This document shows positions 1 to 64,000 of a DNA stretch of 64,000 nucleotides, in pieces. The stretch's first letter is position 1. The number at the start of each line of letters is the position of its first letter. A program made the position numbers and the translations under genes. The notes under the pieces are model-generated. The model worked only from the letters and a program-made list of their open reading frames with translations. It had not been told where the DNA came from and did not search any database. Source of the stretch: Curvularia clavata (lineage: Eukaryota); NCBI GenBank assembly GCA_023920165.1, contig CP089279.1:2170001-2234000 (forward strand). Reading direction: 5' to 3'.

Positions 1-541
1 ACGGATAAGTTGTGTTAAGCTACATCGTGATATCGCTAGATAATATTCTGCTAGGGATCATATGATCGATTATGACGTGCTGCGATTCTGCGATTCTGGG
101 GGCCATGGCGAGTTTGTATGCCACAGGTAGTAGGTTGCGGGGAAGACTGTTGACATTTGGTTATCCGCAACGTATGATCGAGCCGCAGTATTGGCGCGAA
201 TTTCCTCACAGGCCAATAATCTTCGCAAAGCCATCGCTGCATCTCAAAGACGTCCCTGGTAGCAGGGCTTGAACCACCGATCATATGGTCGTCAAACGGC
301 ATATGTAGGTGCAGTTGTTATCGAACTGTATTTAGGCAGTGGCTCAGCCTTGGAATCCGTGACTCGATGGATGCGCTGAACGTTGCAGCCCAGCCGCACG
401 CCTATCAGGGTATACAGCTTCACTACCCCTCTGCTACGGAACAGCCGATCCTTTGATATCGACACACAAAATACTTGACTGAATGACAACGTGATCTAAC
501 ACAATAGTGTAAACCTGTCATCCAGACGACGGTGTGGAGAC

Positions 542-3295
542 ATGTCTGGAGACCCACGACCCCACCAGCAAAGCATCAGTCATGTCTCTGGGCAACAAGG
601 CTCCCGAGTGTATGTAGGGACCTTTAGCAACTGCCATTTGGGCAACAATGATGAACCCCAAAGTAAATTCACCAAGCCCTTACCGTATCTCTCAATCTTG
701 AGAATCTGCAGCTGATGCGATCGCCTTTCAGAAGCGCCAGACCAAGCGGCCGTCGCGTGTCGCAACGCCCTCTTCCTCACCGATCCCTACGTCGACCGCG
801 AGAGCGTGATCAGCGCAAAAGGCAAAAGAGTCGCGGGTACGTGTGAGTGGATCACACAGAACGAGAGCTACCGCGCCTGGTCGAACAGCGATAGCGACAG
901 AGATGGCATTGGAGATACGCGCCTACTGTGGATCTCCGGCGGGCCCGGCAAGGGCAAGACAATGATGTCTGTCTTCCTGACGGAAGAGCTAGAGAGACAC
1001 ATAGAACATACAGACAACGCAGACCTAGTCTTCTTCTTCTGCAGCGCTCAGGACGAGAAGCGCAACACAAGTATTGCTATACTACGCGGGCTAGTACACC
1101 AGATTATTGTTAAGCGCCAGCAGTTAGTCCACCACGCGCTGCCGTACTTTGAGACGCCTGAGAGGACGCAGCAGACGCTGTCATCTCTAGAGACACTATG
1201 GATTATCTTCAGTAAGCTTATCGCTAGCGCCGAGCTAGGCACTGTATTCTGCGTACTTGACGGACTCGACGAGTGCGAGGATAGCACGCTAAGAGTACTG
1301 TTGCCTAGACTTGTAGACCTACTTGCAGATAGAACGCCATCGCCAAAGAATAGTGCGTTTAAGCTGGCGATTGTTAGCAGAGACCTGCCTGGCCTGCGAG
1401 GCTGCACGACGAGGGTGAAACTCGATCCTGATAATGACGAGAAAGTAGCCGGTGACATTGAGCTGTTCGTGTCCACCCGAGTAGGAGAGCTATCGACCAT
1501 CGAAGGGTTTAGCGAGAACTTTCGAGCATCAGTGCAGACAGCTCTCCTCCAACGCGCCGAGGGAACGTTCCTATGGGTGGGCTTTGCAATGTATGAGCTG
1601 TCGCAGAAACAGACGTGCGTTGAGATCTTAGAGGCGCTCAAAGAACTACCAAGCGGTCTTCCGGCCATTTATAGCCGCATGCTGCTGCAGATCCCAGCTA
1701 GGCAGAGAGAACTGAGCCAGGCGATCTTGCGGTGGGTGACTATGGCTGCCCGCCCTCTGCAGCTGCGAGAGCTGGCAGCAGCAGTAGGCGTGCAGGCTAC
1801 ATCACCTCAAATAACAGTGGATCAAGCAGTCCGCGACGCTATTGCGCTTTGCGGGCCATTGCTCAAAGTGCAAGAGAAAGAAGTTAGCCTTATCCACCAA
1901 TCGGTGCGGGACTATCTGCTACGCAAAGAGCGTGATAGCGATGCCGTGCTAGAGGCCTTTCGACTTATAGTAGAGCCTTCGCATCTTGAGCTTGCACAGA
2001 GATGCCTTAGCTGCATTGCCCAGAGTGGATTTCAGCAAAGAGTGATTTACCTAGACGCTGAGCTGGACCCTCAAGAATCTCCTTTACTGCGATATGCTAC
2101 GATCTACTGGCCCGAGCACGCAAGAAGCGCCTCTTCACTCGCAACAAAGCTCTTTGATCCTTATGGGCTATTTTTGCAAAAGAAGTCTTTTCTGCGATAT
2201 TACTGGTGGCAGGCCTATTGGAAAGAAATAATGGGATACGAAGATCAGCCTATACCTCTGCTACATATAGCGTGTACCTTGAATATTATACCGTGGGTAG
2301 AAGCAGTTCTAGAAAAGAGAAGATGGAGCCTTAGATACCGCCGGTGGGTAAACAAGAAGGATTCTAGAAGAATAACAGCACTGCATTATGCAGCTCGGGA
2401 AGGGCACGAGGCGGTAGCGCTACTGCTAGTAGACAGAGGAGCGGACCTCAAGGCGAAAGATGAGAAGGGGGGGACGCCGCTACACTCGGCAGCTTCATCG
2501 TGGAAAGAGAACAAGGCGGTAGTACAGCTACTAGTAGATAGAGGAGCGGACATTAAGGCGACGGATAATAATGGAAAGACGCCGCTACACTGGGCAGCTT
2601 GGGTAGAAAACGAGGTGGTAGTACAGCTGCTAGTAGACAGAGGAGCGGACCTCAAGGCGAAGGAAGAGAATGGGATGACGCCGCTACACTCTGCAGCTTC
2701 ATCGTGGGAAGAGAATGAGGCGGTGGTACGGCTGCTAGTAGACAGAGGAGCGGATATTAAGGCGACGGATAATTATGGGATGACGCCGCTACACTCGGCA
2801 GCTTGGGTAGAGAACGAGGTGGTAGTACAGCTGCTAGTAGACCTTGGAGCGGACCTCAAGGCGACGGATACTTATGGTATGACGCCGCTACACTGGGCAG
2901 CTAGGGCAGGGAACGAGGTGGTAGTGAAGCTGCTAGTAGACAGAGGAGCGGACCTTAAGGCGAAAGATAAGGATGGGGTGACGCCGCTACACTCAGCAGC
3001 TTCATCGTGGAAAGAGAACAAGACGGTAGTACAGCTACTAGTAGATCTTGGAGCGGATATTAAGGCGAAGGACGAGAATAGAGAGACGCCGCTACACTCA
3101 GCAGCTAGAGTAGGGAACGAGATGGTAGTGAAGCTGCTAGTAGACCTCAAGGCGGACCTCAAGGCGAAAGATGAGGATGGAAAGACGCCGCTACACTCAG
3201 CAGCTTGGGAAGGGCACGAGACGGTAGTGCGGCTGCAGGTGGATAGAGAAGCAGACGTCAAGGCGAAGGATAGTAAAGGGAGAATGGCACCTTAG
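542..3295 (+). CDS. Fungal NLR: short N-terminal amyloid-like motif + NACHT + ankyrin repeats (exons 542-662, 732-3295)
   Basis: Walker A GGPGKGKT, Walker B VLDGLDEC, GTCEWI, AEGTFLW and HQSVRDYL motifs; ~9 ankyrin repeats (TPLHxAA...LLVDRGAD). A GT..CTGAT..CAG intron at 663-731 joins ATG542 in frame to LFLTDPYVDRES. Confidence 0.9.
2350..3290 (+). repeat. Internally conserved ankyrin tandem repeats (99- and 105-nt units)
   Basis: Near-identical units ACGCCGCTACACT...GCTAGTAGACAGAGGAGCGGAC...AAGGCGA repeated ~9 times. Confidence 0.9.
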
Positions 3296-3746
3296 CGAAT
3301 GCTTTCCAACAAAATCACGACGTAACTAGTGTGACGAAACTGCCTGCAGTCGCAGTGGTACAGGCGTCTTTACTACTATACTCTATAGTGTACATTACTG
3401 TGTGACTACGTTTACATATAGCTAACATTGTTATAACTGGATTTGGATATTAGTGAGCTTTCGGCTTTTTAGAACGTTGGTAGTGTCGTCGTAGTAGCTA
3501 CTCCTAATAAGGATAAAGCTACGCCAAGCGAAGACCCCCCTGTAGGCTGAGGGACTCGTGTAATACGTGGACCGGAAGCCAATTGTGGGAGCGAGTGTAC
3601 AGTATGTTTGAGATCACGAGACTGTAGACTGGCGACAAGAATAAAAGTCATAGACTCCAAAAGCACGAATGCAGTACTGACTACCAGGCATGTTAAATCT
3701 ACATCGTCTAATGATGACACAAAACCATGTTCCAGCTTCTAAACCT

Positions 3747-5900
3747 CTAAGCAGGCTTCTTGTCTCCATCCTTGCTAACTACCGCATCCTGCTTCGCCGG
3801 TGTCCCCGACCACCCCTTCACGAAGCTCCCAATATCAATATTCCTCGCCTTCTGCTGCATGACCGCCATTAGACTCTCCTGCTGCTTCTCATCCGCCTTC
3901 TTCCTCAATTCCTCTTCATTCTCGCCACCCTCCCCCTTCTCTCCCTCATTCTTCTTCCTCTCTTCCTCAACCTTCTTATTCTCTTTTCGCAAATCCGCTT
4001 CCGCACGCTCCACCTCCTCAATATCCACGTCTTCGAACCCAATCTTGCGCAGAATAGACCCCGTAATGAAGCGGTATTGGAGATGACCGTCTACGAGCTC
4101 CGAAACGTCGACGTTCTGGACACCGTAGACACCAACAACGGGTTGGAGACCAGCGACACCGAGTTGGACGGAAGAGGTACGGTATAGGAAACCGAGGATG
4201 TAGTCGTTCTTGGAAAAGACGTTCACGCAGCGTCCACTGACTACCGAGCGGACGCGGCGCCAGTCCTCGGCGTCTGAAGGGCAAGGGGCGCCTACAAGCA
4301 CGACGTTTTCAACGAGGCCAAAAGCTTTCCGGTCGGCGAGCTTTTGCAAGCAAGTGAAAATGAGGCGGGCGCCGAGAGAGTAGCCTACCAGTGTGACTGG
4401 TCGCTCGCCCTGAACTCTGTTAATGAGAGCGTCGGCGAGAACTTCACCAGCTTTCTCGGATCTGTATTTGGCTACAGAGAAGGGGTTATCCAGCATAGTG
4501 GCGATTTTGAGTAGTCCAAGAGGCCACATTGCAGCCGCCATTGCAGCAAAGACGGTTTGCTCAATGATCTTTTTCTTAGCATAGCCCCATGCTGCACTTG
4601 TGACGAATGTTTCAAGACTGTGCCCGAGCTTGAGAAGTGCTTCGAGCTCCCATCGTAACGCAAAGCCTTCTGTCCCCTTGCTGATGTACCGCCATGGTCG
4701 ACTGACCTCCTCGGGCTCTCGTAGCCAACCGGAAACAGCAATTGCTACCCGGAGACGCCGAGATTCGTTGTCTTGCTTCCTCGGATCCTGCGTGAGGTGG
4801 ATTGGAATGAAGCCAAAGTCCTCGACCTGTCGTGCGTATTCGTCCATGGCCTTTCCCGTCATCTTTGCTCCATATGCACCAAAAAGACCGCCCACGAGAA
4901 CTGAAGACCCAGCAAGCGTGCCGAGGTAGCCTGCCGCCGCGGTAGCTCCAAGACCAACACCGCCCATTACACTTCCGACACCTGCGGCAAGAAGAGGAGC
5001 AGCGAGTCCACCTGTTACGCCGATAAGCGCTGCTCCGGCGACGCCAGCCAGCCCAACTTTCCATCTGCGAGCCGTTTGGGAAGCCTCTGCCGCTTTCTTG
5101 GTCTCTTCATCAGCATTGAGCTGCTGGGATGCCGCCTCCAGTAATCCTTGAGCAACCGTCTCCTCATCTTTCTTCAGGACGTCTCTACCCAGTCCGAGAC
5201 TACTTGTGAGATAGAGAATCAGAACACGAGAATGTGCCGAGTAGTGTTCCAGGCTCAGCACAATGAGCAAAAGCGAGTGCAATATAAGCGCACGTTTGCT
5301 TTCTTCCAGCTGAGTAAGGGCAGTCGGAACAGGTGGATACAGGTCCTTGAACATTTTGTCCTCGTCTTCTTCCTTGTCGTCAAGCTTCTCGATACTCATC
5401 ATGCCGGTCTCGGACTTATTGGCGATCTCTTTGGCCTGCTTGCTCTCCACTTCCTGAGCCTGCTTGTTCGCCTTGTCTTTGGAGTTGATCACCTCGCCAA
5501 CTCTGCTGACAACCTGGCCTCTCCAATCATCGAAATACCTCAACATCTCCCTCTTTAGCTCTTGTAATTCTGGCTTTGCTAGCTCTCCTCTAGCTTCCTG
5601 TTCGCGCTTCTGTCTTTCTTTCTTGATCTTTTCTTCTTTCTCAACGTCGACATCGTCGAGATTGGAGGGCGCATCTCTCAAAGCTTCTTCTTCTGTCTTT
5701 GCTGTCTTTGCGTCGATTGGAAACTCCTCGGCGGTAAATGTGTAAACTAATGACTGTCGCATCGAAGCTGTGATGGTAGCTATCAAGAAGGTCAACTCGG
5801 CGCACTGGTCCGCATCGAGAAGCGTTGAGAGTGACGTTTCGTCCTTGTCTTCGGACTTGGAATGTCCTAGTGAGGACAGTTTGGACGCCCAACCTGCCAT
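3747..5900 (-). CDS. DUF726 / TMCO4-like membrane-associated alpha/beta-hydrolase
   Basis: 717-aa ORF; GLAGVAGAALIGVTGGLAAP, RPVTLVGYSLGAR nucleophile-elbow motif, VDGHLQY. Confidence 0.9.
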   Translation of the reverse strand: MAGWASKLSSLGHSKSEDKDETSLSTLLDADQCAELTFLIATITASMRQSLVYTFTAEEFPIDAKTAKTEEEALRDAPSNLDDVDVEKEEKIKKERQKREQEARGELAKPELQELKREMLRYFDDWRGQVVSRVGEVINSKDKANKQAQEVESKQAKEIANKSETGMMSIEKLDDKEEDEDKMFKDLYPPVPTALTQLEESKRALILHSLLLIVLSLEHYSAHSRVLILYLTSSLGLGRDVLKKDEETVAQGLLEAASQQLNADEETKKAAEASQTARRWKVGLAGVAGAALIGVTGGLAAPLLAAGVGSVMGGVGLGATAAAGYLGTLAGSSVLVGGLFGAYGAKMTGKAMDEYARQVEDFGFIPIHLTQDPRKQDNESRRLRVAIAVSGWLREPEEVSRPWRYISKGTEGFALRWELEALLKLGHSLETFVTSAAWGYAKKKIIEQTVFAAMAAAMWPLGLLKIATMLDNPFSVAKYRSEKAGEVLADALINRVQGERPVTLVGYSLGARLIFTCLQKLADRKAFGLVENVVLVGAPCPSDAEDWRRVRSVVSGRCVNVFSKNDYILGFLYRTSSVQLGVAGLQPVVGVYGVQNVDVSELVDGHLQYRFITGSILRKIGFEDVDIEEVERAEADLRKENKKVEEERKKNEGEKGEGGENEEELRKKADEKQQESLMAVMQQKARNIDIGSFVKGWSGTPAKQDAVVSKDGDKKPA

Positions 5901-6100
5901 TTTTGCAGACCTGTGTTAACTCTCAAGTTTGATGTGGCCAGGTTGTGTAGGATCTACACTGCGGCTGGTGGGGGGCCAGGTACCAGTATACTGCTGTTTT
6001 AGGTATGACGTCAAGCAGGGGTGTGGGGCGATATCCCAATACATCACCAGCGTCATGCAAAGGGAACCACTCTGCGACTGTATAGTACCACAAAAAAACT

Positions 6101-6595
6101 ATGTTTATGAATAATCTCGCCTCTAACCAGAGGGAATCTCCAAGTGCCCGCCCCAACGCTAAACCCCATCTTGACACGCCAACGCGAGCGCGGTTCTTTG
6201 AAGCCATTGATCGCCGCGGCACTGCAACCAAGCGTAGCACCTTTAAAGACTTCAACATCGCACCGTCCACGGGCTATCGCCTGCTGCATGAGCGTGAAAC
6301 TTACGGTACCACTGCTGATCGTCGATCTCAACTTCGTCAATTGAAGAAAATAGAGACGGGAAAAGGTTCTGGTCGAAGACCAAAGATCTCAGATGAACAG
6401 CTACAACGACTTCTCAATGCCCCGAAGGAAGTCAGGGCACAACGACTCCAGGACCAGCTGGTGCAAGCGGGTATCACGCATGTTTCCCAAGAGACAGCTC
6501 GCCGCGCTCTCCGCGATAGGAAGGATGCATTGTACCGAGCCTCGAAGGCTCAAGCCATTACGATGTCTCCTCATCCTAGCGCATACACGTCATAG
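6101..6595 (+). mobile_element. Truncated Tc1/mariner-like transposase (N-terminal HTH DNA-binding part only)
   Basis: HLDTPTRARF...IAPSTGYRLL...SGRRPKISDEQL (GRPR-like linker)...VSQETARRAL; ends before any DDE domain; no TIR pair found. Confidence 0.6.
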
Positions 6596-6700
6596 CTGGT
6601 GAAGCGACAGCCATCTTAGTACGTGTACATCTTTTGCCAAAATATTTCGGCCTTTGTATGTGATTAAATACGACTGGATATATTACTTTACGCTAAGACG

Positions 6701-7952
6701 TTACGACCCTACTCTCCCTGTCGGTATGGGCGATGCATTCATTCCACCGGTAGGAAAGTTCCGGGCGCTTAAGAACACACCCTTGACAGCCCTGATATCG
6801 CTCTTCAAAACCTCAATCTGGTCATTCTTGGAGTCCTGGCTACTTCCTGACCAACCAAAACTCGAGCCATACCGGCCCATGCTCGGGTAGTATTGATTCT
6901 GATAGTCCATCTCATGCAAGTATGTGGTCAGATCCGATACCTTTGTCCGCAATTTGTCCCGCGATGTACCCTGGCTTGAGCGATTGGCCTCGAGTTCCTG
7001 AAGATGGGATTTGATAATCTTGAGGCGGTTTTCCTGTGCGGTCACAATTGGGTGTGGATCTGTAGAGGTGGAAGGTCGGCGGGAGAGGTTGGGTGTGGTT
7101 TGAGTACCATAGTCGCGGTGATATAGCTCAGTGGGATCTGAATCAGCTTCAGACACATCATCTGCACCGTCCTCGGCAGGCTTCACTTTGCTTGCGGGAT
7201 CAACGGATACTGCTTTGCGTAGTCGTTCGTTTAACTCTTTCAGTTGCCCCTGGGTGTGCGAGGCGAAATCGCGCCGTGACTCCGCGAGACTGTGTGTCAT
7301 TGGCGCTATGATGTACTTTGACAGTCCGTACATGCTTGCCATGAAGCCTCCTGTTATGTATGCTGTATTTGCAAGGCGCTGGGCAGTGATAAGAGGCGGT
7401 GGTTTCTCTGTATTTGCGAGGAATTCTGGGTATGTGACGATCGGAGGTATCTCGCGCGGTGGAGGTGGGACTTGGGGTTCATCTGCTGGCTTAGGGGGTG
7501 CCTGGATATATCAGCATTGTCTGTTGGCGGTGTTCTCAGGTAGAGTTGGTACTCACTGTCGACCACACCCGCTCACCTACGTCTGCAACGTCCGCTGGCC
7601 TTCTATCTTGCGACTCTTCGCCCAGCAGTCTCTCAATTTCCTCAGCGCTCACTCCCTTTGATTCTAAGAATGCGGCCTTCTTCTCTCGGGGCTCATCGCG
7701 AATTGCAGGGTCCTCGAGAAAGCGCGATGCCTGCTCTAACAGACTATCATGCTCAGACGGATGCTCTTCCTCTCCGTCTGCTTGTGCAACATCGTCTTCT
7801 GTGGGAGTCGGCGCTTCTACGGGCGGTTGTTGTTGCTGTTGTTGCGTGTTTGTCTCTTCCTCGCTCGGCTTGTGCGAGGATGCTGTACCATCGGTGGATG
7901 CGGATGCAGAAGAGGCGCGCTGCCATTCTGGAATAGCAGGCTTTCCCGACAT
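6701..7952 (-). CDS. PEX14: Peroxisomal membrane anchor protein Pex14-type (intron 7502-7556)
   Basis: Pex14_N motif ASRFLEDPAIRDEPREKKAAFLESKGVSAEEI; PPIVTYPEFL; C-terminal LKSDIRAVKGVFLSARNFP. Could be the filamentous-fungal Pex14/17 (Pex33) paralogue. Confidence 0.7.
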
Positions 7953-8226
7953 TATCGCTGGACAGTGATGAATTGTTGGATGGGTATGGGCATGCGTGGA
8001 GAGGTGTCGGCGGCGCGAAATGTATGTTGGCGCGTCGTCACGGGCGATGGCGATGATGGGTGCTCGGGAAAGATGGCTGGACCGAGGCAAGAACCCCAGA
8101 TTTGGCCTATCCGCTTTAGTTCAACAACACCACTCTTTCGATAGCACATTGATAGCTTGCTGATGTCTTATATCGATTTTGTTTATTTATTTTTGTTACA
8201 GTACTCAATACCTGTAGTTTCTATTG

Positions 8227-10140
8227 TTAAAAACTAGATTCTGTGTTTCCCTCGCCCATACTCTTGCTGCCGGAGCTGCCACTCTGTATCGCACCCAAGA
8301 TGCCGTCGATGTACCCGGCACCGCTCCACTTCTGATGTGTCAAAACATCACATCCCAGCTCCTTTTCTCTTGCTTGCACCAGTTTTACGTATGCCAGCAT
8401 ACCCTCATCCTTGAACGCCCTGCTCAGCTCGCACGTGATAGTGGCTGTAGAGTGCACTCCGGCTAGGGAGATGAGCTGGAACACGAAGCCATGCTTGGCC
8501 AAATCCCACACAAAGGACTTGAGTGCCTCTTCCGAGAAACCATGGCCCATCCAGTTGAAGCTAGGTGAGAGGTTATACACGAACTTCTTTCCAGGGTAAA
8601 CCGCGCGAATCTCGCCAGCGAACTTGGCAGCCTCCTGGACATTGGGATCGCCGGTCTCAACCCACAAGAGGTCGGCGTAGGGAGCATACTCTTTGCCGCG
8701 CTTTGTGGCCGCTGCCACGCCATTCTTGAAGTGATAGAAACCTTCCCTTGTACGGGGGATATCCCAGTTGAAGTAAACGGGTGTCTTTGTGTACTTTTCT
8801 GCCACCGCTCGACGCTTCAGGAGGGAGAAGTTCGGGTTCTGCTTCATCTCTTCGAGATATGAATCAATTGAGGACTGAGAGGCGCCTTCCTTTTCAAGGT
8901 GCTGCACAACAGCTTCGTCAAAAGTTACGAGCTTGTGCTTCTTCACCCACGCCGCCTCGTACTGGTCAATTTCCTTGCCTGGCGCACCTGCTGCCTCCAT
9001 GTTTTGCAGCGTCTCGGCCAATGGCTCCGTCTCTTCCGTAACGCCCTTGATGAATTCGTGATCTCGTACGTCGACTGCGCTGGAGATGAGTTTGCCGCTC
9101 TCCGAGTCTGTACGCGCGATGACGAGGTTTTCACAGCCCATCATGTCCCATTGGAATCGTGCAGCAACCAGGCGGTTGATGTGGTCGCCTACGGGAACGA
9201 GCACCTTTCCTGCAAGATGTCCGCATTTCTTGCCGCCATGCAATTGATCCTCAAAGTGAACGCCTGCAGCTCCGTTCTCAGCAAAGAGCTTTGCGAGCTT
9301 GATGACTGCCGAGAGACCACCGTGCCTGGAGAATGTCAGTGGGCTATCTAGACTCGCAGCTTCGTCTCTACTCACCCAGTGTCGCCATCGGCAATGATGG
9401 GGCGCATGTAGTCCAGGTACGGGGTCTTTGCCCTTTCCTCTGGGGTCATCTTCCTCCTGGCATCCCAGTTCTTGCGGTCGTGTAGCTGCTGTGCCTTGAA
9501 CAGGCGCTGTACTTGGTTCGGCACAGTGTTGTAAGGATAGTCGCCAAAGTCGGCAGATACTTCGTTGGTAGTGGTCAGGACGGATGAGCACGCCCAGCCA
9601 GAGATGTAGAGGACTTCTTGGTTCGCAGCTTGTTGGGACATTTGGATCGGATCAATCGCACCCACTGATGTTCAGAAAGACATGATTAGCCATTGTTCTA
9701 TCTATACAGCCATAGAAAGACGCACTTGTATGTACTGGCTCGCCCTTCGCTGCCCTCTCTTCAAGCAGGTTGAAGAGCTTCCTCGCCATTAGAGAGCTAG
9801 GGTATGATTGTGGAAGCGATCCACGCTTGCTCACGACATCTTCTGCAGAATATGGCCGCTTGATGCCCTTGTATCGTGGCGACGCCCACCAGTCCTTCAC
9901 GGCCTGCACTTGTTCTTCAAAAAGGGCATCTTCCGCCGCGCCTGCTTTTGAAGCTTCGGGTAGCAGCTGGAAGGAGTCTCCAGGAAGCGCTGTCGACACT
10001 GGAGGATCTACGGGCTTCAGCACGGAGCTCGACATGCGATACGCGGTGGTAGAAAGCGGGCGGAGGATCTGTGGTGTTCGGCTCGCTATTCTTGGTGGTC
10101 GGCTCTGGCGCGCGAGAGAGCGCGATACTGTTCGTAACAT
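8227..10140 (-). CDS. ICL2: Mitochondrial 2-methylisocitrate lyase (2 introns, near 9.35 and 9.7 kb)
   Basis: ICL catalytic loop [41 protein letters not shown]; Arg/Ser-rich mitochondrial presequence; divergent from a methylcitrate synthase. Confidence 0.9.
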
Positions 10141-10657
10141 GGTGACTATTCGCAGATTGAAATGAGGCGCAACCAGTAGCCCGCTCTGTACTTGAGTCCT
10201 GTGGAGTGGCGGAAAATTATCCGCGGATTACAAACACTTCGGGAACAACGGCTGCCACTTAAGCCTCGTCTTTGGTTAAGTCTAGAGCCAGTGCGTGCGC
10301 CGACAATGACGTTATCCTATGGCGCCGTAGAAAATGGTAGTGCGAGGCAGCGTGTGCGGCAACGCTTCTCCAGTATTTCCCCCCACGGCCGATTCAGACT
10401 GCGTCGAACCGAGGTAGCCCACCGCTAGCCGCTCGGAGCTGCCCCTCGGTCCATGGCGCTGTACGTCGCACTCGCAGCAACGGAGCCAGGGCGTGTCAGG
10501 AAATCCTACTCTGCATTGCCGAAGGTTGCCGCAAAACTTCCTTCTGTCCTCATCTCGTGAAAGTGTGCGTTTGCCATTTAGCTTCGTAGAAACTCTCTTG
10601 TTCTTGGGTCGAGTGAAGACAGCCCTTCCCCCGCATCTACCCCACACTAGACTAGCT

Positions 10658-12296
10658 ATGGCATTGAGTGCACGATCAGCTTCCAGAGCTCTGCGAGCGG
10701 CCAGGGTGAGTTTTGAGCTGTCTGGCTGACCGTGCCGAGAGTGACAAAAAAACTAACTGAAGCTTCTTAGACGCGTCCCTTTGCTGCTGGTATGCGAATC
10801 CGTCATCTAGTTCAGCAACTGACATACTGATGTGTATCGTTTGCTCTAGTGCAAGCATGCAGCTATTCATCCTCGTCCGAGCCTGATCTCAAGGAAACAT
10901 TCAAGAAGGTCCTCCCTGCAAAACGCGAGCTTCTGAAGAAGGTCAAGGCACATGGCGACAAGAAGCTTGGCGACGTCAAGGTCGAGAATGCGCTGGGCGG
11001 CATGAGGTATGCATACTAGAACAAGAAAGACACAGCATATGCTGACCGCAGCGAAGGGGCCTCAAAGCCATGGTCTGGGAAGGATCAGTACTTGACGCAA
11101 ACGAGGGTATCCGATTCCACGGCAAGACAATCAAGGACTGCCAAAAGGAGCTGCCCAAGGGCACCTCTGGCACGGAAATGCTGCCCGAGGCCATGTTCTG
11201 GCTGCTTCTGACTGGCGAGGTTCCTTCAGTAGCCCAGACTCGTGCTCTGTCACGAGAGCTCGCTGAAAAGGGTAGCATCCCCAAGTTTGTCGAGAAGATG
11301 CTTGACGACTTCCCCAAGGACCTCCACCCCATGACACAATTTGCGTGTGCTGTCTCGGCCCTCAACTACGAGTCCAAGTTTGCCAAGGCGTACGAAAAGG
11401 GTATCAACAAGGCCGACTACTGGGAGCCTACCTTTGATGACTGCATCAGCCTGCTCGCAAAGCTGCCTACCATTGCCGCCAAGATCTACCAAAACGCATA
11501 CCGTGGTGGAGGCGCGCTTCCCAACGAGATCGATGTGAACCAGGATTGGGCCTACAACTTCGCTGCCATGTTGGGCAAGCCTGGCAAGGAGAACGAGGGC
11601 TTCCAGGACCTTCTCCGGTTGTACCTTGCTCTGCACGGCGACCACGAGGGCGGTAACGTCTCGGCACACACCACACATCTGGTCGGATCCGCGCTCAGTG
11701 ATCCATTCCTGAGTTACAGTGCCGGTCTCCAGGGTCTTGCTGGTCCCCTGCACGGTCTGGCTGCCCAAGAAGTGCTGCGCTTCATCCTCGACATGCAGAA
11801 GGTTGTTGGCGACAACTTCTCCGACAAGGACGTTAACGAATTTCTCTGGAGCGTTCTCAAGTCCGGACGAGTCATCCCCGGTTACGGCCACGCTGTGCTG
11901 AGGAAGCCCGATCCACGATTCGAGGCGCTCATGGACTTTGCGAATGCACGACCTGAGATTGCGGCCAACCCGGTCTATAAGCTCGTCAAGAAGAACTCTG
12001 AGATTGCTCCGGGAGTCCTCACCGAGCACGGAAAGGTAAGAAATCACAGTGTCGAGAATAAGCAGTGGCTAACTTCGTCGCAGACCAAGAACCCCTACCC
12101 CAATGTCGATTCGTCTTCGGGCGTCCTCTTCCACCACTACGGCTTCAAGGAGACTCTCTACTACACTGCAACATTTGGTGTCAGCCGTGGTCTCGGTCCC
12201 CTTGCACAGCTCATCTGGGATAGGGCACTGGGTCTGCCTATCGAGCGTCCCAAGTCGATCAACCTTCAGGGTATCCTGAACCAGGTCGGCGCATAA
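10658..12296 (+). CDS. mcsA: Mitochondrial 2-methylcitrate synthase (3 introns)
   Basis: Citrate synthase motifs DHEGGNVSAH, GLAGPLHGLAAQEV (AAQEV rather than ANQEV), IPGYGHAVLRKPDPR, NPYPNVD; presequence MALSARSASRALRAAR. Confidence 0.88.
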
Positions 12297-12830
12297 ACTC
12301 CACTAGGCGTGTCCGATGCAGAGTAGATATCCAAAAGCGCACGGAAATATGATTCATATGAACATTGCTCGTCGCCCGTGACATGTGTGGTTCAACTGCA
12401 TTGTTAGGATAGTGACGTGTGTTGGTAGCCTTGCGCAATCGGGCCCCTGGCCTGGGCGGAGGCGCGGGAGCGGGCCCATAGGATCGGCGGCGCCTAGCCA
12501 GGGACAAGACGACGTGCCGGTGCCAGGGCGTGCCGGACGCCGATGAAACTGTCTCGCACCACGTCGACGACGTTGTGTTCTGTACACTCTTGTCCTACCT
12601 ATTGCAGAACTTCTCTTTCACCTGTTCACGCTTGCAACTGTGCCATCATCGCATTTGACGGCTGCTGCAACTACACTCAGAACTCACATACGTCTCAATG
12701 CTAGGTTCAATATAACTAGGGGCTTCACGCTCGCGCCATTCCCACGTAGCCTGGCCGTTGCTGCCGCATGCAATACCGTATCTTTTTCTTCTCTGTAGCG
12801 CCTTTTTTGAACTGAAATAGTTTCACCAAC

Positions 12831-15806
12831 ATGGCTCCGTACGAGGCCCATGAGATGCGCCGCGGCAAGTACGCGAAGCTCGATGCGCCCGTGGACGATG
12901 ACGTCGAAACCCCCATGCGATTTTCGTACGATTCCAACGGAACCTTAGAAGACCTCGAAGAGCACGATCCCCTTGCTTTCGATAGCAAGCTGAAGCGCAA
13001 GAAGAGCGCTGGAGACCTCAAGGTCAGGAAAGCATCGTACCGGGATAGTGAGGCTGCGACGCCTGCCCCCACTCGACAACGAAAACGCAGATGCGCACCG
13101 GGACGCTGCTGCTGCTGGTTGCTTGTATTCATTGCAGCCACTGTTCTGCTTCTGGCGACCGGTGGAATATGGGCATATAAGGTGTCAGTGCCGGAGGATG
13201 GGAGGAGCCCGCCGTGGTATCCTTCGCCAAAAGGTGGAACAGATAAGGCATGGGAGGAAAGCTATAAAAAGGCGGCTGAGCTGGTCAAGCAGATGACACT
13301 GCCTGAAAAGGTCAACATCACAACGGGTACGGGATGGAGCATGGACCTTTGCGTGGGCCAGACTGGGCGCGTGGATAGGTTAAAGTTTCCCAGTCTGTGT
13401 CTTCAGGTATGCGTCATCCCAGACACAACGCTAGGTTTGTGCTAATTGCTCATTCAGGACGGCCCACTGGGAATTCGATTCGCTGATAACATTACTGGTT
13501 TCCCTGCTGGCATCACCACTGGTGCAACATGGAGCAAGGAGCTCTTCTACCTACGCGGAAAGGCACACGGCAAGGAGGCACGGTTAAAAGGCGTCAATGT
13601 CCTGCTTGGCCCTGCAATGGGTCCTCTCGGCCGAATGCCTGCGGGTGGTCGTAACTGGGAAGGATTTGGTGCGGACCCGGTGCTCCAGGGCATTGCCGCA
13701 GCAGAGACAATCAAAGGCATTCAAGAGGAGGGCGTCATGGCGACCGCAAAACACTACGTTGGAAACGAGCAAGAACATTTCAGACAAGCGTGGGAGTGGG
13801 GTCTACCTAACGCCATCTCCAGCAACATCGATGATCGCGCTCTGCACGAAATCTACGCGTGGCCATTTGCCGACTCTGTCAAAGCTGGTGTAACATCTAT
13901 CATGTGTTCATACAACCAGGTAAACTCGAGCTATGCTTGCCAGAACTCGAAACTGCTCAACGGAGTTTTGAAGGATGAGCTTGGTTTCCAAGGCTTCGTT
14001 CAGAGTGATTGGTTGGCGCAGCGTTCTGGTGTAGCCAGCGCTTTGGCAGGTTTGGACATGACGATGCCTGGAGATGGGCTCAGATGGGCAAAGGGTAACA
14101 GTTTGTGGGGTGCGGAACTCACCAGGGCGGTTCTGAATGGCAGTGTACCTATTGAGCGCGTCGATGACATGGTCACTCGTGTCGTAGCATCCTGGTATCA
14201 AGTCGGTCAGGATAAGTGGAAAAACGACGGACCAAACTTCTCTTCCTGGACGAACGATCGCATTGGTAAGCTCCACGAAGGGAGCCCCTCGAATCACGAG
14301 ATGGGTGTGGTCAATCAGTATGTCAACGCTCAGGGAGAAGGAAAGGAGGCGCATGGCCATCTAGTGCGTCGCATTGCGGCAGAAGGCACAGTTTTGGTCA
14401 AGAATGAGGAAAAGGTGCTACCATTGAATCGCAAGGGCTGGAAGACTGACGGCAAGGCCAAGACAAAGTTCCGAGTTGGCATCTTTGGCGAAGACGCCCG
14501 TCTCCCTCATGATGGCATCAATCACTGTCCCGACCAGAGCTGTAATGAGGGAACTTTGGCTTCAGGCTGGGGCTCTGGTGCGGTCAACTTCTCGTATCTG
14601 GTCGAACCCGTATCTGCCATCAGAGAGGCTTTTGACAATGAGACTGTGTACGTCACAGACTGGCTCGAGAACAAGCTTCCCACGGAAAAACAGATTCTCG
14701 AAGATCAGGACCTTTGCATTGTCTTCGCCAATGCTGATTCAGGAGAGGGCTATGAGCACTACGGAAACATCCGTGGTGACAGGAACGATCTCAACTTGCA
14801 AAAGGGTGGTGCCGAGCTCATCAAGAATGTTGCCAAAGACTGCGGTGAGGGTATGGGTGACGTAGTCGTCGTTATCCACACAGTCGGTTCCGTTATTCTC
14901 GAAGATTTCATCGACATTATGAACGTCAGGGCAGTACTCATTGCCAATCTTCCCGGCACAGAGTCTGGCAACGCCATCGTAGATGTACTTTTTGGCGACG
15001 TTAACCCGTCTGGACGCCTGCCATATACTATTGCAAAGAAAGAAGACGACTTTGGTCCAGGCAGCAAGGTCAAGTATCTCCCTAGCCCATCCGATGGTCT
15101 TGCCCCTCAACAGGATTTCTCCGAAGGTCTATATATCGATTACCGCCATTTCGATAAGCAAAACATCACGCCCCGATATGAGTTCGGTTATGGTCTCTCG
15201 TACACGCAGTTCGAGCTATCTTCGCTTCTGATTGAAGAGAAGGGTGCAAAGACCCCTTTACCCAAGCCCCGCCCTGACGGTTTGACTCCACCGACCTACT
15301 CCACCGACCTGCCAGACCCTCAATCAGTCCTGTTTCCAGAGGGCTTCAACAAGGTCGAGCGATACATCTATCCCTGGCTCGATTCAGCTAAAGACATCAA
15401 GAAATCTGATCCCTCGACGCCCCAACCCCCATCCCCACATAGCGATGCAGGCGGCGGTCCAGGCGGTAACCCAGATCTCTACAACACACTCCTCACCGTC
15501 TCGGTATCTCTCCAAAACACGGGATCCCTGGATGGTTCCTCCGTCGTCCAGCTCTACATTTCCCTGCCACAAAACTACAAAGACCACGAGACGGGCGAGC
15601 CAGTGGACTTCCCTGTCCGCGTGCTACGCGGCTTTGAGAAAGTGCATCTGGAGAAGGGCAAAGGAAAGCTCGTGCAGTTTGAAGTGACGAGAAGGGATCT
15701 GAGTTATTGGGATGTCAAGAGGCAGAATTGGGTGCTGCCGAGTGGAGAGATTGGGATTGCGGTTGGGTTTTCAAGTCGTGATTTGCCGCTTAAAGGGAAG
15801 TGGTGA
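12831..15806 (+). CDS. GH3 beta-glucosidase with N-terminal cytoplasmic tail and TM anchor (BglE-like; intron ~13407-13458)
   Basis: SLCLQ|DGPLGIR, GGRNWEGFG, KHYVGNEQE, FVQSDW nucleophile, YIDYRHFD, Fn3-like LRGFEKV; TM segment WLLVFIAATVLLLATGGIW. Confidence 0.92.
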
Positions 15807-16050
15807 GGACAAGTGGAATCGTTAGACTTTTGCGGGGAAGACAGGGAGGAACAAGAGGGTGTTTTGGGCGTTGTTTTCACTCATTTACTTTCTCTTTGTT
15901 GTCACAGTGACTCGAGGATTTGGGCGTTGTGCTGAGTCTATCATTTTTCTACTTCAGCATGATTGTAGTTTATATACAGAATCGGAGATCTTTTCTAGAC
16001 TACTGCTTCTTCCTCCTTGCTTTCTAATATGCCGGAATTGGTACCTCTTT

Positions 16051-17249
16051 TTACAATTCACTCTTCTCCTCTTCCGCCACCGGCCTCTTCCCCTGCGCAA
16101 AGAAAATCGTCCGGAACAGCTTATTGCCCCCGAATTCCATGTAATACTTCTCCTTCAGCACAACCACATCGACGTCCACGAAGCCTGCATCTGTGAAAAT
16201 TTTCCTGATACCGGCTTCCGAGAAATTGGGGACCACAATGGAAGCGTGCATTTTGCTGTTTGTCGCAGAAGATGAAGCATCTGGTGATTCTTTTGCATGG
16301 TGGTCGTGACTGTGACCAGAATGGGAAGCATGGCCATGATCATGATGGTGGCCGTGACCATGATGATGTTTATGTCCATGCTTATGCACCGCATGATTTC
16401 CCTCACTCCCCTCAATCATCTTCCCTTCCTCATCCGCAAGCAGATCCCCTCCCTCGAGAAAATCATTAATTACCAGTACGCCGCCAGGCCTTAGTCTCTG
16501 CTTCAGCTGCCGCGCGGCAAACGTTGCGTCTTCGAAGTGGTGGAAGCCGAAACCTACAGCAGCCAAATCGTAGTTCCAGAATTGAGGACCGGAGAGGGTG
16601 GTGGGGGAAGGGTCGGATGCGTCGAGGAGATTGGAGAGAACAGGGGTGATGGTGAGGTGGCTGGGAGAGGATTCGAAGCGGGAGGTGTAGACGGAGAGCA
16701 TCTTGGGGGAGACGTCGATACCGGTGGCGTGGTGGATGTAGGGGGAGAAGATCTAGGATGGGATTAGTGGGGTTCGTTTTGTATGTGGGAAATGTTGAGT
16801 GAATCCCTTCTCTTGTTCGAATTGCGCCAGAGGAAAACATATGTGTTCAAATCGGACGGTGAAGAGTGGGTAGAAGAGAGGAAAATACACACGTTTGTCA
16901 TTAATCCCGTGCCACATGCATAATCGAGCAGTCGGACTTGCTGGCCATCGGCTTTCGTGCTTTCTCCTTTGGCAGTTACATCGCGTAGCGGAATACCGAT
17001 CCAAGGTACATGTGCACGCCAGGCTTCTGTGACACGAAGGTTTACTTTTGCGAATGTAGGATTTGTATCGTACGTGTTCGAGATGGAGCTATACAATATT
17101 AGCATAGTAATCACTGCATTTAGATTCTGTGCCTGGCGAAGCGGAGTTTGGGGGTTCATTTATCGGGATTGGAAAGTTGGGATAGAAAACGAAGAAAGGA
17201 GTGTTTATACGTACTCAAAGTAAACTCGATTGGCATCAGCGTAGCCCAT
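16051..17249 (-). CDS. SAM-dependent methyltransferase with His-rich insertion (3 exons)
   Basis: LLDYACGTG motif I, GIDVSPKML, FHHFED, LRPGGVLVINDF; GT-AG introns near 17090-17214 and 16754-16893. Confidence 0.8.
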
Positions 17250-17823
17250 GGTTCCGGCTTATGGATTGTAGACGTATATGTAGGGGCAGCGCACTGTGAA
17301 ATATCGTAGTAGACTATTGGAACAACGCGGGCAGTAGTGTTTGGATGATGAAGAAAATCAATGCTCCTCTTGTTGTATTTAAGTTCTTTCGTTATGTTGG
17401 GTTGACAGGTGGGGAGTGGGGGCAGAGGTAAAAGTCTCCGGCTTTAGTACCGGAGACATAAAGATACGCTAATGACTGGCACTGCTATTGGTCGAGCATA
17501 TGGAAACTTTATGTGACGCGGAAGGATTTAAAATGGAGACTTTCTTGCGAAGATGACTCAAAGGGAAGGGATGAATTGATTGGGGTTTTCTTCAGGAACA
17601 CGTATGACGTGCAAGATGTCATGGAGACTTTGAGCGTAATGCCTCCGGTTATCGCGTAGAAAAGGCTCATTTCATAGCAGTTTGTAACACCTGCCAGGAA
17701 CTACAGCATGTCGTTATTCAAAAGGACTGAACTTTTAATTGTGACGACTACAACAGATATGTCATAAGCTCGTCCTCGACGGTGGCCTGCTCGTCATGCT
17801 AGCGACTAAAATGACCTAAGGTA

Positions 17824-18775
17824 TTACGAGAACATTCCGCCAATGTGATCCACATGTGTCGACTCATCATGAGTGTTTTGAGTTTGTTCCGATTTCAAAG
17901 CTTGCTGCCGTGCCAGGCCCTCTTCTCTCTTTCTTTGTTTCCTGGCGTCTGCATCTTCCCAGTCCGGTGCGCGTGATGTGCCATGTGGCTGTGTTTTCAG
18001 GAGCCCATCACGAAACCGAGCAATTCGGTCAAGGTTGATCTTGAAGCGTTCATCCGCAAGATTGACCAAGGTTCGCAGGTAGTTTGCATCAACCATAGCG
18101 ATGTTGTCTCCATTTTCGTCTTGGTAGCCTATGATAGCATCGAAGGAATAACCGGCTGATCGGACAGCCACTATAGGATTTGATTCTCCTTTGGTCGACC
18201 CCAGGCTCACGGCACCACTCTCACGGAAACCGGCTGTGAGCGCCGCATTGAGAACATGTTGGGCATCGTCTATGGATGCACTCAGAATATGCAAAATCTG
18301 GTGATTGTTAGAACGTGCATAGTGCAGGCACCACTGATCTCACCATGGGCTCAAATTTGAGATGAATATATCTACTGGACACATTGGGTGCCTCATTCTC
18401 GGCTCTAAACCTCTTCAATCCAAAATCGGGCAAAAAGTCATGGACGACGTCCACGTTTTGGACTGGTTCATGAGAAAGGAAGAGCCATGCGCCCCCGCCA
18501 CCTTTCCCACCAGGTCCAGCTCTTGACTCTTCGCCTTCAGCAGCAGGATCTATGGTGGTGCTGTCTGCTTTGCGGCCTTCTAGGAATACACTGATGCGTC
18601 CTGAGCAGCTGCTGGTTGTGACTAAGCCTTCGAGACGGTTGATTTCGTCAATCAATCCTCGAATTGGAGCATCGACAGAGCCTTTTGGCGACAGGTCATG
18701 GTAGTCGACGTCTGGAGTATCTAGCTGTTCGAGGATTCGTTGCTTGCGAGCCTTGAATCGGGTTGTCATGGTCAT
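17824..18775 (-). CDS. TYW3: tRNA wybutosine-synthesising methyltransferase (intron ~18298-18343)
   Basis: DLSPKGSVDAPI, TTSSCSGRISVF, HLKFEPM|ILHI, AGFRESG. Confidence 0.93.
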
Positions 18776-18968
18776 GGCGGGGCTGTGGTTTGATAGGACG
18801 GACAGAACCCGTGACACCGCGATAGGGTTTTCGCGTTTGTATGCGTCATCGATGGTCAGTGCACGCTTTGACCTCCCAAACAAACTGAACCACTCACAAC
18901 TACTGCAACGTCCTGCAACATCCTGCAGTAGCTCTTGGATACGTTTGTTATTCTTCATTAACGATACT

Positions 18969-21777
18969 ATGCCACGTAAAGCGACTAAAGACACCAACGC
19001 CTCTGCTCCTAGGAGCTCATCTAAGCGCCCTGCGCAGGAAGTCGCGCAGACACAAACAAAGAGAGCAAGGGCGACTCCAAGAAAGTCTTACGTGGAACCG
19101 GACACAGATACGGACGATGTAGAAGATGAGATATTGAGAAAGCCCTCTCCAGGGGAAGAGAAGGACGATGGTGCAGCATCCGACTACGAGGAACCCGGCA
19201 ACAAAGCACCATCGACGGAGTCTGAGCCTGACGAGACCGCTAGTGATGATGATGATGATGATGGTCGCAAGAAACGCAAACCAAGAGGCCGCTCTGCTAA
19301 GAGCCTTCCCATTCATAAGAAAAAGTCTGGCGAGAAAGAGCTATGGAAGCCTGGAGCCAAGCTCGAGCCGGGGATGCAAGTGATCATCAAGAAACCGAAG
19401 GCCCGGGACGCAGGGGACACACCATACCTGGACCACACAATTCATCCGAATACTCTACTCTTTCTGAAAGAATTGGCAGCCAACAATGATCGAAGTTGGC
19501 TCAAGTGTGAGTGTCTTCCCAACATATGTCATGGAGAGAACCGTGGGACCATAGTCGACTAACCATCACGTAGTACACGACCCAGACTTTCGAGTCGCAT
19601 TTCAGGACTTTACGACATTTGCAGAAAAAGTGTCAGAGAAGGTGATTGAAGCAGACGAGACTATCCCGGAGTTACCGGTTAAAGACGTAGTAAGTGCACA
19701 AAATCAGCGTCTTCAATCTGCATATTAACATGCATAGATTTACCGGATATATAGAGGTAAGGACATACTCATATAAAAATTACACGGTGACATTGACACG
19801 CGAAGATATCCGCTTTTCCAAGGACCCGACGCCGTACAAGGTGAGCAGATTTGTATTGCACGAGTGGGATGAGCTTCGTCGGGTTTCCTCGTTTTCGGAT
19901 AAGATACCCCTCGAGTTCTTCTGTGCGCCTTCACGAGAAAAGTGGGATGTACACTGACAGGTGCAGACTTACTTCTCTGCGGCGTGGTCAAGAACTGGAC
20001 GCAAAGGACCCTATGCGCATTATTATGTGCAGGTCCAGCCAAACGGCGGAAGTTTTGTGGGTATGTTGACATTTCTTGTTTCATTGCTCAAGGAAAGTGT
20101 CTAGCTATGAGGTGTCGTGAAACTTGTTCCGGAGCACGGCTTGACCTCGTGGCTATCCTAATCCTTCCCCTGCCCAAGCATGCATATTGTCTGCATGAAT
20201 TCCCGATGGCCATGCGCATATGACCATAATAAACTGGATTTCCATGGGCCGCTTTCTCGCTTGGCCGAGTCTCGCAACCGATACCACATGCTGTAGTGCC
20301 ACAACTGCGTTAGCACCGTCGGACACGGATAAAGCCGGTCGGCGGCTGCCGCACTGAATGCAGCGATATGGACCAGCAACGACAGTCCTGTTGTATCTGT
20401 AGTACGCGGAGGTTTCGCACCGCGCCATTGGGTAGCATTTCCAGTTACACGCGTGCAACATGAAGACAAATGTTGTCGAGCAGTTCGGTCTTCTACGACT
20501 GTCAATGGTGTAACATCTCGGATAGCCTCGAGCGGTTACGGGCCGCACGGTAATGCTGGGTTCGGTGCGCTTCGGCGCGGAAGAAGTCTGCCTGGGTGCT
20601 CATTGTTCCGCATCTCAACCTGGCAGCTATAGTTGATTTCATGACATGGACACGTATGCTAACTTTTCAAGGTGGCGGATATTGGCAGCCAGACGCAGCG
20701 GCTCTTGCTAAGCTTCGACACGATATTGACCGAAAACCACATAAGATCAAATCTGTCCTTAGGAAGGACAGCATCAGAAAAGAGTTTCTGGGAGGCGTGC
20801 CAGACGACGATAGAAAAGCGGTGAAGGCCTTCACGAGCTCATCGATGAACCAGTCGAACGCATTGAAGCGTAACCCCAAAGTAAGTGAGGAACAAATTTA
20901 TGACATTTCGTCCAGAACGGGCAAGGCTTCCAAGGGGGGGATTAAAGTCAGCACCGCGCCTGACGTGTCGGCATTACCATGATTGGCCGACCCTAAGGAC
21001 GGCTAGCAAATACGTTGGCGTTGTCAATAGTTGAGATGGGTGAGATTACTTGGGCATGCGCCATGGCCAGCACAAATAAGCTTTGAGAGATTGTCTCTGA
21101 GCTTCTGCGTTGCAACGCCGTGCCGCAAAGGCGATTAGAGTTTTGAGTCTCCACACAGCCCAAGCAGGCGAGCTGAAGGTTTAGGGTAACAGGTCAGCTA
21201 GTCGGGTGTGCCGCTGTCGACACTTGTTGATGATCAGCGATGAAATGGACGGCGTGCAGTCGGGCTATGCCTGATCAAATTAGCTGACAGGGAGTTCAGG
21301 GATACGATCATGATCACCAAGACATTGAGCTGCTGCGACTCCGCAACTTTACGATTGGACGAAAGATTGAGGACAAGGAGATTGTCGGCTCAGGCGGGTT
21401 GGGTCGAGTCGCGGAGCTCGTGCTCGCAATGGCGCCTTTTGTAAGTTTCTGACTTTGTGTCTGGAGAGTGGACGAGACGAGGCGGTGATTGGGCAGCAGC
21501 TTGAGCAGCTTGTTAGGAACAGCCCTGTAGGGTGCAAGCGACGGTGCTCGCATAGTGCCGGCCAGTCACCCGCGCACCGTAACGAGCAGTCCCTTGACGA
21601 AAGGCATTGGACACGGGAGGTGGCGGCTAACAGTTTGTGCAGATTACGTATCTCAATAGCGTCGTGATGCCCGACGAGGACACGTCAGGCTCGAGCGATG
21701 AGGACAGCGGCGAGGGCGAGGGCGAGAGCGAGGGCGAGGGCGGGGACGACAGCGATGCACAGGATGACGAGGGTTGA
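18969..21777 (+). CDS. DUF2461 (CHP02453) family protein; exons 18969-19506, 19574-19689, 19738-19756, 19806-19840, 19967-20060, 20672-20880, 21300-21440, 21643-21777
   Basis: Spliced translation is continuous and gives FLKELAANNDRSWL, IYRIYRDIRFSKDPTPYK, YYVQVQP...FVGGGYWQP, LKRNPKGYDHDHQDIELLRLRNF; all introns GT-AG with CTAAC/CTGAC-like branch points. Confidence 0.88.
20061..20671 (+). ncRNA. Candidate structured intronic RNA (DUF2461 intron 5, 611 nt)
   Basis: Many by-eye hairpins, including the 12-bp stem 20102-20113/20144-20155 and a C(UUCG)G tetraloop hairpin at 20567-20578; complementarity to intron 6. Confidence 0.5.
20881..21299 (+). ncRNA. Candidate structured intronic RNA (DUF2461 intron 6, 419 nt)
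   Basis: Hairpins gtcggc/gccgac, agctga/tcagct and tgatcag/ctgatca; ~32-bp complementarity to intron 5. Confidence 0.45.
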
Positions 21778-24700
21778 CAGCTTTCAGCAACGCATGTTCA
21801 TGGCGCGGTGCGGTGCGGTGTCTGGAGCCGAAGTCATGCGCATCAAGGGATTGGTGGACGAGGGCAGCAGCAGACAAGAGTAGTGGACCACAAGCGCGAA
21901 GCCCGCCAATAGACGCCTGTGTAACCAAGCGGCAGTGGCGCTGACTGGCTGGGCCAAGCGAAGGCCATGCAGCGAGGCCAAGTCATCGTGCGTTGGCGTG
22001 TGTGCCGTTCTCGCTCGCCCATGGCGTTGCGGGAGACCGCATGAGCGTACGGTCACGTGAAGAGCTAGTGGAGTGGTCGGGTCACAGATCCTAGCACCGC
22101 ACACAAGCGGAAAGGCGCGGCCGCCCACCCCGGTCCCAGTCCTTGTGCTTGTCTTGCCGTCTGCTCCCTCCTAGCGCCGACCGGGGAGAGGGAGGGGGCG
22201 TGGACAGCACAGCACAGCACCGCACCGCACTGCACCGCACACCTCTCGCTCTCGCTCTCGTCTCGATGCATGACTGCATCGCTGCACTCTGGCCCATGAC
22301 ATTGCAGCCCTCGACCGCTGGCGCGCGTGTGCAGCCACTGCTCTGCCCGCCCGTCCGTCCCATGACCTGCCCTCTCCGCACGCTCCTGACCGCTGTGACA
22401 TGCTGTACACGTTGCGTTAGGCCGATACGGCCACGGCCCGGGGCGCACTCGTTGTCCGTCTGGGATGCATGGGTGCCGCTCTAACGCCTTGGATCAAGGC
22501 CAGCTGCATCCCATCACCACGCCGCTATCTGTCTCTCGACCTTGACTGCTGCCGTCAGCGCCATGCATCTGCGACAAGTCGAGCCGATGACGCCGTCCGC
22601 CCACTGCCCATGCTGGCTGAGATTTACGCCATCACCTCAACACGAAGACGCCGGTGGGTCAGAGATGCAGCTTTGCGAGATTCCATCGACCAGTTCCTGT
22701 CGGCGGCTGCCGTAGACTTTCTGAGAGCAGCAACATCGTCATCGCCCGCCTTGTAAAAAAGCGGTGTGTTCGTGGGCCCTGCTTCGCCAGGTAATAATAT
22801 CCAACCCTTTATCCAACACACCGATGGCCTCGCCAGAATTCTTTCTTCCGCGAATTAGCACCCCTCGGGCTGATCAATGGGCCCGCCACGGCGTGCGTCC
22901 GCTTACCCACCCCTTCTGTGGCTCCAAGTGACATCTGCCGGCGTTTTGTCACACGATTGGTTTTTCCAGAAGGCCAAAACGTGTCGCGGCTCGAGGTATG
23001 CCAACAGGTAACACGACTCGTTATCCTTTTCCGTCGTGTCAAGTTGGGCCATCATACGATGTCAATACGGTCTCCAATAAACCAGGCCAGCTAAGCGCAG
23101 AGAACATACCGCTCATCCGCCAGGGCGTATGGCCTCGCATCGTCCTACTGCAAGGACGGGAGTTGTGCGTCCCAGGTAGTAGAAAGCTGTTATCAGGATG
23201 CACGAGGATGCGTGCGCACGGGTTGGCATGGGTACGACTCCCCTCGACGGTGCTTCTGCTTGTTACAGGCGTGCTTGCCGCACTTTATGAAGGTTGCTTG
23301 TTTCGAGCGTCGATGCGCAGCAGCCTGTCCAAGGTAATATGTCCACTTCCCTGCGCCCTGTCAGGCAACAGGAGCGTAGCACAGGACGCCATTCGTCTCG
23401 GAGGCTTGATCATGACTTCCCGCCTGATATGACTGCATCTGGATTTTCGTGCAGGTCACGGCACACGAGACGCGGCACAAGCGATATACCTTCTCCTTTT
23501 ACTGCTGACCGGCCATTCAGGCTTGCAGCCACCTTCTGCAAGCTCCGTCGTATGCCATGCATACGGTGGGCGCAGAGGTTGTGTCACACAAACTTCGTTA
23601 ATCTAAACGTCAACGGGACACATGCGGGAATTCCACACCTCGTCCCGGCCCGCTGATACACAATTGGTACCAAGCGAGTGACTCCGATATGCTGTATCCG
23701 CGCCCTGTTCCGCACCTTTGATTCACCGCCATGCAAGGAAAAAAAAGGGGTGTGGGAAGGATCCGTATGGAATGCGCTTCGCGCCGCAGCGCCTGGTGTG
23801 CGTTGTGCAGACTGGTGCTTGTGCTTCTTTTGCTTGGGGAGAATGGACCGAGCAAGGCGGCTGAAGATCCATCCTGGTTGTTCTACCCCACAAATGCACC
23901 GTTCAGTTGGTGTAACCGTCACCAGCCCAGCGGCAATCGACGGCACTTTTGGATTCGTCGAGCACTCTGACTGACACAGGGCTGCTGACACTAAGTGCCC
24001 ACTGCCATGGTTAATAACACACAGGCTTGCTGGCTGGGTACCTCGGGGCCACTGGCTGCATCTGCGCTCATTAAACGTGCGCTCGTGACTGACTCGGACG
24101 TCGAAATGCGGTGTGGCAGTCAATCAAAGCACAACAATAATCAAAATGGGCTCTGCCGCGACCGGTGAGTAGCGTTCGGAGCCATTTCACCAAATGCGAA
24201 CGCCTCAAGCACGCCATCACATCCTGTGACGCATACAAAGGGCTGCGTGTTCATGTTATTAGTATGGTTATTGTTATTATTTTTTACTACCTGTTTGGCT
24301 CACGCATGGTGCATTGATTGAGGATTTACCCGTCACCCAGCGGATGCAAGGCACACGCACCAGCTGGGACGGCCGGATTGTGCCGTTCTCCAGTTAAAAC
24401 ATTGAATGCGGGGGCTGATGATTGGCAGATAAAGTTCAGTCAAACCCGGGCAGCGGAAAAGATAGATTGGAGTAATGTGGGTCGTAAGCCCCAAAGTTGG
24501 AGACGGGCACAGAAAGAGGGCGAGGGAGCGAGATAAAAATAAGGAATGTTAGGCGGGTGGTGGTGCTGCATGCCGTCCAGCAATGAACAATGGCTGCGAA
24601 GGGACGGGCTGACGGTTCTTTGTTGGAGCTCGTCTGCGTCGTCACGCATTTGTTATGCAGCCAGTCGAAAACAGGCCGGCAAGAAGCCGAGGCTGAAGAT

Positions 24701-25189
24701 GTTCTGGGCGTTTCGCAATTGCCCTTCTTCGAGGTAGGCTACATCCGCTCAAGTCCGAGAAGCTTCGTCACTAGGCGGAACATCCGGCACCGCCACTGGG
24801 TAGAGAAGAAATTTTTTGCCCACCAGGTGAGCAGTTTGCCAGTTAATGTGTTGAAGCGTGCAAGATGGCAGAGTGGCAGGCGTCGAATCAGAAATGCAAG
24901 CAAGTGTTTTGCCATGGGTACCAGTTCGTGCGCCGGTCGCCGGCGCAAGGGATGAACGACGGGCCACATTGTGGATGCTAGGCGAAGGGGCGTGATTCGA
25001 GGACTCGTGTGGGCTGCGTCGGATGCCAGCCGTCTCACACGAAGCAATAGCAGCTGAGGGAAGCAACCATGTCGGTCCTGTCTCCCACGGCGCAAGGCTG
25101 GCCAGAAGCGGCAGTATTATCCCATTTGCCAGGGCAGAAGCGGAGAGGGTTTGTGTGTGTGAGTGTGTGGCAGTGGAGCATGTTGGTGG

Positions 25190-25235
25190 TAGCAGTGGTG
25201 GTGATGATGATGACGATGATGATGATTATGATGAT
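25190..25235. repeat. (GGT/GAT)n trinucleotide microsatellite
   Basis: ggtgatgatgatgacgatgatgatgattatgatgat. Confidence 0.8.
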
Positions 25236-27471
25236 GGGATACTGGCACAGGCGGTGCTCAAGCAAGCAAGCAAGCCAGCTGGAGGAGGCTGCTCTGGCTG
25301 GAGCGAACGGTTCTCCCGGCGCAAGACATATCGGCCCTCCCGCGTGCTACAAGTGCCCCGCGAGCGAGTGCCTGAAGTCGCCGAGTCGCACCGGTGGGCT
25401 TGACTAGCCAGAGCAAGGAAGTCACGTCAGAAAGGACCAAACAGCCCAAGGCCGTTGCCGCAGTGTTCCACACCAACTGTCACGACAGGGATGCTGCCGT
25501 CCTTGACGAGCAAAACGACCGACGCGCCCAAATTGATCAGCCCTATCAGATATCGCAGCAGATGAAGGGCAACAGGCCGCCTCCTGGCCTATGGACCAGC
25601 GGCGCGCGCGCATCCCTGCTCGACGTGGATTAGAGGATGCGGGATGACTCCAGCTGTCGTCACTGCGCGAGGAGAGGGGGGACAGGGTTTGGTTGCGGAT
25701 GAGTCCAAAAAGCACACTACAGCACAGTATACATAGATACGGCCGTGGCATGGCCGTGGCAGCAGCATGGCATCGGCAGTGGGAGCGGTATAGGCTGGGC
25801 AGGGCAGGGCAGCAGGGCGTGGGTGAGCGGCGACGGCGGCGGCGCCAGCAGCGCCAGCAAAGCACGGTGCGACCATGGCGGGCTATAGGGCCTTGTTGGC
25901 ATGTACCGTGGTTCGTAAGCTGTCGCATGTCCCGAGCTATGTCCTTCGCGAAGGAGGCGACACAAGGAAGGACGCAGAGACGGCCCGTCGACGATTCAAG
26001 AGGCCCGAGGTGCTCCCACTTGGTTGCATGCGCCCTCTGCGCGCGCGCGACAGACGCTCGGATGTGCGGGTCAGAGACGGCTTTGGATTGCCACGGCAGA
26101 GCGATGACGCGCAGAGTTGTCGAGGGCGTAGCCGTGGGTCATGGTCGTCGTCGTCGTCGTGGCCGGCAGGCAGGCGGGCGTGTGATTGCAGCAGCCGTGT
26201 ATATAATTAAAGGCTCGTAGATCACAACGCGACGGGAGTCCCCGAGCTCTTGGCGAGTCATACATCTCAAGCAAGCTGCCGGCCCGCAGCATCATCATGC
26301 ACACGGGCCCGCGCTCCTAGGTCATACGCCAACAGACAAGGGGCCTGACGCTGGCCTGCGAGGGCGGCGAGGGCGGGCGAGGGGGGCGGGCTTGTGTGGG
26401 AGTGGGAGTCGAAGTGCCAGTGACAGTGTATGGGTGGGCATGTGTACGTGCGGTGCGAGAGCGAGATGGACAGGCCATGGATCCATGCCATCTGTCCATC
26501 TGTCCATCCATCGATGCATCCATCCATCCATGGGCGTCCCAGGCCAGGCGGGCGTGATACAGGACAGCCGCGGCCACCATCCGCCAGCGCCAGCGCCAGA
26601 GCCAGCGCCAGTCAATCCCCCCCCCTCCCCAGGCCAGCAGTGCCCAGCGCCCAGCGCCCAGCTTGTGGTGCTCTCGCCCGTCTGCTGCGGGCGGATGGTG
26701 TCGCTGCACGTCCAATGCAAGTGAGGATGCCGCATGGCCTTTAGCGCGTTTGGCGGACCGTCGCCGTCGTCGCTGCATGGGGCGGGCAGGGATAAAAACG
26801 CCATGCTAGTAGAAGCGGCGAGAAGGTTGACTTCGGGCACGCGGTGGGTAGTAATAGCGGCCGCTCCAACCTGAATCTCCTTTTTCGCTTCCACGCTCTT
26901 GGGTCCCGTCTCCTCCACGCGCTTCGAGAAGCCCTTCACTCCACAGCCTTTCCTCAACCACCCTCACTCTCACCACGCACGCCCACGACGCTCCAACAAA
27001 GACAGACTGCCTCCGCCCCAGCCCTGTGCGCCTGTCCCTGTGCGTCAGTCCTGTGTGCCCGCCCACACAACCCCCCTCGCCCCATTCCTCCGATCCGCCC
27101 ATCCTCGCCTTGGCTCTGCAATCCGAGCCCAATTTGCTGCCTCTTTCCTCTTACCTGCAGCAACAGCCGACCTTGCGGCCCGCCTGCCTGTATTTTGTGA
27201 CACCTCACCCGCCCCAGAGGATCTCCCGCACCCACCAAACCAACCCCAACGCCCTCCTCTCTTTTCCTCTTTCTCTCTCTCTCTTTCTCTCTATCCTCCC
27301 TCCATCCCACCCGCTCGCTCCTTTGTCGAGGCTGGCCCAGCTGTGTCTTGTTGCACTCGTCAACACCGGCGTGTGACGTGACAGGCTCGCTCCACACGTT
27401 GTGCCCGCCATCGAATTCGACGGCCCCCAACCTCGCACATCTCCACCATCACCCGCTCTCGTCCGCGAGCA

Positions 27472-28886
27472 ATGTTCCCTCACCAGGGCGGCCAAGGCCA
27501 GCTTCCCACCCACTGGCAACCGCCTACCTCGCAGCAGCCTGCAAATGGCTCTTATGCGCCGCCTCCCCATGTAAGTCGCTCATGTGCTGCCGCTCCCTCG
27601 CTCGCTCCCTCGTCCGCTTCCGCGTCCGCTCTCGCTCTATCAGTCAGCGCCGGTAGTGCCCACGTCATCTGACCTGGTCTTGGGTTGACAGCTTACTGAC
27701 ATTTGGCCTCGAATCCACAGATCAACACCACGCTCCCTCCACCACCGCCCCAAGAGCCACGACCCGACATGGCCCAACATCCCCAGTACCAGCACCAGCA
27801 CCCCCAGCCCTATCGTCTGCCCGGCCCCAACGAGTGGACGCGCGCTCCTCCTCCCCCAGACCCATACCGACAGCAGCCTCCTCCTCCACCTCAATACGTC
27901 CAGCAGCACCACCAGCCGCCAGCTCCTCGTCAGCGCACTGCCATTGCCTGCCGCTACTGCCGACGCCGCAAGGTACTTTACTGCCCGCCCACATTGCATC
28001 GAGACACATCATAGCTTACTTTTTTTTTACCCTACAGATTCGATGCTCGGGCTTCGAAGCGACAGAGGACGGCCGCTGCTCCAACTGCATGAGGTTTAAC
28101 CAAGACTGCATCTTCACCCCCGTTTCGGCTCAGACCCAGGCTTTTGTTCCTGCCCATACTGTCTGGCGCGGTGTCGGCCAGCCCCCGCCAATGTATGGTG
28201 CCTACGGGCAGCCTCTTCCTCCTGCGAGCCACGGCGAGCCCTACGGCCAGCCAGCGCGCCCGCAGCAGTATCTGCCCAGCCCAACTGCAGGTCCGTACCC
28301 AGCTCATTCTGAATATGCTCCGCCTGGTGCTTCTCCAGATGAGGCAAGCCGTGACACGCTGGCCGGTAGGAAGAGGCTTCACCCGGAGCCTCACACTCCT
28401 ACCTTGCCTCCGCCAAATCCTGGCGCAGCGTCACAGGCCCCTCATCGGGGCACGGCACCAGATTATGCCTACCCAGAGCCACCAACTCTAACATCGGCTG
28501 CCCCAACAGCAAACCCACCAACCGCCTACTCGTCTGGTCCTCCGCCCGCACAACCCTACTACGCCGCACAACCGCCACGTCAGGGCTCCCCACAGAGCGC
28601 TTATCGCTACGAGCCGAGTCGCAATTCCTCGTCGCCACATTCACAAGCTCCTACAACGCCCGGCGCCCCATCCACGCCCTACTACGGCGCCCCTCCTCAG
28701 TCTAATGGTGTCCTTCAGCCTCCACCGCCCCGCAGCGATGGCAGGACGCCGCCACCACCTCCTCCCACATCGCAAGCTTCGGCAAGACCGAGTATGCGTA
28801 TTAACGACCTAGTAACCGACAATGGCCCAGCCCGCAGCTCGACCGACTCGTCCATGCTCAACATGCTTAACCGCCGGCCCATGTAA
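27472..28886 (+). CDS. Pro/Gln-rich Zn(II)2Cys6 transcription factor (exons 27472-27570, 27721-27972, 28038-28886)
   Basis: IACRYCRRRK|IRCSGFEATEDGRCSNCMRFNQDC binuclear cluster across a GT-AG intron; C-terminal MRINDL motif. Confidence 0.9.
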
Positions 28887-31800
28887 ACCCTACCTCTCTC
28901 TTGCGTACGAGAGACGCAATGCTCTGAAGCTGGTCTTTCGAGAACACTGCAGGCCCCGGATTAAGCAATGGAAAGAAAAAAACAAACAAACAAGAACAGC
29001 AAAAAACTCTTCGGTCCTTGGCAGCACTTGTCCATTACTCGTTTTTCTCGTGTATAACCTTTCTTCCCGTCTTGTCGACATCTGCTATCGCAAGGAGTTC
29101 TGGCTGGCAACAGCGTGCTTTTTGGGCGGAATTCTGATTTTCAACGGCGATAAAGAGCATCGAGACCTTTTCTATCTAATACTTGATCATGTACCTCATA
29201 CTCTCATTTTCTGGGGGTTTGTGGGAGAGAGAGGTGGCTTTTTTCCTTTTTCCTTATCGGTCGAGTGCGGCGGTTGCTAATCTGATGATGTCCTCGCCCT
29301 CGGTTCCGAGGGCGGGTATCTCGTCGTTTGTCACGTTTGGCAGCAAAAACACTCGATTCCCCGCTGTCCCCTTGGATTTACACTACTAAACTGGGTGGTA
29401 TTCTGTCTTTTCCTGCGAAACTTTAGACCTGGAGGGTTGCATCATCTCACGGAGGCTTGGCTGATACTTTTGCATCATCTCAAGGCCTGGGTCGGACCAG
29501 CTTTTACGTGCTTCAGTGCATTGGCTGGGGGTAGTGGTAGTTTGTGCTTTTTTTTCTGTACAGTTTTTGTCACGGTTCATGCTCTCCATTAGGTGCGGTT
29601 GCTATATTCCCCTTCTTCTACTGTCTCTACCGCATTCTAAACATCTTCTCCTTTTTCTCTCTCGGGATCTTTCTCACTGGTGGGCGGCTATCTGAATTTT
29701 TACTCTCGCAAAGACACGTTCAAAGGCAAATGGTTCAGCAGCAGCAAACGTATGTAGTGTTTGTTTTTCTTGGACTTTTATGGTTTGGCTTAGTTATCTA
29801 AATTGAAGATGTTCGATGGTGTAATACTTGTCTGGTTTGGGTTGTTTTTGTCAATGGTGCAGACCATGGGTTATGGGTATCAGCTTACACGGCTGATGCG
29901 ATGCTGGCACCACCGTCACGCCTTGTCGCACTTTGATGGAGATCAGACTGTGGCGCCCATCCTGGCTGGACATTGACATGAGCACAGGCAATGCAGGGCC
30001 GATTGAAGCACTGCCACGACGGATACGCACGTGTCGTGCCTTCCTTTTCCGTGTATACGCTGCCACCTGCCCACCGTCTCCCCCACAGACTAGAAAAGGA
30101 AACGCTGGTGGCGAACAGCCCTGGTCTCAACCACATTACTCAATACTTCTTTCGGCACACGGGTCTCGCCCCATCTCGATACGAAACATGAAAAAACTGG
30201 ACTGCTCTTGTCTTGCCGTTCGACTACGCATCGTAAACTGTACCGTGCTTTGCTGCCAATGACACCAGCCTGTGCGCCGGAAGCCGCCACGCTGACCACG
30301 CCGAACAAAAGTCTATCGGGCCTGGCAGAACCAACCCTTCCTCAGACCGCGGTTCCGTATCGGGATCTATCGGCAACCATGGTCTACTCGGTCGAGCCAG
30401 TTGACACCGGTACGGCACGGAGCGCCCAGCCGACTTGCGAGGGATTGCTTCTGCTGCTAAAAGCCAAACATCTAGGGTCAAGTTATTTTGGCCTTGGACT
30501 CGGTATAGCTGTGTTGATTTGACGGTACAGAGGGGCTCGAAATCTGATCATTCGTACAGTAGCAGCATCCGCCGTCGGTGGGCTAGTCTGGGTACTGCTC
30601 CCGACTATTGGATGGCCACGGCAAGAGAAGCCACGACGCTTGGAGCAGAGGGTTGTCGGATGCAGGGAAAGAGAAAGGGCCGCCGTGGTCCTGAGCTCCT
30701 AGTGTACCAAGATTCTGAGTCCTTGGTGTCTGCCACTGTGTGGATGTGGGTGTGCGTCGGGCGACCAGATGGCGGATCCAGCCATGTCAATTCAACGTTT
30801 GGTAGCGCTATTACGATGGTCTTTACCACTGTGTCGCGCACGGCCGAGCCCAAGCCAAAGCAAGTATGGATAGCCTAGGTTCTTGTCTTCCCGTCGCCTG
30901 CCGACATTCACATGCTCAGCCCGCGCCCCCTCCCTCCCACTCTCCGACCCAACTTTACAAAGCTCTATGTGACCTTCGCAACGATCGAGCCGGGGTTCCG
31001 AATATTGTAAGCTTGGATGGACTTGCTTTGTAGTGTACCTTTCAAACCATCTACGGAGTACAGCAACCCAAGTGGACTAACGGAACGGAGCGAGAAGCAA
31101 AGTTTGCGCGGCGATGCTGCTAGACAGAGTCGGCAGCCATCATGAGGGGAGAGCGTTCACCACACACACACACACACATATAAAGATGCAGGACAAAGCC
31201 AACTTCTGACGCGAAATTGAACATTTCGTTTAGGATATGTGGCGCTCTCTTTGGGGGCGAAAAAGCCGTTTACACTGCAGCTAGGCCTTTCTTTCAAGGC
31301 CAAAAGACTGGGGGAACCTGACAAGCAGTGCCTGTGTGCCGAAGGGCACATGACTAGCTTTTGATAGCTCTGACAACCCTTTGCTCCGAGAGTATCGTAT
31401 CTCGTGAGAAAGTGAGAGAAACTTATTTGGGTCTGTTATTATCATCGGAAGACCAGGTTCAAGGTTGTTCCCATCTGACCTGAACTGGGTTACCGGGGCC
31501 TTTCGCTCGCTCCGTTGGGTTTTATTGATTCCGTGAGATGGGCGTAAAAGGGGATGGGATTGGGGCAAGGGTATACTGGCCTGTCAACGATTCGTTCGCT
31601 GTCCCCCTTTCTCTTCCCTTCAGGTGCCAGCGTTTCAGGCACGAACCCGTTCAACGGCTCACCACCCTCTTTTTGTCCTTTTCCTTCCCGCAACACGGCA
31701 GACGGCAGACGGCAGACGGGCAGGATTCAGATGAACTCAAAAGTCTACACGTGTAACGTTTCGAACCTGGTTACTCCGTACTGTATCAAAAACCCGGGTA

Positions 31801-31907
31801 TTCCGAGGCCGACCCCCCTCCCCGCTCTTATGCCCCATCTACATACTTCCATACATACAAAAATGGACTTTCCCTTTCTCGATCCGAACTTTCCCCACTG
31901 CAGATGA

Positions 31908-31934
31908 GACCATGACCATGACCATGACCATGAC
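31908..31934. repeat. (GACCAT)4 hexanucleotide repeat
   Basis: gaccatgaccatgaccatgaccatgac. Confidence 0.8.
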
Positions 31935-34745
31935 AAGACATGGGATGCAGGCAAGCGAATAAAAATAAGAGAGAGAGCGAGAGCGAAAAACCCGTCTTGT
32001 CGTCTGACATGACAAGACAGGACAAGGGAAGGACGAGGGGGGGCTCGTTACGGGACGGTGCGAGACCAAGACCAACAAGGAGCACACGTTTCGATAATGG
32101 GGCCGTCGTTCGGCGCCGCAAGCCACGCCATATCCATGTGTGCTTGTGCGCAACAAAACTGAGTCAGAGAGAAAATGGTGACGATGGATGGACGCCGCTG
32201 GAGAGCAGGACCCTGGCCTGGCTGGCTGGCTGTCTCCTGCGAGTTTAACGCCTCATCAGCTTAGTCCAGGACTAGTGTACCGCTGTTTTGGCTGTGGTGC
32301 CTGTGCCCGATCTCATTTTTCCTCCTCGTCTGCCGATTTGAGCTTGCTTTTAGGGCTTTTTTGGTTCGGAGCACCTAGTTCCGAAGGATATATGTGTGCA
32401 TACGTAGCCTCTGCTGCGGTCATACGTAGACAGGTTATGTACTTGGAACTCTGTGTACTGGGAAGTGCCTTGATGAGATTCTCAACTTGCTCTTGACATC
32501 TCACCGATGGATTTGATGCCCAGATATGATGTGAGATGATTACATGATGCATTGGCGCGGGGGGGGGCGATGAGTAAACGGCTGCGCTTCCAAACACTCG
32601 AAACTCGACAACTTGACCCTTTACTTCATACCTGTCTCCATTATAGTACAGACTTTATCCACCCACACACCACGGCCCTATCCACGGCGTAAATCACAAG
32701 TCACACCTCCACTTTCATGGTGTTTTTTTTTCTACGCCCACCCACGCCTCGAATCCTCCACCCCCACCCCTGTCTCCCCCAACCAATCGCCACCCTGTAA
32801 GTCCAGCCCCAAAGGAATAGCACCCTGGACCCATTTTCTTCCGTGCGTTGGGATAGCCGAGAGCAAGAAAAGCGCAGCGCGACCGCATACGTAACGATTG
32901 TCTGTATCCGATGCAAGGGAATGAACACGTAACACACTTAATTTTCCGTATCCACATGCGCTCGTATTGATTGAGTGTATGGGTGAAGCCTGTGGCTGCG
33001 CAGTGTTGAGGGCAGAGTGTAGGTAGATTGTACAGATGATTTTATCACATATTTGATGAATGAGGGCGGGAGAAAAGTTTATCTTGAAAAAAAAACAAAA
33101 GGGAAGTAGATATGCCACGGCTTGCTTGCTAAACACAAGTATGCAGGTGTAGCGGCACACGGCTAAGTTGAAGGGAGAAAAGGAAAGAATGAGGAGAAAA
33201 GGGGGCGGAGTATCCTTTTAGCCATGTACATACACAAACTATTCTACGACATGGAAATGCAAATAGGCGTCTTTGCCCCATCTACACATACATTTTTGTA
33301 CAGTATATTGGGTGTGCACCTCTCACTTCTCGCCTAAAGGGTTCGAATTCTTCTACCCATCATCCTAGTACATACCCCATCAATTACCCGCGTTTCCATT
33401 TGGCTATCCCCTCTCACGCAAAATATTTCCTGCCTTCATACGTCACAGATACGATGCTAGTGTCTGGAGAACCAATAGCATCTAAGGATGCTTACGCGCC
33501 TGAGGATTGTTGCCTGGATAGGTAGCCCGGATCTTGCGCCAAGCCACGGCATGGCATGTTTGTTGGTGATGTGTAATATCCAAGACAGCCACACATGGAC
33601 ACGAGGAAAAAGAAAAGAAGAAGGTGCGAGATGAGCGGTGAAAAAAATTCTAGGACTCGCGTGTGTTTTCCGAGCCAATGGGCTTGTCTTTTTGGTAGGG
33701 AGCGGTTGAGGAGATGAGATGCAGGGTAAGGGTTTACGGCATGGTGGCATGGTGGGGCGAGCTGTTGGAGCATGGCGCCCTCGGAGCCAGAGCACGCAGG
33801 GCGGAGTATGTAGAGTAGATTGCATAGAGGCCAACGCAAGACTAAGGGTATCATGTGTCTATTTACATGTGTCCCAAATAGTGTAGTACAGCGGAGAAAA
33901 GGCTTATTGATCGCGCAGTGTCCCCGCGTTTGAGACTCGCTCATGCCAAACACCGAATACTCGATATTGACTGTTGGAACTAGACGCTACAAGAGCGTTT
34001 CCTTGTGTACAACACCTTTGCCTTTTTCTTTTCATATACACCAGAGACAGGATAGACGACTCATTAATTCAACGGCCATCTACCGCACAGCTATCAGTCA
34101 TTTTGGTGTGCACAATGTCTTTGATGGTGAGAGTTGAAAACTGCACTGTGTGCGCTTACTAGTCTACTGCGAACGCGGGGTACACTGCAAAGGTCAGCCA
34201 TGTCAGTCTACCGGACACTGTGTAGGAACGAATCATTTTTGTGGGTTTTATGTATTACTATGGAACTATCGGCTCGGAAAACTAGCTACAATGTAGCACC
34301 CTCTCTGCCTTGCTCCATCAGTCGTGTGCAATCCGTCTCGCTCACGAGCAGTCGGTATCCCCAGGTACGATCCATGAAGTGAAGAAAGAAAAAACCGAAA
34401 CTTCAGCACTACGTGTGCGTTCCTTTGCGGTATCGGGGGTATAATCGTACAGTAAAGAAGGAGAAATTCCTATATCCGACATTGTGAACTGTGCTGGGGC
34501 AAAAAACTGGGAATTCGAGGGTAGAGAAAAGAAAACCGCATGTGTTGCTTGTGGAAGGGGGCCGGCAAAACAAGGGGTATTAGTGCAAGTGCAACAAAGC
34601 CAGGAGGAGATGGTAGAAGTCGAAGTGGGGCAGGTTGTCGAAGTTGCTGTGTTGAAAAAGACCTGGATACCAGCGAGCAGCTACGAGATCAAATATACGC
34701 GGCTTAGGACTCCCGATAGCGTAACAACGCTGACAACCAGATGAC

Positions 34746-35060
34746 TCGAGTTAATCGGCTTGATCTTTGAGACCTCGATGTCCTGGACCCATACGGCTCA
34801 TAGGATTGGGAAATCCACTAACGCGCGCAAGACTGCTGGTAGAACAGTTATATAAGTCGAGGTAATCGGCTTGATTTTCGAGACCTCGATGTCCTGGGAG
34901 CTTCCTGACCCCATGCGGCTCATGGGGTTGGGAAAACCATTGGCGCGCACAAAATCGCCAAGCATTCCCGAATCATTTTGTATACCAATCATGGAGTACA
35001 GAGAGAACATGACGAGTCAACGGAAGTGTACCGGCCATGGAGTACTGGGAGAACATGGCA
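34746..35060. repeat. Diverged direct duplications (~85-95 bp at 34746/34857; ~32 bp at 34981/35028)
   Basis: taatcggcttgat..gagacctcgatgtcctgg occurs twice; catggagtac..gagaacatg occurs twice; differences are mostly transitions. Confidence 0.8.
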
Positions 35061-35562
35061 AGCTAACGGAGTGTTCTTCTTTGATCTCCGCTTTGAACTT
35101 TCTGGCTTCCTTGAGTCGATTTATATATATATACTAGAAAACGCAAGGTTGGATAGAGTCGATATATAGGTAGAGTCGATGTATATACCAAACAGCTCAG
35201 GGCTGGGTGGAGTTTATATATTCCGAATCTTCGGATGGTCACCACTTTTAGCTCTGAATTTTAGAGCTAGACATGTTATAAAGGGGACCAGGAGAAGGGT
35301 TCGGTATCCAGTTTGTGAAGTGGCTAGTTGAGTAGGTTTTACGGGGGTGAAATGTTCGAGTTGATGGCCATGAATAGTGTACAGTTGTTATAGTTTGAGT
35401 GGCTGAAGGGCGGATGGAGTTGATATATATACCTGACAGCACGAGGCCAGGTAGACGTAAGCGTTAGGGTTCTTCTCAATTGCATATACTTTGACAGGGG
35501 CGCCGGAGCTCGCACTGGCGTTCAAAGCGCGTGATCAAGATATGGCAGCGCTGTTGACCGAC

Positions 35563-37579
35563 TTAGTGCCTCCTGGAGCCACCACGTCCCCTGAAAACAC
35601 CACGACCCAGGCTTGATCTGGCGCTGTTCCGGGTCCCACGCAGTCTGTCAAGCACCTCGCGAGTCCGGGTACCGAAACAACGCTCATCCTCTGTGTTTGT
35701 GTTGGCAGGCTGTGCGGTAGCAGGGTGCACATCGCCCCTGTGTACGTCTGAGTAGGCTGGAATCATGCTCGGAACCTCGGGTGCGGTCTGTTGATAGTAT
35801 GGTGGTCCTGGGTACGCAGGCATCATACTGAACGATGGGCCTTGTTGTTGAACAGGCATCTGCGAGAATGTGCCATTCTGTTGGTGTGGGAACAAGTTGT
35901 AGCCGACATTCTGCTGCTGCATCTCGAAACCGGCTGTCGGGTTATAGTTATAGTTGCCCCATCCCACGTTATAGTTGTAGTCCTGCCTCCAATCTGGGGG
36001 AGCGCTGGGTCCAAAGTAGTTGGCGGCGATGCGAGGGTCAACGCTGGAACTGTATGGTGCGCCTGAAGGTACGCGGCCAAGAGGCTCGCAGAACCACCAA
36101 TCTATGACCTGGCTGTTCTGCTCTTGCCGCCCGTCCGTCATGCCGTAGATGTGGGAGTGAGTGGGGTTATCAGCGGAGTTTCTCATCGGGAGCAATGCAG
36201 ATGGATCCATGTTGACGTGGGCTCCAGCGAGGTTATGTGTGTTGCCTTGAATTGAAGACCCGCCTGGATAAGGGAGACGCGTGTCAACGTTGGGGATATG
36301 AGTATCCTCCTGGGCTGAATATCTGCCTGGATAAGGAATACGCCTGTTGATGCTGGGAATATATATGTCACCCTGGCTAGAAGAACCGGTCTGGTTGGGG
36401 ATACGCGTGTGAATGCTGGGGATATTTGTGTCGCCCTCGATTGAAGATCTCGCTGGATAAGGGACGCGCGTGCGGATGCTGTTGATAGGTGCATGGAAGC
36501 CATCGGCAGGTGCGTGGATACCATCATCGGGCGCCCGGAAACCATTGACACGCGCATAGAGGTTATTGACAGGCGCAGAGGGCCTATCGATAGGCACAAG
36601 CGGGCTATTGATAGGCGCAGACGGGGTATTGATAGGCGCAGACGGGCTATTGACAGGTGCAGACAGGCCATATTCAGGCGTATGGGGGCCATGGACAGGT
36701 ACATCGAGGCCATAGACAGGCACATCGAGGCTACGGACAGGCGCATAGAGGCCGTTGGCAGGTGTATGGGGGCGATGAACAGGCACATCATGTTGAGGAT
36801 GCTCGGGGCCGAAGATCTCAGAGGTAGCACCGTTGGCGTGGGTGCGACCGCCCATGACCTCACTGAGCTCGCCGTTCAGGTCTCTGGGAGTGAAGTCGGC
36901 TCGGTAGAGTGAATCGTCTTCACTATCTGGTCCTGAGGCGGGAGGGTCGGCGTTGGTCGCAGGCTGCTCGGTGTTGTCTTCTGCGGGCGAGTTCGCTCCA
37001 CCTCTCAGACAAACGCGCAATGGCGGTGCCTGTAAGTAGTTGTCCTGCGTACAAATGCCTGAATGACGGGAGTTAGTTTATGAGAGTCCGTACCATCTGT
37101 CCAGCAGCTAACAACCCCCGAAACAGGGTCAGGCTTGCAGAGGAGTGCAACATACCTCGAAAGTTGTTCTGATGGTATGCTTGTAGATGGAGGCTTGCAT
37201 CCAAGACAAATGGCGCCTGATGAGGGACTGTCGAGCCACTATCAAAGACCACATATCCGCCTGCGTTGGAAGCTGCAGATATCGCGGGAGACGCGAACGC
37301 CTGGTCTGAATATGCGGTCTGAGCGTATCCGTCGCCTTGATTCGCCAGTGGCAGGAATGTGTAAGGACACATGCTCACTGGATAGTCTAGCGGCGCAGCC
37401 AGGTACCCACCCAAGCTTGGCCTGTCCACGAAGCTTCGACCACGAGTAGGAGTAGCATCTGATTCAGGACACATACCAAAAGGCATGAGATGTGCATCTT
37501 CTGCTTCATGTGTGGGCTGAGTCTGTTCTGGGAGTCTGGGGTGGTCTCCCGCCCATGGAGACATCGAATGCGATCGCAT
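35563..37579 (-). CDS. Hypothetical low-complexity protein with 7-aa and 21-aa tandem repeats (intron 37059-37155; probable 5'-UTR intron ~37592-37660)
   Basis: GTATGT..ACTAAC..CAG intron joins the 168-aa and 485-aa ORFs in frame; repeats (APINSPS)n and (DTNIPSIHTRIPYPGRSSIQG)-like units. Confidence 0.65.
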
Positions 37580-38307
37580 CGCCGCAGACGCCTAGTTCAA
37601 ACGGGATTGTCTGACGATAGTTTTAGCTATATTCATAAGCAACAGGAGATAGAAACATACCTTAGTGTGCTGGTTGTGTTGACGGTGGAAAGTGAGGTTG
37701 CAGTGACGTGGTTGGTTTGCGGCCGTTGGACTACGCTGCCTCGACTAAGTCTCCCCGTAGACAGGTGACTAAGTGTAGGAGATATGAGTGCGTTTGCCAC
37801 CCGTGCGTGTCTTGCTGGCGTAATGGATGAGTCGGTGAGTGGCTTCGGCTGCCGTGTCTGCCGCAATGTCGAGTCTTTTCTGATTGACCCGAAGTAGCGG
37901 TAGATGCTTAGTAGGATGACTAGGGGACTGTCTGAAGTGAAGGGCTTCTGGCGGTGGACAGGCGAGGACGAAGCCGCACTGACTCTGTGCAAACATCCGG
38001 GGCTAGCCACAGACTGTTGTCCAGAGTCACCCTTCAAACAGACAGACCCAAGCTCTTTTTCACAATGCAAATATGGGACCCGCTCCGCCTCCGACTTCTC
38101 ACAAACTCCTCCGTATAACCGTTCACGAACCGTCATTTTAGCGACTGCAAGTAGTAGACCGATAGCGATAACAAGAGGAATGGCTGTAGTTGGTATACGA
38201 GACAGACATGAAGAATGGTCTGGCAAGTAAGGCGAAATGATGTACTATTGCCAGGCAATGCTAACAGTAACAACCAGAGATGAACTGCGCCTGCTTCTGT
38301 CCAGCAC

Positions 38308-39159
38308 TCAAGGAGGTACCTCCTTCCCGTCCCAGTCCCAACACCTCCCTCGCCCTTCGATCCCCACTTCCTTGATGACATCGAGAAGTCGTTTGGCCAC
38401 CCAGTCGCGCTCAAACAACTTGTCCTTCTTGACATTACCCCAGAACTCCTTGCTCAGATCAGTTCTGACTGTGCCTGGATGCAAGGCCACTGCCATGGCG
38501 TTATCACCAGAAGCAGTGCGAAGGTGGTTATCAAACGTTTTCACTGTTTGATTAACGCCTGCCTTGGACGCGCGGTAACTATACCAACCCCCAAGGCGGT
38601 TGTCGCCAATACTGCCAACGCGAGCCGACATAACAGCCATGGTGGCTATCTCTGGTAGGCCCTCCATACCATCTTGATCTCTGCCAATGGCGTGAGACTT
38701 TCTGGGCAGGAATGGCGAGAAGTGTTTGAGCATCAACATCGGACCCAGAGTATTGGTTCGAAAAGTCAACAACGCGTCATCCGCGTTGATTTGGGTAGGC
38801 GATTTCTCTGGAAAGAGAATCCCAGGAACCACCAGGGCAAGTTGAAGCCTACTTGAGCCGTCGCTGAACTGCCCTTTGCAGGCCGCGGCCGCGTCTGCTA
38901 TGCTCTGCTCGTCTTCCTTGTGTTAATCGGTGTCTAGCCTGCTATATATTCACAGCCCCTACATACCTAGAACATCGAGCTTTAGCACGCTCAGCCTATT
39001 CTCATCCACATTCAGACCATCAAGGAGGTCTTCCTTGGTCTTGTCGGGGTCCTTCCGCGCCGTCGCAATCACTGGCGCACTCGTCGTCTGCAAGACTTGT
39101 CTCGCCAGTGCGAAACCAATACCTCGCGAGGCTGGCGATACGAGCGACCACGGTGGCAT
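38308..39159 (-). CDS. Short-chain dehydrogenase/reductase, C-factor (CsgA)-like (1 intron)
   Basis: PASRGIG, SARVGSIGDNRLGGWYSYRASKA (YxxxK), LHPGTVRTD. Confidence 0.9.
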
Positions 39160-39827
39160 TTTTGCTTGTCAAATATACAAAAGGCAGAATCGAGCATGCT
39201 GAGGACACTGTTTTCATGCTTACAGGGGTTCGCGAGAGGTCGTCTCGCCCAGACGCGATCTATGATGCCATATTCGGCTTGTCGATCGGCTAGCCCGATC
39301 CAAATAAGCCTGCATGTTCCTCTCCCAGCTCGGTACCACAATTGCTCACTTGGGAAATTTTGCCTTCTCAAAAAGGACTAGAGTATCTTTTCTTCTTTTT
39401 GTGGTTGTATTTCACAATGTCATTTTTTGCACTGTGAATTACAAACAATTCGGTCGCTCATTGTGCGAAGGTGTAGTGCCAAAGTGTTTTTCATTTGCCC
39501 TTGTGGACTACAGCAGATAGGCTATCGACATCTGAATTAGATAGGACTTTTGCAACAAGGTTCCCAGAATGCAGTTCTCCTCATCCGTGGTATCGGCGGT
39601 CCTTTCCATGACCTCGTACACTCCGCCTTGCAGTCACTTTCACGATGTTGCTATTTCATATCAAGGCCTATGGCAACAAGAAGCTGTCGCAAAGTATATT
39701 TGACTGCCGATGGAGCTTCAGGGCCCATTTTAAGCTATGATCAAGCTGAGTCGGTCATTAGGGGCTCGGTACAACCGCCTAGACTTGCTACGTAGAATCA
39801 TGCGGAGTTGGATTTGGGTCGGGTACT

Positions 39828-41639
39828 CTAAAGTACATATCTGAAATCCTTATTTTCAAATTCTGTCTGATCCAACATGCCGGCCTCGTCACTAGCCTCG
39901 CGATTAGGCGGCCCGTAAACTCTGTCACGGCGCCTGTTACTGAAAAGCATATAACCCAAGAGAGCAAGATGACATCCAAATTTGATGCTGTAGCCGACCA
40001 ACAGCCCGATCGTAGCGCCTTCGTACCTCGGTGCTTCTTTTGGATCTACGACGAAAGGGCCTGTAATTCGAATTAGCTCGATAAAGAATACGATAGCGAG
40101 AGGCGCTACAAAACACGTACCTGCAAAATTTCCCCAGCAATATGCAGTGAACACCAAGGCACTTGCCAGAGAACGGTGAGTGTACCCAGCCATGTTCGAT
40201 GACAACGTAGTCAAAGACACTGTGAAACCGACCGACTGTGAGTTCACTAACCAAAAACTGACGAGTCGACCCCAGGTATTCGATCGTGGGAGATAGGCCA
40301 TACATGCTGCAGAAACGGTGCAAAGGATGTTGGCCGCGGTCGCCGTCAGCAATCTCGCTGAGAAAATCCAGTCAGCAAGCTTGTATTGGTTCGAGATGAC
40401 ATGCACAACTTACAGTTGGGAACATTCAGAATGATTGAACCCCCGATAATCAGCGAGACAATCTGTACTGCGTCTCCCACTGACTTGAGCTGGGTGGTTT
40501 TCGTTGTTGAGAATCCCATATCACGGATGATGATTGTCGAGAAAGAGTTGACGACGCCGTTGGGAATTGCGCTGCAGGCTATTGTTAGCAACATGACATA
40601 TAACATATGCAAAAAGAAATACGTACGCGGCAAATACGCTAATGAACAGGAGAATTGTTTTCGGGTCGAAGAAGCCAACGAAAATCTGCCCCTTGTCGAA
40701 ATGCTTGTTCTTGATGCCGGTCTGGTTGCCTGCGACGCGCTTCACAGCAAGAAGGCGTTCACGCTTGTTTAGAAAGTGGGCGTTCGACGGAGAATCCGCC
40801 ATAAGGAACCAGATTACGACAGCCCACAAACAGGTAACTCCACCCAGTATGTAAAAGATCAACTCCCATCTCTCTGGGCTCATGTCTACAGGGAGTTCAG
40901 ATATACCCATGGAGATGTAGGAACCGATGATGCCTCCCCATCCAAGTGAAGAGTACCAGATGCACTGGCGCAGAGGGATCTCCTTCCTGGTATACCAAAA
41001 CCCAGTCATCAACGTGAGACCAGGTGTGACTGCGGCCTCGAATAGCCCCATGATGAAGCGGACGACCAAAGCGCTAGCGTAAGTTCTAGCTTGTGTCATG
41101 ATAATAACCGTGAATCCCCAGAGGAGGATGTTGATAGCTAGAACTTTCTGCGCGGGAAAACGTCCGATGAGCCATCCGCACGGGTATTGACCGAAAAAGT
41201 AACCAGCATAGACCACTGCAGGATGTCGTCAGTTTGGGGTCATACAGCGTTTCACCAGCGTTACATACTTGCAGAAAGATAGTTGAACTCTCTCCCTTTC
41301 AAGCCCAAAGCCTTCTGGTAGCCGAACAAGTTGGCGTAGTTTAGCGACGTCTTATCCATAAACTGCAGAGCCTGCGTGATGAGAAACATCGGTAGGATGA
41401 TCAAATCGATCTTCCACCTCAGCCTGCGCATCTAGATTGAGAAGTGAGTCATTCTGTTGGTTAATTGTAAATTTTGTGGGCATTACCTCCTTGTCTGAAG
41501 CTTCAATGTTGGCAACTTCCAGAAATTCTTTGTACCCTACCGCATTCTCCATCTGCGCGGCCTGTATCACCCGGGCTTTCTGGCCATTGTTGGTATCGTC
41601 CACGAGCTCGACTTCGGGTTTTTGAGTATCCTTGTCCAT
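39828..41639 (-). CDS. MFS transporter, allantoate permease (Dal5/ACS) family, multi-intron
   Basis: LQFMDKTSLNYA, RFIMGLFEAAVTPG, WYTRKEIPLR, SNMAGYTHR, DQTEFENKDFRYVL. Confidence 0.9.
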
Positions 41640-42134
41640 GAAGAAGTTGGATCTAGTGATCAAATACGGAAACGGGCGAGGAGGTTGAAGCTAGATAATG
41701 GTGCGCCTTGATAAAGATGGTCAGGAGTACTGAGCGCGAACCCTCCCGAGATAAGGAATCCAGTTGGTGATCGACAGGATGCGGCCATTTATCCCCATAC
41801 TTGATGCATATGCAGCTGTGCGCACTAGTCGGGCTTGTGTCGGTTTCGGTACAGCGGTGTCGAGTGGAAAGGTTTCCCACGGGGTTTGGCCGCGGGGTTT
41901 CGCCTAACGGCATGGTTGGCCCGTTAACATTAGTCAGGCTACTCCTAAGGGTGATAGTCGCTGAATAAATGCGGATAACACAAATGCACTTGGCAAATAT
42001 GGACTACTGCTTTATTTTGAATCCCTCTAGAATCTTAGCTATCGTCTCTGCCTAAAGTTTTTTCCGTGCTTGCGATAGAGAGATACACGAACCGCTACAC
42101 TTCATTCATACCAGCCACCTTAAACCCATACACC

Positions 42135-43167
42135 ATGGGACAATGGATATCTTCCCAGAAAACTAAATCAAGGCTTAGTTCTTCAGTTGACTCGGCAGAG
42201 CCCAAGGATGCATACCTCGCAAAGCCGAGTGGGCAGTGCTGCCTTAAAGGCACAATCCATAAAGGCGAATCGCGTGGAAGATGGGAAACAATTGCAGAGG
42301 TTGAGACTTACATATCGACACCACGCGATGGAAAGGGAAACGGGAACGTACTTCTATATTTCCCTGATGTATGGGGAATGTTTCCTAATGGTTTGTTGGT
42401 AATGGATGCGTTTGCAGACGCTGGTTACATTGTTCTAGGACTGGACTATTTCCGAGGTGTAAGAATGTCCCATCACCTTCGATAAGTTAAGTGAGACTGC
42501 TGAGTGCTGACCATCAACCTGGTAGGATCCTGTGTGGAAGCACCGTAAGAACCGCCATGACAATACTGATCCCACCTTCGACTACGAGGCCTGGAAGCGG
42601 AAACACACAGCTTTTGCCGACGTCGCGGTGCCAAAATGGGTTGCGGCAGTCACCTCGCGGTACAAGAGACAGAACGCGCGAACAAAGTTTGCTTGCGTCG
42701 GTTACTGTTTTGGCGCACCATACGTATGCGACGAGTTGGCCAAGGACAATGTGACTGTGGGCGCTTTCGCTCATCCGGCTTTCCTCAAGGAGCATCACTT
42801 TCGCAATATAGCGAGTAAGCTTCATGAGCTTGAATGATTTCAATGTAGTGTGGTACTGATAGCTGTTCCGTCTAGAGCCTCTATTCCTTTCTTGCTCCGA
42901 AATCGATCACACATTTGATGTGTCCAGCAGGCGACGTGCCTTAGACATTCTTCAGGAAGGGAAGAAGACATACCATTACCAGCTGTTCTCCGGAGTTGAG
43001 CATGGCTTTGCTTTGCGGGGTAATCCAGACGACCCATATCAACGTAAGTGCATTGTCACGTCACAATGAGAGCGTCTCTAATTACGAATGTGATTTTAGG
43101 CTGGGTGAAGGAGCAGAGTCTTTCGGAGATTGTGAAATGGTTTGACTATTGGTTAGCACAGTCATGA
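42135..43167 (+). CDS. Dienelactone hydrolase family protein (3 introns)
   Basis: CCLKG, YFPDVWG, GYCFGA nucleophile, AHP, SEIDHTF, HGFALRG. Confidence 0.9.
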
Positions 43168-43830
43168 AGCAGGTGCCCAATGTGCTTTCTTTGACACATG
43201 TAATACATTTGATAGAATTCGTGTTTGTTGGACTGCTCCAAAATCTATATCTTTGACGCTTACACTTGGCAGAGCGGGGGTGGCCTTCTCTTTCTTTTTA
43301 GCGACATTGAAGTGCCAAGCGCTACATGAGAACCAGAGGTAAAAATGAAAAGGAAGGGAATAAGTATTTTCCAGTAGAAGAATGAGAAAGCAATACGATA
43401 CAGAAACTTTCCACACACAAAACTCGCAATTATGCACTCGATACCCAAAAATCTGCTATGTTGCGACGGCAATTGATCTTTCTGCGATATCATCCCTACA
43501 TCAACATAAATCAGCAGCTTGTTTTCTATTGGTCCGGTGTCTAACAATGTTGCCGATTAGCAGCTTCAATAGCTGGTGTCGTAGTGGGGCATCAGTAGTG
43601 TCGGCAAGATCCCGAGGAATGTACCCGGCACTCATCACTCGGCCGATGACAGTCATTGGGAAGAGAAACAGGCAAAAGAACACTGGAGTGAATACTTAAC
43701 ATATATGAACAATAGCATTTTCCATTATTTGCGCTCTTTTAAGCCACGACTAACACTGATTCAACTCCTGAACCCAGCATAAAGACAAAAGCGATTACAC
43801 ATATACGCAAACAACTTACACTAGGTCACC

Positions 43831-45029
43831 ATGGCTCCTCCCAGGGCACTAGATTTTACTGGCGATGTTGCAATCGTAACGGGTGCGTTTCACAAGGTCC
43901 GAATAAAGACATTGAACTATTGTGCTAACACAAAGCAGGCGGCGGTTCACGGATGGACGGTTAGCGTCATTCATATCTCATCTCCAACATAGTACTAAGT
44001 TTAGTGTAGGCGAGATTGGCAACGGCCGAGCAACTGCCATTCTTCTCGCTCGTCATGGCGCTAAGGTGGCTCTACTTGATTTCAACGTCGACTGGGCCAA
44101 GGAGACGAAGCGAATGATTGACGAAGAAGGCGGCATCTCAGAAGTCATTCAAACGGACGTTACAAAAGAGGAGTCTTGCAAGGCTGCCGTGAAAAAAACA
44201 GTTGAGCTCTTCGGTGCAGTTCATATATTAGTCAACATCGGTAAGCATGTCCTTGTTCTGGCTTGGCTTGTCACAATGCTAATCTCAGTAGTGGGAGTTG
44301 GAGGCGCCATGGGTGATGCGACGGTAGTGAATCTCGAAGCTTGGGAACGAGACTTCCGTATCAACGTTACCAGCATGGTTCTCATGAGTCGCTATGCAAT
44401 TCCAGAAATGCGTAAGCAAGGTCGCGGATCTATAGTCAATATGTCTTCCGTCAGTGGCCGTAAGTTTATACCTCACCACCGGGTTATGACCATCTTCGGA
44501 ACGCTACTGACGGGCAATGGCTACTAGTACTGGGCGGAAATCCAAGTCTTCTATATCCCACTACCAAAGGAGCAATCATCCAAATGACACGGGCAATGGC
44601 CGCGCAACATGGGCGGGAAAATATTCGTGTAAACTGTGTCTGCCCGGGTATGGTTTACACGCCAATGACACGCGGTCGTGGCATGACGGACGAGATGCGA
44701 GAAGCTCGGATTAACCAGAACTTGATGAAGAAGGAGGGTACTGGATGGGATGTAGGATATGGTATTACTTCCTGCACTTGCATTCTCTTATTACTCCAAA
44801 TAGACCTCACTAACTCTTGTATACAGCAATCTTATTCCTTTCGAGTAAGGAGGCCGGCTGGATAACAGGGCTGATCATGCCTGTCGATGGTGGTGTAAGT
44901 CTCACAAAATCATGATTGGAAACAAACATCGAAATCTGACGTTGTGCACAGACAACTGCAGGAAAAGCCGACCGCCCGGCTTTGAAGGGTGATACGTTAG
45001 CAGAAGTTACAACTGGCATAAAGAACTAG
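43831..45029 (+). CDS. Short-chain dehydrogenase/reductase, multi-intron (21-nt micro-exon 43939-43959)
   Basis: Spliced AIVTGGGSRMDGEIGNGRA, YPTTKGA, IRVNCVCPG, VDGG. Confidence 0.88.
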
Positions 45030-45266
45030 ACCGATTTGGATCAAGGCGATTTGCAAATACGATCAGGATTGATCAAGTATATTCGAGACCGCCATCATGC
45101 TAAGTAGTAATAGACTTCCATCTTCAGCACAATATATTGACTGTCTATTTTCTCTACAACTAGCTCCTGAGGGACTTTTCCCCGGAAACGGTATTGCAGG
45201 AAGACGTGATTGGGGCAATTGGGTTTCGCCGCGTATTCATACTTTACGCCGACTCATACAGGCGTA

Positions 45267-47810
45267 TCAAAGGGGACATACGATTTCTCCACCATCTAGC
45301 CACATCTCAGGGAAACAATCCAATGAAGCGATTGGATTCATACTATAGTCTCCGGAATGTGGATTTATATTGTAATCGAAAGATATGTTTGGGTCCAGAT
45401 AGGGAAAAGCAGGAATGTAGGAGTTGCTGTGTCCCCCACTAGCATCTGTTGCTGTCATTGAGCTATGCTCAGTGTGACTATCTGTACCACTGGATAGCCG
45501 ATGGTGCTGAATTGATGATGCACGGTTGAGACTCCTGGCAATGATATTCAGACTTCGCTCCAACAATGGACAGCGACGCATTCCTGTGTTGAGAGCACGG
45601 AGAAAGGTTCGGAGCACTGGATGTGCGACACCCTGATTGCTGCTTTTGGCATCTTCGAGCACGGCAGATGCTCCCGTATAGATACAGTAGCCCATCAGGT
45701 ACGTGATGTTGTCTAGTCCAAATGTCGACTCAAGAAGTATAACAAGCTTCTCCATATCTCGTGCAGCCGCTATGCATGCTTCGTAGTATGCTGGAACTGA
45801 CCAGAATGGGCGATTTGCTAGGATTACTGTGGTGTGATACAAAAGGCTGACAACAAAGTTAGTTGACTCTGGTTGAGGATTACGCGTTACATATGGCGGT
45901 TGATATTAAATTCACTCACTTTTGAGATATAATATGTGGTGGTGGGCTGATGGAAGGCAAAGAGTCCGCTTCATAACGAAGGTGTCCTGGAGATTCCGCT
46001 CGCCAAATGTTTAACCTGCCCTTGATATCTTGCACCGCTGATTCTGTGATTGCTCGGCTCTTTCGAGAGTAGAGCTGGAATATTATGTCGTTTATTATGA
46101 TTGATAACTTGCATGAGTTTGCGAAACAAGACACGGCGTGACTCGGCTGTGGTGAATATTGACTCTGCGTGATTTTGGCGAAACTGGCCGAATCTCCATA
46201 GTAAGGTGCCCACATCTCCAACTCCATTGAGTCGTCCACTTTAAGAATTAGACAGGTATCCAGGCAATATGATCAGTACTTAACTCACATTGGTCAAGGG
46301 TACTGTAAGGTAAAACTTCCGTGATGGCAGGTAACCGTCCAGCATAAAGGCTTGTTGCTCTTCGGAGGGTTATCAGCTATTACTAGGTGTCACCTTGGTT
46401 TCAGATACTCACTTGTCCCAAAAGTAGCAACTCCAAAACAACCTCTTTCGAATTTCCTGGTCCACAGGGCCGAGACCCCTAATATCCGGACTATGGTGCT
46501 GTAATCCTAGGTCGCTTGCCATTCGAAACGCAATACCACTATACACCCATGCTTGAGAGATGGAGCCATTGGCAAGTTCGCGAGCACTCAGTTGTAGTAG
46601 CGCTTGAACTGTCGGGATGGAACTTGGCTGTTGGATGGCAGCTCCAAGTAGGCGACTTACGCGTGATAACAGGAACTCTGCGCAACTACCGTCTTGGTAT
46701 TTGGCTGCATGTGCGCAAATGACGGTAAGAAGGAATTCAGAATAGTAGCGGCCTCCGGTTGCCATATCGCCTACCAACCATTAGAAACGACATACAGTGC
46801 CGACGCATGATGAGAGAATGAAAGTCAGTACTTACGGATGAACGCTATAATCTTAGTGGTTAGTCATTATCATTCGTTACGAGAACAAAAGCTTCTGAGT
46901 TGATTGCTAACGTACCTGGACGATACACGTACATGAACATTGGAGACACCCAGGTCCAATGCATGTTCAAAAGTTTGGCCATTATCTGGCGTGGGATCCC
47001 TGTCTGCAACGACGCATTTCCCAAGGCAAAGTCTTCCCATATTGTTGATTCTTGGGCATGAGCCATAATTGCAGATTGTATTTCAGTTCTTGAGGGAATT
47101 CGTGGCGCTGTAGAGGAAACATGAGATAAAGGAGAGTCCAGTTGAAGCTGAGGTGGATCATGCACTGCGGAGGTAGGTCCATAGTACTGTATGTCGCCAT
47201 TTTCATCGACACTCAGATCTGGAGGCAGATTCTCCTTCGAAGCAGTATGGTACGCAATCGTTCTTTCGGGAGTCTGACCATTTGTTTGTAAAGTGGGAGC
47301 TTCGTGGGCCGAAGAGGCATTATGAAGGGACATAGCGTCGGCCGCGGAAGGAGAAGAGAAAGACACAATTGTTGGCGCGTTTCGTGGAGTAGTAGCTGTT
47401 TGAGGAGATGGCGAAGCACGATTCTGGGTGTCCTCATATGGGGAAGTATTAAGTTGTGCTTGCAGATTTGCGATCGTTTCCTCAGCTTCTTGCAGGCGCT
47501 TCGCCATAGCCACAACCTTCGTCATAGAGGGTATCTTGTCATATCGACATGTATCTCCATATATTTCGCAAGTTTTACATGTTGGCTGGCCGCCGCCGCA
47601 TCGCAGCTGTGGAGCCCGTTAGCCTTCTTGAGAGCATTGACAAGGTAAGTCATCTGGCCATAGACAGTCACCTACCTTTCGGGCCCTGCAGTTTGTGCAT
47701 GTCAACCCTCTGGGGGTACGATTATCTTTCGTTGGTCGAGAAGCCTTCTTTCTAGTTTGTTGGCTTTGGTCTGTTTCTCGGGCCGTTGCTGCATCTTCAG
47801 ACGAGTTCAT
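45267..47810 (-). CDS. Zn(II)2Cys6 transcription factor with fungal_trans domain, multi-intron
   Basis: CTNCRARK|LRCGGGQPTCKTCEIYGDTC; YYGPTS; AWVYSGIAFRMASDLGL; RKRLFWSCYFWDK. Confidence 0.9.
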
Positions 47811-48382
47811 TGTATGTGTAGGGAAAGTTGTGTGCTAGAGTTGACAGCGACAAAGCTAGCACCCAGAGACTGGATACAAGCTTTACCCGCCTGTCCAGTA
47901 GTATCGATGTCGGAGCCATTATCCGGGAAGACGAGCAGGTTGGGGCAAAATGTGGGGAAACCACTAGGGGATCTCGCCCAAGCTTTGTCACGTGATAGGT
48001 GTTTTGCGGGGAGTCGAGCTAGTTCATCTCATAGCAATCAATGTCCCATGACCCAATTGTGATTGGCAAGACGAATAGTTTCATCGCTGCAGTACTGGGG
48101 GTAAGCACATTAGACATAACATGCAGACTGACATGAGCAACCTTCAAATTTCACAACCAGCATCAGATAACTGCCTTCTACAAGATTATGGCATCGAAAA
48201 AAGAGTTCTCAACAGCATCACCCATTTCCAAGTAACCCTGTGGCAAAGGAATTATTGATTAGCTGTCCATTTTAGGACGCACTATCCGAGCAACTACAGA
48301 ATAGATTTTCTCGGTAAAACTCCGCGGCCAAATCCCGAAACCCCATCCCCATCACTGCCGATCGGCATGCAAGTCGGCAGGA

Positions 48383-49792
48383 CTACGACCTGTACGAACG
48401 AGCCAGCTTCCCCACATCTGTCGTGTTGGCAATTCCGGAGAATGCTCGATAAGCTTTCTGCGCTCGGTCCTCTCCAATCATCTTAGCAACTTGCTCGAGG
48501 AACTTGGTTTTGAGGAAGTCATCGCTTAACGGATTCTCATAGCTGCCAATTGCATGCTCGACATGTAGTTCGATGTTTTTTCCACTTCCAAACTCGACTG
48601 TGACGAAAGCTTCATGCTCTTCAACAGACTCATCGCTCGTCACTGATACCTTCTCTCTGAGCGCGATGACCGTTTGGTTGCGTACTTTGTCGTCGGTGAA
48701 CTGTGTTGGTGTGGCTTCCCCGTCAAGCAGCGCTACGGCCGCGGCATGATAGACACTGAATTTGCCCTCTAGTCCTGTCTTTGGCGTTTTGTTATCTGTC
48801 AAGAACAATACCCGCGGCGCCGTACGAGCGGTTACGTTAGTGATATCTTTGAGGTCTAGACCTTGGTCGAGGGCCTGCTTCCGCACTTGGATCCATCCAT
48901 CAATAGCTGGATGGATGATGCGATCACATGGGAACGGCTTGAAAGTGTTCAGAGACATCTCCCAGAATTTACCTAGAGTATCCACCTCTGCTGTTAGGTT
49001 TTCGCGTGTGCTAACCACATGAGCCCAACCTCTAGGGGCCTCGAGGCCTTTCAGAGAGCCGCTAAATCCTTTTTGAGCCAGAATGACAGCCATCAAGCCA
49101 TTCTGTGCCGCACGACCAACATGGAAGGGCTTTGTGTCTGTACCAAATGATTCGTGCATACCGGTGACCTGAACAGAAGCAATAGAGATGGCTTGCTCGA
49201 GTTGCGAAGAGTTTAGGCCAACGAGCTTGCCCACTGCAACGGCAGCGCCGACCGACCCGACTGTACTTGTGATGTCTAGATCTAACAGTCAATCTCTTTG
49301 CTTTCAATCACTACTTGGCGTTTGGAAATTTCACTTACGCCATCCGACGTTGTAGTGCTCCGGAAATACCGAAACACCGAGTTTACACTCCGCCTCCACT
49401 CCAGCAACAAACGCAGTAATAAAATCCCGTCCCGACACAGGGGCTTTCCACTCCGCAACAGCCAGCAAAGCAGACAAAACGGGGCCTGAGGGGTGAATAG
49501 GATTGTCCCGGTGTGTGTCGTCGTAGTCGTCCGCATGAGACGCAATTCCGTTTATGAGCGCTGCTGTTTGTGCGTCAACCAGCTGGTCGGTGCCCAGAAT
49601 GGTTGAATTGCCGTGGGATCCCAGAAACGGAGCCACAGCCTCATATGCGATGCCAGCCGATGGCTGAGCATATCCGCCAATGGCGCAACCTGCCCAGTTG
49701 TACACGCTCTTGACTGAGAGGCTGAGGATAGGATCGGGGATCTGGCTGAACTGGAGGGCTAGTGCCCAGGTGGCCATGGCTTTGGTGGCCAT
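48383..49792 (-). CDS. MmgE/PrpD family protein (IDS epimerase / cis-aconitate decarboxylase-like branch; 1 intron)
   Basis: AALINGIASHADDYDDTH, HPSGPV, GW|HITSTVG, TKPFHVGRAA, KPFPC, GKFS. Confidence 0.9.
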
Positions 49793-52092
49793 TGTTGACA
49801 AAGTGTAAAGTAGAACACGAGAATATGAACTGCACAGTATGCGTCAAGAGTTCTTGTGCTCCAATTCTTAGGGATATAACTGTTTTTATACCATTTGCGT
49901 TCAAGGCTATTATGAAAAAGAATGGGGTTCAATAAACTTGCCCTATGAAGTTTCCTTCCTCTCTCGGTGATCATTTCTTTCCAAAGAGAGACTCCCATGG
50001 TACTGGGTGAATTTCATGCAGCAATCGGTCAGATTCAGTAGCCAGCTGTTTCCTTATTGGTTAGATCTTACTATGATGCTTCATACAACTTTGCTAGCGC
50101 TGTCTTATTGCATGTACCATCGCTGCTAACAAAACCCTGCAGTCCCCACATACACTATACATACCAGTTCTCCATGGGGATAGAGTAGCGCGCGGAGGAC
50201 TTTAAAGCTCAGGACAAGCACCGCGGCCACATTCCATGGGCGGTGGCCGCGGAGAAATGGCAGAAGGTCTAGGGAATCTGGACTGATTCAGAGCCTCATG
50301 TACCACTTGGACTTGAAGGTCTTATTTGATCACTTCGTGCAGGAAGAGGAAAAGATTATTTTTCATTAAATCACGTATTGTGTTCAAATATGACTTTCAC
50401 AACAGATATATTCGTGATTTTGCTCTTTTTAGTACCCACCAGTCAGTATGATGGACCACTACCCTCCACTGTCAATTCCAACTGAGGCTTCTGCATTTGT
50501 TGTTGGGTAATTGGAGACGCTTAAAGTTCCCCAATATAGGAAGGACATCGAAGATGACTGGCGATGCTTCATACCAAAAGGTCCAATACTGTGGTTATGT
50601 TTCGTAAAGGTGTACATCTACCCAGTACGAGTCTGCGTCGGCAATCTCGGATAGCTTTATCGTTTGTAATCTCTTTCGATGTGCATACCGTCGAATTTTG
50701 AGTCTGTAGGGGAGTCTAGGCGCTGAAAGTGTATCTGATCCTGCTGAGAATTTGGTTAGACATAGTTTCCTCATAAAATAGGTGTCCTCGAAGTGTAACA
50801 ATGGGCGGCCTTTAGGTTCACGCACAACGCCATACTCAATCAGGATATCGTATCCGTCTATTGCATATGACTGGATATTGTGTTGAGACGAGCATGTAAG
50901 AAGGCTGCTACAGTTCGTTTTTGAGGTCTTAGAGCTGGATGTTTGATCCTCCAGATCCTCCAGTTGGTCATCACCTCTCACCTTGAATTCTAGAGTTGAA
51001 AAATCTTATGAGAGGAACCAGGAGAAGGGTACGATGCTCAGTGGGTGCAGTGACTGTTTGGGTAGTTCTTATAGGGATAACAGGTTCAAATTGATAGCCA
51101 TGCATACTGCGAAGATGTTTGATGCGGATACAACTTGGTCTTTGGCTGAGGTCAGCTGTTTTGGTTAGCCTGAAGTGACACCAAACAAAAGTAATGAAGT
51201 TGACCTATATTAAAGATTTGATCGAAACCGGTATGTATCAAAGGTCTGTATAGAGGCCTTTACGTATGTGTGCAGGCGACGTACATGTTGACAGTGATAT
51301 CATATATCCTGCCTTGCCAAATTCATACAAAGGACTGGATGGTGTGGGCATCGCAAAAGTGAACCAATTCTGGGACATAACAGACCCATCCGTAAATGAG
51401 TACTTATCAGTGAGGTGCATAGCTCTATGTAGACCTTCGAACGTAGGATGATATTTACAGCCACATGACGTACGTCATGAACAAGTTCAGCCTGCGTACG
51501 CAACAACACCGTGTATATAGTAGCAGTCTTGATGGCGCGTTGTTAACCCGTGCTAAATCCAATAAAATTACTCACCAATTCAGTGGTTGAGAAGGAAGCG
51601 TGAAGAGGAAACCTGTATGCGAGACTCGAACTAGAAGTCATCATATTACACAATGCATGATGAGAGTTTTACAAGACAGTCGCATTTGCTAGTAAGAAAC
51701 CATCATCTCATCAACTGTCAACACTGCACACCGCTATCCCGCACAGTTGCAAGGGTTTGTTTATTTGCTAACCCTGTTGAATGCGGGGTTTCTCGCGGGG
51801 AAAACGAAATAGGAGCGTGCGCGTTAGTCTGGGGAAAGATACGATCCGCAAGGAGAAAGACCGCGGTCGCTTTCCGCGGAAGACATTGATCTCGAGTATG
51901 TAGAGAACGAGGTAAAATTACTACATACTTTCCATAGAAAAAAATACCTATTCATACCCTCATGAACTAAAACTCTAAAAACCCAGAAAAGGCTCACCTT
52001 TCCATTCTACCGTATAGGCGTAATCCCCCCTTCCCCCTTCCCCCTATCTCTTTCCCCCCCAAAAAGGGTAACCAAATCAACCACCACCCACC

Positions 52093-53613
52093 ATGGTCCT
52101 CCACCACCTCCTCACCGGCTCCTACACCAACAGCAGCCTCTACCTCCTCGCCTTCGACGCCCTCGCCCAAACCCTCACCCTCAACACCACCATCCCCGGC
52201 TTCGGCCTCCACCAATTCGTCTCTGCCAACGCAGCTCGAGATGTAATCTACGCGACAACCATGAGCGAGCCGCCGCGTCTCTTCTCTTGGTCTCGCACAC
52301 CAGACAACAAGATTACGCATATTAACACCGTCAACATTAGTAAGTACCCTCTATACGGGTGCCCTCCTTTTTTCCGATAAGGGGGTTGATTAGGAAAGAA
52401 GTCAATTAATGCGGTGAATTAGCGACATCATCATGCTACATATCTGAAAATGGAGATTTTACTTTTTCAGCAGGGGGATCGGGCGCGAGGATCAATAAGA
52501 TTGATGAAGATGGTGGGGTGGGGGAGACGGTGCAGGAGATGTTCTATGTGCCGAGTGAGGAGATGGAGAGGGTGGATAGGACGAGAAAGGCTGTGGTGAG
52601 TTTTTTTGTTTTTTGTCCCAAGTTTCCGTCCGATTTGCTGGGACGTCAATTTTTTTTATTGAGAGGGCTAAAGAGGGCTGGGCTGGGCTAATGTTGGGGT
52701 AGCTTTATGGCGCTCATGGATTCGATGTCAATGGGAATGGCAAGGGCTTTGTTCCGCACCTGTAAGTTCTCTAGGGCGGCGTTTTGGCATAGACGGGAGT
52801 ATGAGCTAACAGTGAGGGGCAATGACATAGGGCTTGGGATGCCATTTTCATGTACGATATCATAAAGAATGGGACGGCGAAGCTTCTCTCGGTAAATCTG
52901 AGCCCGGAAACTGGCGATGGGCCGAGAAACGTGTATCCGAGTAAGGACGGGAAGTGGCTTTATGTTGTAAGTGTTCACTTTTGTGGAAGAATAATTACGT
53001 AGTAGCTAACAAGAAACGTAGATAAACGAACACTGTAAGTGTATTTTCACCGTCCAATTGAGACAGGGAAAGGGGGAGAGTGACAGCTGATGCCATACAG
53101 CACAATACCTCGACGTCTACGAAATAAACGAAACAAATCTCAAGCACAGACAGCGTGCAAGCGCCATACCAAATCGTATGTCTTTCTCCACCAAACCCTC
53201 CAACCTGCCTGGCTAATTTCCTCACCGCAGAATACCGTGGAAAATACACCTACCGTAGCAACGCCGTTCAACTCTCCCGTGACGGCACCACTCTCTTCAC
53301 CAGCACGCGCTCGTGGAACAACACGCAAGCCAATGGCTGGGTGGCTGCCTTCGCACTCGACGCTCAGGGCAAACTGGCTTCCACCGACGCCTTGACGTAT
53401 TACGAAGCGCCGCTTTCGCTCAGCTCAGCGGGCGGGTTGCGGGTTGCTCATTGGCAGGAGGAGGGTGTGAGCGATTACATGTATTTGTCGGATACGCAGG
53501 AGGGATGGATGTACGTGCTTAGCTGGGTCAAGGAGACAGCGAAGTTGGAGGAAATGGCTAGGCTGAGGTATCCGGATGGAGCGGCGCCGTATGAGGCGGT
53601 TTGGCTGGATTGA
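52093..53613 (+). CDS. Beta-propeller lactonase, carboxy-cis,cis-muconate cyclase-like (7 exons, including a 13-nt micro-exon 53022-53034)
   Basis: HHLLTGSY, LYGAHGFD, GDGPRN, INEH, LFTSTRSW, EAVWLD; exons joined in frame by GT-AG introns. Confidence 0.82.
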
Positions 53614-54538
53614 GGCGTGGTAGTAGGAGAGGAATGTGTTGGGGAATACTGGTTCGATTGTAAAGTAATGTTATGAATGAGTTAAGGGAGTTCGAAATTA
53701 AGGTGATGAGTATGTGTGTTAAATTCATGTTTTCTTCGCTGTGATGTAGATTGACCAAAGCTCTTCAGTCTTGTTTGCATATTCAGGGCGCTTGATATTC
53801 TCAACACTTTTCCCCACAAAACACTATATCCTTGCTTCTTCCTCCCCACACGCACAAGCACAGATCCAAGCGCTTCGAAATCTGATCCGCTAAACCAGTC
53901 TGAAATCTCGTGCATCGAAAAAGCAGATAAGCGAGGAAAAAGAAGCCCTGTGGATTGGGGTGCAGAAAAAGAGAACATGGCGGGAGAGCAACAGAAGAAG
54001 CAATGGTAAGATGCTCCATTTCTGCCGTTACTTCACTGTATTATTCTCGACGGACGATCCAGTACGATTACTCAAATCAAAGGTCAGAAGCATTAGTCAG
54101 TATTGTTTAGACCCTTTTAGTATCCAACTGCAATGCACAATATGAAGCAGATATCGAAGTAATATTCTTCATAGGTGATAACCGATATATACGACTACCC
54201 ATCCTTCCTTCAATCCGTCATTCTATACAACATTCCCTGCTTGCAGAGGGAAGAGAGAGAGACAGGAAAAAAACAATGCTGGATGGTGTATTTACATAAA
54301 AAAAATAAGACTAAAACTAGAGTCGTAAAGAGGCTCGTCAATAAATAAAAGGTGTAAAAAAAAAGTAGGAGATGACAAGGTATAGTGGTAAAGGAGAGAC
54401 AAGACAGAAGAAACAAACAACAGGTGTAAAAGTAGGCCCCGCAAGCTATGCAATTCATTCATCCCTTTTTATCTCTTATTCTTTTCCCAAAAAATTACAT
54501 CAAAACCCCCGGCCCAGTCGGTCGTTCATCCACAGGAA

Positions 54539-57500
54539 CTACCTGGGCGGGCTTCTTGGAGGGGATTTGGGAAGCGCCGGTACCTCTGGCACGTCGTCAC
54601 CGTTTGGCTGGTGATCTTGACGGAGATGTTCCGGCGCCTCCTCGCGCGTTATCGTTGCTCTCCGAATGGCGTTTCGTAATCGGCTCATGACAGCCGGTTG
54701 TGCGTTGTTAGTGCCGCTGCCAGCTACACCTTGGTAACTAGGTCGCTGGCCCTGAAAGCTGTTTCGGCTGTGCGACGACTCCATGCGCGTCAGCATGGCT
54801 GCTGAGGTGAAGTCATTGCTCATCTCGAAACTAGGACGCACACGATCCATTGACATACGCGCTCGGTCATAGCTCGGTCGCACACGGTACTCGGTCGATA
54901 CACGGGAGTTGAGCGGAGGACCATCCGAGGTGGGTGCTGGTGGAAGGCCTTCCATGGAGCGGCGGAAGGTGTAGTCAGTGCTGTTGCTACCATTTTGACT
55001 TCTGGGGTTGTGTGTCGTGGCTGTAGGCGCAACCGATGGTGGATATATCGGTCGGACATCCTCGTCTGTAGGGGTGGCGTGTGCAGCTTTGTACTTATTG
55101 GCATCGGGTTCAGGCGCACTCGAGTCTGACGACGCAGCGACCTTTTCCGGTGGGGGAGGAATGTATGAAGTAGTTTCGTTAAGATAGTCGAACTTGCCTT
55201 GCTTGACTTGCTCTCGAATGATGTCCGCATCCAAGGGGAAGTACATTTTCTGCGTAGCCTTGAAGATGAAGCGAGGAAGCAGACAAGCCACTGTAGCGCA
55301 CAAAACATAAGCCCAGAAGTTGAGGTTTCCATAGACTTCGGCTCCAGCCTTGTAGAACTGCTGACTGGAAGTGAAAGAGGTGTATGCGCCAGTCCAGAGC
55401 CAGATAAGGACGGTACTGATGACGACAATGAGGACAATCAGCCAATCCCATCGGTAAGTGTTGTAAAGAACGTAAATGTTGGCAGCACAGACAGCCGTGG
55501 TAGCAGCGTAGATACCCATGCGTCGGTACTCGGCAATATCCAAACCGTTTGAGGTCGCAAACGTTGCAGGCGCGAATATCTCATAAAGAAAGAAGAAAGC
55601 AACAGCCGATTGGTAGATACCGTCGACCATGTAAGCCCTAAAGAGTGTTAGAAGAATATCGAGGGATTCTCGAGTGTGTTACTTACCAGAACTTTGGTTG
55701 CGTCCACTCCTTGCGTTCGATACCTCTGCGATATAGTTGGGGAACAGCCAGTGACACTTTGTCGTCGACATCCTGATCCAAAACACCCATGACGATAACA
55801 GGGAGTGATGTGAAGGCCAAGTTGAAGAAAATGATGTATGTATAGTCGAAGATGTACTGGCTGTCAAAGTTGGTGTAGATCTGGTACCAGAAGAGGGCAA
55901 ACGTCCAAACAATGTTCTACTGAATGTTAGCATGCAGCTAGTCAGAATTAGAAAGATGGCTCACCTTGTAGAAGAAGTTGGCAATCGTCTCCGCAAGCCT
56001 ACGGTAAGACCACCTGCCGTGAACGAGTACCAGGCGAGTCAAGAAACGGAATTGACCAATGGCGTAATCTGAAGACATGACGGCGGCGCGACCCTCAACA
56101 CCAGCGATACCAACACCAACGTGTGCCTCTTGAATCATGGCAACATCGTTGGCACCGTCTCCGATTGCAAGCGTCAGACAGTCGAGTCCAGTCTTGACCA
56201 TGTTGACAACAGCTGCCTTTTGGCTGGGACTGACTCTGCAGCACAGAACAGATCGACATCTCCTGCAGAGCAGAAGGAACTTTCTCTTGACGGACTCGTC
56301 CAGAGCCAGCTTGAGTGTATCACCATCAATAATGATGGCGTGTGTAGGTGGAGGCGGTTCGTGATCGTCTTGAGCGGCATCCAGCTCTTCCTCGGAACCC
56401 TCTAGGCCAAAGATTTTGAGCTTCTCGTCAAGCTGGGCTTCCACAGATGCAACGGTATCATCTGTGACCTTGAGAATAATGAGATCCATGTCGTTGTCGA
56501 GCAGATTACACGAGAAACCAATGTTGATGGCAGTCTCTACTTTGTCACCAGTCAGGACCCAGAGCTTAATGCCTGCTTGGCCAAGAAGCGAAATGGACTC
56601 TGGTACACCATCCTGAAGTCGATCCTCAATAGCGGTTCCTCCAAGCAACCAGAGGTGGTTTTCGATGCGATCAGACACTTCTTCCAACTTGTCCTCACGA
56701 CCCTGGATGGCATTGGCAGCAATATCGTAGTCCCTGTTCCACTCCTGATACTCCTCTTCGGAGATTTCTCTCTGAGCAATACACAGTGTTCGCAGTCCTT
56801 CTCTGGCAAACATCTCGAGATGTTCTCCAGTATCAGCACGAAGTTGGCGTTGCTCGTTGGGGATCAATCTCGAGTAGATCATGCTGTCGGCTCCCTTGCA
56901 GAAGAGGACAATTCTGTTATCGGGCATCCTAATGATGGCACTCATTCGCTTCCTGCTGGAATTGAACTCGAGTGTGTTGAGAACCTGGTAGCGGCGTTCT
57001 TGACCTAGGACATTCAAGATTAGGCGATCGTCCTCACGACCAACAAAGGTGAATCCACAATCACGAGCGGTAGCAACGAGGGCAGCTTCGTCGGGCGATT
57101 GCGCCTTGAACTCAATCTTTGGAGGGTCGCCGGGGGTGCGTTCGGTAACGACAGTGTGGCAGAGGGCCAGGGCAATCATAAAATCCTCGTTGGCCTTTTT
57201 CTGTTCCATTCCAGCATCCCCGCGCAGATCGTCAATGAAGTCCGGAGCAATGAAAGTCAGTTCGTCGTCCCACAGGTAAGGGTTGTCGTGCATCTTTCGA
57301 ATACCCTCGAGCATACGGACACGATCCCGTGCAATCTGATCACGAGCCTTGGCCCCTTCCGCTTCGACGTCAACACCTTGTCTTCGCTGCATTCCGGCTT
57401 GGGCTTCCGTGTATGCTTCTCCGTAAGGAACGCCGTTAATCGTCGCCTTCTTGAACTCCATGACGTTCTGAGTAAGGGTTCCGGTCTTGTCGGAGAAGAT

Positions 57501-59462
57501 GTATTCAATTTGACCAACGTCGTCGGAGATGTTCCAAGACTTTGGCGTGCAAGGATAGTCGAGCTTTGCGTAATACATGTTGATGTCGCTGTAGATGAAG
57601 AGTGCCTGCAGCGTACGAATAATTTCCAGGGTAATGTAGAGCGAAATGGGAACCAAGTTTTGGAAGAGAATGACACTGGCCCAAAAGGCGATGACACCGT
57701 CAGTGGCAGGGGCGCCTCCGTAGGATCCGTATTCGAAAACAGAGTGCGAGGTGTCATCACGGCCCCACGTAACTCCAAGCACAATTCCAGAGACAAGACA
57801 CATGGCGGCCAGGATGATGAAATTGTACACGACGTTCCAGTTGAGCTCCTTTGAGATGCGGGCTCGCTTGCTGGGCGTAATACCAGAGTTGATCATGATT
57901 TTAGTCTCCTCTCCAGTAAAGACGACGACTCCAAGGATCCACTCGGTGTTTCGTAGCTGACATCCACGGAGGACCAGGTTGTTGATAGAGATGGGCTCGA
58001 CCATTTCGTAGGATGGGGCCTCGGGGTCTTTTGCGTTGTATTGTTGCCACCTGATTGCAGCGCTGTACGAGTAGAGGTTTGAGTGAGGGCCTTCACTTTC
58101 AATGACGAATTCGGCGCGTTCACAGTGTCGAGCATGGCGTACATCGCGGGTGCAGTGCAGCGCATTGCGCACCTTGAGATTGGTTTCGCCGTCCAAGTTC
58201 TTGGTCTCGACATAGCAGGCACCGTCATCGGAAGAGGTTGAGAGGACAATGACATCGGCGGGGATTTCTTCGTTGTTGTACAGACGCACAAAGTCTCCAA
58301 CCTGGACGTTCTTCCATGCGTCTTTCTTGAATCGGGCCTTCTCCGGGGCGGACTTGTAGGGGTTGAGCACGCTGCCCCAGAACTTTTGTGTCGCCTGGGG
58401 TTTGGAGTCGGCGCCACGGATGTTGTCGTCCGAGGCCAGAGGCCAAGATGGAGATTGGGAAGGCGATTGACCAGGGAGAGGCGAAGGAACGGGTGTCATC
58501 TGAATGTCGCCTTCGTTTCCGAGATAGGACTCTCTGTGCGACGCGACCGAGGCTCGCCGAGTATCGATTGAAGGTCGGGAAGCGTCTACGGCCCTGTCAC
58601 CGCCTTCCTTGCCCTTTGCGCCCTTCTTGTTCTTGACGCCCTTCATTAACCGCCATGTCGTGACGATGCTCTTGGTTGTGGCCTTCTTGATCCTACGCCA
58701 TAATGAGACAGAGTCTTCAGCAGTGTTGACGTTGTTGAAGTCGACGAGTCGGTGGACGGGGGCGTTGTTCAGTTCAACATCAAGGACGGTTCTTCGCCAA
58801 TCCTCGACGGCATCTTTGATGGCGGTAACGACGAGGATAACGATGAGGGGCACTGCGTTCAAGGCTGGATTCGAGGCACCAAAAATGGAGAAAATCTGGA
58901 AAAGTCGGAGTTAGCGGGAAAGCTAGTCGGGGGCAGGTGGGCGAGGACGTACACCCAGGATGATGATGAACAAAAAGTAGACGTTGGCAATGTTGTGGAA
59001 CTGGAACCACAGGTTCTTTGGCACGAAGCTGAGAGGCGTGTACTTTGCGGTTCTTATCTTGTTGCGGGCGTACTGTTCGAGGGGGTGGCCTTCTTCGTCG
59101 CGTGCTGATTGGGGCAAGGGAATGTTGAAGTAGACTTTGCGACCTCCCTCGTTTTCGTCAGCGTCATTATCGGCATCATCTGAACCCTCGATCGAGTTGT
59201 CGGCCTGGGAACCCTCTTCTTTGCCCATCGAGTCTCGCTTCTCTCCTCCTGAGCCCATGCGCCGGTGCAGACGTTCCTTGAGCGAATTCCGCTTGTTGAC
59301 GGCCTTTGTGCCTGTCGCGCGATGTGTTGCCCCTACATGCGATGTCAGCGGACATGGAAACGCCCGGATGGTCAGTAGTGCGAGCAACAAAGTCTACTCA
59401 CATCGTATGCGCTTCTGAGGATGCGAGACCTCGGTCTCGTCGGGCTCATTTTGCAGCGTCAT
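54539..59462 (-). CDS. DNF1: P4-type ATPase phospholipid flippase, Dnf1/Dnf2-type (4 introns)
   Basis: NKIRTAKYT, LDGETNLK, PISL, DKTGTLT phosphorylation motif, SPDEAALV, TGDK, GDGAND. Confidence 0.93.
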
Positions 59463-59623
59463 GGTGGTTGCCGTTGGAGAAGCTGCGGAGCGGCAGGGGA
59501 GGCTATAGCCCGAGCCGGGAAGGCTCTACGCGGCGATGCAAGCCAATTCGGTTGCGGCGGGAGAGACGGTCGTGGCGGAGTTCAGCGCATGCGGCAGTAG
59601 GAAGGGTAGTGGGCGTAGCCTGC

Positions 59624-59700
59624 GGCGGGGGCGGCGGCGGTGGTGGTGGAGGTGGAGGTGGTGGTGTTGTAGGTATGGTTGTTGTGGTGATGATGATGTG
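59624..59700. repeat. (GGC/GGT/GGA)n trinucleotide tract in the flippase 5' leader
   Basis: ggcggcggcggtggtggtggaggtggaggtggtggt. Confidence 0.75.
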
Positions 59701-61030
59701 GTGGCGGAGGGTGAGAACAGATGGGTGGTTGTAGGGTCTCGGATATTAGAAGACGCCGGACGAGAAACAGCGGTTACAAGACCAAACGGTAGTTCAGTCT
59801 GGGCGCGCGCGCGCAGCCGGAGGTAGACTATGCGGCTGTGCCGCGATGGGGATTATTAAAAGCCGTAGACTTAAGGGCGAGGTGCAGACACGAGCAGCCA
59901 GCAGTAGCACAGGACGCAGCGAGCACGAGGGGGAGCAGCAGCGAGAGCACGCGAGATGCAGAGGTAGACCCTTGAGCGAGGGCCTTGGGTGCTTGTTTTG
60001 CTTTGCTTGGCCTCTACTACTGTTGCTTTGCTTTGCTGATGGATGTGCTTACAGCAGCAAGCTCGCTCGCGGGAAGCACACGCCTCATCCTTTGCTCGGC
60101 CGGGCGCCACGGCCTCGCCCAAGACGCGACGCTAGCCCGCCTCTGTTTCCGGAGGTCCGCTCTGCGCCCTGATCGCCTGGCTTGGAGATTGATTTCAGGC
60201 CATGGCATTGCTGACGCGTGGCCCAGAGCAGTTTGCCATGTATCGTCTGGCTGCAATTGGCACAAGCCCGCCAGCCTTGTCCGCCGTCTTGCTCTCTTGG
60301 GCCGGCGCAGAGGTGCGACGCAAACTGAGGGCTGCCAGCCCAGGGCTTGTCATGTCATCATGGCATCCCGTTGGGCGGCGTCTCAGTCAGCAGCGTCTTC
60401 CTAAGCAGCGCGCTGACGGGGCCAACCAGGATGCAGCGCGTCATTTTTTCGCCCTTTATTTGTCCTTTGCTCCCCGACTCCGCTTGCTCGCGAGGGCGTA
60501 GGCGTGTGGGCTTGGGCGAGCCGGTGCCAGGAGCCAGGAGCCATCCTTGGTGCGCTCCCTTCCATGGTCCCCAAATAGCAGCGGCCCTCTCTCTGGCACC
60601 TGTCGCATCGACGTTGCTGCGACAAGTGAGGCGCGCCACCCCCGTCGCGCAATCTGGCAAAGTCGTCGAGTCAAAACACCGTCATCCTCACTCATCCCTC
60701 GGCCGGCTGAATCGGGATGCGCAGACAGCCACACCTGTCGAGCGCAACGTGCCGGGCTGGCTGGCTGTCAAACCACAGGCGGCCAAAATAACGAGCATAT
60801 CTGGGTCGGATGCCGGCGGAGGCGGAAGCCGAAGCATGTCGTCAACGGTAAATGAAGCTAGCCAGCCCTCCTTGCTGCAGATTGCACATGTGCTAGTGCG
60901 CAAGCAGCCCCGCAGCTCGCTGGTGGGGGCCACGTGACACCGTGCCTGACCTCCATCCTGCCTCCGCGCTGCCTGGCCCGCCAGACGCGTCACGCCGCCT
61001 CTCGTCCAAACCCACCCCGCCTTGCCTGGC

Positions 61031-63224
61031 ATGAAGCCGCACAAGAAAAGCATCCGCGACTTCTTCTCCCCAGCCCCAAGGACATCACAGAGCTCCCAAG
61101 AATCCCTGCCTGGTCAGCCACAAACAAGTCCTCACTCCCCCCCGCAACACCTCCTACGCCGCCACAATCTAACCGCTACCCCAGACCGAGACACGACACT
61201 TGTGCCAATACCTGCGCCGGCACCCCCTCAAACATCCGCGCTTCCGGGCACCAGCAAGCGCATCACCTCCAATGGCAAAGATGTCGTCCTCAATTCCGAT
61301 TCTGAAAGCGACTCGCTGCCGGACCTCGACTTTGGCATCCCTGCCCCAAGACCCTCCACTCCAAAGAAGACAACCACCACCACCATCACCACCCGCTCAA
61401 AGCGCACATCTGAAAATGACGAGGATGGACTGCGCATGCCCACCAAGAAGGTGAAAGACGATAAGCGGAAATTCAACAATCTAGTACAAACAGTCCAGAA
61501 GAACCTCGAGACTGAGCGCAGGATTCAAGAGCACAAGGCTGTGCTGGACGAGCCCATACAAGAGCCAGCGACTAAGAGAATTACCATCAACGAGGAAACA
61601 CTAGGGCAGGCCGTGCAAGATGACGGTGACGACCCTGAGAAGGCGCACCGACTCTTCCAGGCTATGCAGCGAACAAACGTTGCTCAGATGGAGAGTGTCT
61701 TTTACTTTTTCGGCGATGCCGCAGATACCATCTCCGTTCAGACAAAGTTCCCCATGGCAGCCCTTCCCCAACATCGCTGGGCTTCGATCCTGCAGATACC
61801 AAGCACCAGAGATCAGGCCTTTATGACGGGCGTTGCACAACAGATTTTCCGCGTTCAAGAGCTCCCCAAAGAACTTGCCTCTTGGATGATTGACCAAAGT
61901 GAGTATGCTCTGGCGGTTTTCCTTCTTTCTCTCTGGCTAAATCTTTATAGTATGTTGTAGCCAGAATGAGGCTCTCAATTGCAAATATCTCCAAGTCCTC
62001 GAGGTGGGCCCATCCAAGTTCAGCCCAGAACAGCTTTTGACACTCAGCAGGCCCACCACGAACATCTCCATGCCCTGCTCGACCCACAAAGACTGAATGT
62101 CATGTTCAAATCCATCGGTGCCAACATGACACAGCTCGACGCGAGCACCCAACTTTTGCCAGTATCCGTGCCACGATCCGAAACTAAAACGCACCTTCCA
62201 TCATCACTAAAATCAATTACTAGACTCCTCGCACGAGCCGCGCCTTGGTACGCACATGAGATGCTTGCGAGAAGCTTCGTGACTGACATCCTACAGGCTA
62301 CATGCGACTACGCGAGCTCGCGCATTGTACCTGCTGTGTCATGTTTGCTTAGATAATCGTGTAACCTCAGACTTTGACATACTGCAAGCTGTTCAAGACA
62401 CCATGGAAGCCATCATGTGCAATTTTGCCGACAACACCAGGCTGATCTCAGGCGTAGGAGGCCCTCCGACACAGCAGGACGTACAGTTTCTAATCGCTTC
62501 CCAGCTGAATGACTTCACAACCCAGCTGCTCACCAAAGTTACCCATCCTGTGCTGCAAAGAAACCTAACATGTGCACTGCCAGCCAAATGCCCGTTGACT
62601 GCCTATCTACAGCGTTACCTGGCTCTTTCTTTCCTGGTTCATCCAGCACCTGTCAACATGCCTCTTACAGATCAAAAGGCACATGATCTTGTACTCGAAC
62701 ATGTCGCAGAGTCGCCCGACTTCTTTGTCAACAAGAACACCGACTACGATCATCTCGCTGCCCGGTTGGCATTGCTTGACATTGCTATTGGGCCGGGACT
62801 TTTGACCGTGCCATACCAACCGCTACCAAGCTCAACACACGCATCAGTGGGTTCGTCTCCAGTCCAAGCCCCAGTGCCAGCTTCGTCAGAGGTCAGGCAA
62901 TTCAACGAACAAATTGATGCGCTCGCGCAACAAATAAAGCTTCTGGGAAACTCAATTGTCGAAGCTGGTGCAGTGGTGGACATCACCATTCTAGAGACTA
63001 AAAACTCTGTAGAGCGAATATGCGCCCGACTGGAGCATGCTTCGCGGATCGGCGGGAAGAAGGTGCACAATGTGTTTGGTAGCGAAGAGGAAGACGCCCA
63101 GCTCAGACTCAACCGCTTCTTCAAGAAGAAGACAGGGAGACCGTCTCCATCCGTCTCCTCAGGCGGCATCTTCAATCAAGACGAAGACTCTGATCTCGAC
63201 CTGGTCGATCCTACAAAGACTTGA
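61031..63224 (+). CDS. Conserved hypothetical nuclear protein, possibly SLF2/FAM178/Nse6-like (about 3 introns)
   Basis: Three ORFs joinable by GT-AG introns (~61899, ~62248, ~62453); disordered N-terminus with SDSESDSLPDL, then a helical domain. The family call is a weak resemblance only. Confidence 0.6.
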
Positions 63225-63948
63225 CCAGTCGCTTGGTTCAGACGCTTCTACCAAGACCCAGACTCCCATACACACCGTGCCCTCTTTTTTTGCCTTTTTG
63301 TCTGTCGCCATGACCACGTGAATTCTCGATAGCTACTAGGTAGTTGCGCAATGTGATGAGCCGCCCAAACCCCTGTGTACCCCTCAATCAGAAGCAATCC
63401 CGCCGTCCTCGTTAAACTCTGGCGTTGCTTGGCGGTGTGCCTGGGTTCCCACGCAACCGCCTTTTTCAGGGGGATCTGCAGGAGGGAGATGTTGTCGCGT
63501 CCCCGCGTAAGTACTTGGTACCTAGGTACCTAGGTTACAGCCGGGAGGGGCCCACATCAAAACCCAATCCTCATCAAATGGTTTTTAACGATTTTTTCTT
63601 TGAGGAAGCTGGCCTCGCTCTCTCCTTTTTGTTCATGCAAGAAAGCCACTAGAAATCCTTCGATGCAAAGAGGTGATTTTTTTTTTTCTTGCCTTAGGCG
63701 AAGATTAGTGTAGAAAGGTAGATTAGACATCATCTTTTTTTTTTCTCTCTCTCTCTGCAGCAGAGGGCACAATCAACGTTGACTCGAGCGCAGCATGAAA
63801 CCCCCACCTCTGCACCTCGTATCTACCCACATACATACATATATACATTAGTCATGTCTTAGCCTTTGCCCTTTTTTTCTCCTTCACCCAAAAGAATATA
63901 CGATCCTTATCCCCCCCTTTCTCCTGTCACACTGCATCTGCATATCCT

Positions 63949-63975
63949 TAGTCCCTAGTCCCTAGTCCCTAGTCC
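63949..63975. repeat. (TAGTCCC)n heptamer repeat, ~4 copies
   Basis: tagtccctagtccctagtccctagtcc. Confidence 0.8.
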
Positions 63976-64000
63976 TCCTGCCTATTTCTGCCTTGTCGCG

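What the first reader, a model, noticed from the sequence alone, without database searches (positions are those of the whole stretch)
542..662. NLR first exon encodes a HET-s-like amyloid signalling motif
Seen: an exon missed by the ORF track encodes MSGDPRPHQQSISHVSGQQGSRVYVGTFSNCHLGNNDEPQ directly upstream of the NACHT domain, with no folded effector domain. QSISHVSGQQGSRVYVGT aligns without gaps to HET-s repeat R2 (NSVETVVGKGESRVLIGN, recalled from memory): S, V, G, SRV and G are identical, plus two I/V substitutions. Known: NLRs such as NWD2 carry one N-terminal amyloid repeat that templates a two-repeat prion-forming domain in an adjacent HeLo-type cell-death effector. Inference: this is a prion-like signalling NLR with the motif on its own exon; the effector would lie left of the window or elsewhere.
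Basis: partly seen in the sequence, partly recalled or inferred. Interest (0 to 1): 0.72.

Follow-up and report, generated by a model that had tools for sequence, protein, structure and literature searches.

The report
Orphan fungal receptor with amyloid tag
A fungal immune-receptor gene starts with a short exon encoding a known type of prion-like signalling peptide, and the cell-death protein it most plausibly triggers lies far away on the same chromosome instead of next door.

Summary
Observation confirmed. Exon 542-662 and the 69-nt GT..AG intron 663-731 are real: the 662->732 joint stands in contigs of 3 of 4 runs laid from close relatives. The deposited gene model (Curvularia clavata, by a source's name) misses the exon. 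The peptide 563-625 is a single r0 copy of the published HET-s-related amyloid motif, on a NACHT-ankyrin NLR. Its subfamily is HRAM2 (Q at position 3), not canonical HET-s (N3). Four close homologues carry r0s listed verbatim in Daskalov 2015.

No effector was found within 40 kb to the left or in the window; a transposase remnant sits where the effector normally lies. The genome holds two intact HeLo-like proteins with two HRAM2 repeats, each beside its own NLR. The one 1.28 Mb away on the same contig matches this r0 best (9/21; 0 of 500 shuffles), better than its own neighbour's r0 does. Four intact HRAM2 NLRs face two effectors, which suggests signalling in trans; this is inferred, not shown. 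Amyloid formation was not testable. New member of a known kind; the scan noted the same kind on other DNA (e1-7705010).

The parts
35..196 (-). Remnant of the 5' end of a DDE_3 (IS630/Tc1-like) transposase, head-to-head with the NLR, in the place where HRAM2 effectors usually sit
   Evidence: tblastn of the transposase frame beside the C7 paralogue: 48% over 54 columns, E 1e-6, one stop inside; DDE_3 by Pfam; DNA 49-240 is 69% like C7:2829576-2829750
542..662 (+). Exon 1 (40 codons plus 1 base), first in-frame ATG; missed by the deposited model, which starts at 648
563..625 (+). HRAM2-type r0 motif HQQSISHVSGQQGSRVYVGTF (Q3, I5, V8, G10, R15, V16, Y17, V18, G19, F21)
   Evidence: numbering from PMC4518210 text; scores
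626..643 (+). Short conserved tail after the motif (SNCHLG; F-x-N-C-x-hydrophobic-G in this subtype, a G-x-V-x-F-like strand in others)
   Evidence: alignments A1 and A3
663..731 (+). Intron, 69 nt, GT..AG, branch-like CTGAT at 712-716
   Evidence: joint in 3 of 4 runs; same place in paralogues
732..3295 (+). Exon 2: NACHT (NPHP3_N 836-1381; Walker A GGPGKGKT 938-961; Walker B VLDGLDE from 1253), winged helix (1697-1945), ankyrin array, stop
   Evidence: Pfam; sequence
2390..3272 (+). Nine ankyrin repeats of 33 or 35 aa, 76-81% alike at DNA level; presumed ligand sensor

Best explanation
An intact, spliced NACHT-ankyrin NLR carries one HRAM2 r0 motif and no linked effector. Shown: gene structure, motif class, lack of a neighbouring effector, and two intact two-repeat HeLo-like effectors elsewhere. 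Inferred from the NWD2/HET-S and FNT1/HELLF precedents: the ankyrin repeats bind a non-self ligand, the NACHT oligomerises, and the clustered r0 peptides stack into a beta-solenoid seed. The seed templates the r1/r2 domain of a HeLo-like protein, which refolds and permeabilises the membrane. Inferred here: the target is most likely E1 (G000:C6:887602-888540, minus strand, 295 aa, 1.28 Mb away), acting in trans, so E1 would receive input from its own neighbour NLR and from unlinked ones. Odds: motif is an HRAM2 r0, about 0.92; it still signals, about 0.75; E1 is a target, about 0.5.
For: Motif class: four homologues (P0039, P0044, P0051/P0052, P0053; N-termini) carry r0s printed verbatim in the r0 column of Daskalov's supplement. 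Table 1 with the two Curvularia lunata rows fixes this effector family as HRAM2. A profile of 24 r0s found 62 proteins among 1.84 billion, including 4 effector C-termini with two repeats. Effector: PF17111 at the N-terminus and two repeats at the C-terminus. The profile of E1's two-repeat tail hits one PDB sequence, 6EKA chain A, the HELLF prion (E 0.0039). Its AlphaFold model (pLDDT 84.8) aligns with Z>=2 to only 2 of 48,161 chains: HELLF (Z 5.0, rmsd 4.9, 50 aligned) and HET-s (Z 3.7, rmsd 5.2, 55 aligned). Partner choice: of 8 amyloid-type effector tails tested in this genome, the r0 matches E1 best (BLOSUM62 38, 9/21, 0 of 500 shuffles); E2 scores 18 (10 of 500); the HRAM3 tails 9 and 16, the PP-type tails 5-22. 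E1's own neighbour scores 23 (8 of 500). Still selected: exon 1 is 37/40 identical to B. sorokiniana P0007 while the NACHT is 250/318 (Fisher p 0.036), and it is spliced in relatives.
Against: No direct evidence of amyloid formation or of seeding. An HMM built from 44 effector repeats alone does not detect the window r0 at E<=10 (nor E1's own neighbour r0). The ungapped matrix gives it -7.3, 9th of 322,473 21-mers, behind one non-HRAM 21-mer; the other intact orphan (C3) scores 18.0. So similarity ranks do not pin the pairing: E1's neighbour r0 scores higher on E2 (32) than on E1. The fold Z-scores are below 8, which the tool calls common, and Foldseek found nothing at E<=0.001. Near-identical backbones need not cross-seed (HELLF and HET-s; passages of 10.1101/2020.07.06.188508). 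Two of six clade members in the genome are broken, so decay happens. The higher conservation of exon 1 extends into the untranslated leader in X1 (5 differences in 363 bases against 94 in 1,654), so it may reflect fast change of exon 2 rather than selection on the motif. No relative with this r0 subtype was seen in genomic context.
Confidence: 0.52

Rival explanations
1. The motif signals, but to another partner: E2 (C8:258645-259595), both effectors without preference, or a subtype-specific effector that my searches missed.
For: The r0 belongs to a distinct subtype (QQGS-x-YVGTF-x-NC) shared with the C7 paralogue and P0007, P0011, P0032. E2 is matched above most shuffles (10 of 500). The genome search scores only the best candidates and could be run only by family or single protein. 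PMC9815663 (passages) reports single-copy HRAM on PNP_UDP effectors at unlinked loci.
Against: The 40-aa peptide finds only itself and the C7 paralogue. Loci of 16 PF17111, 12 PF14479, 13 PF01048 and 12 PF17107 matches, scanned with the r0 profile, gave two-repeat HRAM2 tails only in E1 and E2.
Confidence: 0.2
2. A relic: the NLR was copied away from its effector, next to a transposon, and the motif no longer has a target; the gene is on the way to loss.
For: Transposase remnant at 35-196 and an open DDE_3 frame beside the C7 copy. The C7 copy stops after about 315 codons and runs into a minisatellite; the C3:4359k copy has 3 stops and a decayed motif. RIP-like dinucleotide ratios over the ankyrin array (thresholds recalled). 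The last ankyrin repeat is cut short.
Against: Open 894-aa frame with Walker A and B; spliced transcripts in three studies; 37/40 identity of exon 1 across two genera; an intact compatible effector in the same genome.
Confidence: 0.14
3. The r0 works between NLRs or as a modulator: it co-stacks with r0s of other HRAM2 NLRs (sensor-helper), or caps and dampens E1 seeding instead of triggering it.
For: Four intact r0-bearing NLRs against two effectors; the orphan r0s differ from the linked ones.
Against: No tool result points to inhibition; the r0 keeps the core pattern and the hydrophobic 17/21 pairing described for HRAMs.
Confidence: 0.09
4. The motif is a canonical HET-s (HRAM1) repeat that templates a HET-S orthologue.
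For: 7 of 21 identities to HET-s R2, including S-R-V and G10 (by eye).
Against: Q, not N, at position 3; no Pfam match of the peptide at E<=10; PF11558 has one match, below the cut-off and in an unrelated region; the two HeLo proteins with HRAM tails are of the H3 type and have their own NACHT-WD neighbours.
Confidence: 0.03

Closest known systems
HRAM2 NLR / HeLo-like pairs of Cochliobolus, Curvularia lunata, Corynespora, Karstenula, Aspergillus fumigatus (Daskalov, Dyrka, Saupe 2015, PMC4518210)
   Same: 21-residue r0 with Q3 at the NLR N-terminus; same NLR clade (four homologues' r0s are verbatim in its supplement); same effector family (P0177 and P0178 are rows of it).
   Different: No adjacent effector; r0 subtype with R15-V16-Y17 and F21 plus an NC tail, not seen in the r0 column (all 5 parts read by eye).
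NWD2/HET-S (HRAM1) of Podospora anserina
   Same: One r0 on a NACHT NLR, two repeats on a HeLo-related executor; core pattern and G19.
   Different: Ankyrin instead of WD40 sensor; HeLo-like (PF17111) instead of HeLo; Q3 instead of N3; genes unlinked; nothing tested at the bench here.
FNT1/HELLF (HRAM5), PDB 6EKA
   Same: HeLo-like executor; the only PDB sequence hit by the effector-tail profile and the best fold match.
   Different: HRAM5 hallmarks QxFG and QG are absent from this r0 and from E1.
Unlinked HRAM NLRs, motif NLR12 (Wojciechowski et al. 2022, PMC9815663)
   Same: More NLR-side than effector-side motifs, not co-localised; the authors speculate that many NLRs control one effector.
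   Different: NLR12 resembles HRAM3 and pairs with single motifs on PNP_UDP enzymes; here it is HRAM2 with two-repeat HeLo-like effectors.

Membership tests
HRAM motif superfamily (r0) | Hydrophobic residues at 5, 8, 10, 16, 18 and G at 19 | tested here: met
   I5, V8, V16, V18, G19; position 10 is G, as in HET-s R2
HRAM motif superfamily (r0) | Positive residue preferred at 15; r0 poor in D/E/K, rich in S/H | tested here: met
   R15; no D, E or K, four S and two H in 21 residues
HRAM motif superfamily (r0) | Single copy at the very N-terminus of an NLR with no folded effector domain | tested here: met
   residues 8-28 of an 894-aa NACHT-ankyrin protein; splice confirmed
HRAM motif superfamily (r0) | A HeLo-related protein with two matching repeats exists in the genome | tested here: met
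   E1 and E2
HRAM motif superfamily (r0) | Beta-solenoid fold of the effector repeats | tested here: inconclusive
   model with two matching rungs; HELLF Z 5.0 and HET-s Z 3.7 are the only chains with Z>=2, but both are under 8; sequence hit to 6EKA E 0.0039
HRAM motif superfamily (r0) | Forms amyloid and templates the effector | not testable with these tools
   needs fibril and in vivo seeding assays
HRAM2 subfamily | Q at position 3, without Q at 16 or 18 and without QxFG | tested here: met
   Q3, I5, V16, V18
HRAM2 subfamily | Clusters with the published HRAM2 set by the authors' distance method or profiles | not tested
   the published motif set and HMM files could not be loaded; assignment rests on the text rule, Table 1 and verbatim r0s of homologues
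HRAM1 / HET-s canonical | N at position 3; PF11558 effector | tested here: not met
   Q3; PF11558 best match 16.1 bits against a cut-off of 32.2
NWD2/het-S-type two-gene cluster | Effector gene adjacent to the NLR | tested here: not met
   none in C6:2130101-2170000 or in the window; E1 is 1.28 Mb away
Fungal NLR (NACHT-ANK) | NACHT with Walker A and B, winged helix, C-terminal repeat array | tested here: met
   PF05729, PF24883, PF22939, nine Ank stretches

The most novel reading that the evidence does not exclude
A fan-in amyloid network. Several unlinked NACHT-ankyrin sensors (this one and C3:3386.9k) plug into one shared HeLo-like executioner through an r0 motif on a self-contained first exon. 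The exon survives when the gene is moved beside a transposon and can be exchanged: P0003/P0014 have an equally close NACHT (254/323) but a different first-exon peptide (10/37). Amyloid wiring would then be rewired by exon swap, without gene linkage.
Probability: 0.35. Interest if true: 0.58.

Novelty: new member of a known kind. Interest (0 to 1): 0.33.

Why it matters
The motif class is known, so the peptide itself is ordinary. Its value is as a test case. Reviews propose that one effector could be activated by several NLRs (PMC5485727 section 6; PMC9815663 passages). In the passages I read this stands as a possibility or speculation, and my three completed searches (the library lacks most subscription papers) listed no bench study of HRAM2 seeding. 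This genome offers a complete small set (four intact HRAM2 NLRs, two HRAM2 effectors, two HRAM3 pairs as controls) to test trans activation and seeding specificity. It also shows that catalogues built on annotated proteins undercount these motifs: the deposited model drops the exon, and many of the 120 listed homologues begin inside the NACHT domain.

Tried and rejected
Complex prediction of the r0 with the E1 tail: no answer (score 0.01, alignments not used); not counted either way. Foldseek with the full effector model (P0179, pLDDT 81) and with the tail model: nothing at E<=0.001. phmmer of the peptide against PDB: 0 hits at E<=10. Pfam on the peptide and 23 relatives: no relevant family. 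Metagenome scan for the exon subtype: 79 pattern matches, none confirmed. The NACHT-start scan gave 39 loci, none with this subtype, so linkage of the subtype in other species is open. The SesA match 30 kb to the left (C6:2139.7k) was rejected as partner: it is an all-in-one SesA NLR with no HRAM score. The PF11558 match at C6:1571.6k lies in a transporter-like region, below cut-off. Three profile hits (P0121, P0148, P0167) are long repeat proteins and were rejected as false. The tree (44 rows, quick method only; careful search unfinished) places P0003/P0014 beside the window gene at support 88, unstarred, so the exon-swap reading is a lead; test_one_clade was not run. The deposited start at 648 with donor 685 was rejected: no 684->732 joint in any of the 4 runs, though contigs drop rare forms. 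Supplements of PMC9815663 were mostly unreachable (file 7 alone searched, no match) and may list this subtype; the PDF supplement of PMC4518210 was not read. No score against the published HRAM profiles or ArchCandy could be run.

Full report
The observation. Window 542-661 gives the 40 residues quoted. A GT at 663, a CTGAT at 712-716 and an AG at 730-731 join it in frame to a frame that Pfam reads as NACHT, winged helix and nine ankyrin stretches. The spliced product is 894 aa without a stop. Contigs of three of four runs laid from close relatives skip exactly 663-731; the fourth covers only 461-660 and parts of the repeats. The runs with the joint are not on record as RNA, but they also splice a paralogue, so RNA is the plain reading. 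The deposited protein of this gene (P0001, labelled Curvularia clavata) starts at 648 and lacks the motif, while B. sorokiniana P0007 is annotated with the exon. The start at 542 is the first in-frame ATG and is conserved, but translation was not observed.

What the peptide is. In the numbering of Daskalov et al. 2015 (PMC4518210; I read parts 1-3 of 5 of the text, passages with Tables 1-2, and all of supplementary file 2), 563-625 is a 21-residue motif with Q3, I5, V8, G10, R15, V16, V18 and G19. The paper gives N3 for HET-s-type motifs, Q3 for HRAM2 and H3 for HRAM3. Of 120 listed homologues, I chose 22 N-termini by eye for alignment A1; many others begin inside the NACHT. Four homologues (P0039, P0044, P0051/P0052, P0053) have r0s printed verbatim in the paper's table. 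A matrix that leaves out the window and its subtype still ranks the peptide first of 66,878 21-mers, with 0 of 20,000 shuffles reaching it. A profile search of 1.84 billion representatives gave 62 hits: mostly NLR N-termini or short gene calls that look like such first exons, four effector tails with two repeats, and three false repeat proteins.

The surroundings. The window is G000:C6:2170001-2234000. Forty kb to the left and the window itself show no HeLo-related gene or two-repeat motif. Head-to-head with the NLR, at 35-196, lies the broken 5' end of a DDE_3 transposase whose open relative sits in the same position beside the C7 paralogue. In linked pairs this is the effector's place: E1's ATG is 424 bases from its NLR's ATG, and 9 of 39 metagenome loci (9 of the 17 closest) show a HeLo-like gene head-to-head (7 with both repeats, 2 partial). 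I infer that this subtype lost its neighbour in a transposon-linked event; the order of events was not tested.

The genome's set. Six NACHT paralogues above 45% identity exist: the window gene, C3:3386.9k (intact, orphan), C6:889k (intact, beside E1), C8:260k (intact, behind E2), and two broken ones (C7:2829k, C3:4359k). E1 (C6:887602-888540) and E2 (C8:258645-259595) are intact PF17111 proteins ending in two repeats. E1's repeats are SGQDISNVITSADSKAFVGMP and INQRISNVRTEGGSTAHVGVF. Its family is the one Table 1 counts as HRAM2 for Curvularia lunata. A profile of the E1 tail hits one PDB sequence, 6EKA (E 0.0039). Its model has two matching rungs and aligns only to HELLF and HET-s among 48,161 chains, at modest Z (5.0 and 3.7).

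Which partner. Against eight effector tails in the genome, the window r0 matches E1 best (score 38, 9/21 to r2, 0 of 500 shuffles), above E2 (18) and the HRAM3 and PP-type tails (5-22). Against this reading: E1's own neighbour r0 scores higher on E2 than on E1; an effector-only HMM misses both that r0 and the window's; and the effector-only matrix favours the C3 orphan. Similarity therefore shows compatibility, not pairing. The HELLF preprint (10.1101/2020.07.06.188508, passages) shows that side chains set seeding barriers between subfamilies; specificity within HRAM2 is unknown to me.

Mechanism. Shown: gene, splice, motif class, absence of a linked effector, presence of unlinked ones. Taken from the NWD2/HET-S system (passages of PMC5485727 and PMC12881547): ligand binding, oligomerisation, r0 stacking, templating of r1/r2, membrane attack. 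Inferred: E1 as target in trans (0.52). Rivals: another or shared effector (0.20), relic (0.14), NLR-NLR or dampening role (0.09), canonical HET-s (0.03). Exon 1 is better conserved than the NACHT between genera (37/40 against 250/318, p 0.036), which argues against a relic, though the leader is also well conserved in one relative.

Novelty. HRAM2 r0 motifs on this NLR clade are published, and unlinked motif-bearing NLRs with the idea of many sensors per effector are in print as speculation (PMC9815663 passages; PMC5485727 section 6). PMC12258605 and PMC13449251 were seen as search listings only. The scan noted the same kind of gene in another genome (e1-7705010; not checked by me). So this is a new member of a known kind. 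It is not a member of the two-gene-cluster type, since adjacency was tested and not met. The boldest open reading is a fan-in network wired by an exchangeable first exon. It rests on the four-to-two count and on P0003/P0014, whose NACHT is as close but whose first exon differs, in an unfinished tree at support 88. Interest 0.33; 0.58 if the network reading holds.

Noticed in passing
G000:C3:3384431-3386899 (L046, L079, L080): A second intact orphan NACHT-ankyrin NLR with an HRAM2 r0 on its own first exon; no effector scored within 10 kb either side; its exon end appears spliced in runs X1, X4, X18.
   Followed up: partly
G000:C7:2824001-2830700 (L008): Closest paralogue by r0 subtype: stops after about 315 codons of exon 2 and runs into a minisatellite of several kb; an open DDE_3 transposase frame lies head-to-head upstream.
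   Followed up: partly
G000:C3:4358649-4359750 (L010): Broken paralogue with three stops and a decayed r0.
   Followed up: partly
G000:C7:2792400-2795400 and C3:470000-474700 (L148, L149): Two HeLo proteins with H3-type (HRAM3) double repeats, each head-to-head with a NACHT-WD40 NLR; the C3 NLR shows its r0.
   Followed up: partly
G000:C6:1290600-1295500 (L018, L081): HeLo-like gene very close to E1 in its helical part but ending in a single G-x-Q-V-V-N-N motif, head-to-head with a P-loop/TPR NLR that starts with the same motif: a PP-like pair, suggesting a motif swap on the effector side.
   Followed up: partly
L031 (C7:953k), L032 (C5:868k), L017 (C1:486k): HeLo and HeLo-like proteins ending in PP-like G-L/F-Q-I/L/T-G motifs (label from PMC9815663 passages and recall).
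   Followed up: no
G000:C6:2136400-2140100 (L134, L146): All-in-one SesA NLR 30 kb left of the window, with a G/N-rich linker that looks amyloid-like.
   Followed up: partly
P0003, P0014 (Bipolaris): NACHT as close to the window gene as P0007 is, but a different first-exon peptide (I-D-I-x-G-G-x-V-x-G-N-G-V-Q-I) of no family I could assign.
   Followed up: partly
window 2400-3600: RIP-like dinucleotide ratios over the ankyrin array and just behind it (TpA/ApT 1.7-2.3) although the frame stays open.
   Followed up: partly
window 6086-6595 (+): Short helix-turn-helix frame with weak Tc3 transposase similarity (below Pfam cut-offs), probably another transposon remnant.
   Followed up: no
window 3747-5915 (-) and onward: Right-hand neighbours look like housekeeping genes (DUF726 hydrolase-like by Pfam; further frames resembling isocitrate lyase and citrate synthase by eye), so the NLR is an insertion in ordinary DNA.
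   Followed up: no
window 20996-21193 (-): Second-best 21-mer for the r0 matrix (16.0 against 34.7), in a short frame with no NLR nearby; probably chance.
   Followed up: no

What the first reader, a model, noticed from the sequence alone, without database searches (positions are those of the whole stretch)
19841..21642. DUF2461 gene hosts four enlarged, heavily structured introns: candidate intron-encoded RNA system
Seen: introns 1-3 are ordinary (67, 48 and 49 nt), but introns 4-7 are 126, 611, 419 and 202 nt; the largest three exceed any other intron I modelled in the window. They lack a convincing ORF, microsatellites or TE traits, and they are largely tiled with stems rich in G-U pairs, which points to RNA-level structure on the sense strand. 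Several segments pair between introns. I could not match them to snoRNA, RNase P/MRP, TPP riboswitch or group I/II consensus by eye. Inference: an undescribed structured-RNA system, either a splicing-control (autoregulatory or sensor) element or stable intronic RNAs that work with the DUF2461 protein.
Basis: partly seen in the sequence, partly recalled or inferred. Interest (0 to 1): 0.88.

Follow-up and report, generated by a model that had tools for sequence, protein, structure and literature searches.

The report
Long but unstructured fungal introns
A fungal gene of unknown function really has four oversized introns that are cut out of its RNA, but they fold no better than scrambled sequence, so they are ordinary old introns kept long in this one gene and not a new RNA machine.

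Summary
The gene model and intron sizes (67, 48, 49, 126, 611, 419, 202 nt) are exact. The spliced product equals a deposited 428-aa DUF2461 protein labelled Curvularia clavata, and RNA contigs from two studies join across all seven introns. The "heavily structured" claim fails:
- Whole-intron folding z-scores are -0.57 to +0.47.
- Local windows match the window's background.
- Pairing between introns is at chance.
- Rfam finds nothing.
- The introns are single-copy in the genome, so they are not an active introner or transposon family.

New here: introns at these sites are long in most relatives. Intron 6 is 248-789 nt in 22 of 23 distinct metagenome orthologues. This holds in loci resembling several Pleosporales families and Pezizales, while the neighbouring TYW3 intron stays mostly 45-59 nt. 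Most intron sequence is unalignable. Each long intron keeps one 60-120 nt island shared with the closest relatives, and one island has hairpins with some covariation that the window's own copy has partly lost. Unspliced contigs sit beside spliced ones.

Best reading: plain U2-type introns kept long in this gene, plausibly for slow or incomplete splicing that yields stop-containing transcripts. An earlier scan note on another genome reached the same "long but unstructured" verdict.

The parts
18969..21777 (+). DUF2461 gene, start codon to stop codon. Eight exons: 18969-19506, 19574-19689, 19738-19756, 19806-19840, 19967-20060, 20672-20880, 21300-21440, 21643-21777.
   Evidence: The in-silico spliced product equals P0001. 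Pfam PF09365 matches at E=1.6e-69 over the full profile. RNA contig joints confirm the junctions.
19507..19805 (+). Introns 1-3 (19507-19573, 19690-19737, 19757-19805; 67, 48 and 49 nt), with exon 2 and the 19-nt exon 3 between them.
   Evidence: RNA contigs skip 67 nt, and skip 19690-19803 while keeping 17 letters of exon 3 between the two sides (tables 5 and 5c).
19841..19966 (+). Intron 4, 126 nt, phase 0.
   Evidence: GT..AG boundaries. Joint in X5 and X10. Folding z +0.09.
20061..20671 (+). Intron 5, 611 nt, phase 1. GTATGT donor and CTAAC branch-like site at 20659-20663. If retained, a stop follows after 14 codons.
   Evidence: Joint in X5 and X10, and an unspliced contig 20033-20700 in both. 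Folding z -0.11.
20087..20202 (+). Conserved island of intron 5, about 115 nt. It is shared with Alternaria-like and Pyrenophora-like loci. Relatives have hairpins here that are partly decayed in the window.
   Evidence: nhmmer E=1.1e-22. Covariance model 97 bits. Pair counts.
20881..21299 (+). Intron 6, 419 nt, phase 0. GTAAGT donor and GCTGAC branch-like site at 21283-21288. If retained, a stop follows after 33 codons.
   Evidence: Joint in X10 and unspliced contigs in X5 and X10. Folding z -0.57.
21072..21190 (+). Conserved island of intron 6, about 119 nt. Sequence blocks are conserved but there is no consensus structure.
   Evidence: nhmmer E=2.5e-28. Alignment A4. RNAalifold consensus -3.13 kcal/mol.
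21441..21642 (+). Intron 7, 202 nt, phase 0. GTAAGT donor and GCTAAC branch-like site at 21626-21631. If retained, a stop follows after 3 codons.
   Evidence: Joint in X10 and an unspliced contig 21411-21672. Folding z +0.47.
21505..21566 (+). Conserved island of intron 7, about 60 nt. The window lacks the 15-nt motif that relatives carry just after it.
   Evidence: blastn 68% identity to L001, E=4.4e-4. Alignments A2 and A8.
18298..18343 (-). Control: the single 46-nt intron of the head-to-head neighbour gene TYW3.
   Evidence: Pfam TYW3 E=1.1e-35 for exon 1.

Best explanation
Introns 4-7 are ordinary U2-type spliceosomal introns, not a folded RNA system.

Shown:
- They are removed exactly from the RNA.
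- They fold no better than shuffled sequence.
- They are single-copy in the genome.
- They descend from introns at the same sites in relatives, where they are also long, while the neighbour gene's intron is short.

Inferred:
- Their length is kept in this gene because long introns are spliced slowly or incompletely in a fungus that normally recognises short introns.
- Part of the transcripts therefore keep intron 5, 6 or 7, meet a stop codon within 3-33 codons, and are unproductive. They are probably degraded by nonsense-mediated decay.
- This would give a post-transcriptional throttle on DUF2461 expression.
- The 60-120 nt conserved islands would be the cis-elements that tune this.

I put about 0.85 on the shown core and about 0.4 on the retention mechanism. 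The confidence given for this explanation (0.4) is that of the mechanism.
For: Core:
- Exact GT-AG model equal to P0001, with a complete Pfam domain.
- RNA contigs of two studies (X5, X10) join across introns 1-5. X10 also joins across introns 6 and 7. DNA runs X1 and X3 show none of these joints.
- Whole-intron z-scores are -0.57 to +0.47. 3 of 29 intron windows fall below z=-2, against 11 of 138 background windows. Inter-intron duplex z is -0.48 to +1.60.
- Rfam gives only one chance-level hit, E=0.82, in exon 8. It gives 0 hits at gathering score in 19 orthologous loci.

Inherited and gene-specific length:
- Mapping the exons on 70 metagenome loci recovers 611/419/202 for the window as a control.
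- Intron 6 is 248-789 nt in 22 of 23 distinct introns. Intron 7 exceeds 150 nt in 20 of 22. Intron 5 exceeds 150 nt in 27 of 37.
- In the same loci the TYW3 intron is 45-59 nt in 20 of 35, 73-126 nt in 11, absent in 3, and one estimate (24 nt) is unreliable.
- Loci with long introns include ones nearest to Alternaria, Pyrenophora, Ophiobolus, Plenodomus and the Pezizales fungus Tricharina.

Homology:
- Colinear weak matches link the window's introns to relatives.
- The islands are recovered by nhmmer.

Retention:
- Unspliced contigs cover intron 5 at depth 37.8 and 7.3, against spliced joints at 16.2 and 14.1.
- For intron 6 the figures are 12 against 20.2, and for intron 7, 9.5 against 8.0.
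- X5 shows introns 6 and 7 only in unspliced form.
- Stops follow 14, 33 and 3 codons into introns 5, 6 and 7.

Precedent: the retained intron of fungal srp2 is NMD-targeted, among the longest 1-3% of introns, and not notably conserved in sequence (PMC4379411, passages read).
Against: - The short introns 2-4 also have unspliced contigs at similar relative depth (10.2 against 15.7; 11.7 and 20.5 against 20.7 and 24.7). Retention may therefore not be special to the long introns. It could reflect pre-mRNA, an antisense transcript or DNA carry-over. Contigs give neither strand nor reliable level.
- One X5 contig runs unspliced from 20671 through the gene end and 3.5 kb further, which fits a different transcript or DNA.
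- Against three other strains or species, intron 5 has more variable sites than the exons (16 of 611 against 12 of 1287, p=0.007). Four of these lie in or at the edge of its island.
- Helotiales-like loci manage with 62-, 49- and 53-nt introns at the same sites.
- Many loci belong to one order, so the counts are not independent events.
- No NMD or splicing-kinetics data exist.
Confidence: 0.4

Rival explanations
1. Neutral bloat. The introns grew long in an ancestor by insertions and have simply not shrunk, because the gene is weakly expressed and selection for short introns is weak. The islands are slowly decaying leftovers or incidental elements, and length has no function.
For: - Most intron sequence is unalignable even between genera.
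- There is no excess structure.
- Intron 5 varies more than the exons among close strains.
- Intron 5 length ranges from 49 to 2039 nt between lineages.
- Helotiales-like loci have short introns at all three sites.
- An earlier scan note on another genome read the same kind of introns this way.
Against: - 22 of 23 distinct intron 6 copies and 20 of 22 intron 7 copies stay long in lineages whose sequences no longer align, while the adjacent TYW3 intron stays near the usual size.
- The median intron in one Pleosporales genome is 56 nt (PMC5840194, table passage).
- Islands persist at about exon-like DNA identity.
- Introns 6 and 7 together have fewer variable sites than intron 5 (5 of 621 against 16 of 611, p=0.015).
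Confidence: 0.3
2. DNA-level regulatory elements. The islands are transcription-factor sites or enhancers that belong to the large conserved non-coding landscape downstream of the gene. They keep the introns from shrinking.
For: - A roughly 5.5 kb ORF-poor stretch after the stop codon holds colinear conserved non-coding blocks shared with the same relatives.
- The intron 6 island is conserved in sequence but has no consensus structure.
- A 15-nt motif sits in intron 7 on the + strand in 12 loci, but on the - strand downstream of the gene in 3. This independence from orientation suits a DNA site.
Against: - The islands make up only about 300 of the 1232 nt of introns 5-7, so they do not explain the rest of the length.
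- No binding factor is known.
- The window itself lacks the intron 7 motif.
- No island was found beyond the closest relatives, although the introns stay long far beyond them.
Confidence: 0.12
3. The introns encode or form a functional structured RNA, such as a sensor, an autoregulatory fold bound by the DUF2461 protein, a stable excised intron or a hosted small RNA.
For: - In relatives, the intron 5 island supports a two-helix element plus a small hairpin. Of its cells, 91.3% are paired. Eight pairs changed on both sides, against 3.0 +/- 1.5 in shuffles (1 of 500 shuffles as high). Seven relatives keep 8-9 of 9, 5-6 of 6 and 5-6 of 6 pairs.
- The X5 depth over intron 5 (37.8) exceeds that of exon 1 (22.6).
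Against: - z-scores are near zero globally and locally, and inter-intron pairing is at chance.
- There is no Rfam match in the window or in 19 orthologous loci.
- The supported structure was picked by RNAalifold on the same 9 rows, which represent about 5 lineages. Another alignment of the same sequences gives a different consensus. The alternative pairing is no better than shuffles.
- The window's own copy keeps only 5 of 9 pairs of the main helix.
- The islands of introns 6 and 7 have no supported structure.
- A C-box/D-box-like pair in intron 6 is about 55 nt long and absent from relatives (my reading).
- X10 shows the opposite depth ratio (7.3 against 20.4).
Confidence: 0.07
4. Decayed introner-like elements or transposon insertions. 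The extra length comes from mobile elements that landed in older introns.
For: - Introner-like elements (ILEs) are longer than regular introns and decay in sequence and length (PMC3609843, passages).
- Introns 5-7 have 52-60% GC, unlike the AT-richer short introns.
Against: - There are no other copies in the window or in 32.3 Mb of the source genome's contigs at 80% likeness or more. Only the acidic repeat at 21697-21744 matches elsewhere.
- There is no stable predicted structure.
- There are no terminal inverted repeats or tandem arrays.
- The introns are orthologous and long in many lineages, so they are not recent gains.
- ILEs are described as about twice the usual intron length, not ten times.
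Confidence: 0.06

Closest known systems
Regular U2-type spliceosomal introns of Pezizomycotina at conserved positions
   Same: GT-AG ends, GTAAGT/GTATGT donors, and a CTRAC-like branch site 9-17 nt before the acceptor. Exact removal from RNA. Positions shared with orthologues.
   Different: Four to eleven times the usual length. One Pleosporales genome has a median of 56 nt and a mean of 84 nt (PMC5840194). The introns are persistently long at the same sites in many lineages.
Retained, NMD-targeted long intron of fungal srp2 (SRSF5 orthologue), an example of unproductive splicing (Lareau and Brenner 2015, PMC4379411; passages read)
   Same: A notably long fungal intron at a conserved position whose sequence is poorly conserved. 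Stop codons appear on retention, and unspliced forms are present in RNA data.
   Different: Here three adjacent introns are involved, not one. The host is not a known splicing factor. NMD dependence and any regulation are untested.
Introner-like elements (ILEs) of Dothideomycetes (PMC3609843; abstract and passages read)
   Same: Longer than regular introns, with canonical splice signals, in a Dothideomycete.
   Different: ILEs occur in many near-identical copies, have lower predicted free energy, and mark recent gains. These introns are single-copy, fold like shuffled sequence, and are old and orthologous.
Intron-hosted snoRNAs and intronic riboswitches (Rfam families)
   Same: These would also explain long conserved introns with conserved islands.
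   Different: No covariance-model match in the window (E up to 1) or in 19 orthologous loci at gathering score. No conserved box C/D layout was seen (my reading of A4).
Zipper stems in long yeast introns that shorten the distance from 5' splice site to branch point (recalled from memory: Libri 1995, Rogic 2008; no paper read here)
   Same: In the window, a 13-nt complementarity links position 86-98 of intron 5 to position 460-472 (I5).
   Different: It is not conserved in seven relatives and is not part of the predicted fold. Overall folding is at chance.

Membership tests
U2-type spliceosomal intron | GT-AG (or GC-AG) boundaries whose removal restores the reading frame | tested here: met
   All seven are GT..AG. 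The spliced product equals P0001, 428 aa, and carries the full DUF2461 profile 1-208 in one stretch.
U2-type spliceosomal intron | Exact excision seen in RNA | tested here: met
   RNA contigs skip 67, 126 and 611 nt in X5 and X10, and 419 and 202 nt in X10. Introns 2 and 3 are skipped with exon 3 letters kept between them. DNA runs show no such joint.
U2-type spliceosomal intron | Branch-site motif close to the acceptor | tested here: met
   CTAAC at 20659-20663, CTGAC at 21284-21288 and CTAAC at 21627-21631, read from the sequence. The consensus itself is recalled from memory.
Introner-like elements | Many near-identical copies in unrelated genes of the same genome | tested here: not met
   No copy in the 64-kb window. 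In 32.3 Mb of the source genome's contigs at 80% likeness or more, only 21697-21744 (exon 8 repeat) matches elsewhere.
Introner-like elements | Lower free energy (stable predicted structure) than regular introns | tested here: not met
   z -0.11, -0.57, +0.47 and +0.09 against dinucleotide shuffles. Local windows match the background.
Introner-like elements | Recent gain, absent from orthologues | tested here: not met
   Introns at the same codon positions in nearly all loci where the flanking exons were found. Weak colinear homology to relatives.
Known structured RNA families (snoRNA, riboswitch, RNase P/MRP, group I/II, others in Rfam 15) | Match to the family's covariance model | tested here: not met
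   Window 19400-22000 at E up to 1 gives only sR28, 15 bits against a gathering score of 39, in exon 8. Nineteen orthologous loci at gathering score give 0 matches.
Conserved structured cis-regulatory RNA (new) | Folding energy beyond shuffled sequence | tested here: not met
Conserved structured cis-regulatory RNA (new) | Compensatory base changes across orthologues | tested here: inconclusive
   Intron 5 island: 8 pairs changed on both sides, against 3.0 +/- 1.5 in shuffles. However, the structure was chosen on the same 9 rows, a second alignment gives another consensus, the alternative fold is not supported, and the window keeps 5 of 9 pairs of helix 1. The islands of introns 6 and 7 have no support.
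Unproductive splicing by intron retention (works-like comparison) | Intron-retaining transcripts present, with premature stop codons | tested here: met
   Unspliced contigs over introns 5, 6 and 7 in RNA runs of two studies. Stops after 14, 33 and 3 codons. Caveats: contigs give no strand, and the short introns also have unspliced contigs.
Unproductive splicing by intron retention (works-like comparison) | Retained form stabilised when NMD is disabled; retention responds to a signal or to the protein's level | not testable with these tools
   Needs an NMD mutant or raw stranded reads under different conditions.

The most novel reading that the evidence does not exclude
The DUF2461 gene of filamentous ascomycetes has kept three or four oversized introns at fixed sites since before Dothideomycetes and Pezizomycetes split, while their sequence turned over almost completely. 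Length itself, plus small lineage-specific islands, would be selected as a splicing-delay or intron-retention switch that sets how much productive mRNA is made. The intron 5 hairpin element of Pleosporaceae and the widely conserved 15-nt motif of intron 7 would belong to this switch. That would be a multi-intron, length-encoded regulatory device in a fungal gene that is not a splicing factor.
Probability: 0.2. Interest if true: 0.55.

Novelty: new member of a known kind. Interest (0 to 1): 0.3.

Why it matters
As filed, the finding promised a new class of intron-encoded structured RNA, and that does not hold up. What remains is smaller but real. Most introns in these fungi are about 50-60 nt, yet one gene holds on to several introns of 200-2000 nt at the same sites in distant lineages, next to a neighbour gene whose intron stays short.

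If the length is selected, this gene would be a clean natural case for asking how intron length controls splicing efficiency and expression in organisms that use intron definition. It would also point to a first handle on the biology of the uncharacterised fungal DUF2461 protein.

Practically, these introns break public gene models of the orthologues. Some models are truncated or read through into an intron, which is worth knowing for annotation.

Tried and rejected
- No whole genome is held for this window. I tested copy number with the source genome's Logan contigs instead.
- My first Rfam scan of the loci was over the size limit. I repeated it with 19 loci.
- A full-window z-score scan timed out. 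I replaced it with 29 intron windows and 69 random background windows, both strands, 40 shuffles each.
- blastn at E<=1e-3 found no match between the window's introns and any orthologous intron. Only a more permissive search did.
- tblastx hits between introns fall in several frames on both strands at 30-50% identity, so I read them as nucleotide similarity and not coding.
- Six stop-free stretches inside the introns, including a 148-aa antisense one in intron 5, have no Pfam family.
- A search for 8-mers shared by all long intron 5 or intron 6 copies found nothing above shuffles. Only the intron 7 motif stands out.
- The covariance model of the intron 5 island finds only its own eight members in 324,420 bases.
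- The WIN-only complementarity 20146-20158 / 20520-20532 is not conserved.
- A TGATGA...CTGA pair near the end of intron 6 is too short for a box C/D RNA and is absent from relatives (my reading).
- The ESM Atlas look-ups of two exon-6 peptides, meant to place mid-distance loci taxonomically, gave only low-recognition bacterial clusters and were useless. Those loci remain unplaced.
- PDB sequence search of P0001 gave nothing below E=0.17.
- A literature search for 'DUF2461' returned 4 papers, judged from the listing only. All concern bacterial or phage contexts. I found no paper on this gene's introns.
- The downstream ORF at 27657-28886 looked to me like part of a Zn2Cys6 factor, but Pfam finds no family, so I do not name it.
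- X5 has no spliced joint over introns 6 and 7. Contigs drop rare forms, so I do not read this as absence of splicing.
Full report
**1. What is there**

The region holds a + strand gene whose product is a DUF2461 protein.
- Splicing the sequence in silico at seven GT-AG introns gives a 428-aa protein. The introns are 19507-19573, 19690-19737, 19757-19805, 19841-19966, 20061-20671, 20881-21299 and 21441-21642.
- A search with exon 6 alone returned a deposited protein, P0001. A source names it a hypothetical protein of Curvularia clavata, with 100% identity. My script showed the whole spliced product to be identical to it.
- Pfam places one unbroken DUF2461 domain over residues 161-387, covering profile positions 1-208 of 208 (E=1.6e-69).
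- An alignment of 16 Pleosporales orthologues runs without gaps across every exon junction, so no coding piece is hidden in the long introns.

**2. Splicing is real**

Logan contigs of two runs from two studies (X5, X10) are labelled only as 'RNA?'. They nevertheless carry exon-exon joints that the two DNA runs (X1, X3) lack.
- They skip exactly 67 nt.
- They skip 19690-19803 while keeping 17 letters of the 19-nt exon 3 between the two sides.
- They skip 126 nt and 611 nt in both runs, and 419 and 202 nt in X10.

The same runs also hold unspliced contigs, listed here with depth against the spliced joint:

| Intron | Unspliced contig | Unspliced depth | Spliced joint depth |
|---|---|---|---|
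| 5 | 20033-20700 | 37.8 (X5), 7.3 (X10) | 16.2, 14.1 |
| 6 | 20852-21328 | 12 (X10) | 20.2 |
| 7 | 21411-21672 | 9.5 (X10) | 8.0 |

- A 4855-nt X5 contig runs unspliced from 20671 through the gene end and about 3.5 kb beyond.
- The short introns 2-4 also have unspliced contigs (10.2 against 15.7; 11.7 and 20.5 against 20.7 and 24.7).
- Contigs give no strand and only a rough level, so this shows presence of unspliced forms and nothing more.

**3. The structure claim fails**

- Minimum-free-energy z-scores against dinucleotide-preserving shuffles are:
  - intron 5: -0.11 (9 of 20 shuffles fold as well)
  - intron 6: -0.57 (27 of 100)
  - intron 7: +0.47 (141 of 200)
  - intron 4: +0.09 (104 of 200)
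- In 120-nt windows, 3 of 29 sense-strand intron windows and 0 of 29 antisense windows fall below z=-2. Random windows elsewhere in the 64 kb give 5 of 69 and 6 of 69.
- The best duplexes between pairs of introns have z from -0.48 to +1.60 (60 shuffles each).
- Rfam at E up to 1 gives one chance-level hit (sR28, 15 bits against a gathering score of 39), which lies in exon 8.
- The region has no tRNA. The only tandem repeat in the introns is a two-copy 9-mer. Direct and inverted repeats are only short ones.
- The stop-free stretches in the introns have no Pfam family.
- Read-through from the upstream exon meets a stop after 14, 33 and 3 codons in introns 5, 6 and 7.

**4. Not a repeat family**

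- The introns match nothing else in the window.
- I laid the source genome's own contigs (32.3 Mb) on the gene at 80% likeness. Only the acidic GGCGAG repeat of exon 8 (21697-21744) matched other contigs.
- Introner-like elements are defined by many near-identical copies, greater length and lower predicted free energy, and they mark recent gains (PMC3609843, abstract and passages). Only the length criterion is met here.

**5. What the relatives show**

One scan of metagenome contigs with the orthologue alignment returned 70 loci. I mapped the exon peptides of P0001 on them and chose splice sites that restore the junction peptide. The window itself, run as a control, gave back 611, 419 and 202 nt. 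I then merged near-identical loci (95% clusters) and dropped low-scoring junctions.

| Intron | Distinct copies | Long copies | Median | Range |
|---|---|---|---|---|
| 6 | 23 | 22 at 248-789 nt | 534 | one copy is 49 nt |
| 7 | 22 | 20 over 150 nt | 252.5 | 53-376 |
| 5 | 37 | 27 over 150 nt | 564 | 49-2039 |

- The head-to-head neighbour TYW3 (Pfam E=1.1e-35) is present in 35 loci. Its single intron is 45-59 nt in 20 of them, 73-126 nt in 11 and absent in 3, and one estimate (24 nt) is unreliable. In the window it is 46 nt. The long-intron habit therefore belongs to this gene and not to these genomes.
- For scale, one Pleosporales genome paper gives a mean intron length of 84 nt and a median of 56 nt (PMC5840194, table passage).
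- By nearest named protein, loci with long introns resemble Alternaria, Pyrenophora, Ophiobolus, Setomelanomma, Ampelomyces and Plenodomus. A second group resembles the Pezizales fungus Tricharina, with exon 6 at 84% identity.
- The only loci with short introns at all three sites (62, 49 and 53 nt) resemble Helotiales, with 88% identity to a Hyaloscypha protein.
- Many loci at 44-58% identity could not be placed. Many of the rest belong to one order, so these counts are not independent events.

**6. Sequence conservation**

- At E<=1e-3 the window's introns match no orthologous intron. A permissive blastn finds colinear matches:
  - intron 5 positions 42-248 to L001 (60%, E=1.4e-9)
  - intron 5 positions 1-203 to L026 (60%, E=2.8e-8)
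  - intron 6 positions 196-318 to L026 (65%, E=2.6e-6)
  - intron 7 positions 65-126 to L001 (68%, E=4.4e-4)
- Profiles of these islands find them only in the closest group. The intron 5 island is in 12 of 71 sources and the intron 6 island in 7 of 71.
- Intron 6 island (21072-21190): conserved sequence blocks but no consensus fold (-3.13 kcal/mol).
- Intron 7 island: a weak fold with an unfavourable covariation term.
- Intron 5 island (20087-20202): the one place with a hint of RNA structure.
  - For the RNAalifold consensus of nine rows, 91.3% of cells pair. Eight pairs changed on both sides, against 3.0 +/- 1.5 in shuffles (1 of 500 as high).
  - Seven relatives keep 8-9 of 9, 5-6 of 6 and 5-6 of 6 pairs in the three helices.
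- Cautions on the intron 5 island:
  - The structure was chosen on the same alignment, and the rows represent about five lineages.
  - A realignment without the misfit row L048 yields a different consensus.
  - The alternative long hairpin that the window's own sequence forms is no better than shuffles across the set.
  - The window keeps only 5 of 9 pairs of the main helix.
  - A covariance model of the island finds only its eight members in 324,420 bases.
- Among three other strains or species laid on the gene, variable sites number 16 of 611 in intron 5, 5 of 621 in introns 6 and 7 together, and 12 of 1287 in the exons. Intron 5 against exons gives p=0.007, and introns 6+7 against intron 5 gives p=0.015.

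**7. How it most likely works**

*Shown:* these are plain U2-type introns, spliced out, unstructured, single-copy and inherited. They are long in this gene specifically.

*Inferred:* the length is maintained because it makes splicing of the 3' half slow or incomplete. This produces stop-containing transcripts that do not give protein.
- The nearest precedent is the retained intron of fungal srp2. It is NMD-targeted, lies among the longest 1-3% of introns in Aspergillus and Neurospora, and is not notably conserved in sequence (PMC4379411, passages).
- I give this mechanism about 0.4.
- Neutral persistence gets about 0.3. It is favoured by the fast sequence turnover, by the Helotiales-like loci that do without long introns, and by unspliced contigs over the short introns too.

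**8. Known or new**

- I found no paper on fungal DUF2461 or its introns (searches; listings and the passages named above).
My calls confirm that verdict independently for this window.
- My calls add four things: the short neighbour-gene intron as a control, the breadth of relatives with long introns, the conserved islands, and the RNA joints.
- The kind of object, a long and possibly retained spliceosomal intron, is known. This is a new member of that kind, of modest interest.

Noticed in passing
L001:3404-3418, L007:3490-3504, L012:5148-5162, L022:7271-7285, L036:7108-7122, L056:8085-8099 and others. The motif is absent from the window near 21553.: A 15-nt motif, TGBGYTGGCRBTGCR, occurs exactly once per locus in 15 of 70 loci. 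In 12 it lies in intron 7 on the + strand. In 3 (L016, L024, L025) it lies on the - strand about 270 nt downstream of exon 8. The flanks are not conserved between distant loci. The window has a 19-nt gap where close relatives carry it, and its 10 matches with up to 2 mismatches are at chance level.
   Followed up: partly
window 21778-27400, especially 21889-21958, 22386-22474, 22800-22990, 23357-23662, 23874-23925, 24072-24145 and 24636-24798: A roughly 5.5 kb stretch after the DUF2461 stop codon is ORF-poor and 63-67% GC. It carries colinear blocks conserved with Alternaria-like and Pyrenophora-like loci, up to about 80% by blastn. The blocks score alike in all six frames, so they are non-coding. 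RNA contigs extend into it to about 23389 (X10) and about 25526 (X5). It could be a long 3' UTR, a non-coding RNA or a large promoter region.
   Followed up: partly
window 17827-18775 (- strand) next to 18969 (+ strand): TYW3 and DUF2461 sit head to head, with about 190 nt between their start codons. This arrangement recurs in 35 of 70 loci, including the Pezizales-like ones, so the pairing is old.
   Followed up: partly
P0036, P0022, P0003, P0013, P0019 (public orthologue models): Deposited gene models of relatives break at these introns. The Decorospora model reads 72 aa into intron 5. The Exserohilum model reads into intron 6 and stops. Several Bipolaris and Alternaria models are only 136-255 aa long.
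   Followed up: no
window 19738-19756 and 19806-19840: Exon 3 is a 19-nt micro-exon and exon 4 is 35 nt. RNA contigs carry the exon 3 letters between the joints of introns 2 and 3 (table 5c).
   Followed up: yes
window 21697-21744 and 19235-19273: The acidic GGCGAG repeat of exon 8 matches several other contigs of the genome. Reads seem cut at the GAT repeat of exon 1. Both are simple coding repeats.
   Followed up: no
window 27657-28886 (+): A 409-codon proline-rich open frame carries a cysteine pattern that reminded me of half a Zn2Cys6 cluster.
   Followed up: partly
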